Assembly (NCBI GenBank): GCA_002269645.1 | Contig: NIVC01000587.1 | Coordinates: 1 to 64,000 of the forward strand | DNA: 64,000 nt | Source of the DNA: Macrostomum lignano | Taxonomy: Eukaryota | Direction: 5' to 3' | Shown here: piece by piece, positions 1-64,000 of the stretch | How positions within the stretch are numbered: the stretch's first letter is position 1 | Layout: every line of letters begins with the position of its first letter | Made by a program: the position numbers and the translations under genes | Notes under the pieces: generated by a model | What the model saw: the letters and a program-made list of their open reading frames with translations, nothing else | Database searches by the model: none | Told to the model about the DNA's origin: nothing

Positions 1-306
1 CGCTTCTTGGATGCCCACGGCGCGGGGCAATTAGTGACAGCCTATGAGGCCGGCGGTGCGAGCGCGGCGCGTCGGCTGCTGCTCAACTCGGTTGCTCCAA
101 AGTTTCTCTACAACGACGGTCGAGGGCGCCTGTTCAGCGGCCGCAGGTTGCTTGCTGGCGCTCGACACTATCTGGCACAGAGAGGAGCTGCAGGCGAAGC
201 TGATGACACTGCAGCCTACCGACTGCTCAGACAGTGTCGCCAGCTGCGCCAACTTCGCGGTTCAGCATCCACCGTTGAAGTTGAGCTTTTCTACGACTAA
301 AAGTGA

Positions 307-338
<32 letters not shown>

Positions 339-341
339 TAG

Positions 342-374
<33 letters not shown>

Positions 375-377
375 TAG

Positions 378-414
<37 letters not shown>

Positions 415-3400
415 TCTGTCTGACCAAAACCTACCCTCAAATCGTCTCCCAGCTAACCAGCCGCAGCACCAGCTGCTCAGCTGAACCAAAGTCAAAGGCT
501 TTGCCGCCGATTCCGTCGCTCCCATCACCGACGCCGATCCTGCTGAAGTTCGATCCTCGCCTCGGCCACGCAGCCTCAGTCTACACTGAATCAACGCGCC
601 ATCTCACCTGCTGGAGCATCGAACACCGAGGCGCATTCGGCGAGACGCTGCTCCACCTGTGCCTCGTCTGCGGCTCCTCTGAGACGCACCGAGCCCTGGC
701 CAGGCTGATGCTGGACTGCTTCCCTTGCATGGCGTTCGACATCTTCATCGGCTTCGAGTACTTTGGTGAGGGAAGCTGCCCCGACAGCTCAATAAGTGGA
801 TGCAGACGCAGAAAGGCAGAAAAGATAGTGAAAATTCTTTATTTGAAGGTGAAAAGCAGTTTTCCACTAGTGCACTAAGTACTTTCTCATTTTAGCTTGC
901 AGTTCTATTCAAGTTGTATACGAGCTGCCCCCACCGATATTCCCTTCCGGTTGCAGGCCAGTCTGCGCTGCACATGGCTGTCATTAACAGGGACTTAGAG
1001 CTCGCCCGCCTGCTGCTGCAGTGCGGCGTCAACATTCATCAGCGCGCGGTTGGGGACTTCTTCCTGCCGGAGGATCTGCGCTGCGATGACCGGGGAGCCG
1101 CGGATACAGCTGCTGAGAGGACCAACTATTCCGGTGGGGATTTTACCCGATGTCCGAGATCATGACCTTATCTAAGACCGAGATCATGACCTTATCTATG
1201 ATTGAAATGATGACCTTATCTAAGACCGAGATTATGACCTTATCTATGACTGAGATTATAACCTTATCTATGACTGAGATCATGACCTTATCTATGACCG
1301 AGATCATGATCTAATCTATGACTGAGATTATGACCCTATCTATGACGGAGATTATTCACTTTATCTATGACTGAGATGACCTTGTCTATAACTGAGATTA
1401 TCACTTTATCTATGACTGAGGTTATGACTGTATCTAAGACTGAGATTATGACCTTTTTTAAGACCGAGATTATGACCTTATCTATGAGTGGCATCATGAC
1501 CTTATCTATGACTGAGACCATGACCTTATCTATGACTTAGATCATGACCTTATCTATGACTGAGATCATGAACTTATCTATTACTGAGGTTATGACCTTA
1601 TCTAAGACCGAGATCATGACCTTATCTATGAGTGGCATCATGACCTTATCTATGACTGAGATTATGACCTTATCAAGACTGAGATCATGACCATGTTCGT
1701 GACTAAGACCATGTATTGAAGCCTATCAATCAATGACTGAGCTAGTAAATTTATTCATCTTAAAGCAACCAACCTACTGACTATATTAATGACCACATTA
1801 TGACCCAGCCCAAAAACTTATTTTTATCAATGTTTGAAGTTATTTTGTACCGGCTTTATCGCCGACGGAGCCAAGGAGCTCATGAAAAAGATCTGCAACT
1901 GTCAATCTGTGCTCAAAGCAAGAACTCCCAACTCTGCAGGCTACTCATACTATGGAGAATATCCCCTATCGTTCGCTGCCAGCACCGGAAACGCAGAACT
2001 GTACGAACTGCTGGCAGACAGAGGCGCAGATCCCAATAGACAGGATCTGCTTGGCAATGCTGTGCTGCACATGCTGGTCATTCATAACAAAACTGTAAGC
2101 TTACGTATTCTTGCCGTTTTTAACTTTAGAATTGCCTGACTGATGATTTACTGTCACGAAGGAGAACAGCTCAAAGGTTAATGCGTCCGACTGCCGCACG
2201 ATAAAGACCCCGAGTTCGATTCCGCGCACGGGGAAGGGGTAGCGGGTGCAGCAGGCCATAGATTGGAAGGGGTGGCGGGTGCAGCAGGCCATAGATCGGA
2301 AGGGGTGGCGGGTGCAGCAGGCCATAGATCGGAAGGGGTGGCAGGTGCAGCAGGCCATAGATCGGAAGGGGTGGCGGGTGCAGCAGGCCATAGATCGGAA
2401 GGGGTGGCGGGTGCAGCAGGCCATAGATTGGAAGGGGTGAGGGTGCAGCAGGCTATAGATCGGAAGGGGTGGCGGGTGCAGCAGGCCATAGATCGGAAGG
2501 GGTGGCGGGTGCAGCAGGCCATAGATTGGAAGGGGTGAGGGTGCAGCAGGCTATAGATCGGAAGGGGTGGCGGGTGCAGCAGGCCATAGATTGGAAGGGG
2601 TGGCGGGTGCAGCAGGCCATAGATCGGAAGGGGTGGCGGGTGCAGCAGGCCATAGATCGGAAGGGGTGGCGGGTGCAGCAGGCCATAGATTGGAAGGGGT
2701 GAGGGTGCAGCAGGTCGATTTCATTCATTTGGGGCAGGTGCACGAAAATCGGGCTTGGGGATTTTATACTTAGACAGACGCAAATCAGTCAACAATGGGA
2801 TGCAAGGCTTACGTTCGCGCCCAAGCCCTGAGGCGCCCCCTGTAATCCTCCTGCCGATGCTCTCTATCCGCACTGAACACTAACAGGAGCTCTACCGCCT
2901 GGCTCTGCGCCACCCGAGCCAGCCGGCCGACCCGCAGCTGCGCAACCTGGCCCGCCTCAACCCGGTGTCCCTGGCCGCCAAGCTGGGCAGGCGCGACGCG
3001 TTCAACGAAATCATCGGCCTCGGCTCCAGCGAGATGTGGCGCTACGGAAACATCACCTGCAGGGTGTTCCCTCTGACCGGCCTGGACACCATCGGGCCGG
3101 ACGGCCGGACAGACTGGGATTCCGCCCTGCTGCACATTATTAATGGGAACAGTGAGCAGCACCTGGACATGCTGGACGAGGGAGTTATTGGCCAACTGCT
3201 GGCTGAGAAGTGGCACAAATATGCCAGGGTAAGATGAAAGCAATTTTGTCCACGGCTAAACTCTGACTTTAAGACAATTTACTGCAGTGACATTTGACTA
3301 CCATTGACAATTTTACTGTCCTACTCATAAAATTAAGATTTGTAGTTATGAATGTTTTTGGGTGAACCAAATGCTCCATCAAAGTGCAGGGGTTATTATT

Positions 3401-6400
3401 GCTGATAGTCAAGTTTCACTGGCAGTGAAATCGCTGGCAGTAAAATTCAGGCAAATGAAATGACGATATCCCATGAACTTGTCTTATTTGTTCTAAAAAT
3501 AGACCAATTGTCCGCAGCTGAATGCACATAGATGTACAGACAATCGGCAACAAACCTCTTACCGTCAGTCGTTATTCTAAAAATAGCCCTCCTAGTGCTG
3601 TTAAGTGTTCGTCTCCTAAATGTACATTGATGTACATGCACTCGTAAACAAACCTCCTACCGTTAGTCGTCATTCTAAAAATAGCCCTCCTAGTGCTGTT
3701 AAGTGTTCGTCTCCTAAATGTACATTGATGTACATGCACTCGTAAACAAACCTCCTACCGTTAGTCGTCATTCTAAAAATAGCCCTCCTAGTGCTGTTAA
3801 GTGTTCGTCTCCTAAATGTACATTGATGTACATGCACTCGTAAACAAACCTCCTACTGTCGTCAGGTTATTCTAAAAATCGCCCTCTTAGAGCGGTTAAG
3901 AGTTTGCTTGGTGTACAAATTGGTGTACAAATTGGTGTACATACGAGCTGAATAGTCATTTTAACGATTCTAAAAATGACTCGTACCAGAGTATATATCT
4001 CTTGACCAAATTTATAATCCAATTATGCTCGTAATTCCTATTCACGCCTGCTCCTCATTTTTCTATCTCAAATTTGCAGTTGCTAAAAGTTTTAGTCTCA
4101 AAGCGACGCAACCCTCTATTTTACCGAGCTTAATAGGTTAATTAAGCAGTCATTTATTGCGTTAATATTTCAGAGTCGTTTTGTCCAACGCCTAATAATG
4201 ATTATACTGCACCTTCTGATAATGACTTTCGCAATCTACATGCGACCGCTGGGCTCGGCAACTGCTAAACAGGGATTAGTGCAAATTGGCGACAATTACA
4301 CAGAGTATAACACCACTGCTGCGCCCACACTACCGGCAAAGATGGTGAGAGAACGAAAATATAGAAATAATTGGCTAGTGTAAAGTAGATTGCCCAGTTT
4401 ACCCAGCTGTACTTCAGCTTACCCAAACAGGTGCCAGCATTAGGTGAGGTAATTAAAGGTGTGTGTGGCGACCCCCCATTCCTTGGACTGAACAGCCGTA
4501 CGCAGCCATCAGATGCGCTGCGCAATAGCTGCGGCTGAGCTGTCGGTTGCACATCTGCCCATTAGTAGATCCCATCCTTCCACAACAGGATCGACTTGTT
4601 TGTTTTTCAGATTTCCGCCAAGGAAGTGTTCAGATACTTTTTCGAGGCCATCACAGTCCTAAATAGCGTAATCACGCTTTTTATGCACATCGACGAGGTC
4701 AGGGAGCAGGGTGTGCTCGACTTTTGCTGCAGCCTGGTATGTTAGGGGTTCAACCGGGGTAATGTCGCTATTAACGGATATGGATGGGGTGGCGGGTGCA
4801 GCAGGCCATAGATTGGAAGGGGTGGTGGGTGCAGCAGGCCATAGATTGGAAGGGGTGGTGGGTGCAGCAGGCCATAGATCGGAAGGGGTGGCGGGTGCAG
4901 CAGGCCATAGATCGGAAGGGGTGGCGGGTGCAGCAGGCTATAGATTGGAAGGGTCGGCGGGTGCAGCAGGCCATAGATTGGAAGGGTCGGCGGGTGCAGC
5001 AGGCCATAGATCGGAAGGGGTGGTGGGTGCAGCAGGCCATAGCTCGGATGGGGTGGCGGGTGCAGCAGGTCATAAGATCGGAAGGGGTGGCGGGCCATAG
5101 CTAGGTACAAGGGTGGTGCAAGGTCCGAACATACAAAGCAATAAATTTTAATGCAAAAAGTAACTTTTCGTGATCCGCACACCTCCCCAGGGCGCCGCTC
5201 CTCCAAGAGCTTCGTTCCTGATATCCTGCCTGTTGATCTCGGCGACTCTGCCATCTCGCGTGCTCAGCTGTTTGTGGATCGAGCAGAAGCAGACGTTTCT
5301 AGTTGCCGAGGAGACCTTGCTAATCATAGCTGTGCCGTGCGCCTGGGGCTACCTGCTGTTCTTTGCTGGGTGAGTTAGCCGGTTTCCTTATTGCTGTGAA
5401 TAGTTTAATATGGTAAACTTGGAAGCAATATACTTGAAACCGTTTCATCAGGGGCACCCAGCTGAATGGCACCTTTGTCACCATGATCTACAAAATGATC
5501 CGAGGCGATATGGCCAGGTTTGGAATAATCTACAGCATCGTTCTGGTGTGCTTCGCGCAGGGTGAGATGATAGATGAATTAGCAATAGTGATTTTATTTA
5601 TCTTTCAGATTATTGTCAGTTACAATCCATGATTGTTGTCAGCTACAAGACATGATTGTTGTCAGCTACAAGACATGATTGTTGTCAGCTACAAGACATG
5701 ATTGTTGTCAGCTACAAGACATGATTGTTGTCAGCTACAAGACATGATTGTTGTCAGCTACAAGACATGATTGTTGTCAGCTACAAGACATGATTTTTAT
5801 CATCTCCCTTTAAGCTTTGACTTTCATCCTTAAAAAGGGGTGAATGCAGTTTATTGTAATAGAACGAACTACATTAATGCGAGTAACAATGCTCCACAAC
5901 CCACCAAAACATTGCAGCCTACTATTTCCTGTTCCAAGACATTGAACAGACCAGCATTACATCATTCAGAGAGCCCCACGTCGCACTAATGACTCTGCTT
6001 CAGATGACCCTGGGAGATTTCAAAGTAAATATCGTTATAAAATAAACATTTAAAAGATTAAACATTGAACCAACTTTTCACCAATTTGCGATGACTAAAA
6101 AAACTTTGTCAATCCACTTTTTCAGTTCACGAAGCATCTAAAGGTGAGAGTTTTTTTTAGATAAAAAACTGAGTGCATCAGCCGTGTCGATCAATAGCTC
6201 CGCATTTATTATCCATCTTTTTTCTTAGGCTTCAGCTCTGCTAACTGAACATACTTGTGTGCTACAAAACGGGGATGGATGTAGAAACACAGACTCGGCA
6301 CTCTGATCAAATATTGATTCATATTTCGTTTGGAGCAAACCCAGTTTTAGCTGGCTGGGCGGCAGGCACGAACGAAGCAGTTTTGTTATCGAGAGATTGC

Positions 6401-9400
6401 TTGAATTATTTAGCCAGCCAGGGGGACCGGCTGTAACAGCTGGTCACGCGCGTATACCAGTTTGAGAGAATTGATCTGGGTTAGTTTGGCTGCAATCTCT
6501 TGCGAGTGTCGAGTCGGATTATTGAGTGACAAGAGTTCGCTGAGGTTTTAATGTATGCAAAGTATATTTAATATTGCTGTTGTATTGTGTTTTGATATGT
6601 AATTTTATGTGACTCGGATGTGCTACATGTACAAACACCGGTTATTCATCTGTGCCACATGTACAAACACCGGTTATTCATCTGTGCCACATGTACAAAC
6701 ACCGGTTATTCATCTGTGCTACATAAACAAACACCGGTGATTAGGGTCTGCCACATGTACAAACACCGGTGATTCGGGTCTGCCAAATGTACAAACACCG
6801 GTGATTTACCTGTGCCACTTGTACGAACACCGTTGATTCATCTGTGCCACATGTACAAACACCGGTTATTCATCTGTGCTGCATGTACAAACACCGGTGA
6901 TTCAGGTCTGCCACATGTACAAACACCGGTTATTCATCTGTGCCACATGTACAAACACCGGTGATTTATCTGTGCCACATGTACAAACACCGGTGATTTA
7001 TCTGTGCCTCGTGTACAAACACCGGTGATTCATTTCAGTACGACGAGTTCAACTACACCCGGTACAAGGAGCTGTCCAAGTTTGTATTCGCCATGTTCAT
7101 GATAATGGGCCCGATTATGCTGCTGAACATGCTCATAGCCATGATGGGCAACACGTACAATCTGGTGAACTCGCGGTCACGAAAGGAATGGATAGCCATG
7201 GTAAAGTTCGCTGTGACATAACAGTTGCACAGGTCTGCTTGACATTCACGTATAACTCAGCTGTCACGAAGGCTTTGTAGAGAATCTTCACATACAGTAG
7301 ACTACATAGTTCACACAGACTACACCAACAGTTCACACAGACTCCCCTAACAGTTCATACAGACTCCACCCAGTTCACACAGACTACACCAACAGTTCAC
7401 ACAGACTCCACTAACAGTTCACACAGACTGCACCAACAGTTCACACAGACAGCAACAACAGTTCACACAGACAGCAACAACAGTTCACACAGACTGCAAC
7501 AACAGTTCACACAGACAGCAACAACAGTTCACACAGACAGCAACAACAGTTCACACAGACTGCAACAACAGTTCACACAGACTACAACAACAGTTCACAC
7601 AGACAGCAACAACAGTTCACACAGACAGCAACAACAGTTCACACAGACTACACCAACAGTTCACACAGACAGCAACAACAGTTCACACAGACAGCAACAA
7701 CAGTTCACACAGACAGCAACAACAGTTCACACAGACAGCAACAACAGTTCACACAGACAGCAACAACAGTTCACACAGACAGCAACAACAGTTCACACAG
7801 ACAGCAACAACAGTTCACACAGACAGCAACAACAGTTCACACAGACTACAACAACAGTTCACACAGACAGCAACAACAGTTCACACAGACTGCACCAACA
7901 GTTCACACAGACTGCACTAACAGTTCACACAGACTACACCAACAGTTCACACAGGCTACAACAACAGTTCACACAGACTGCAACAACAGTTCACACATAC
8001 TGCATTATCACCAGCCGCGCTCACACATTCCAGTGGGCAAAAATCGTGGTTATCCTGGAGCGCAGTTACAGTCCGCATCAGTTGACGGAGTTTCAAAAGC
8101 GCTACTCCGTCAGGCTCAACGTCGGTGGTGGCGGCGTCGACCATGACGACGACGGCGACAGCGGGGGCAGCATCGGCATCATGACCATCTACAGAACCAG
8201 CAAGACTCGAGCTATGCAGCGGCGGATGGCCGTCAGCAACTGGAAGGTGAGAATAATAATCATAATTGCTCGTATTATTAATCAAGTGATCGCCTACTGA
8301 TGAGTAGCACGGAGAGAATGTGAAACGAAAATCATCCGCTTGTTTTTCAGCGGGCCTTCCGGACGGTCCTCCAGCTTATCAGGGACCGCGGCAGCCTCGG
8401 CTTCGGGTCGAACTCTGTAGCAGCGACCGCTTTGACCAGCTATCAGCGACTGCAGCGCGTCCGGCCAACTTGTCCGAGAAAGTCGTCCGTCTGGGCCCAT
8501 TTGCAGGACGCCTACGCTGGGGAGCTGAGACCATCGGAGCTGGCGAGCCGAGTCGGGGCAAAAACCGAAACCAGAACCGAAACCGAAACCGGAACCGGAA
8601 CCAGAGCTGCAACTGAAACCGGAACCAGAACCAGAACCGGAACCGAAACCGAAACCGGAACCAGAGCTGCAACTGAAACCAGAACCAGAACCAGAACCGG
8701 AACCGAAACCGAAACCGGAACCAGAGCTGCAACTGAAACCAGAACCAGAACCGAAACCGGAACCGAAACCGGAACCAGAGCTGCAACTGAAACCAGAACC
8801 AGAACCGGAACCGGAACCGGAACCGAAACCGGAACCAGAGCTGCAACTGAAACCAGAACCAGAACCAGAACCGGAACCGAAACCGAAACCGGAACCAGAG
8901 CTGCAACTGAAACCAGAACCAGAACCGAAACCGGAACCGAAACCGGAACCGAAACCGGAACCAGAGCTGCAACTGAAACCAGAACCAGAACCGGAACCGG
9001 AACCGAAACCGGAACCAGAGCTGCAACTGAAACCAGAACCAGAACCGGAACCGGAACCGAAACCGGAACCAGAGCTGCAACTGAAACCAGAACCAGAACC
9101 GGAACCGGAACCGAAACCGGAACCAGAGCTGCAACTGAAACCAGAACCGGAACCGGAATCAGAACCGAGAAAAGAACCGAAACCGAAACCAGAAAGGGAA
9201 CCGAAACCGAAACGAGAGCTGGAACCGAAACCAGAATCGAAACCGAAACCAGAACCGAAACCGAAACCAGAACCGAAACCAGAGCCGGAACCGGGACCAG
9301 AACCGGAACTGTACCCAACTGCGGAACCGATACGGAAGGCGGGCAGGAGGGCAAGCTGAAGGTCAAGAGCGGCCGCAAAGGAAAGTCGGCCCGCCGTGGC

Positions 9401-9457
9401 AGCTCCAGGATCGCCAGAGCCCGCAGATCTCGGGCGCCATCGCAGCCTGAGATTTGA
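1..9457 (+). CDS. TRPV cation channel, Inactive/OSM-9-like (multi-exon, 5' end outside window)
   Basis: Exons read by hand: <1-146, 181-302 (frame switch, see findings), 481-765, 957-1133, 1940-2094, 2887-3228, 4174-4344, 4611-4736, 5191-5369, 5452-5561, 5918-6024, 7039-7200, 8034-8246, 8351-9457. All junctions are GT-AG with matching phases. Ankyrin motifs ([41 protein letters not shown]), WRYGNITC, six TM segments, pore [11 protein letters not shown]6 [13 protein letters not shown], and TRP-box region EWIAMWAKIVV. Confidence 0.93.
309..420. repeat. (TCTG)n microsatellite
   Basis: Direct reading; lies in a TRPV intron. Confidence 0.95.
1156..1695. repeat. 24-bp minisatellite GAGATCATGACCTTATCTATGACT
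   Basis: About 22 degenerate copies. Confidence 0.92.
2232..2712. repeat. 33-bp G-rich minisatellite GCAGCAGGCCATAGATCGGAAGGGGTGGCGGGT
   Basis: About 14 copies; the same unit occurs at 4783-5100. Confidence 0.95.
3520..3880. repeat. 98-bp tandem repeat, about 3.5 copies
   Basis: CTCGTAAACAAACCTCCTAC recurs at 3641, 3739 and 3837. Confidence 0.9.
4392..4564 (+). mobile_element. Same SINE family, 5'-truncated copy in a TRPV intron
   Basis: GTGTGTGGCGACCCCCC...CTTGGACTGAACAGCCGTACGCAGCC...GCAATAGCTGCGGCTGAGC...GGTTGCACATCTGCC is the reverse complement of 50877-51030. Confidence 0.75.
4783..5100. repeat. 33-bp G-rich minisatellite (second array)
   Basis: About 9-10 copies of the same unit as 2232-2712. 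Confidence 0.95.
5627..5795. repeat. 23-bp minisatellite CATGATTGTTGTCAGCTACAAGA
   Basis: About 7 near-perfect copies. Confidence 0.95.
6620..7032. repeat. 32-bp minisatellite ACATGTACAAACACCGGTTATTCATCTGTGCC
   Basis: About 13 copies running up to the splice acceptor at 7038. Confidence 0.93.
7305..7998. repeat. 22-bp minisatellite ACAGTTCACACAGACAGCAACA
   Basis: About 31 copies. Confidence 0.95.
8564..9310. repeat. Hexamer-based compound repeat (GAAACC/GGAACC/AGAACC with AGAGCTGCAACT spacers) within the TRPV last exon
   Basis: All units are multiples of 3; 10 higher-order blocks marked by RAAT. Confidence 0.95.
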
Positions 9458-9643
9458 GTTGCTGAGCTTTGTCCAATTACAAAATACTTTGCTAGCCTGA
9501 AAATTGTAAATAAACAGATTTTGTAAATTCCAGAGACTCAAGCCGGGTACGAGTAACAGACAGAAAAAAATGTAATATTACTGACGCTGTGAACCTCTAA
9601 TTTCCTTCTTATTTTTTTTATTATAAAGATTAGGGTCAATCGA

Positions 9644-9870
9644 ATGACCCTATGACCAGTGAGAAACCAACACCCGTATGACCCTATGATCAGTGAGAAA
9701 ACAACACCCGTATGACCCTATGATCAGTGAGAAAACAACACCCGTATGACCCTATTACAAGTGAGAAACCAACACCCATATGACTCTATGATCAGTGAGA
9801 AACCAACACCCGAATGACCCTATGACCAGTGAGAAACCAACACCCATATGACCCTATGACCAGTGAGAAA
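9644..9870. repeat. 34-bp minisatellite ATGACCCTATGACCAGTGAGAAACCAACACCCGT
   Basis: About 6.5 copies downstream of the TRPV stop. Confidence 0.92.
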
Positions 9871-10441
9871 TTAAAGATAGACTTGTAATTACATTAAAAA
9901 ATAATCCCAAGAAATTGAGCAAAATTAATTGAACATTTGAAACATGCACACGCCAATATTAAGTAATAAACAAATTGATTTTTCGAGTTCTCAAAGTTCT
10001 CGAGCTTCTCAAAGCTTTAATGTTTTTAATTGGTGTGAAAATTGAACGTAGCATATATATTATAAGATAAATATGGTAAATGTTTCAATTAAATGGATGA
10101 TGCAATTAAATTCTATCTAACAACTTCATGGTTATGTATGGAGTGAGTTTACATACCAGAGCTAGTTCAATTCAATTGTTAATGCTTATAAAACGAATTC
10201 TCAAATGTAAAATATGCATCCAAATGTGATTCGGTGGCATTTCACCGTTTTAAACTACTAATAGTAAACGTTGAAAAATATTTACAAGATATTTTGATCG
10301 ATAAAAAAAGCATTTCCACTAGACCTAAGCGATTCAATATTGGATGCGACGGGAACATTGTTTGATTTTGAGGAAATTCTTGGTGACAAAGCGAGTTACA
10401 TTGAGGTCGTTAAAATACTGCACTGCGGGGATAAGGAAGTT

Positions 10442-11192
10442 GGTACATCAGAGTACATCAGAGTACATCAAAGTACATCAGAGTACATCAAAGTACATCA
10501 GAGTACATCAGAGTACATCAGAGTACATCAAAGTACATCAGAGTACATCAGAGTACATCAGAGTACATCAAAGTGCATCAGAGTACATCAGAGTACATCA
10601 AAGTACATCAAAGTACATCAAAGTACATCAAAGTACATCAGAGTACATCAAAGTACATCAGAGTACATCAGAGTACATCAGAGTACATCAGAGTACATCA
10701 AAGTACATCAAAGTACATCAGAGTACATCAAAGTACATCAGAGTACATCAAAGTACATCAGAGTACATCAGAGTACATCAGAGTACATCAGAGTACATCA
10801 AAGTACATCAGAGTACATCAAAGTACATCAGAGTACATCAGAGTACATCAAAGTACATCAGAGTACATCAGAGTACATCAGAGTACATCAAAGTGCATCA
10901 GAGTACATCAGAGTACATCAAAGTACATCAAAGTACATCAAAGTACATCAAAGTACCTTAGACTACATCAGAGTACATCAGAGTACATCAAAGTGCATCA
11001 GAGTACATCAGAGTACATCAAAGTACATCAAAGTACATCAAAGTACATCAAAGTACCTTAGACTACATCAGAGTACATCAGAGTACATCAAAGTGCATCA
11101 GAGTACATCAGAGTACATCAAAGTACATCCAAGTACATCAAAGTACATCAAAGTACCTTAGACTACATCAGAGTACATCGGAGTACATCAGA
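10442..11192. repeat. 10-bp satellite A(G/A)AGTACATC
   Basis: About 75 copies between the convergent TRPV and Shal 3' ends. Confidence 0.96.
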
Positions 11193-11340
11193 GTGAAAAT
11201 GGACTAACGTTCTTCAAAAAAACGCCCAAACTGAACAAAAATCGTCCATTTGCAGTTCGGGATAAACTTGTTACCATGGCGACCCAGCAAATAAATGCGG
11301 TTGCCAAAGGAATTCCAGGTTAAAAAAGCAATGCATTTTA

Positions 11341-26843
<15,503 letters not shown>

Positions 26844-29606
26844 GCGCTGTCGTCGCTCGGTTCGTAATTAAAAAAATAATCACCCTGTCCTGCCTTTCGT
26901 TCTTACTGTCTGCTTTGCTGGCTTGTTTTCTTCTACGTCGACTCTGGATACACTTGGGCAAAGCGCTACAAGTGTGGCACTGCTCCCGTTAGCTGAATCT
27001 TCAGTGAGAACCTGCTAGGAACGTTACTTTCCTGACTGCGCGCTCACTTCCTCCGGCAATTTTTCTGACGAAATTGGGCCCGGCTCTATAAATTGCTTTC
27101 GCGATACTTTGAGCACTCGCTTTTAAGAATATTAGAAAACTGTAGCGCGCCCGCGATGCGGCTGAAGGAAGCGGTTGAACAGCCGGCGTGAGGAGTTGGC
27201 CAGAGGAGAGGAGAGCGCTAGAGATTATAGAGAGAAAGGTCTGCAGTGCAGATAGAAGAGATCTCCGTTCTCCCATTGGTTGGCCAACTATAGCTAGGCT
27301 GCATCCCTAATCTCCCTAACGCAGATTGGGTGGGTGGTTGGGAAACGAATCCCAGAAAGTTATACCGTAGGATCAAATAAGATCCGCGCAAATTTAATTT
27401 GAAAAGACTAAGACTGAAAATCTTTGCGACTCATGCAAACTAATGGTTTAATATACGAATATGCAACATGTACCTGACTACGAGGCAAAATAATTATTGC
27501 CTCCTTAAATGCCCCAAAGAATTCTGGCCCCGTAGATCCCTTTGTCACTTTTCTATTGTAGAAGCTGCAAGCATCATCCCATACTGTTACGAGAGCGTTT
27601 CAGTGGCAATTAGATGCTTCTACCAGAATAACTACCTAAGGTAATAGCCAGATTTACTTAACTTGCGCTGATAAATAAACAAACGGAGGACGGAGCTAGG
27701 ACTTCGGAAACATTTCAAAGGCTGGAGCTCTGCAGTTTTCCGCTTAAACTTCCCTTAAAGCAACTTATTAATAATAAAATATGAGCACAGTTCCCCGTTC
27801 CGAGTTTCTCCGATTTACTCTGCAGTTTCAAGTTCATTTTGTAGGCTGACTGCCAATCTGCTTCTTAAGTGAAACTTCTTATTAGCCAGATTTCAAAGTT
27901 TTTATGATGGATACGCTTTACATTCGCTCAACGATACCTAAATACATCTTTGGTGACTTTGTTCGCGGCCGATCTTGAAAGGGGTGTGCCACAGGCTGAG
28001 GCTGCAGGAAGCAAAATATTGAAAGGGCGACATCTCCATGCTGCAAAGCATCCCACCCATAAAAAATGGGAGGAGCGGTGCAACACAATCACTGGCCATT
28101 ATACAATCGAAGACGATTGCAGTACATTGACATCATTGAATGACTAAAATTAAGGAATAAAACTCTGTTGAGGAAACACTATTGTATATGTTATTATTTA
28201 GCCTCGAATGTTACCTTAAACTAATAAATAGAATCAAACTAAACTTCAGACGGCGGTGTTATTGTGCGAACAATTCACTCAATATTAAAGCTTTCTTAGA
28301 AAAAACGAAATTTTCAAATTATAAACCAAACAACACTAACTCATGCACCTTTTTTTAATTCCTTACTTTTCTTCGTTAGTCGTTAAAGCTCGTTCAAAGT
28401 TTAGTAAATAACATTTAGGCGCTCTTTCAAATATTATAGTATTACAAAACTCGAGTACGATCGTACTTATAATGCATAAATTGACATATGCAAAATTGCC
28501 TTCTACTCTTGAATTATTTTTAAATACACTGAAATATATTGGCCAAACAGGCTTCTTGCCTGAGCCAAACTTACTTACTACTACTAACTAAAAAGCAATA
28601 GACTAGGCCTAATAATACACATGTCACAATTACAATTTAATAAATCAAAGTAAAAGTTTCATCCCAATCCATAGAAAGGCAGGAAAACTGTTCAAACTGA
28701 CAAAATTTTAACCTCCGCTTTAAAATCACACCTTTGTGTTTAAATTGAAACCTAAGCCTCGAAGACTAGCACCATCACCACCTGGCATTTTTTGGAACAA
28801 AAAACCTAGGACATAGGGTAGGGTAGGGTAGGCATTTTAAGAATATTTTAACCCATCACTTATTTAGTATTAATAGCCTTTTTATCATAACTTTTATAAT
28901 AAGAATTAAAAAACTATTTAATAATTAGAGTCAAAACCAAAAAATCAGTGACAGTGGGATACAAGGCCAAAATAGGTATATTTATAAGACATTAAATTAG
29001 AAATTATTAATGCAAATAAGAAAGAGAGATAAGATATTTAACTATTAAAAAGGTAAGATTGAAAAGTCAACTAGAAAGTAGCAAAAAATGAAGTAAGAAT
29101 AAAAAGATTAAAGGCAGAGAAAGCAAAAAACAAAATAGGCCTAAGCAAATACAAGTTTAATAAATACACTAAAAATGACCAAGACATTTCTTGAAAAAAA
29201 TGATATGTCATATTTTTTTATTTTTAAAGTTTATATTAAAACTGTTGAATTCTTTATCTTTTTAGGTCTATAACTATATTTAAGTATCTTTTTACTAAAA
29301 ATATAATTGTAAAAAATAACTATGGCTTAATTTAAAATGATCATATTGTAGAGCACCTTTATTATTCTCTAAATCCCACCGCAATCACCAAGTTGTTGTA
29401 GGGGGGGGGGTTTGGCTGTAATTCTAGAATTTTATTATATTAGCTTATTGGATTCGTTATGAACTACTAAAATACGGTGTTACTGAGGCAAGGCTATGGG
29501 CTTTCACGTAAGCATGGATTGCCCTGGTAGCGCGCAGTGCCCGAGCGGCAAGACACTGTTCAGCTAGGGGGAGAGGGGGGGTGATTAAGTCCTAAAGCAG
29601 CGTCCT

Positions 29607-29819
29607 CCAATGGATCGAGTTTGCCCGGTGAGTTTCAATTTCCTCTTACGGATTTTCTTTTGTCATATATGACTTTCCATTGGTTGTTCAGTTCGAACAG
29701 TTTATTTGGATATTCCTCCTCTTTCTATTGGCTGATTACGCCCCTGCTCTTTGCTAGTACACTATTGGCTCTTCGACAATTCGTCTCTTGCTCTTGGTAA
29801 TTTCTACCTCTAGTCCAAT
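29607..29819. promoter_or_regulatory. Cluster of five CCAAT boxes (possible NF-Y promoter or enhancer)
   Basis: CCAAT/ATTGG at 29607, 29679, 29727, 29764 and 29815, between the divergent Shal and PIP4K starts. Confidence 0.3.
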
Positions 29820-30074
29820 GAGCATTCGCTCTTAGTTTTTAGCAAATGAAGGAAGGTTTGGAACGCTTCTTCAATTTTATAGGCAATTCGCCTATGAACC
29901 AAAAGATCTAAAACTTCGGTTGCCTCTCTGGGCACAAAATTCGCTTCTATTTATACTAAAATTGGGGTGGGGAACAAGACGCGTTTAAAAAAAGTTCTAA
30001 AAATATACGTTTCCATAGTAAAGGCGGGAATTTAAAACTTGGCCTCTCTCAATCATATTTTTATAATTATAGCT

Positions 30075-32471
30075 ATAGCTGTTGAAACCTGCAGATTTTT
30101 AACCCAGGCCAGGGAATTCCAATCATCAGAACTAGAGTATTTTTGCATGTATTCTGAAATCTGAGTCCATATTCAAAAAAACTTGTTAATAGTTAGCAGG
30201 ATAGAGATAAATATAAAATGGAAAATATTTATGTAAAATTAGGATTTGAACTTGAAGCAAACATTTGTTGGCTGGGGTGCTGCGCAGAATGTCAGGCAAT
30301 GTCTGTCTGACTCTTAAAACATGTTATCTCTTTTTTCTTTTCTCCTCTTCTCTCCTTTCTCCTCTCTTCTCTCGTATCCTCCCTCATCTCTCTTCTCTTT
30401 CATCTCTCTTATCTCATCTCTTCTCTCTACTTTTCTTGCTTTATTCCTTTCCTCTCTCCCCCTCTTCTCTCATCTCTTCCTTCTCTTCTCTATTTTCTCT
30501 CCTCTCTTCTCTCCCGTCTGCTCTCTCATCTCTCCTTTCTCCTCTTTTATCTCTTCTCATTTCTCTTTGCTCTCTACTCTCTCTTCTCTTTCCCCTCTTC
30601 TCATTCCTCACTCTTCCCTCTTTTAACACTTCCCTCTTCTCTTGTCTCTCCCTTATCTCAACTCTTTCCTCGCTTTCTCTCTCTCCTTTCATTTCTTCTC
30701 TTCTTCCCTCTCTCCTCTCTTCTCTCGTCTCTTCCATCACCTCTCTTCTCTCTCGTCTTTTCTTTCTCATCACTCCTTTTTCTTCTTTTATCTTTTCTTT
30801 CTTATCTCTTTTCTTTCTTATCTCTTCTCATTTCTCTCTGCTCTCCTCCCTCTCTTTCTCTTTCTCTCTCACTCTCTCTGTCTTTCTCTCTAATCTCTCC
30901 TCTTCCATCTCTCTTCTCCTCTCTACTCTCTTCCCTCTCCTCTCTCCTCACTCACGTCTCTCTCCCTTTGTTTCTCCTCTTGTCTCTGTACTCTGTAATC
31001 TCTTCTCTCTTATCTCTCCTCCGTTCTCTCTACCCTTCCATCTCTCGTCTGTTCACTCTCGTCTCTGCTCTCTCATCCCCCTCTTTCATCTGTCATCTTT
31101 ACTGTCTTATATGTTCTCTCACCTCTCTCCTCTGTACTCTATTCTTTCCCCTTTTTTGACTCCTCACTTTCCTTTCGCCTTTCTTCTCTTCTCTTCTCTT
31201 CTCTTCTCTTCTCTTCTCTTCCTCTTCTATACTCTCTCCCTCTCTTGTCTCCTCTCTTCTCTCTTCTCTTTCTCCCCACTTTCCTCTCTCCTCCGTCTCT
31301 CATTTCTCATTTCTCATTTCTTATCTCTCCTTACTCCTCTTTCATCTCTACAACCTTATCTCTTTTCTCTTCCCTTTACTCTCTCATCTCTCCCTTCACC
31401 TTTTTCCTCTTTCCTCTCTCCTTTCCTCTCTCCTGTCTCCTGTCTTCTCTCATCTGCAGCTCTCTGCTCTCTCATCTCTACTCTCTTCTCTCTCCTCTCT
31501 ACTCGCTCCTCTCTACTCTCTACTCTCTCCCCTCTTCTCCCCTCTCTCTCTCATCGTCCTCACCCCCTCATCTCTCCTATTATCTTCTATCTTTTCTCTT
31601 TGTCCCCTCTCTCACCTCTCCTCTCTTTTCGAATAATAGTCTATTCCTTCTTTCCACTCTCATCTGCCCCTCGGCCATGAGCTGGATTCTTTATCTGGCC
31701 TTTGAGGTAAAAGTCTGCCCATTTCTGCTTGGAAAGCCAGTTTGTTGGACGTAGTACTCTCATGGTTGTTCACATGCTTTGATCACGTCGTCTTTCTGGC
31801 CAATTTGCAGCTCTGCAAAGAATTTGCATAACTTCAGCTCCACTGCAGTCTATATCAGTCTAACAACCAAGGAAATACACATTTCTGAGGAGGCCGTTTA
31901 AATTTTAGAGTACCTTAGAGACTTAAGTGAAACTTAATGTTAAAACTTCAATGGTGTGACTTGTACTGCATTGCAATTGCATCGCTTTTTCAATCTTTCG
32001 CTTTTACAAAACATGCTGGATTGCCTTGATTTGCCAATTGCCAGTCACTGTTCAACTTCAACTGCTGCAGAGTTTGCCGATACAGACAGAGGACAGTGGT
32101 TAGAATTTCTCACTAAACTGTTATGGATGGCTAAACGTAGCCTCTCCATCGAGGTGCAAAGAAGGTTTACACACAGCACACAGACAATAGTTTAAGATTG
32201 TCTGTGTCAAATTTGAAGAGAATCGGTAGAAGTGGAGCGGCGCTAGGGAGGATTTAGTGAAAAAATGGCGCATTTTGAGCAGTTTTTTGCACTTTTAGGT
32301 AGGAAGACTCAAATTTAGGAAATTCAAAGGTAGCCTAAGACATTCTCCGTAGTGAGTTTAGGGTGGGTGCAAAATTCGGTGCAATTTGGTTGAGCGGTTT
32401 GGGAGTCCATAGCGAACAAATTTGTACACAGACACACACACACACAGAGTTTTGATTTTTATATGTAGAGA
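30075..32471 (-). mobile_element. Non-autonomous Helitron-like element copy 1 with internal ~1.35-kb CT-rich tract
   Basis: Shares both ends and internal blocks with 56403-59392. Minus-strand 5' end is A|TC with an AC microsatellite nearby. The 3' end is a degenerate hairpin plus CTAT. No TIR or TSD. Confidence 0.6.
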
Positions 32472-33015
32472 TAAACAGTTGTTTTCTATGGCCAGTGGTA
32501 TACACAAGGAGAAAGGTGACAAAAAATTGCCTGGGAGGCTGACAGAGATCTGGGGTATAGCAGTGGTCTATTACCACCCGCATACCCCCTTCTGTCTGTA
32601 TGCACTTCCCCCTCCCCCCCTAATGTGGCAGTCTTCCCAATGGAAAATCCTAAGTATGCCACTGCACTGTTTATGGCTATACAATATCCTTCCCAAACCT
32701 ATACTAAATGTTTAATATCTGTTTGTTGTTAATGGTCTAGAGATTGAACTAGTTTATCAATTTTGATAATATTTTTGCCCAAACATTTCTATTTGTCTAG
32801 AAATAAGACAGCTAAAAGTTACTTTAATATACTTCTTAACAACAAGTTTTATAATGTTTTTGTATCTAAAGCCAAAAAATACTTTGAAGTCATCCAAATA
32901 AAGTGCCTTCTAAATTAGCTTTGTAATTATGTTGGGCCTATCTAAAGAGTTGCCCTCCACATCAAGACCAGTGGTTTTCCCATTTTTCATGCCCTATTGA
33001 GCTCCCAGTTGCCAG

Positions 33016-36000
33016 ATGGATGTGCAAGTGAAGAAGAGCCACAAGGTGAAGGGCGTTCGCCAGAAGTTAAAGCTATTTCGATCCAGCGAGCCTCTCAAAT
33101 CCGTCATTATGTGGGGCATCAACCATTCGGTATGCCTGCCTGTTCTAATTCGACTACTACTAGCCACTTAAGTAGTATGATAAATGCTGCTTTTATTTAA
33201 CCAATACTGAAACACTGCCAAATTGCAGCTAATTCAGCTTAGCCATGTCACCAAGCGAACCATGCTGCTGCCAGACGACTTCAAGAGCTTCCAGAAAGTC
33301 AAGGTGGACAATTATTTATTTAACAAGTGAGTTTTTTATGGTGTGCGCTGTAGTCCCACAGCCAGCGCTAAAAGCAGTTCTGCCCATTCCGCTGACATGC
33401 GCACCGATACTGTACCATGCATGCGCAAGCCCGCTGATTTACACTGGCCGTGTGACCTACTTTTTGACAAAAATGCGACTTACCTATGAAAAACTAATAA
33501 TTGATGTAATGTTGGGTAAACGGCTGGAGTATCCATTACTGTATTATGAAGGTAAAATACCTCGTCATCTAATTAGTACTACGTCTATATTTAGGGTGGG
33601 CATTTTTGTGATTTACCTTGGCATGTACGCCATCAAAGCAGAAAAAAATCGATAATATGCAAGATAATCAGGATAAATATAAATGTCATAATGTGTCATA
33701 AACGCTACTATAAGTAAAACAATAGTTACAACACAGCAGAGTAGTTGATTCATCAATGTTCAAATACAATCCTGCACCATACTCTCTCGCAGAGACAACA
33801 TGCCGAGCAAGTTCAAGTTCAAGGAGTACTGTCCCATGGTGTTCCAAGAGTTGCGCTCCAAATTTGGTATTGACTCTCTGCACTATGCAGACAGTTGGAC
33901 TAAACGCCAGCCAATTAGGGACAGCTCGCAGAACATGATTTGGTCGTGCAATTTGCACTACGTTATTAAAACAATATCTAGCGAAGAGGTCGAACAGGTG
34001 CACAATATTCTGCAGGCCTATCACGCTTATATTGTTGAACGATCGGCGGATACCCTGCTGCCTCAGTTCGTGGGCATGTACAGGGCCACCGTGGAGGATA
34101 CCGAGCACTATCTGCTGGTTATGCGGTGAGTGGGCGGTTCCTCATTGGGAATTGGTTATCTAGGGAAATTATTGGGGATGGGGACCGTGAAGAGGTTGGG
34201 TCCTCCCTGAAGCACCATGATGAGATGGCGCCCTCTCTGAAGCAGGGATGGTGCCCTCACTGAAGCACCGTGAGGGGATGGCACCCTCTCTGAAGCATCG
34301 TGAAGGGAAGGCGTCCTCTCTGAAGCACCGTGAGGGGATGGCGCCCTCTCTGAAGCAGGGATGGTGCCCTCACTGAAGCACCGTGAGGGGATGGCACCCT
34401 CTCTGAAGCATCGTGAAGGGAAGGCGTCCTCTCTGAAGCATCGTGAAGGGAAGGCGTCCTCTCTGAAGCACCGTGAGGCGATAGCGCCCTCACTGAAGCA
34501 TCGTGAGGGAATTGCGCCCTCACTGAAGCCTCGCGAGGGGATGGTGCCCTCACTGAAGCATCGTGAGGGGATGGCGTCCTCTCTGACGCACCGTGAGGGG
34601 ATGGCGTCCTCTCTGACGCACCGTGAGGGGATGGCGTCCTCTGACGCACCGTGAGGAGATGGCGTCCTCTCTGACGCACCGTGAGGAGATGGCGTCCTCT
34701 CTGACGCACCGTGAGGGGATGGCGTCCTCTCTGACGCACCGTGAGGGGATGGCGTCCTCTCTGACGCACCGTGAGGGGATGGCGTCCTCTCTGACGCACC
34801 GTGAGGGGATGGCGTCCTCTCTGACGCACCGTGAGGGGATGGCGTCCTCTCTGACGCACCGTGAGGGGATGGCGTCCTCTCTGACGCACCGTGAGGGGAT
34901 GGCGTCCTCTCTGACGCACCGTGAGGGGATGGCGTCCTCTCTGACGCACCGTGAGGGGATGGCGTCCTTTGACGCACCGTGAGAGGATGGCGTCCTCTCT
35001 GAAGCACCGTGAGGGAATCGCGCCCTCACTGAAGCACCAGAAGGGATGGCAACTATCAATGAAGCACCTATATAATACCCTTATAGGCAATTTTCTAGCC
35101 TTGACTTGGCTTCAATTATCTATAAAAAAACTTGAAACCCCTTCCCCAGCTCCGTGTTCAGCGCCGATGTAAAAATCCACCGCAAATACGACCTCAAGGG
35201 CAGTCGCATATCTCGGGAAGCAACCGAGAAAGAGAAGGCTAAAGAGCTGCCTACGCTGAAGGTATGCAATCTGGGTTTAGACTGCAGTTATACTTAAACA
35301 CCCTATTCGTAGGGCCCATTGAAAGCGTTACCGTGACCAGAATTGCTAAAGACTCTAGCGACTCTTGCAACTTTTTAACCACTCAAACGACTGTAATGCG
35401 ACAGTGAAGCGACTGTTGAGTCACGAGCGCATCACGTGAGTTGCAGAATCGTAAAAAAGTCGTCTTAAAGTTGTGTTAGCGCTTAAATTTCTACTAAATC
35501 AAGTAGACTAAATAGAGTTTTTATATAAATGCGAAACGCGATTCTAATTCATAAAGTGATGCAGATGCGCTTTAGACGCAACGCAGTGATTCTGCAGCGA
35601 CTTTGACACGTCTCAGATCTGACTCTACGGCCCCCGAGTCGTTTCAGAGTCAGAAGAGCCTCAAATTGACTCTTAGGCAAAATTCTGTGACGACTTGTGG
35701 CGACTTGTACCGGGGCATCTAGTCGTTTTAGAGCACAGATACTAAAATAACTAGATGGGCCACTCAGCACATTTGCGTGTAAGCTACTTTCAGTTCAGTA
35801 GTAAGTTAAACCGAAGTATTTCAATGTATTTTTAAAGCCAAAGCTCATTTATTGGCTCTTACCCCCCCCCCAGTCTAAACCATCCAACTGAGCCTTTCCA
35901 CACTACCCCACCCCGCCCCAATTTTTATTGCCTTCTCGAAATTCCAGCCTAAAGCTGCCATGTACATTTCAGTGGCTAATGTACATTATTGCTGAACCAA

Positions 36001-36908
36001 TTAGCAAGTTGTTTACGCCTGCAAGCTTGGGCTTCTAAACTTATCAGTCATTTCAGCTGCCGTTATTTTTTATAAATTTGCTTACGTATTCTTCTTTGCT
36101 ACTGAACTGAAAGTAGAAAGCTGTTTTACTAGGTATTTATGCCTGAGTGGCCCATCTTAGTATCTGTGTTTTAGAGTAATCTAGAGTCACTTCTTTTCTA
36201 TTTTACCTGTATGTGCTGGGTCTCTGCGTGCGTATCCGTGTGCTTGTGCAACTTCAGTGGCAGTGGAATGTGAACTAGCTAACCAAATAGCCGTCACAAC
36301 GCGGGTTGATCATCTGCGTAGCCAGAACATCATCCGACATCGACTTCCCGACAAAACCAAACCGACAGGACATCGATTTTGTCGGCTCCGGAGAACGTCT
36401 TCACGTCGGTCCGGAGGCCAAGGCCAGGCTGATGGCCACCCTGCAGAGCGACACCGAGTTCCTGGCCAACTGCCACCTCATGGACTACTCTCTGCTGGTT
36501 GGCATTCACGATCCCGCAGCTGGCGGCGGCTGTAAAGACGCTCGAGGAGCCGACGCTGCTGTTGCCGCCGCTGTTGAAGCGGCAACAGCCGGCGCCGCTG
36601 CCTCCGAAGGCGACGGCGCCGACGCTGACGAGGCCAGCTCGGGCAACGAGCTCGAACTCGGCGTCGGAGTTGCCGTTGACGACGCCTCGTTAGCCAGGGA
36701 GCGACGGTTCGCCGTGCCCGCCGCGGACCAGTCCCAGCTGCTGTACTTCATCGGCCTGATAGACATTCTCACTAAGTACGGCGTGCGCAAACGGACAGCC
36801 AAGACCTACAAGACCATGAAGCATGGCAACGAGGCCCAGTTGAGCTCGGTTAAGCCGGAAGTCTACGCGCGTAGATTTCTGGAGTTTGTGGACTCAAGTC
36901 TCGTCTAG
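33016..36908 (+). CDS. PIP4K2: Phosphatidylinositol-5-phosphate 4-kinase type II-like, ~398 aa, 5 exons
   Basis: Exons 33016-33129, 33229-33326, 33793-34125, 35150-35261, 36369-36908 (1197 nt). Motifs: [84 protein letters not shown], and a type II-like activation loop [13 protein letters not shown]. Confidence 0.93.
34195..35065. repeat. 30-bp minisatellite CCGTGAGGGGATGGCGTCCTCTCTGACGCA
   Basis: About 28 copies in PIP4K intron 3. Confidence 0.95.
35734..36168. mobile_element. hAT-type MITE copy 1 (435 bp) in a PIP4K intron
   Basis: TIRs CACAGATACTA...GATGGGCCACTCAG / CTGAGTGGCCCATC...AGTATCTGTG. Perfect 8-bp TSD TTTTAGAG at 35726-35733 and 36169-36176. Confidence 0.88.
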
Positions 36909-37049
36909 TATTGTGCGACTCGTGCTTCTGAATGTCCATTTGTGAACATTTTTGTGGCTGAAAATTAGATATCCTTTTTCTTGAGTGCAAATTTATTTTA
37001 TTTTTTAGTAGTAGCAAAGCAACTTTATAAAAAAGATAAACAGGATAGG

Positions 37050-37632
37050 CAGATTCTCAAGCACTGATGGAGCGGAGAGGCTGACTCTCAAGACTCTGAA
37101 GCACTGATGGAGCGGAGAGGCTGACTCTCAAGACTCTCAAGCACTGATGGAGCGGAGAGGCTGACTCTCAAGGACTCTAAAGGGAGCGGAGAGGCAGACT
37201 CTCAAGCACTGATGGAGCGGAGAGGCTGACTCTCAAGAACTCTGAAGGGAGCGGAGAGGCAGACTCTCAAGCACTGATGGAGCGGAGAGGCTGACTCTCA
37301 AGAACTCTGAAGGGAGCGGAGAGGCAGACTCTCAAGCACTGATGGAGCGGAGAGGCTGACTCTCAAGGACTCTGAAGGGAGCGGAGAGGCAGACTCTCAA
37401 GCACTGATGGAGCGGAGAGGCTGACTCTCAAGGACTCTGAAGGGAGCGGAGAGGCAGACTCTCAAGCACTGATGGAGCGGAGAGGCAGACTCTCAAGCAC
37501 TGATGGAGCGGAGAGGCTGACTCTCAAGGACTCTGAAGGGAGCGGAGAGGCAGACTCTCAAGCACTGATGGAGCGGAGAGGCTGACTCTCAAGGACTCTA
37601 AAGGGAGCGGGGAGGCAGATTCTCAAGCACTG
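37050..37632. repeat. 31/34-bp alternating minisatellite (65-bp higher-order unit)
   Basis: CTCTCAAGCACTGATGGAGCGGAGAGGCTGA alternates with CTCTCAAGGACTCTGAAGGGAGCGGAGAGGCAGA. Confidence 0.92.
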
Positions 37633-37999
37633 GGTGTAATGGAGTAATATTACGAGTAATTCAGTACGATCAAGGAAATGTCGCAGTTGCTTCCAAGTAG
37701 CTTCCAAAGCTACAGTTTACCAAACTTTGGCCAATAAAAAAATTATTATTTAATTTTGTTACTCATTTCTGTCAGCGTATTAATTTGTTTTTATATCTCT
37801 CTGCAGCAGCCGGTGCCAATGAGCGTTGAAAATTTGTGTCTTTATTATTGCGTAATCATTCATTATGTGCCATGAATCGTATCAAATAGCATTATATTAG
37901 ACATTATATTATAATATAGGTACGATTTGTTTTATAATTTACTTTACTAACTGTTCGGCAGTGAAGTCGATCATTCAGTCTTTATCATTCAGTCTTCCC

Positions 38000-38456
38000 C
38001 AAAGATACTAAAATAGCTACAATAGATAGGCCACTCAGGCACATATACTTAGTAGAACAGCTTTCTACTTTCAGTTCAGTAGCAAAGAAGAATGCATAAG
38101 CTAATTTTATAAAAAATCTGAAATGACTTTGATAAGTTTAGAAGTCCAAGTTTGCAGGCTTAAACAGCTTGCTAATTGGTTTAGCAATAATGTACATTAG
38201 CCAATCCACTGAAATGTACATGGCAGCTTTAGGCTGGAATTCCGAGGAAGGCAATAAACATTTGGTGGCGGGGCGGGGGGGTAGTGTGGATAGGTTCGGT
38301 GGGAGGGTTTAAGCTGGGGGGGTAAGAGCCAATAAATGAGCCTTGGCTTTAAAAATACATTAAAATGCTTCTGTTTAACTTACTACTGAACTGAAAGTAG
38401 CTTACACGCAAATGTGCTGAGTGGCCCATCTAGTTATTCTAGTACGAGTATCTGTG
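38000..38456. mobile_element. hAT-type MITE copy 2 (inverted relative to copy 1)
   Basis: Homologous over its full length to copy 1. Perfect 8-bp TSD GTCTTCCC at 37992-37999 and 38457-38464. Confidence 0.88.
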
Positions 38457-38897
38457 GTCTTCCCCCTTGTTCAGTCGGTTAAAAGTCACTTTGTGCGTTG
38501 TATCCAAAATATATGTTGCTTTTATAAGCACATACATTGTAAAAAGCATCAGGTGCGTGTATTTTCAATTTATTTATCTGTCAGAGGTATTTGTTTAATT
38601 GTAATAAAAAACATTTATTGCCTTCATACGATTAGCGACACTTGTATTTTATTCTATATTGCATGCGGCACAATGTTTCAAATCGTTACAAAATAAATTA
38701 TAATAAATCCCGCTATAAACCTTAGCTATCAAATGAATCATCAGAATTTTGAGCGATGATGGGCAATAAAATTAATTACGAGCTATTTATATTTTTAGAG
38801 CATTGCGCTTTACTGTATTTAATGGAGTTCAATTTCAGGTTCCTGGCCTTAAGACTCAAATTTGTTTCGTTTCTGTGACTTTAAAATATGACCAACT

Positions 38898-39066
38898 AGT
38901 TTGAGACATGGCCATCCAGTTTGAGACATGGCCATCCAGTTTGAGACATGGCCATCCAGTTTGAGACATGGCCATCCAGTTTGAGACGTGGCCATTCAGC
39001 TTGAGACATGGCCATACAGTTTGAGACATGGCCATACAGTTTGAGACATGGCCATACAGTTTGAGA
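38898..39066. repeat. 20-bp minisatellite TTTGAGACATGGCCATCCAG
   Basis: About 8 copies. Confidence 0.93.
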
Positions 39067-39758
39067 AGGTACAAACGCGTTCAAGAGTACACGTGGGTAC
39101 TTATTAAACAATAAGACTAACTAAGCTTTTTAAATATGCTATGTTAATCACGATTGTACCGCTTGATTGACAGCAACAGTTCTCATAGCGATAATAATTG
39201 TCAGTATATATATTTCAGTAATTATTTGCAATATTAAATATGAACATTAAAAGCCTGTCATTGTTGTTTATGGAGTAAGAAATTAATCAACAAGATCCGC
39301 CTAAATACAAATCAATTTTTAATGTGCTTTTGCATGGTCATCGCTGACATGCTCAGCTTCGAAAACACACGCACAGCACTGCTGTTTCAATTATTGCTGC
39401 TAGAAGCGAGATGGCAACAAACAGTGTGAAAAAGGACTTCATTAACCTAGAAAAATACACTATGGTCATTTCGATGCGGGAGCCCCAGAGACAAATGATT
39501 GATTATCGACACGATTAACGATAAACTACAAGGTTTTCTTTTCATGGTACAGCATCATAACAGAAATTTTATTAGTAAGAAAGTTAGTGCATGGTACTAA
39601 GTGAAAGTTTATGGATGATGATGAATAATACAGAATTTTCTGCTTCAAAAGTTTGATTTGAATTAATTTAATATCAGGATACAAGCGACAAAACACGATT
39701 TTAAATATCTGAGTTAAATGGGGATTTAACAGGCACAAAAGGACGATTTGGGACAGAC

Positions 39759-40203
39759 CACGGATGCTAGAATAATTAGATGGACCACTCAGGTATATAT
39801 ACGTAGTAAAATAGCCTTCTACTTTCAGTTCAGTAGCAAAGAAGAATGCATAAGCTTTTATATAAAATAAAGGCAGCTGAAATTATTTGATAAGTTTAGA
39901 AGCCCAAGCTTGCAGGCGTAAACAACTTGCTAATTGGTTCAGCAATAATGTACATTAGCCAGTCCACTGAAATGTACATGGCAGCTTTAGGCTGGAATTC
40001 CGAGGAAGACAATAAAAATTCGGTGGCGGGCGGGGTTGTGTGGAAAAGCTTCGTTGGATGGTTTAAGCTGGGGGTAAAAGCCAATAAATTGAGCCTTGGC
40101 CTTAAAAATACATTAAAATGCTTTTGTTTAACTTGCTACTGAATTGAAAGTAGCTTACACGCAAATGTGCTGAGTGACCCATTTAGTTATTTTAGTATCT
40201 TTG
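39759..40203. mobile_element. hAT-type MITE copy 3
   Basis: Homologous to copies 1 and 2. TSD GGACAGAC / AGACAGAC (7 of 8 match). Confidence 0.85.
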
Positions 40204-40390
40204 AGACAGACTCAAGTTTTGGGATTCGACAGTTGGGGAGGGGGTAGGAAAGTTGAAAGGCAATGTACATAACTGTGTCACTTCCAATGTACATGTGCAT
40301 GTGCTATTTTTAGAAGACACTGCTTGATTATCAGTCTAGATGGGGTGACTCAGCGGCCCGGATTGTGTGCAGTTAATTCAAGCCCAGTCT

Positions 40391-43300
40391 CTAAATGCTT
40401 TCGATGTCCTTGTAGTACTGCTCCAGGTCGGCCTTCAGCTTGCCAAGATTGTCCTTCTTCTGCTGGAGCTCCTCTGTGGTTATCGAGTTTATGAAATTAG
40501 CATTATAATTATAAAGTAAAGCATTTTTCGAGCTATGCTCAACTATGCTCAACGTTTGAGGTAGCAGAAGTTGGTAAGGCCGCACTGTTTACGTGTTAAA
40601 CTTCTATAATAAATTTGAATTTGTCCTCGATTTAGGAAGGGACAAATTGTTAAATGAAACACAACAGCCAAGCTACTATTGTAAACAATAGAGGAAAAGT
40701 ACATAACTACGAGGGGTGTTCCCGGAATGCATTTATGGTGAACGGCAGAATGTCAAAACGAGTTGAAATTCAAGCGAGCTAAATCGACCAGAAACGATTC
40801 AGGGCCAAGGATCAAAGGACGGCCGAATGGCACTTCAGTCTGGCAACACAGAATCGTTTAATAAAAACTTTTGCTGTTTTACCATTCAATACTCTCGTAG
40901 AATTGCAATGAGTTGTGGCTAAACATTTCACCTCATCCGGACATTCCTGCCGTTCACATGCAGTAAGCACAGTCAGGAGAATTTTGCAACACCCAATCGT
41001 ACTAACACTTTGACATCGACGCAAAAAAGAACTGATCTGGTTGTCAGCAATGCAATGCATGGATAGTGCTACTGTCTGTAAGTAGTATAGAACAAAAACA
41101 TTCAGCACAGACACAAGGATGGACAGTATTTTTTAACAGCTAGCTAGTACTACCAGTACTACTAAACAAAGAGCGGCATTAGTAGTAGTACAGTTAGGCC
41201 GCATATTTCACGGCCTGCAACAGTTGATCCAAGTCGCGTTTGAGTTTAGCCACCAGCTGGTGCTGCTGCTCAAGTCTGGCTGCAAATGCAAGGAAATTGT
41301 CGGAAAGTTTGCCAATGGAGGAATCTCTGAGAACAGAGCGATCGATTAGTCCATTGGTTCGTTGATAAGTGCAAAGCTCAACATATTTTTGCATAAGCAT
41401 GGGTGAACTCGCGAGTCTTTTAATGTGATTCATAAATTTATTCTAATTCTATAGAACTATTCTCTAAGCAGTAGATTATACGGTAAATAAGGTGGTACGG
41501 TTACAAAAATTTCTTCAAATGATATGCACGCCTGGATCCACCCAACCTACCTGGTTCCTCATGGGGTATCATCTACCTGTCACCCAATCTAGCTGGTTCC
41601 TCATGGGGTATCATCTACCTGTCACCCAATCTACCTGGTTCCTCATGGGGTATCATCTACCTGTCACCCAACCTACCCGGTTCTTCATGGGGTATCATCG
41701 CTACCTGTCACTCACCCAACTACCCGGTTCTTCATGGGGTATCATCTACCTGACACCCAACCTACCCGGTTCTTCATGGGGTATCATCTACCTGTCATCC
41801 AACCATCCAATCTGGTTCTTCATGGGGTATCATCTACCTGTCATCCAACCTACCCGGTTCTTCATGGGGTATCATCGCTACCTGTCATCCAACCTACCCG
41901 GTTCCTCATGGGGTATCATCGCTACCTGTCACTCACCCAACTACCCGGTTCTTCATGGGGTATCATCTACCTGACACCCAACCTACCCGGTTCTTCATGG
42001 GGTATCATCTACCTGTCATCCAACCATCCAATCTGGTTCTTCATGGGGTATCATCTACCTGTCATCCAACCTACCCGGTTCTTCATGGGGTATCATCGCT
42101 ACCTGTCATCCAACCTACCCGGTTCTTCATGGGGTATCATCTACCTGTCATCCAACCATCCAACCCTGTTCTTCAAACGGCCCACTAGCCTGCAAAAGCA
42201 CAGTACTCGGGTAGGTTTAAGAATTTTTGAGATTCAATTAAGAATATGATTTAATAGTCAACCTTAGTAAAAGGACGGCGAGAATTATTTAAAAGTAGAT
42301 TATCAAGTAATAACACCATATCATCAGTAGGTGAATCTAAAAAGTGCTAAAACTATAGCTATTGCAAGTGCAAACAAGGATATCAACAATACGGATCTGC
42401 AACCAGAATAAGTATGAACTAAAAATTGCCACGGCGGGGCGACTGAGAAATGACAACAAGATCGGTGCATTAGGAGCCGGATGACTGGACTGTGCATTCG
42501 AATAAAATAGCATCAACCGGTGTGCGACACGATGCAGACTGTCTGCTAAACAGTGCAGTTGGTGCATGTGGAGTTCCCTACATCCGCAAAGGTGTCAATC
42601 AATCAATATAATACCTTCCAACTGTTCGTTCTCCACCTGGCGAGCAAATGCCGCCCTCTCAGCCGCCTCTCTGCGTCTCTCGCTCTGTTATTGCATTTAA
42701 TTGAGTTCAAGCAGGCGCAGAATATTTTAGCAAACAACTGGCTACGGAAACACTTGGCTCTGTGCATTCATGACAAAGTACACGAAATAACAGTTCCCGC
42801 TTAGCCAATCGCTGATAGAAGAAGCATTATGTAAAAAACAAAAGAAGCGTCATTTAAAACATTTCAGAAGTGTCAAGTTAAAAAGAAACAAGAGTCATGT
42901 AAAACATAAAAGAAGCGTCATGTCGAACATGGAAGATTCATTTGGGAATTGCTACGATGTCAAGGCTTGGAGGGAATCACACTCGTGACAGGCTGTGTCA
43001 AGGCTTACGGTGGAAGAATTGCTGAGATGTCAAGGTTTTATGGTTACGGTTAGGGTTAGGTTTAGGGTTAGGGTTAGGATTAGGGGTATTGCTGAGACTT
43101 CTAGGCTCACTGGGGGATTGTTGAGATGTCAAGGCTCATGGGGGAGTCGCTGAGATGTCAAGGCTTACAAGGGAAATTGCTGCGGTTATTGCAAGGAGAA
43201 GCTACATGTAGTTGATTAAAAAATTTGTATTCATTTCTTTGTTGGGCGCTGATTGCTAGTAGTCATTACGCTCGTACTGAAAGTCGAAAATCAATTTTTA

Positions 43301-46300
43301 ATAACATTAAAACAAATAAAAATATGTATGGCGTTTAATTAAATGTCAAATAGTAGCTTGGCTGCGTCTCAAACACTCTAATTTCAGTAGAAAGTAGTTA
43401 AAAGTATCGAATTTCTTGTAATAACCTATACAAAAGCCTTCCGCCATCCCGACGTTCAGACTCATATAAAGAGCTCTGCAGTGCCCTAACATGGATTTGT
43501 CGTTACCTTCGGTCTCGTCAATTTCTTTTTGCCGGTTGGCCGCCTCCCGCTCGGCGGACTCTGCCCTCTCCTCGGCCTTGAATTGCGCGCATGCAGGGGG
43601 CGTATCGTGTTGGTGATTTGCGCTGCTTGACACTATGCTCCAGATTTACACTCGTTAATAGGGTTGGTTAAATATATACAACGCGTAGGTAATTAAGGAA
43701 AGTTTAACAAAAAATTAATATATAAAATGTCGACTCTGCTAGAGCAAAATTGCTGAATCGTTTAAAACACCTGGAATTTTAAACAGCATTTGCAACCTAC
43801 CTGACTGGGTAAGCCTATTAGAGGTACTATTAGCTCATTAACTGCACCTAACTTAATGCGTGAGAGTGGCAAAGAGGCTTTAGCCAGCGCCAGCACCAAG
43901 GGGCGCCAGCACCAAGGGGCGCCAGCACCAAGGGGCGCCAGCACCAAGGGGCGCCAGCACCAAGGGGAGCCAGCACCAAGGGGCGCCAGCACCAAGGGGC
44001 GCCAGCACCAAGGGGCGCCAGCACCAAGGGGCGCCAGCACCAAGGGGCGCCAGCACCAAGGGGCGCCAGCACCAAGGGGCGCCAGCACCAAGGGGCGCCA
44101 GCACCAAGGGGCGCCAGCACCAAGGGGCGCCAGCACCAAGGGGCGCCAGCACCAAGGGGCGCCAGCACCAAGGGGCGCCAGCACCAAGGGGCGCCAGCAC
44201 CAAGGGGCGCCAGCACCAAGGGGCGCCAGCACCAAGGGGCGCCAGCACCAAGGGGCGCCAGCACCAAGGGGCGCCAGCACCAAGGGGCGCCAGCACCAAG
44301 GGGCGCCAGCACCAAGGGGCGCCAGCACCAAGGGGCGCCAGCACCAAGGGGCGCCAGCACCAAGGGGCGCCAGCACCAAGGGGCTTTACCCCCTAGCCAT
44401 TAAACTCTAAAACCTGAGTAGGTAATACGATCGCGTCCCCTGAACCGATGCAAAAGTCAGGTAAGTAACCAAGCGCTCACCTCTTTCAGCTTCAGAGTGA
44501 GATCCATGATGAGCTTCTCGTTGCTTTCTTCCTTCTGGACTGACTGTGAAAGGAATTGGTTGAGGGTAGAATGGCGGAATTAGAGATCGCTCTGTCCTGA
44601 AAATAAATTTTCTTACTCACATGGCGGTAAAAAGCTCTTGCAAGGCATGCAAGGTTAAACAAAACAAAGAATGATAATCCTCTTTGAACTTGATCGCATG
44701 CTTTCGCAGAAATGGGATTTTAACATGAAATTTGCTGAACTTGGCTTGCAGATGCATGGACTGCGTGGCCGAATCGCTATTTTTAGCTTTCAAGCTTAAA
44801 TCACTTCAATTGAATCACTGATCCCAATGCAATGCAGTTCGTACATGCACAGGCAAATACAATTGATCCCCTATTCTCGATGTAGATTAGCAATCCATCT
44901 GATCCCTAATCCTCTGGATAGATTAGCAATTCATCTGATTCCCTAATCCCCAGGGTAGATTAGCAATCCATTAGATCCCTTAATCCCCAGGGTGATTAGC
45001 ATTCCATCTGATCCCCTAATCCTCTGGATAGATTAACAATCCATCTGATGCCCTAATCCTCTGGATAGATTAGCAATCCATCTGATCCCCTAATCCTCAG
45101 GATAGATTAGCAATCCATCTGATCCCCTAATCTTCAGGATAGATTAGCAATAAATCTGATCCCCTAATACTCATGATAGATTAGCAATCCATCTGATCCC
45201 CTAATCCTCAGAATAGATTAGCAATCCATCTGATGCCCTAATCCTCTGGATAGATTAGCAATCCATCTGATCCCCTAATCCTCAGGATAGATTAGCAATC
45301 CATCTGATCCCCTAATCCTCAGGATAGATTAGCAATCCATCTGATCCCTTAATCCCCAGGGTGATTAGCAATCCATCTGATCCCTTAATCCCCAGGGTGA
45401 TTAACATTCCATCTGATCCCCTAATCTTCAGGATAGATTAGCAATCCATCTGATCCCCTAATCCTCAGTAAAGATTAGCAATCCATCTGATCTCCTGATC
45501 CTCAGGATAGATTAGCAATCCATCTGATCCCCTAATCCTCAGGATAGATTAGCAATCCATCTGATCCCCTAATCCTCAGGATAGATTAGCAATCTATCTG
45601 ATCCCCTAATCCTCAGGATAGATTAGCAATCCATCTGATCCCCTAATCCTCAGGATAGATTAGCAATCCATCTGATCCCCTAATCCTCAGGATAGATTAG
45701 CAATCCATCTGATCCCCTAATCCTCATGATAGATTAGCAATCTATCTGATCCCCTAATCCTCAGGATAGATTAGCAATCTATCTGATCCCCTAATCCTCA
45801 TGATAGATTAGCAATCTATCTGATCCCCTAATCCTCAGGATAGATTAGCAATCCATCTGATTTTCCAATCCACGTATCACCAGAAGAGGCTAAGTACAGC
45901 AGACTACGAGACCCATGTCATGCAGGTGTTCTCAACTGCAAAAGCGATGAGCTCCAATCCACTACAAAACTGAGAATTTTTCCCACCGTTGATGCCGCAC
46001 GCAGGCGACTGGAGGCCGCCAGCTGCTCCGAGATTTCACGCGATCCCAGCCGAATCCCGGCTGCCCGGAGCGCCTCTTCCAGTTCGAGCACCTTGCTGGA
46101 TCAAGTTTAGGCCGGAGAGCAAACAGGGAGAGGCTGAGTCAGGGATATTTAACAGTGACAAGCTGTACACAGGCACCCTGAGTGTACAGCGGCCCAGACT
46201 TTCTAATCGTCAGGCATGTACACTCTGTGTTCATCACACGACAACCCAACCTAGGGGTAAAAAATTAACAATAATAAGCTTGAGCGAAACAAAACCGAAA

Positions 46301-48707
46301 CGCCTCTTCAAGCCTGCCGCTCTGCTGCCAAAGCATGCGATGCAAGCATTTTATTAGTTATAATAAATACTTCTAACTGGCTTAAAGCATTTCCAAACCT
46401 TTGCCTCGCTGATCTCTAACGATTTCAAATGAATAGTGACCAGGTTCAGCTCGTCCCGGAGCTCTTTGACCTTCTTCTCGGCCGCGTCCGAGCGATCCTC
46501 TGCCTTGGCCAGCTGCTCTTCGGCCAGTTGAAGCTTTCTTCGAACCTTAATAACGACAAGTCGGTCGGCCCAGGTGGCCAAGATTGTTAGTAAATTGTGT
46601 GCAGAGCAGCAGCGCACTGGAGCAAAATCAATTGTCAGAAATGCAGGCATGGATGTCACCTAGCTAAACATAGGCTTAGACTGCTGATAGTGTAGTACTC
46701 GGCTGCAAGGGCAAGCGTAGTTACGCTGTCACCATAGCAACAGCAATAATTGCAAGATGATTTTGGGCACTACACTACACTAAGGCATGTACATCTCTGT
46801 GCCTTGTGAATCGCACCACAATTCACCGGCCAATTTTATGACAGGCCCAAATGAATGTGGCCAAGAAGTTCGGATTTCTTAAAGAAAACGGGCATTTAGG
46901 CAGAGGCAGCGATCGTCAGCGTGCTAAAAAACTGAAGCAATTGAAGCAATGGATAGAGCGTAAATGAGTGCAACAGCTACTTTAATTCAAGCATTTTCTC
47001 TGATACCTGTCTAAAACAGCCTTATTCAACAGTCAGGGAGTATGAACTGCAAATCAATCTGGAACATGCAGCAACCCGCATGCCAAATCCAGATATTGCA
47101 ACACTCTAGAAAGGCAACCTGTCAGCAAAACTGAAGCGGCAATTATCGCTCTCCGCTGTTGCTGCTGCTGCCTCGCTTAGCAACGGTTGCTGGGGCTGGG
47201 TCTCGTCGGGGGGCAGGCGACTGCGTCGTTTCAGCCTATAGCGCACACAATTCGGGACGGCAAAGTTTGCTTTGAATCTGACTGTAGCCTGCATGCCTAC
47301 AGACATTTAGAATAAACAATAAATATGCAGCACGCGCGGAAGCGCGCTTCAGTGAGCGCATCTTAGATTGTAATTAATAAAACAAAACAGGGCGGAGATT
47401 TGAATTACTAGATGTCCAAGAAATCATTTAGCAACTAAGTAACTAAGATATTTGCTAGCTAAATAGGTGAAAGGTAAAATTAATAAAAAATCCCACTATA
47501 ACAGAGATAAGCCGTCATCACCTCCTCCAGATTGGTCTCTGCGTCGCTAGCAGCGTCTGTGGCCTCGTTGACAAGCTGCTCCAGCTGGTTGATCCGGCTG
47601 TCATCAATGTTCTGCCGATTTTCCAGCACTTTGCGAGCCCTGTTTATTATTATTACTGTTATTAATCATACTGCGTGCATGCATGAGCGCCTAAGTGAAA
47701 CAGGCTTGGCAGGTGGATGCTAATGCCAAAAGTAAAGTTATCTCAATTTCAAAGCACATGTTTTCAAAAAACCTATTCCTCAACTAAATTAACAAATTAG
47801 AATTATTGGACAACATAAATTTTTTTACCAAAATGATATTTTAAAAAAAAATTTCCTCTGACTTCAAACTTTTCATTTTGATGAATTTGATGGTATAAAA
47901 ACTAAAATTGAGAATAGGTAATGCATGACTGCTTATATAATTTTTAATACAAAAAAGTTTAAAAATGCAAAAATATATTCAGACATTAGGTGTATGTGGA
48001 TAACATAAAAAATAGATTTATATATTTACTTGCTAAAATAGAAAAAAATAATTATCATAACAATAAGTTATTCAATTAAGTTTTTAGAATAGGTATTAAT
48101 ATTTACCTTTCACTTTCTTCTGCTGTCTTGTTTGCTTCTTGAAGCTTCTGATTGGTATCGTTCAATCGACCTTCAGTCTGTTCAAGCTCATCTTCTAGAA
48201 GCTGAATTCTTCTAGCAAGACTTTGGACTTCTGTCTCTGCCTAGAAAAATTGATAAAAAACATGTTTATAATTAATATTTTACCATTTGAAAAACACTTT
48301 AAAGGGAAGAAAATACAACTAAATGTTAATTTATGTGTAATAAAGTTGTTCAATACACTTAAATATAAAGTTATTTTGCTAAGAAAAAAGTTAACGTCAT
48401 AAAGGTGAGAATAAATATTTGCTGAAATGAAAAACTAGAGATCTAACAGCCACAGATAGCCGATAAGCACAGTCAAATATTTTATACTATAGTAAAATGA
48501 GGTAAAATGGATGAGCTAATAGAAACATGCATTGTTTTGCAAAATTGCAGTAATTACCGAGTTGCGAAGCTCAACTTCCATCTTTAATTCTTCCTCTTTA
48601 CGCTCAAGTTCATCAGTGACTTTGTCCAAATCGTTTTTTAGGCCTTGCATTTTTTGTTTTAAAACAGACAAAACACCTTGTGTTTGGTTGTTCTTCTCGG
48701 CCGCCAT
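40391..48707 (-). CDS. Tropomyosin, short (low-molecular-weight) isoform, ~254 aa
   Basis: Exons 48707-48558, 48240-48107 (134 nt), 47639-47522 (118), 46545-46399 (147), 44543-44481 (63), 43576-43507 (70), 40473-40391 (83). These sizes equal the canonical tropomyosin exons 3, 4, 5+6, 7, 8 and 9. Sequences include AETEVQSLARRIQLLEDELE, ARKVLENR and AEERAESAERE. Confidence 0.93.
41194..41279 (-). CDS. Alternative terminal tropomyosin exon 9
   Basis: TTGCAG acceptor, phase 1. Encodes heptad-like ARLEQQHQLVAKLKRDLDQLLQAVKYAA* (86 nt), parallel to exon 40473-40391. Confidence 0.7.
41538..42170. repeat. 42-bp minisatellite ACCTACCCGGTTCTTCATGGGGTATCATCTACCTGTCATCCA
   Basis: About 14 copies with 3-4 bp indel variants. 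Confidence 0.93.
42615..42684 (-). CDS. Alternative (duplicated) tropomyosin exon 8
   Basis: 70 nt, AG acceptor and GT donor, phase 0 to 1. Encodes SERRREAAERAAFARQVENEQLE, homologous to AEERAESAEREAANRQKEIDETE at 43576-43507. Confidence 0.75.
43044..43085 (+). repeat. Short interstitial (TTAGGG)n-like tract
   Basis: 7 hexamers: TTACGG TTAGGG TTAGGT TTAGGG TTAGGG TTAGGA TTAGGG. Confidence 0.7.
43885..44383. repeat. 16-bp GC-rich minisatellite GGCGCCAGCACCAAGG
   Basis: About 31 near-perfect copies. Confidence 0.96.
44865..45865. repeat. 37-bp minisatellite GATAGATTAGCAATCCATCTGATCCCCTAATCCTCAG
   Basis: About 27 copies. Confidence 0.95.
47106..47288 (-). CDS. Candidate alternative terminal exon after tropomyosin exon 4 (low-complexity tail)
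   Basis: GC-rich island in an AT-rich intron. A CAG acceptor in phase 0 gives ATVRF...RRSRLPPDETQPQQPLLSEAAAATAESDN...PF* (60 aa). ATTAAA lies about 120 nt downstream. Alternative acceptors at 47235 and 47296 give other short tails. Confidence 0.35.
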   Translation of the reverse strand, partial: ATVRFKANFAVPNCVRYRLKRRSRLPPDETQPQQPLLSEAAAATAESDNCRFSFADRLPF

Positions 48708-49277
48708 ATTGTTCTTTTTATATTTTGGTATTGGATATGAAAGCTAATAGCGTTTGTATGTGAAAATGCAGGGTATATGTACAATGTACTGTTCAGCCAG
48801 TACAAAAAATGAAGGAACACGTGTGAAGTTAAATCGACGCCGGTTTATATAAATAAACAAATCATAACAATCATAACAGATAACTACGATATTTTAGCAA
48901 CCAATTATGAACATCGTTTAAGTGCTGCTGGTTTTTTAAAGACGTATTTGTTGTCTATAAGTACAAATCTAATTATTTTGTTATTCAATTCTATAACACA
49001 TTCTCATATTTGTTTTTTCATTCTACACGCACCAGAATTCCTATCCAGATAATGAACTAGCACTTAAAACTCATCTAAATGTATGAAAATACGTACATGT
49101 AGTTTTCATTTTTCTGAATTTATCGCAACAGCCAACAAACAGGTACGATCGTTTATTAAGTTTTAATAACTATTTTTTCTACAGAAATAGTTGTTCGCCT
49201 GCTTGTGATCCATCAGTTAGGGTATTATTGTTTTCAGTACATGTACGTACGTTTATCATTACTAAATATTATCCTAC

Positions 49278-51579
49278 CTTTCGTAGCGATTGCGAAATCA
49301 TGTTTTGAATCTCGGCACCAATGATGGAAAACTTGATCATTGTGCTTGAGTTGAGATTTACTGCTGAAAGGCCGCGCATAATCACACCCTTCTCGTCCAC
49401 TTGACCCCTGGAGTCTGTGGACATTGTCGATGCAGTGTCGCTATCGGAACAGCTTCCATAGTCCGAGAACAATGGGTCTTTGCTGAGCAGATAGGCCAGA
49501 TCAGAAGCCGCTGAATCTCTGCGTTTTTCCCTCCAATTGTTGGCCCAATGTGCGCCCCCTGCCGCGCCTCCGTAGCTTGAGGCGCCAAGCGACTCCATTT
49601 TTTCTGGCGTCGACGGCGCTCCTTCTGGATCGGGCCGCTGCTGATTGCGCGGGCACAGCCGATCACCGCCACGACGTCGAGGCGGTCGACGCTTACGTTT
49701 GCTGCCGCCGCCAGCTGAAGAAGACGAGAACGGTGACGCATTGTGCGGCTTGAGTGACCGCCCGGTGGCGCTGGATGCCGACGGAGCAACCGAGACGCCC
49801 AAATCCGGCTGGCGCTGCTGTTGGCGATAGCAACGGTCGTAGTATTCCGGATCGAACGTTATCGTGAAGACCGAGTTGTCCGAGGTCACGTGACGTTGCA
49901 CTGGAGGCGGCGAGCGTCTAGAACGAGATCGAGCAGCGGCGACGGCTGCTGCTGCCGCTGCTGTAGCGCTGGGCGAATACGGCCGCTCAAACAGCTGCTG
50001 TTGTTGCTGCAGCAGCTGCTGCTGCAGTGGCAAACTGTTTGAATGGCGCTGTTTTCGATGCGGCGGCTGGTACAGAGATTGGCTGCTGTGATACTGCTGC
50101 TGCATCAGGCCTTCGACTTTAAAGCGGCTCTTGATGCCTCCGCTTGTCGACTGTTGGGCTCCGGAGCATCGCTGCTTCTGCTTCTCCTGGACGTGGGCCC
50201 AGTGTCGGTTAGAGGATTCGCGCGTCGAATTCGATGCAGCCGCAGCTGTGAGCGACGTCGAAGATGAAGATGGCGGCAGCGAGTTTGACGGAAGAAGGAA
50301 AAGAAATTTGTCCTCGGCTGGGCGCTAGAATTCGAATAGTGAAATCTGATTTGTCTGATCGATACTTGTCTGCCTAACGTACAGCTAAATGTACTTAACA
50401 ATCTAATGAATTTAAAATTAATGAGTTTCTTCATAATGAATTAAGAAACTTGAAGACAGAAAAGGTCAACAGACTTACTCGAACTTTCTCCGCCTCAGGC
50501 GCTCGATGATGCGACCGCTTCTCACGAGCCGAGTCGAACTGGCGATCGGATGAGGATCTGATCGAGGATGGCAGGAATGAGTAAAGACAGTTTGCATATT
50601 CAGTAGGCAATCCGCCAAGTCTCTGTCATCATAAGTTCACTGGATTTAAGGGCAACGCGGCGACATTGAATCAGCATTCAGCGACGACGTATTATGTACG
50701 AGTATACTTTCGAGATGAAATTGATACACAAGAAAAGTTATGTACTTTTTTACTGTAATCTTACCATGAGGCAGGGATTTTGACCGAAGTCAAAATGCCC
50801 TATACGAGCTGTACATGTAGGCCACAAATAAACCCAGATGCTCATTTAAACAATTGGACATTTTATTACACCTGCTCTAATGGCAGATGTGCAACCGATA
50901 GCTCAGCCGCAGCTATTGCGCGGCGCATCTGAAGGCTGCGTACGGCTGTTCAGTCCAAGGACTGGGGGGTCGCCACACACACCCTCAATTACCCCAGTTA
51001 ATGCTGGCACCCATTTTACAGCTGGGTGAACTGAAGCAATGCAGAGCTAAGTGTCTTGCTCAAGGACACGTTCCGGACAAGTTCTCGTTCCGAATGGGTC
51101 GAGAACGAATCCCCGACATTTAAGTCGTGAATCCGACGCTAAGTCTAACCACTAGGCTGCAACCCCTATCCAATATTGGACTGCATTGAAAATGTTGTTA
51201 TCCAATATAGTCCCATATTTTACGCTTTGATCTTGGTTTATTTAAAAATAACGACAACCATCGTGAAACAATGCATTTTTTTATACGCGTAAGCAAAACG
51301 GATTTTTACGGGGGGTTACGTGTTTTCGTGACGCCATTATTTGAGAAGGCCCTTGAAGCACTATTTGCACCTATATTTACCTGTGGGAATCTTTTAGCGA
51401 ACACCAGCTTTAAGGGCTCCAAAGCAGTAACGGGTCGCATCCGGGTTGTCTGCTAGCACTTTTAATTGTGAATGACCAGGAATATCCCTCCCAACAGGCT
51501 TAACTCACCTTCCAAGAGCGCCATCCTTGTCCAACTTGACCGTCAGTATCTTCCTGACGGTTGGCTGCTGGTGATCCAT
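49278..51579 (-). CDS. Alternative 5' exons of tropomyosin encoding a ~399-aa low-complexity head (Tm1-I/C-like long isoform)
   Basis: Exons 51579-51509 (ATG to GTGAGT donor, phase 2), 50557-50479 (phase 2 to 0, GTAAGT donor) and 50324-49278 (349 open codons, GTAGG donor, phase 0). These join exon 48240 in frame: ...IKFSIIGAEIQNMISQSLRK|AETEVQSLARRIQLL. Confidence 0.75.
50850..51166 (-). mobile_element. tRNA-derived SINE with CORE/Meta-like central domain, near full length
   Basis: Head GGGGTTGCAGCCTAGTGGTTAG (box A-like) with a degenerate box B. Core GTGTCCTTGAGCAAGACACTTAGCTCTGCATTGCTTCAGTTCACCCAGCTGTAAAATGGG. Two further copies in the window. The 3' boundary is approximate. Confidence 0.75.
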
Positions 51580-54431
51580 GAGTAAGCAGTCGCCAAACTT
51601 CTGACGCGCCCGCGGTCCTGAGCGACTTTTCTAGCAGTGCCCTGGCATCGATATTGCAAAAAGAGAAAGAAATGACAACAAAAAGTCTGGCCCCGGCCTG
51701 TTGCTGCAATGCAGCTTTTCTCTCCTCCTTGCGGCGCCGCGGAGGGGAAGCTACGCAGGAGAAGGGAATAGGCTAGACTGCACGCTGCAGTGCGCAATGG
51801 ACCAGGGGAAGGTCACAGTCCGGACAGGGGATTGCGCAGTGCCAGCACCGGGATCAAGGAATGCTCGATCGTCTGCTGACCCCCCCCCCTCCAGCCCCAG
51901 CCCTTCACCAGTTGGCTGTAGGTGGAGACGGAAAGTCAAGGACGCTGCAGGATGCTGAAGCTGCATGGGCGAGCGAGCCAACCAAGCGTGCGAATGTTGG
52001 TACAGGTCGTAGAGAGGAGGCGGCAGCAGCTGAGGTCTGCACTGTTACTGGAAGGAATTTTCCTGCAGACTATGGGGTTTGGGCAGTCCGAATACCGATG
52101 CGTCACTGCACAGTCTGCGTCACTGCAGCTGCTGCATGCTACTGTTCCCGATTGCGAAGCCGCTTGCTTGCATGGGGATTGAATTCGGGCAGTGCGCCCT
52201 GCTGGGGAGGGTCATCCCAAATTGGTAGATCCCCGCCTTAGCTTAATGGGAGAATTTGGTAGCTAATTGCAGATTTTTTCGGATAAAATGACTCGAAACC
52301 TATTTATTGACGAACGACGGTGGGCACCAATGTTGATCCAACGGATGCGGGAACACTGGGTAAGATCTGACCGTTTGTTAACCTAGCTACTTAAAACAAA
52401 TATGCAATATATGAGACAGAACCCTTAGTTCTTACCGGCCTCCATCTCATTTCTAAGAAAATCAAGTGTAACGCCTTTTTACCTCAGCTGCCTATGGTAA
52501 ATTTCCACGCGTAAAATCAAAAGCGCCCACTTAACAATCGGTCATCTGACAGCATCCACTTTAAAGTACAATGCCAGCTATACTGTAAGTGGCGCGCAGC
52601 AGCCAGACAAAAAGCAGAATAATAGAATTGCAGCGAGAGCAGCAGCTGTAGAAAGCGATCCATTATTCCCCATCGTGCATTTAAGCTATAGCGACTGTGC
52701 ATGTTACGTCTATGGATACAGCCAGCGCGACCTATACTGTCTCTGAATTTTACTGAACTGTGTAACCGCCAGTTCAATCCGATCCATCACTAGTCAGACC
52801 GCAGCAGCCTGCGCGGCCTCATAAGGGAGGTCAAAAGTGGCTTCTTCAGCTATACACAACCGCGTCTGTTGAACACAATGACAATAAAAATTCCTCATTT
52901 AACTGGCAGCGCGGCGTCCAAAAGTTCAGCCCGTCTGGCTTCTGGCCAATTTGTTGGGCAAAAACTTTAGCTAAGGCTAAGGCTGGAATGATTAAAAAAT
53001 TCCATAAGCAGACAGAAAGAATTGCAGCCCTGTGCATGTCCGCATTGCTGGGAAAGTAAACAAATTGGAATATTCTCTAAGGGGTAAAGGAAATTCGCTT
53101 TTAAGCTACTGTTAGTAGCTTCCGTTCCAGAAAATTCCTGAGATTTAGTTGAGGCACCTTTTAATAACCAAGGAGCACTTGAGCTATTCGTTATTTTCCT
53201 CTGCCAAAGTATTCAGTAAATAGATTCTCTTTGACAATGTGAGATTTCGACTTTATGAAACGCCTCCGTTACAACAAAACCCTCCAAAGTCCTGGTTCAA
53301 ATCAATCTTGAAAGGTTAAACGATCAAAGTACAATTAATAGCTATTACTATGCATATACATAATATATCTGTGTAACGAGAAATAAAATGGAATTTCTAC
53401 ACAATAACTCCGCAAGTATATTTGCTTAAAATTATGCTTAAAAGCTGATACATACTACTTTACTCGTACGCACAAATGTAATAAACGTACAATGCACGAG
53501 TCTAGAAGTGCGTTTAAATATAAAAAAATGCCATTATAATAATCAGACAATGACATACTACTAGCCTATAATCAACAATGAAAACAAATACCGTACGAAG
53601 AAACAAGTGTTTAAATTTAACTATAATAAAAGTTGCTGAGTTGAGAACTGTGAAAATTAAGAGAGCATTAGGAACCTGATTTTAACACTTGAAGCGATAC
53701 GGCACGTTAAAATGTGTCATCCAGTTTAGTACTTATTTTTCAATACAATCACACTATACCAACTATACCAGCTATACCAACTGTAACGTTACTGTTTACT
53801 AACTATCATAAATACAAAATACTAATTCATATAATCCTGGGCTGGATGTTCGTCCCGAATCGGGGAAAACCGGCTGAGTCCGGTTTCCTCTTGCCCCTTG
53901 TGCCCCTCTCTGCCCCCTTGGCCTGGCCTCCAAAATAGAGCTGGATAGGCGATGCCCTTGTGGCTTGCAGCCCTATAGGAGGATTTGTGCGGTTGCCTAC
54001 CTGATAGGAGACTCGCCCTCGGATACAAGCCTTCTAGACTCACTCCAAAATTAAGCCATTTCCGTAGACTTTAGGATATTCCCTGCTCTCGGACCGCTTT
54101 CTAACATATTTCATTCCAATTCTTTTTTCGCGCACTCCCGGGATTTGTCTGCTGGGTGGTGGTCTGGGTGGATTCGGTCCTTGCACCGTCCCTGATTTCA
54201 CTAATATTGTGTTGGCGGTGTCTTAGTCCATAGGCTTGGGTTAGTAGCCCCAATATGCCCCCCTGGCCTTGACGTCGGGGTCCAATCAGGCGGGTATCTC
54301 GGGCTTTATGCCCCTGGTAGTGCCCCTCAGCGGCAGAGCCCCTCTCAGGGCTGATCCGCGGGTAGCCCCCAGCTTCCCACCCCCGTTTAACAACAATCAT
54401 ATAATCGTAGTTCATAGAGCGCTTTGGATCA

Positions 54432-54915
54432 CGGAAGGGTAGCACACTCGCACCAGAAAGGATCAGGAAGGGTAGCACACTCGCTCCAGAAAGGATCAGG
54501 AAGGGTAGCACACATGCACCAGAAAGGATCAGGAAGGGTAGCACACTCGCTCAAGAAAGGATCAGGAAGGGTAGCACACTCGCTCAAGAAAGGATCAGGA
54601 AGGGTAGCACAGTCGCTCCAGAAAGGATCAGGAAGGGTAGCACACTCGCTCAAGAAAGGATCAGGAAGGGTAGCACACTCGCTCAAGAAAGGATCAGGAA
54701 GGGTAGCACAGTCGCTCCAGAAAGGATCAGGAAGGGTAGCACACTCGCTCAAGAAAGGATCAGGAAGGGTAGCACACTCGCTCAAGAAAGGATCAGGAAG
54801 GGTAGCACACTCGCTCAAGAAAGGATCAGGAAGGGTAGCACAGTCGCTTCAGAAAGGATAGGGAAGGATAGCACAGTCGCTCCAGAAAGGATAGGGAAGG
54901 ACAGCACACTCCAGA
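54432..54915. repeat. 33-bp minisatellite AGGAAGGGTAGCACACTCGCTCAAGAAAGGATC
   Basis: About 14 copies downstream of C2orf76. Confidence 0.94.
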
Positions 54916-55046
54916 AAGGGTCAAGAAAAGATTGAGGATTAAAAGGAAACGCAAGTCTAATTAACTGAAAGATGAAATTGTTGAAAGAAAACAATAGACG
55001 CATTTGATAACGCAGCCGTCAGTAGTTAAGATCGCCATTCCCAAAG

Positions 55047-55430
55047 CTACCACTTGAAATCCGTGACTGGGTTGGCTTTGTACGCGCAATATTCGCTCTG
55101 ATTAAAGTAGGACAGCTCCGCCTCGTGAACTAAGCCGCAGCTGGACAAGGTGGCCGAATCGTCGCTCAGAGTCAGCGCCTCATCATTGTCAACATTGACA
55201 ACTAGATCGTTAGGCTTGGCAGCCTGGGGTAGGCAATGAATTTTCAAAGTGTCAAAGTTGAACGATTTAAAAGTTGGCGGCAGCGACCTGCTTGTTGCTA
55301 TGGCGTTGCGAATAGCGCCTTTTAGTTCGGCTACAGTCAGCTTATCCAGGTCAAGCGAGTGCAGCACCAAGTTGCGCACATTCTTGAACTCAAAGGATCG
55401 AATCAAGCGGACAGTCAATGTTGACGTCAT
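55047..55430 (-). CDS. C2orf76: UPF0538 / C2orf76 homologue (DUF2340, ubiquitin-like fold), 127 aa, single exon
   Basis: MTSTLTVRLIRSFEFKNVRNLVLH...FDTLKI...KPNDLVVNVDND...ELSYFN...Y-ANPVTDFKW matches the recalled family pattern and length. Confidence 0.88.
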   Translation of the reverse strand: MTSTLTVRLIRSFEFKNVRNLVLHSLDLDKLTVAELKGAIRNAIATSRSLPPTFKSFNFDTLKIHCLPQAAKPNDLVVNVDNDEALTLSDDSATLSSCGLVHEAELSYFNQSEYCAYKANPVTDFKW

Positions 55431-55868
55431 TTGGAGTGACACTGACAGGCCGGGCCAACACGCTGAAGCAATTAAGGATAAAGAAAAAAAAATAATAGCA
55501 GTTTGTTTTCAACTAAAATAACACGTTTTCTGTTGAAATGTAGTTGCAAACTGCAACTAGCCTAGCTGGGATAAAAAAGTAAAAAACTTTCTCTGTCCAG
55601 GTCACTTCATCCCTAGGAAACATTTTGTCCAGAAAGTTCATCTTTGAGTTATTGTCAAATTTGCAAAACTATAAAGATTAAATACAGGATAGCCTAAACA
55701 ACTTTCTAGGAATATACATATAGGCTAAACTCAAAGGCCCATCAGCTTATTGTTTGTTTTTAAATACGAGCTACTTGAGAATTTAATACCATTTGACATA
55801 CATTACCAATTTGAAGCTAGCTACAGTCAAACTTAGTTAAAAAGGATCACTAAAAAACAATAAAAGTA

Positions 55869-56060
55869 GGGTTGTAGCCTAGTGGTTAGAGCATTGGACT
55901 CTCAATTGAAAGGTTGATTAAATTCTTGACCCACTCTGAACAATGCTGTGTCCTTGAGCAAGACACTTAACTCTGCATTGCTTCAGTTCAACTAGCTGTA
56001 AAATGGTTGCCAGCATTAGCTAGGGTAATTGAGGGAGTGTGTGGCGACCCCCTAGTCCTT
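55869..56060 (+). mobile_element. Same SINE family, 3'-truncated copy
   Basis: GGGTTGTAGCCTAGTGGTTAG head and GTGTCCTTGAGCAAGACACTTAACTCTGCATTGCTTCAG core, homologous to 50850-51166. Confidence 0.72.
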
Positions 56061-56402
56061 CTGAGCCTCTTGAGCTCATTTTTGAGATGCATTCATTTAC
56101 TAAAAAATGAATCCTCCCAACCCTATATTTTCAAGCAAATTTGGCAGTTTTGAAAATGTAAAAAATGTATACAATGTTTGACAATCTGTATCTTTGTAAT
56201 TGTATGTACTAAACATGTAAACTATATGTCTGAAAGATCTTCTATTTATCTATTTTTCAATGAATATAAGCACATTGCCATAGGCCTATCTGAAATATTC
56301 AAAAATATTAGCCATCTAAAGAAGACCACTTTTTTTACATTTTTTTCATTTTTGCACATACTAAAAATAGGCTAACTGGATACTATAATTATATAAACTT
56401 AA

Positions 56403-59392
56403 CAAGCTGTTGAAACCCGCGGATTTTGAACCCGGGGAATTCCAATCCCCGGAACTACTTTTGCATGTATTCTGAAATCTAAGGCCATACACAAACAAAT
56501 TAATGCTAGTGGGATAGAGGTAGACATAAAATGGAGCACATTCGTGTAAAATTAGGGTTTGAGGCAAACGTTGATATTGTTTGCTGGGGTACTCCACAGA
56601 ATGCCAGGCAATGTCTGTCTGACTCTAAAACATGTATTGGCAAACTCTGGCCTCTCCCTGACTCTCCCTTATGTCCCTTGGATCCTTTAAAATTTCTATC
56701 GTCTCTCTGTTTCCTTTATTCTCTCTCATCCCTCGTCTCTCGTCTCTCCTCTCTCCTCTCTTCTCTCGTATCTTCCCTCATCTCTCTTCTCTTTCATCTC
56801 TCTTATCTCATCTCTTCCCTATTCTTTTCTCTCTCCTCTCCTCTCTCCTTTCTACTTTTGGTTTTCTCTCTGCTCTCCTCTCTCCTCTCTACTCTCGTTT
56901 TCTCTCTGCTCTCCTCTCTCCTCTCTACTCTCCTCTCTCCTCTCTACTCTCGTTTTCTCTCTCCTCTCCTCTCTCCTCTCTCCCATCTTCTTTCGTATAT
57001 TCCCTCATCTTTCTTCTCTTTCATATCTCTTATCTCATCTCCTCCCTCTTCTTTTCTCTCTGCTCTCCTCTCTCCTCTCTCCTCTTTCGTTTTCTCTCTC
57101 CTCTCCTCTCTCCCATCTTCTTTCGTATATTCCCTCATCTTTCTTCTCTTTCATATCTCTTATCCCATCTCTTCCCTCTTCTTTTCTCTCTCCTCTCCTC
57201 ACTCCTCTCTACTTTTTTGTTTTCTCCCTCCTCTCCTCTCTCCTCTCTCCCCCTCTTCTCTCGTCTCTTCCTTGTCCTCTCTATTCTTTTCACTCTTCTC
57301 TTAACTCTCTCCTCTACTCTCTCATCTCTCCTCTCTACTCTTTCCTCTCTCTCTCTCTCCTCTCTCCCCTCTTCTCTCGTCTCTTCCCTCACCTCTTTCC
57401 TCTCTCTCTTTCCTCTAATCTCTTTTCTTGTTTTATCTCTTCTCTCTCCCCTCGTCGCTCGTCTCTTCCCTCACCTCTCTTCTCTCTCGTCCGCTCTTTC
57501 ATCTCTCCTTTCTCTTCTTTTATCTCTTCTCTCTTATCTCTCCTCTGTTCTCTCTACTCTCCCATCTCTCGTCTGTTTATCTGCTCTCTCATCTGTCATC
57601 TTTACTCTCTTATACGTTCTCCCACTTATCTCCTCTGTACTCTTCTCTTTCACCTCTTCTGACTCCTCTCTTTCCTTACTCCTTTCTTCTTTTCTACTCC
57701 TATACTCTCTCTCCTCTATTATCTTCTCTCGTCTCTCTGCACTCTCCTCTCACCTTTTTCATCTCTCATCTCTTCTTTCATCTGTCTCATCTCTACAATC
57801 TCATCTCTTTTCTCTCTCCTCCTCTTCCCTTTACTCTCTCATCTCTCCTTTCTCCCCTCTTCTTTCACCACTCTCTTATCTCTATCTCTTCTCTTCTCAC
57901 TCCTCTCTCCCCCTCTTATCTCCTCTCTTCTCTATCCTTTCTACTCTCTCCTCTTTAATCTCTCCTCTCCTCTTGACCCTCTGTCATCTTCTTTCTGCTC
58001 TCTCATCTCTACTCTCTTCTCAATCTTCTCTACTCTCCTCTCTCATCGATCCTCTGTCTCATCTCTCCCCTCTTCTCACCTTTACTCTTTCCTCTCCTTC
58101 CTTTCTCCCCTCCTCTCGCTTCTTCCTCCCTTCTTCTCTGCTCTCTCCTCACCACTTTTACTTTTCACTCTCATCTGGCCCGCAGCCATGAGCTGGATTC
58201 TTTATCTGGCCTTTGAGATAAAAATCTGCCAATCCCTGCTTCGAAAGTACTATCATGGGACGCAGTACCATCATAGTTGTTATCATTTCTCATGATTTAA
58301 TCACGTCATCTTTCTGGCCAATTAGCAGCCCTGAGAGGAATTTGTGTATCTCCATTCTCCAGCTCCACCACCACAGTCTGCAGCAGTCTAACAACCAAGG
58401 AAATGCATATTTCTTAGGAGGCCATTTAAATTTTAAAGTTACCTTATGCGAATCTCAATGTTAAAATTTTCATGGTGTAACTAATTTAGTAGGATTGCAT
58501 TGTAATCAGTTATTCATTAATTTTTAAATATTTTTATAAACCATCCCACATTGCCTTGATTTGCCATCCTTGTTCAACTGCTGCGACTTGTCTATACAGA
58601 GGACAGTAGTTTGAATCTCTGCTAAACTTTCTCCTCTCTACGCCTCTCCACTCGCGGGGGTACAGAGAAGGCTATTAAAAAGTTATTCCAAAACACTGTA
58701 CATTCGCTATGTACATTGAGCCCTATTGCCTGATCCTTCGTCTGGGGGAATGAGTTGGATGAGCGGCAAACAACAGAAAAAGCAGACAAACTTCACATGC
58801 TTACAGTTTCTTTTTCGGTTGAGTTACAGAGTTGAAACTTTACATTTAGACAGAGAATGGGTCAATGAAGAATTGTGTCAAGTTTGAAGTCAAACACTTT
58901 ACGTGGAGCAAACTTATGGCAGCTTAAAGTTAGTCAATTTTGAAACCCTTTTACACATCTGGGCCCAGATCGGGAAAGAGAGGCAGGCGGGCGGAGGTTG
59001 GGGTGGTTGCTACGCTGAAAAAAACAGCCTAACTTTAAAAGTGCACATCGGCTTTCAGGATTAACTTTAAGATTTGAAATTTTACACGATTGTGTCAAAA
59101 TAGTTTAAAATTGCCTGTGTCAAATTTGAAGAGAATCGGTAGAAGTGGAGCGGCGCTATGGAGGATTTAATGAAAAAATTGCGCATTTTGAGCAGTTTTT
59201 TGCACTTTTAGGTAGGAAGACTCAAATTTAGGAAATTAAAAGGTAGCCTAAGACATTCTCCGTAGTAAGTTTAGGGTGGGTGTAAAGTTTGGTGTCATTT
59301 GGTTGAGCGGTTTGGGAGTCCATAGCGATCAAAATTGTCCACACACAGACACACACATAGACACACAGAGTTTTGATTTTTATAGTTAGAGA
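56403..59392 (-). mobile_element. Non-autonomous Helitron-like element copy 2 with internal ~1.5-kb CT-rich tract
   Basis: Minus strand begins A|TCTC and ends with an imperfect GC hairpin CCCGGGTTCAAAATCCGCGGG, then 13 nt ending CTTG|T. Homologous to 30075-32471 with about 400 bp extra near 58680-59100. Confidence 0.62.
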
Positions 59393-59640
59393 TTTGTAAT
59401 AAAAGTTTCAATATTTTTAGCTTAGGCCTATACTTAAGAAGGTTAGTTACTGATAAGGCCTATGCCAGATATTTCTAGCATATTAGGCCTATCCAATTTA
59501 GCCATTTTAGAAAACCACTTTAGCATATTATTCAAGTTTAAGGTATTTTTTTAATATACAAGAATTTTTCAACAACAACAATTATATTTAACAATAATTA
59601 TATATAACTAAAGATATTGGCAATCTTTCAGTAGGGCCTA

Positions 59641-60015
59641 CCCCTATAAATTCCAAACATTTCTTAAACTAAAAATGATTTTTCAAGTAAATGTGGCTCA
59701 CAATCTTTCAGGCTAAAGTGAGGCTGATTTTAAAGAAAATTTGTTTGAATAATTAATATATAAAGTATATTCAAGTCATTAAGCCTGGTCAATCAGACAT
59801 GATTATTGATTGGCTTATCCTCAATTAAAAGTATAGCAAAAGTATCAGTGATTACTATACAATAATCAAAATGAAATTTAGCATTATAATTATATTTAAA
59901 CAAATTTACTTTTAAAAAAGCTAATTTTTCTTTAGCTTATGGTGAAAGATAATTCCTTAAACTTACTTGAAATATCATTTTTAGGTGAAAAAATCATTTT
60001 TGGAATTTAAGGGGG
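59641..60015. mobile_element. Foldback-type MITE with long imperfect TIRs, flanked by TA
   Basis: Left end TA|CCCCTATAAATTCCAAA...CTAAAAATGATTTTTCAAGTAA. Right end TTACTTGAAATATCATTTTTAG...TTTGGAATTTAAGGGGG|TA. Inverted similarity continues for more than 100 bp. Confidence 0.6.
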
Positions 60016-63000
60016 TACAGATTACAGAAGGATCACCAAAATATGTATATAATATAAATTCTTTTTTGACATGACTTCTGCAATGATATAACCAAAACTA
60101 GAGGATGGCTACTGAGTGCTATGATGTCCCCTTATCTGGCACTAGTGCCCCCACAATTTACCCCCTATAAAGTCCCAGCAAAGCATCTGAAACTAAATCA
60201 AAATCATATTGTTACTTAAAAATGTAATATGCAATTCAGGAAATATTTTTTATGGAAAACAAAAAATGGTTAGGCCTATCTTACATTTTATGCTGTATTG
60301 TAAGAATAGCAAAATAACTATTAATAACTATTAAAAAACAGCTATAACTATTTGTATGGTCAACTTAACAATAAACTGCCTTGGGCACAATGATGAGGCA
60401 GCTAGGCTGGACCGGGCCTTTAAGATTTTCGCAGAAACGGATTTACCATTTAATTAAAAAGTCATTGACCAGTTCGAGAGTTTTAGCTCTCCTATATGTT
60501 CATACCTGAATTGGTGTGGTGCATTTATACTGCATTATTTTTTGTGTGATTACCCTAGAAAATTTCCTTTGTTACTTTGTTACTTTGTTAGGATCCTTTG
60601 AGATTTTTCTGTTTTTTTAAATGTGATCATCGCATAAATGCATGGCTCGCGCGCGGAGCCCTGAGAAGTTGTTTTTATGTTGAGCAACTTGAACCGCACT
60701 TTAAGAATTCGTAAATTAAGCTAGTCTGTGTCTGTCTACATCATACCTACTAGTGCGTAGGGCCTAATGAGTATGGATCCGGTAGTGGTATTCTGGCAGT
60801 GCAATTTATGGATAGGCCTAATATAGTATAAACATTATACTTTTTATCGGGTGGTGGATAGGGGCCTTTTGAGATTTTGTTCCTGAATTAAGATGAGATC
60901 AGGAGTCAGGACCAAATGATGACTTTCGAAACGAGATACATCTAATATTCAAACACTAAATTAGTAGATAACTGCCTGCAGCTGCAGGAGGCACTGCTGG
61001 ATCCATAGCCATTAGATAATAAGAGATAAGTTCTGGTGCCAGAACTTTAGGCCTAGCCATTGCCAAACAAATGTTCTTTTGGAATGCTTATGTAATAGGC
61101 CCTAGTTTATAGTAGGCTATTTTGCTTGTTTGGTACTAGAATAGCCTAGTAATTGCCTAGGCTTACTAGTGCAATATTCCTACCATTTAATTGTATAGAT
61201 CATTATAGTAGGCCTAGCCAGCTAGCCTACTTCATTTGGTAACACATTGGCACTATCCAAATAGAGTTAACCTTGGTAGACATAGATATTGTCATGTTCA
61301 ACAGCCATTCTGGTTGCAATAGGCCTAGTAAAATATGCTTTAGAATTAGAAAACTTTATGAATTATATTTTGGAAGATTTAAATTTAAAAAATACTTTTT
61401 GAATTTTTTTCTCTTTATCATTTATCATATAACAATACCTATATATATAACATAATTCTAAAAGAATTATAATATATAAGAATGCTAGTAGAATAAGGTC
61501 TATTATTCTAGGCCTATTGTAATTTATCAATATATAAACTTTGTATTTTGCAAAACTTTTTGATTTACTTTTAATGTCAATGTTAAAAAAAAGTAAAATT
61601 AAATTTTTAAATTATAAAAATTTTAATTTGCTAAATAGGCCTAATAATAAATTATTAAGAACCAAGTTTAAAGTCATAGTTAGATAAAGGCCTAGATAGG
61701 CCTAGCCTTTTCATAGAAAATTCTAGTACTAAAAAGGTTGAACATGCACTATCCTAATGTATTCTAGCATAACAGCAAACAAGAGAAAAAATATAGTGCA
61801 AAATAATACAAGACAAAAAGTTTTTGCATGATAATAATTAATAATATTTTGTTGACAGAAAATTAGTGCTAATATAGTGTTATATAGGTGGCTTTTTCAG
61901 TTAAAATATGTCAAAATTATAGTTTCTATAAAACAGATTTAAATACAAATTTTATTTGTATTTTTCTAAATGAAAATACTAATAAGTAGGCAGTAGGTAG
62001 CAGCACTTGGAAGACTTTACTCAAAGACTAAAAGTTAAGAAAACAAAATGGTTATAAAAACTAAGATGTTATGTTTTTTTGACAAAAAATATTTAGCACA
62101 TAGCAGAAGCAACTGTATTTAATTTTTAATAGGAATAGTTCTGGTGCATAGTGCAAACAAACTTTTTTGATAGGATTTGTTCCAATGTACAATGCAAGCA
62201 AACTTTTTTTTATGATTTGCTTTAGCATAGTTGTTCTATAATCCTAAGATTATGGGTTTAACAAAAATAAAAAAGTAACAAAAATTGATTACAACCCATA
62301 CTCAGGAAGGTATCATATGTGTATAAGAATAATTTTTAGCATATTTTCAGAGTATGTACTATGCACCAAGGGGAAGTACAAATTTATACACTAAGGCCTA
62401 TAAAATATTCATTACTAACAAATGCATAGCTAGAGTACTATATACTTGTCGCAAAATTGCAGCTTGCTTTAATAGAATTCACTTTCTCCCTTTTCATTTT
62501 CTTCCATTCCCTGTGTGCCTAGTCCATCTTCTATCTGCCGCGCTCTACGTACTGTACATTCTTATCTTGTTTTCCAATTATCGATCGGTGAGTTTTTCAG
62601 TCAGCCCCCCTCTCTGTCTCGTTAGAGCATTTTTAGCCCTCGCCCTTCTTACCCATTTCTTCTTATCTTTTCTCTCCCCCCTCTCTCAACCACGTAAATA
62701 AATATACTTGTTTGGGCCCTGCACCCACTTACTAGCTCCTTATTCAATTTAACATCTAATTTAAACGTAGTGTGTTGTTTACTCTTATTATTTTCTCGAC
62801 AATACTAATGTAATGTATAATAGCCCAAAAAATCTAGTAAAATGCAAATTTAATCAAAAGCATTTTTATTTAAAATTCTATTGTTTATTTAGCTTATGTT
62901 GAAAATCGTCTAAATAAAATCAGCTAAAACTTTATAATAAAGTACCATTTTAAATTTAAAATTTTTGTTTAATTTACTAAAACAATTACGTAATTGACAT

Positions 63001-64000
63001 ACAAATTATATCTTGGAAAAATGTATATCAAAATGTATATTTCATGTCCTGCATACATAAATGATACATTTATGGTGACCAATCATACATGCACAACTGC
63101 TGGCCGATCTGGCCACCATAAATTGTGGTGGACCAGGGGTAAGTAGCAAAATGCCCATCCCAAATAATACAGATATAGTACTAATTAGATGACGAGGCAT
63201 TTAGCCCTTATAAGACAGTCAGAGTTACTCATGTTGTTTACCCAAAATTGTATTAATTTTGCTTTAGTGTTTCTTTCCCAGGTAAGTTGTATTTTTAGTC
63301 AAAAAGTAAGTTGCATGGCCAGTGTAAATCAGGGAGGTTGCAAATGTATGGTGACCAGTTATGAGCAAAATTTTCTGATCCTCTTTAGCTTTATACCCCT
63401 ATGCACTAAAATTTCTGCTAGGCTTTTGCTATGCATTGTGTGCATTAATTTGTGCACATTTTTGTTTATATATACCAGAATTGTCTGTTATTGTGTATAC
63501 CTTCCTGAGTTTAGATTATTACTAACAGTCTAAATTTAAAAAATCTTTTTTGCAGTTCTATTTTTTTGTGTAAAATTGAATATCTTTTTGTGATATTTTT
63601 GTCATTTTTCATGGAAAATCAAGGTTATTTATTTGGCATGTAGTTGGTAAGCATGGTGTGCAGTTAGTAAACATAGTTTGCAGTTGGCATACAAACAAAA
63701 AATTTCCTATTGTGCATTCCAGCATGCATTCAACATGATTGAGAGTACGGATTAACTGCAATAGTTTAAGCTTTTTCAAAATGCTAATAAGACTAGCATG
63801 GGTCTAATAGGCTTACTATGATATCTTTAATAAAAGAAATCTTGATATTATAGTATTGACAATATATGCTAATATATATGCTAGGATTGGTATAATATAA
63901 TAAGCCAAGAAAAATCACTGATTTACAATGTCAAAGTATTGCCTAGAATTTTAGATGAATTTAGAAGCATTTTAGCCCATTTTAACTGTTTTAAACATTT

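Follow-up and report, generated by a model that had tools for sequence, protein, structure and literature searches.

A tropomyosin gene of the flatworm Macrostomum lignano carries an alternative 5′ coding block that probably encodes an aTm1-type atypical isoform

The window analysed here (64,000 nucleotides, positions 1 to 64,000 of contig NIVC01000587.1 in the Macrostomum lignano assembly GCA_002269645.1) contains a tropomyosin gene, all of whose exons, including those of the additional coding block described below, lie on the minus strand; coordinates are window positions, and a slash marks an exon boundary. The short conventional, cytoskeletal isoform begins with exon 1b (48707-48558; MAAEKNNQ...ELRNS) and continues through exon 3 (48240-48107, ending at 48107 in phase 2; AETEVQSLARRIQLLEDELEQTEGRLNDTNQKLQEANKTAEESE/R), exon 4 (47639-47522; ARKVLENRQNIDDSRINQLEQLVNEATDAASDAETNLEE), exon 5/6a (46545-46399; VRRKLQLAEEQL...SLEISEAK), exon 7 (44543-44481; SVQKEESNEKLIMDLTLKLKE), exon 8a (43576-43507; AEERAESAEREAANRQKEIDETE) or its equally long alternative 8b (42684-42615), and a terminal exon, either 9b (40473-40391; EELQQKKDNLGKLKADLEQYYKDIESI and stop) or 9a (41279-41194). 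Exon 1b together with exons 3-9 encodes 254 aa, of which positions 3-241/242 match the Pfam Tropomyosin family (PF00261) with 188.7 bits. The window also holds a Shal channel exon (96% identity to M. lignano), a DUF2340 open reading frame and tandem-repeat arrays.

A second 5′ block, here called the head, lies upstream of exon 1b and is modelled as three coding exons. The proposed first exon, h1 (51579-51509, 71 nt), starts with an ATG, encodes MDHQQPTVRKILTVKLDKDGALG/R and ends at the donor GTGAGT, and the proposed second exon, h2 (50557-50479, 79 nt), lies between the acceptor ...gatcag and the donor GTAAGT and encodes SSSDRQFDSAREKRSHHRAPEAEKVR. The main head exon, h3 (50324-49278, 1047 nt), is entered through the acceptor ...attctag, supplies head residues 51-399 and is left through the phase-0 donor AAG/GTAGGA. 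As the initial annotation had placed them, the three exons leave in phases 2, 0 and 0 and add up to 1197 nt, or 399 stop-free codons, which run in phase 0 into tropomyosin exon 3 at 48240 (acceptor tttttctag/GCAGAGACAGAAGTC). That annotation had called all of the donors strong, a description left uncorrected for h1 and h2 and lowered to moderate for the GTAGGA of h3. The complete in-frame model comprises 603 aa with every intron GT-AG. Exon 3 serves both isoforms and is the acceptor for the head, and exon 1b, placed between the two, is intronic in the head-containing transcript model. The short tropomyosin of the same gene has exons 3-9 in common with the head isoform, so that the coiled coil is identical from A400 on, but it begins at exon 1b with the usual actin-binding N-terminus and has neither the head nor the coil extension that the head provides. 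In the head isoform, the Pfam Tropomyosin profile matches exons 3-4 with 77.8 bits.

Several other features of the block were considered and set aside. An A-rich AG six bases 5′ of the exon 1b ATG would permit an in-frame splice from the head through exon 1b to exon 3, which was judged unlikely because its pyrimidine tract is poor and because gene models from other animals (P0001, P0003, P0015 and P0029) join the head directly to exon 3. The resemblance of KRSHHRAP in h2 to the insect N-terminal motif KRGHQHHPR is unsupported and was treated as chance, and a supposed tRNA/SINE-like element in head intron 1 was dropped, as ARAGORN recognises no tRNA there.

The h3 frame stays open for 351 codons and, once frames overlapping the tandem-repeat arrays are left out, is the longest in the window after the Shal channel exon. 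Much of its sequence is of low complexity, as would suit a relic in decay, or a frame that is open by chance, without a product. We regard this as barely credible, since the frame is uninterrupted between canonical splice sites and retains all three of the motifs described below, including residues that are invariant in 55 sequences. A chance frame is made less likely by the 3′ end of h3, which is homologous to proteins from other phyla.

The start of the head is less clear than its end. The peptide encoded by h1 is similar to the beginning (~24 residues) of tropomyosin exon 1a; an exon-1a profile, written in part by hand, ranked it first among 2,466 six-frame peptides of the window (E=0.005), and human TPM1 aligned to it by tblastn with 8/16 identities (E=4.3). 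Frame, splice signals and this resemblance argue weakly to moderately for h1 as a coding exon, whereas for h2, for which no conservation was found in other sequences, frame and splice signals argue weakly. Many Macrostomum lignano genes are trans-spliced. It is quite possible, if less probable than not, that the same module and the same splice to exon 3 are used with h1 and h2 excluded, so that h3 is the first coding exon and translation begins at its first ATG (50105, M124), giving a head of ~276 residues on a transcript made from its own promoter or bearing a spliced leader trans-spliced at the 50324 acceptor. This would agree with the missing conservation of h2, with the abalone (Haliotis) and the spider (Parasteatoda), in both of which one exon, lying between exon 2 and exon 3 and possessing an ATG of its own, encodes the head, and with the beginning of the h3 open frame precisely at its acceptor, whose AG is also part of an in-frame TAG. 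On the other hand, the 73 codons from the acceptor to M124 are all open, h1 is the best match in the window to tropomyosin exon 1a, and schistosome and related models (P0003, P0004, P0011) set exons 1a and 2 before the head. The 5′ end of the message would accordingly lie with h1-h2, with the M124 start or with a trans-spliced leader.

The 399-residue head is basic (pI 10.25) and contains 63 serines, 39 arginines, 38 alanines, 32 glutamines and 27 prolines; the earlier description as Q/S/A/R-rich names four residues that are indeed abundant, although their order is S > R > A > Q and proline should be named with them. Within h3, a basic low-complexity N-terminal part is followed by three conserved motifs. 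The first, RPDPEG (49637-49620, residues 280-285), is preceded by the basic cluster KRKRRPPRRRGG. Matches from molluscs, annelids and nemerteans, and some of flatworm type, have it again as RP[ED]PEG[GA], lying 60-95 residues before the junction motif, and schistosomatid matches have RLEPEG in its place. The second, DPLFSDYGS (49478-49452, residues 333-341), is followed by an acidic Ser/Asp stretch and aligns with LLYSDYGSQSDED of Trichobilharzia regenti and with DPLFSD of molluscs and annelids. The third, the junction motif NSSTMIKFSIIGAEIQNMISQSLRK (49352-49278, residues 375-399), forms an N-terminal extension of the coiled coil; across 55 sequences E388 and N391 are invariant (55/55) and T378 is found in 54. 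AlphaFold gives pLDDT <50 across most of residues 1-364, a prediction of disorder, and a single helix from 376 to 602 that passes unbroken across the boundary between head and exon 3. The ordered segment that had been noticed at the end of the head is thereby recovered, with a predicted start at about S376.

The closest protein is a gene model of T. regenti (P0001), in which the head end is joined to exon 3 and which shows 48% identity over 96% of the query. The T. regenti contig shows the same order as the window, namely a head exon with its donor directly after SLRK, exon 1b and exon 3. A weak match of this model to the desmoplakin spectrin-repeat family PF27015 was dismissed as coiled-coil noise. 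Trematode models in general (T. regenti and those of Schistosoma, P0003, for example the S. haematobium protein XP_051064558.1, 'tropomyosin, variant 2') are the closest sequences, with 48% identity over the head end and exons 3-4. They share with the window LxSDYGS, [RL][ED]PEG (RLEPEG in trematodes, RPDPEG in the window) and ALSAV.LNS.T[LM]IK..IIG.E[LI]QN....SLRK with the same donor position. The schistosome models differ in placing full exons 1a and 2 (80 coiled-coil residues) ahead of the head where the window has a 24-residue exon-1a-like start, and trematode heads are shorter than that of the window and not Q/A/S-rich.

Beyond the flatworms, a profile search of 1.84 billion representatives returned 60 matches at E<1e-3, about one-third of them without taxonomic placement. 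The initial annotation had proposed comparing the head end and exon 3 with other animals' proteins, and counterparts of the junction motif were found fused to tropomyosin in Platyhelminthes, Mollusca, Annelida, Nemertea, Chelicerata, Collembola and many insect orders. Predicted NCBI (XP_) tropomyosin isoforms with the module come from Lineus, Patella, Haliotis, Aplysia, Mytilus and Parasteatoda, and likewise from Folsomia, Hetaerina, Aphidius and Daktulosphaira; other gene models with it come from Paralvinella, Anopheles, Contarinia, Phyllotreta, Sergentomyia and Schistosoma. Comparison of the window head end as a single sequence with arthropod heads gives marginal values (E ~0.01), and a head-only profile built from non-arthropod sequences finds every one of the 19 arthropod heads, with scores of 20-36 bits, and matches none of 1,900 shuffled decoys. 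No Macrostomum protein was among the matches of the homology searches, the profile search of 1.84 billion representatives included, and exact look-up of the unspliced 278-aa head frame and of the DUF2340 frame returned no record.

These matches also bear on where the head coding sequence ends. If the h3 donor is unused, a stop follows two codons on (...SLRKVG and stop), and a head-only product is therefore formally possible. Many database proteins do stop just past the donor, at ...SLRRV or ...SLKRV, in keeping with the earlier expectation that ab initio callers would cut the head off. Such gene calls, and the stop itself, are what one would expect if the head exons were an independent gene ending ...SLRKVG, functionally unrelated to the tropomyosin downstream. 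We nevertheless consider this very unlikely. A phase-0 GT stands directly after the last basic residue in the flatworm and spider loci examined, and in other phyla many gene calls continue past the junction with Val as the next codon. Most of the matches that do not end just after the junction run on into tropomyosin sequence; in predicted NCBI isoforms and in mRNA-like contigs the head end is followed by exon 3, and in the contigs a single open reading frame covers both head and coil. In addition, the last 25 residues make up a half-helix, which both the AlphaFold model and fly crystal structures continue unbroken into exon 3, and in four phyla the head exon keeps its place immediately 5′ of exon 3. 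Comparative gene structure thus points to splicing of 49278 to 48240 in Macrostomum.

Drosophila aTm1 (Tm1-I/C) is a well-studied partner of kinesin-1 in oskar mRNA transport. In a phmmer search of the whole PDB (177,635 sequences), the top three matches to the head isoform were fly aTm1 chains (7BJG, 7BJS and 7BJN; E 6e-21 to 4e-15), with alignments that reach through the junction to as many as 26 residues 5′ of exon 3. The fly protein reads FSSDTMMKFNIIRNELHNIMNTQLKR/AESEV at this place and the window LNSSTMIKFSIIGAEIQNMISQSLRK/AETEV, and the IKFSII-type insect junction named in the initial annotation is therefore real. Ten of 26 residues of the extension are identical between the two, with the common pattern T-M-x-K-F-x-I-I-x-x-E-[LI]-x-N-...-L-[KR]-[KR]. 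By sequence comparison, the 25-residue head end is homologous to the "unique" coil extension of fly aTm1, which takes up about 20 residues (~259-281); the junction motif corresponds to fly residues 257-281, within the minimal region that binds the kinesin heavy chain (Khc; fly residues 247-334). The hydrophobic core residues that were mutated in the fly and are needed for Khc binding are I267, L271 and L279 of the unique extension and L296, L300 and L307 of the shared coil (PMC8247599). Their equivalents in the window are I385, I389, L397, L414, L418 and L425, so that all six are conserved, five of them unchanged and L271 with Ile in its place.

The likeness to aTm1 extends to the architecture. 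Each is an alternative product of a tropomyosin gene and starts with a long low-complexity N-terminal domain that is disordered, in the window by prediction; that of the fly binds RNA, and that of the window is basic. In each, a helical extension of about 25 residues that is particular to the isoform immediately precedes exon 3, and exons 3-4 are common to the two. As in aTm1, the predicted gene structure joins isoform-specific 5′ coding sequence to the shared exon 3, at residue 81 of long tropomyosin. The remainder of the head, however, cannot be aligned: RP[ED]PEG and PLFSDYG are found in the heads of flatworms, molluscs and annelids, whereas those of insects have LRC...AER...CADYPGLAFG. The window model also differs in that it may begin with a vestigial exon 1a and in that the Asn/Ser-rich tail of the fly protein was not found in the window. 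We conclude that the region is probably an alternative 5′ coding block of a genuine Macrostomum tropomyosin gene, giving an atypical tropomyosin of the aTm1 type.

The initial annotation had also drawn an analogy to intermediate filaments. For filaments to assemble, the fly protein needs a 69-residue Asn/Ser-rich low-complexity tail, which is restricted to the subgenus Sophophora (PMC7519307); the tail therefore defines the fly protein, not the wider family. Leaving aside frames made by minisatellites, no Asn/Ser/Thr-rich open frame of at least 45 codons was found 3′ of exon 4 in the window, a scan that small exons could escape, and reading through past exon 4 meets a stop after 13 codons; the shortened coil with a unique low-complexity C-terminal tail, as in aTm1, was not found here. 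Because fly assembly requires the tail and none was found in the window, intermediate-filament-like behaviour is unsupported here. That the isoform is nonetheless a cytoskeletal polymer of the kind proposed for fly Tm1-I/C, and not a kinesin partner, has in its favour the arrangement of a low-complexity head on a rod; it appears very improbable to us, with the tail confined to Sophophora (PMC7519307), no comparable frame after exon 4, and the kinesin-binding extension conserved where the tail is not. Judged by the sequences compared, the conserved element is the kinesin-binding coil extension and not the tail.

For the aTm1-type isoform, we propose that the phase-0 donor of h3 would be spliced straight to exon 3, skipping the internal first exon 1b, to yield a product whose head, some 280 to 400 residues long, is basic and intrinsically disordered and would lengthen the tropomyosin helix at its N-terminus by 25 residues, the last of the head. 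The aTm1 type is characterised by an antiparallel homodimer and by a 1:2 triple coiled coil with the kinesin heavy-chain tail. By analogy with the fly protein, this extension and exons 3-4 probably insert antiparallel into the coiled coil of the kinesin-1 heavy-chain tail, at its alternative cargo-binding site, and contacts with RNA or other cargo are probably made by the basic head. In that case, the isoform would serve as a kinesin-1 adaptor or regulator rather than as an actin-binding tropomyosin. Binding of kinesin by the flatworm protein is suggested by the conserved core residues, and a role in binding or transporting RNA is suggested by the fly analogy. We know of no oskar in flatworms, and any cargo of the flatworm isoform must therefore differ from that of the fly.

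In the literature, aTm1 has been called "present in Drosophilidae" and its coil extension "unique" (PMC8247599), and the deep conservation of the module has apparently gone unreported. The suggestion in the initial annotation of an older protostome system gains support from the occurrence of the fusion of head-end module and tropomyosin in flatworms, molluscs, an annelid, a nemertean, a spider, a springtail and a wide range of insects. On these comparisons, a supposedly fly-specific isoform looks as old as the protostome animals, and the module may be older still. This distribution argues against an origin of the isoform as an arthropod substitute for lost intermediate filaments. For annotation, the point is that ab initio callers repeatedly split the head exon off as a gene ending just past its donor.

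The ancient part of the isoform, the kinesin-binding helix with its basic disordered head, can now be separated from the recent part, the filament-forming tail. We tentatively suggest, at somewhat short of an even chance, that the head and junction module already partnered kinesin-1 in ancestral protostomes, hundreds of millions of years before oskar arose, and that in Macrostomum it serves RNA granules or organelles by adapting or regulating kinesin-1. If so, germline or stem cells would be possible sites of its role in Macrostomum, and the oskar role and the filament-forming tail of the fly would be late additions to an old motor-regulating isoform, whose ancestral function becomes testable in Macrostomum, planarians, Platynereis and molluscs.

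A low-complexity head is predicted to be spliced onto the coiled coil of a minus-strand tropomyosin gene. Its three exons lie exactly where the initial annotation had placed them, with the exit phases 2, 0 and 0 it had assigned: h1 (51579-51509; 71 nt, ATG to AG/GTGAGT, the slash marking the exon boundary), h2 (50557-50479; 79 nt, cag/ to /GTAAGT) and h3 (50324-49278; 1047 nt, tag/ to AAG/GTAGGA). All three donors had been called strong; the third, GTAGGA, is moderate. Together the exons comprise 1197 nt, or 399 stop-free codons, and tropomyosin exon 3 (AETEVQSLARRIQLL...) begins in phase 0 at the next usable acceptor after h3 (tttttctag/GCAGAG, 48240), so that a phase-0 donor and a phase-0 acceptor would give the in-frame join proposed earlier. 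The head is rich in S, R, A, Q and P and strongly basic, with a pI of 10.25 overall and 11.1 over residues 1-279.

The rest of the gene, located by tblastn and splice-site reading, consists of exons 3 (48240-48107), 4 (47639-47522), 5/6a (46545-46399), 7 (44543-44481), 8a (43576-43507) and the terminal exon 9b (40473-40391), all on the minus strand. Exon 1b (MAAEKNNQ...ELRNS; 48707-48558, minus), the first exon of the short isoform, lies between the head and exon 3; with exons 3-9 it encodes 254 aa matching positions 3-241 of 242 of Pfam Tropomyosin (188.7 bits). The head with exons 3-9 yields a predicted in-frame protein of 603 aa, with all introns GT-AG. Candidate alternative exons on the same strand are 8b (SERRREAAERAAFARQVENEQLE; 42684-42615, 70 nt, the same length as 8a), the terminal 9a (ARLEQQHQLVAKLKRDLDQLLQAVKYAA*; 41279-41194) and, with uncertainty, 6b (SKVLELEEALRAAG...; 46014-46097).

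Several other features surround the gene. Directly upstream on the same strand, an intronless open reading frame of ~127-131 aa (55047-55442, minus; DUF2340, UPF0538/C2orf76-like, 130 bits) bounds its 5' side, and head intron 1 carries a tRNA-derived-SINE-like element (~50870-51170, minus; head GGTTGCAGCCTAGTGGTTAG..., then core ...GTCCTTGAGCAAGACACTTAGC...) in which ARAGORN called no tRNA. Mini- and microsatellite density is very high across the window (45 Tandem Repeats Finder rows, units of 4-221 bp; examples are 20928-21811, 24259-25093 and, within introns of the tropomyosin gene, 43887-44384 and 44864-45861), and most long spurious open frames are products of these repeats. Among open frames of the window that overlap no reported tandem-repeat array, the 351 codons of h3 are exceeded only by a Shal channel exon. 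Two mutually similar CT-rich imperfect polypyrimidine tracts of ~1.4 kb each (30265-31680 and 56531-58191, plus) show strong GC and AT skew, and 36306-36908 (plus) is an exon of a phosphatidylinositol phosphate kinase (Pfam PIP5K, 115 bits) that covers the C-terminal half of the protein and contains an Ala/Gly/Asp-rich insert.

The initial annotation had made its evolutionary reading depend on a flatworm source, and the large first coding exon of Shal/Kv4, which covers the N-terminus and T1 domain and reaches as far as the pore (25734-26843, minus), bears this out: it is 96% identical (346/359) to the M. lignano protein A0A1I8JED2 in UniRef, the next best matches (molluscs, nemertean, brachiopod) reaching 74-78%. 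The window is accordingly assigned to a Macrostomum flatworm, and may represent either a paralogue within M. lignano or a closely related congener. An Rfam match to the potassium channel RNA editing signal K_chan_RES (RF00485; 17482-17594, minus; 73.5 bits, gathering score 51) falls in the Shal/Kv4 exon coding for the pore/S6 segment; ~8 model pairs are non-canonical, so that the score may stem from conservation of the coding sequence and not from an editing hairpin.

The three head exons are not equally well supported. The h1 peptide MDHQQPTVRKILTVKLDKDGALGR is similar to the beginning of tropomyosin exon 1a (MD/EAIKKKM.AMKLDKENA.D.) and ranked first (E=0.005), ahead of exon 1b, when all 2,466 six-frame window peptides were scanned with a partly hand-written 26-residue exon-1a profile. 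Furthermore, exons 1a and 2 precede the head in Schistosoma spp. models (P0003) and related ones (P0004, P0011). Translation from M124 within h3 and a trans-spliced leader are both live alternatives: the h3 frame opens exactly at its own acceptor, its first ATG lies at 50105 (M124), and h2 is without exon-1a-like or model support of the kind h1 has. Therefore h3 and its junction are well supported, and h1 and h2 plausible but unproven as upstream coding exons.

Searched by itself, the head returned no relative among the best 8,000 candidates, which are probably low-complexity matches. The end of the head with exons 3-4 found its best match in a Trichobilharzia regenti gene model (P0001; 48% identity over 96% of the query), which spans LLYSDYGSQSDED...ALSAVYLNSGTLIKLAIIGVELQNVVKVSLRK into exon 3. 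On the T. regenti contig the head exon ends in ...SLRK/gtgagg, followed ~90 bp on by exon 1b and then exon 3, an order and phase identical to those of the window. From the two head ends and 20 residues of exon 3 a profile was built; among 1.84 billion representative proteins it matched 60 at E<1e-3, of which 13 reached E<1e-10. These include Platyhelminthes (Schistosoma spp.), Nemertea (Lineus longissimus), Mollusca (Patella, Haliotis, Aplysia, Mytilus), Annelida (Paralvinella), Chelicerata (the spider Parasteatoda), Collembola (Folsomia) and Insecta (Hetaerina, Daktulosphaira, Aphidius, Phyllotreta, Anopheles, Contarinia, Sergentomyia); none looked deuterostome, cnidarian or nematode, which in this set is no more than an absence of detection. 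Many named matches are NCBI predicted (XP_) tropomyosin isoforms. Where the protein is not truncated past the junction, the match mostly lies within a longer protein and tropomyosin sequence follows it. Many others end just past the junction in ...SLRRV or ...SLKRV, the terminal Val deriving from the donor's GT, and such split gene calls had been anticipated. In three independently assembled mRNA-like contigs of ~1.27 kb (P0005), a single open reading frame covers head, junction and coil.

Over 55 sequences the junction motif reads N-S-x-T-[ML]-[IM]-K-F-x-I-I-x-x-E-L-x-N-[IV]-x-x-x-[SQ]-L-[KR]-[RK], with E388 and N391 invariant and T378 present in 54. A profile built from non-arthropod head ends only, designed to remove any contribution of tropomyosin residues, matched 19/19 arthropod heads (20-36 bits) and 0/1,900 shuffled decoys. 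The window also shares with part of the non-arthropod set DPLFSDYGS (residues 333-341) and RPDPEG (280-285), the latter after the basic cluster KRKRRPPRRRGG; the form is RP[ED]PEG in mollusc, annelid, nemertean and some flatworm-type matches and RLEPEG in schistosomatid ones. Insect aTm1-type heads (P0026, P0034, P0041, P0043-P0048, P0053, P0056) carry an N-terminal [RK]RGHQHHPR and, just before the junction helix, LRC.SE..E[VI].AER...R..CADYPGLAFG, both absent from the flatworm; NCBI lists some of these proteins under unrelated names, among them 'mediator subunit 1', 'myosin-10' and 'nucleoporin GLE1'. In Haliotis rufescens (exon 2 at 490-624, head exon at 2001-2537, exon 3 from 12739) and Parasteatoda (701-799; 2001-2336, with the donor directly after LKR; ~2677-2808) the head is one exon between exons 2 and 3. 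Together with the flatworm order, this establishes that the module's place within the gene is conserved across Mollusca, Chelicerata and Platyhelminthes.

The best matches in the PDB are to Drosophila atypical tropomyosin (aTm1, Tm1-I/C). A phmmer search of all PDB sequences, with a query made of the final 37 residues of the head and exons 3-4, placed the aTm1 chains 7BJG (E=5.6e-21), 7BJS (E=3.2e-20) and 7BJN (E=3.9e-15) first, above every conventional tropomyosin, with alignments that continue beyond the exon-3 boundary for as many as 26 residues upstream (LNSSTMIKFSIIGAEIQNMISQSLRK/AETEV in the window, FSSDTMMKFNIIRNELHNIMNTQLKR/AESEV in the fly). The IKFSII-type junction given for insect Tm1 in the initial annotation has its counterpart in fly aTm1. 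The fly coil is lengthened by 20 "unique" residues (PMC8247599). Fly residues 247-334 form the minimal region binding kinesin heavy chain (Khc), and in the mutant they rescue oskar localisation to a large extent. Khc binding and oskar localisation are both strongly impaired by I267A/L271A in the extension, the triple mutant I267A/L271A/L279A abolishes Khc binding, and L296, L300 and L307 lie within the shared core (PMC8247599). Anchored on fly R281 = window K399, these six contact residues correspond to I385, I389, L397, L414, L418 and L425, five identical and one Leu-to-Ile. AlphaFold2, run on a 17-sequence alignment, gave pLDDT <50 over most of residues 1-364, two short helices excepted, and a single unbroken helix over residues 376-602 (pLDDT ~79-87 at 380-400 and >90 beyond). 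The predicted helix thus starts 24 residues ahead of the exon boundary, as in the fly aTm1 crystal structures (259-324 ordered).

What is shown is the sequence, the gene structure and the predicted fold; by homology with the fly protein, residues ~376-480 would form an amphipathic helix that either pairs antiparallel with itself or inserts into the parallel Khc tail dimer at the alternative cargo-binding site, a site whose conservation is described as reaching from fungi to animals (PMC8247599). In that arrangement the basic head would sit beside the autoinhibitory region of kinesin and could also be in contact with RNA. Assembly of fly Tm1-I/C filaments is reported to depend on a 69-residue Asn/Ser-rich tail restricted to the subgenus Sophophora (PMC7519307). 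Read-through past exon 4 of the window reaches a stop after 13 codons, and no comparable low-complexity open frame was found downstream; therefore the analogy with intermediate filaments should not be carried over.

The conserved part is the kinesin-binding extension, which still fits the proposal that the isoform was not originally an arthropod stand-in for missing intermediate filaments. In the literature searched, whose coverage excludes two key 2016 papers, aTm1 is treated as fly-specific, "present in Drosophilidae" (PMC8247599), and no report of its conservation outside insects was found. Public databases already contain the sequences, as "tropomyosin isoform X" models to which no attention has been drawn, and it is the phylogenetic breadth of the module that makes the finding interesting.
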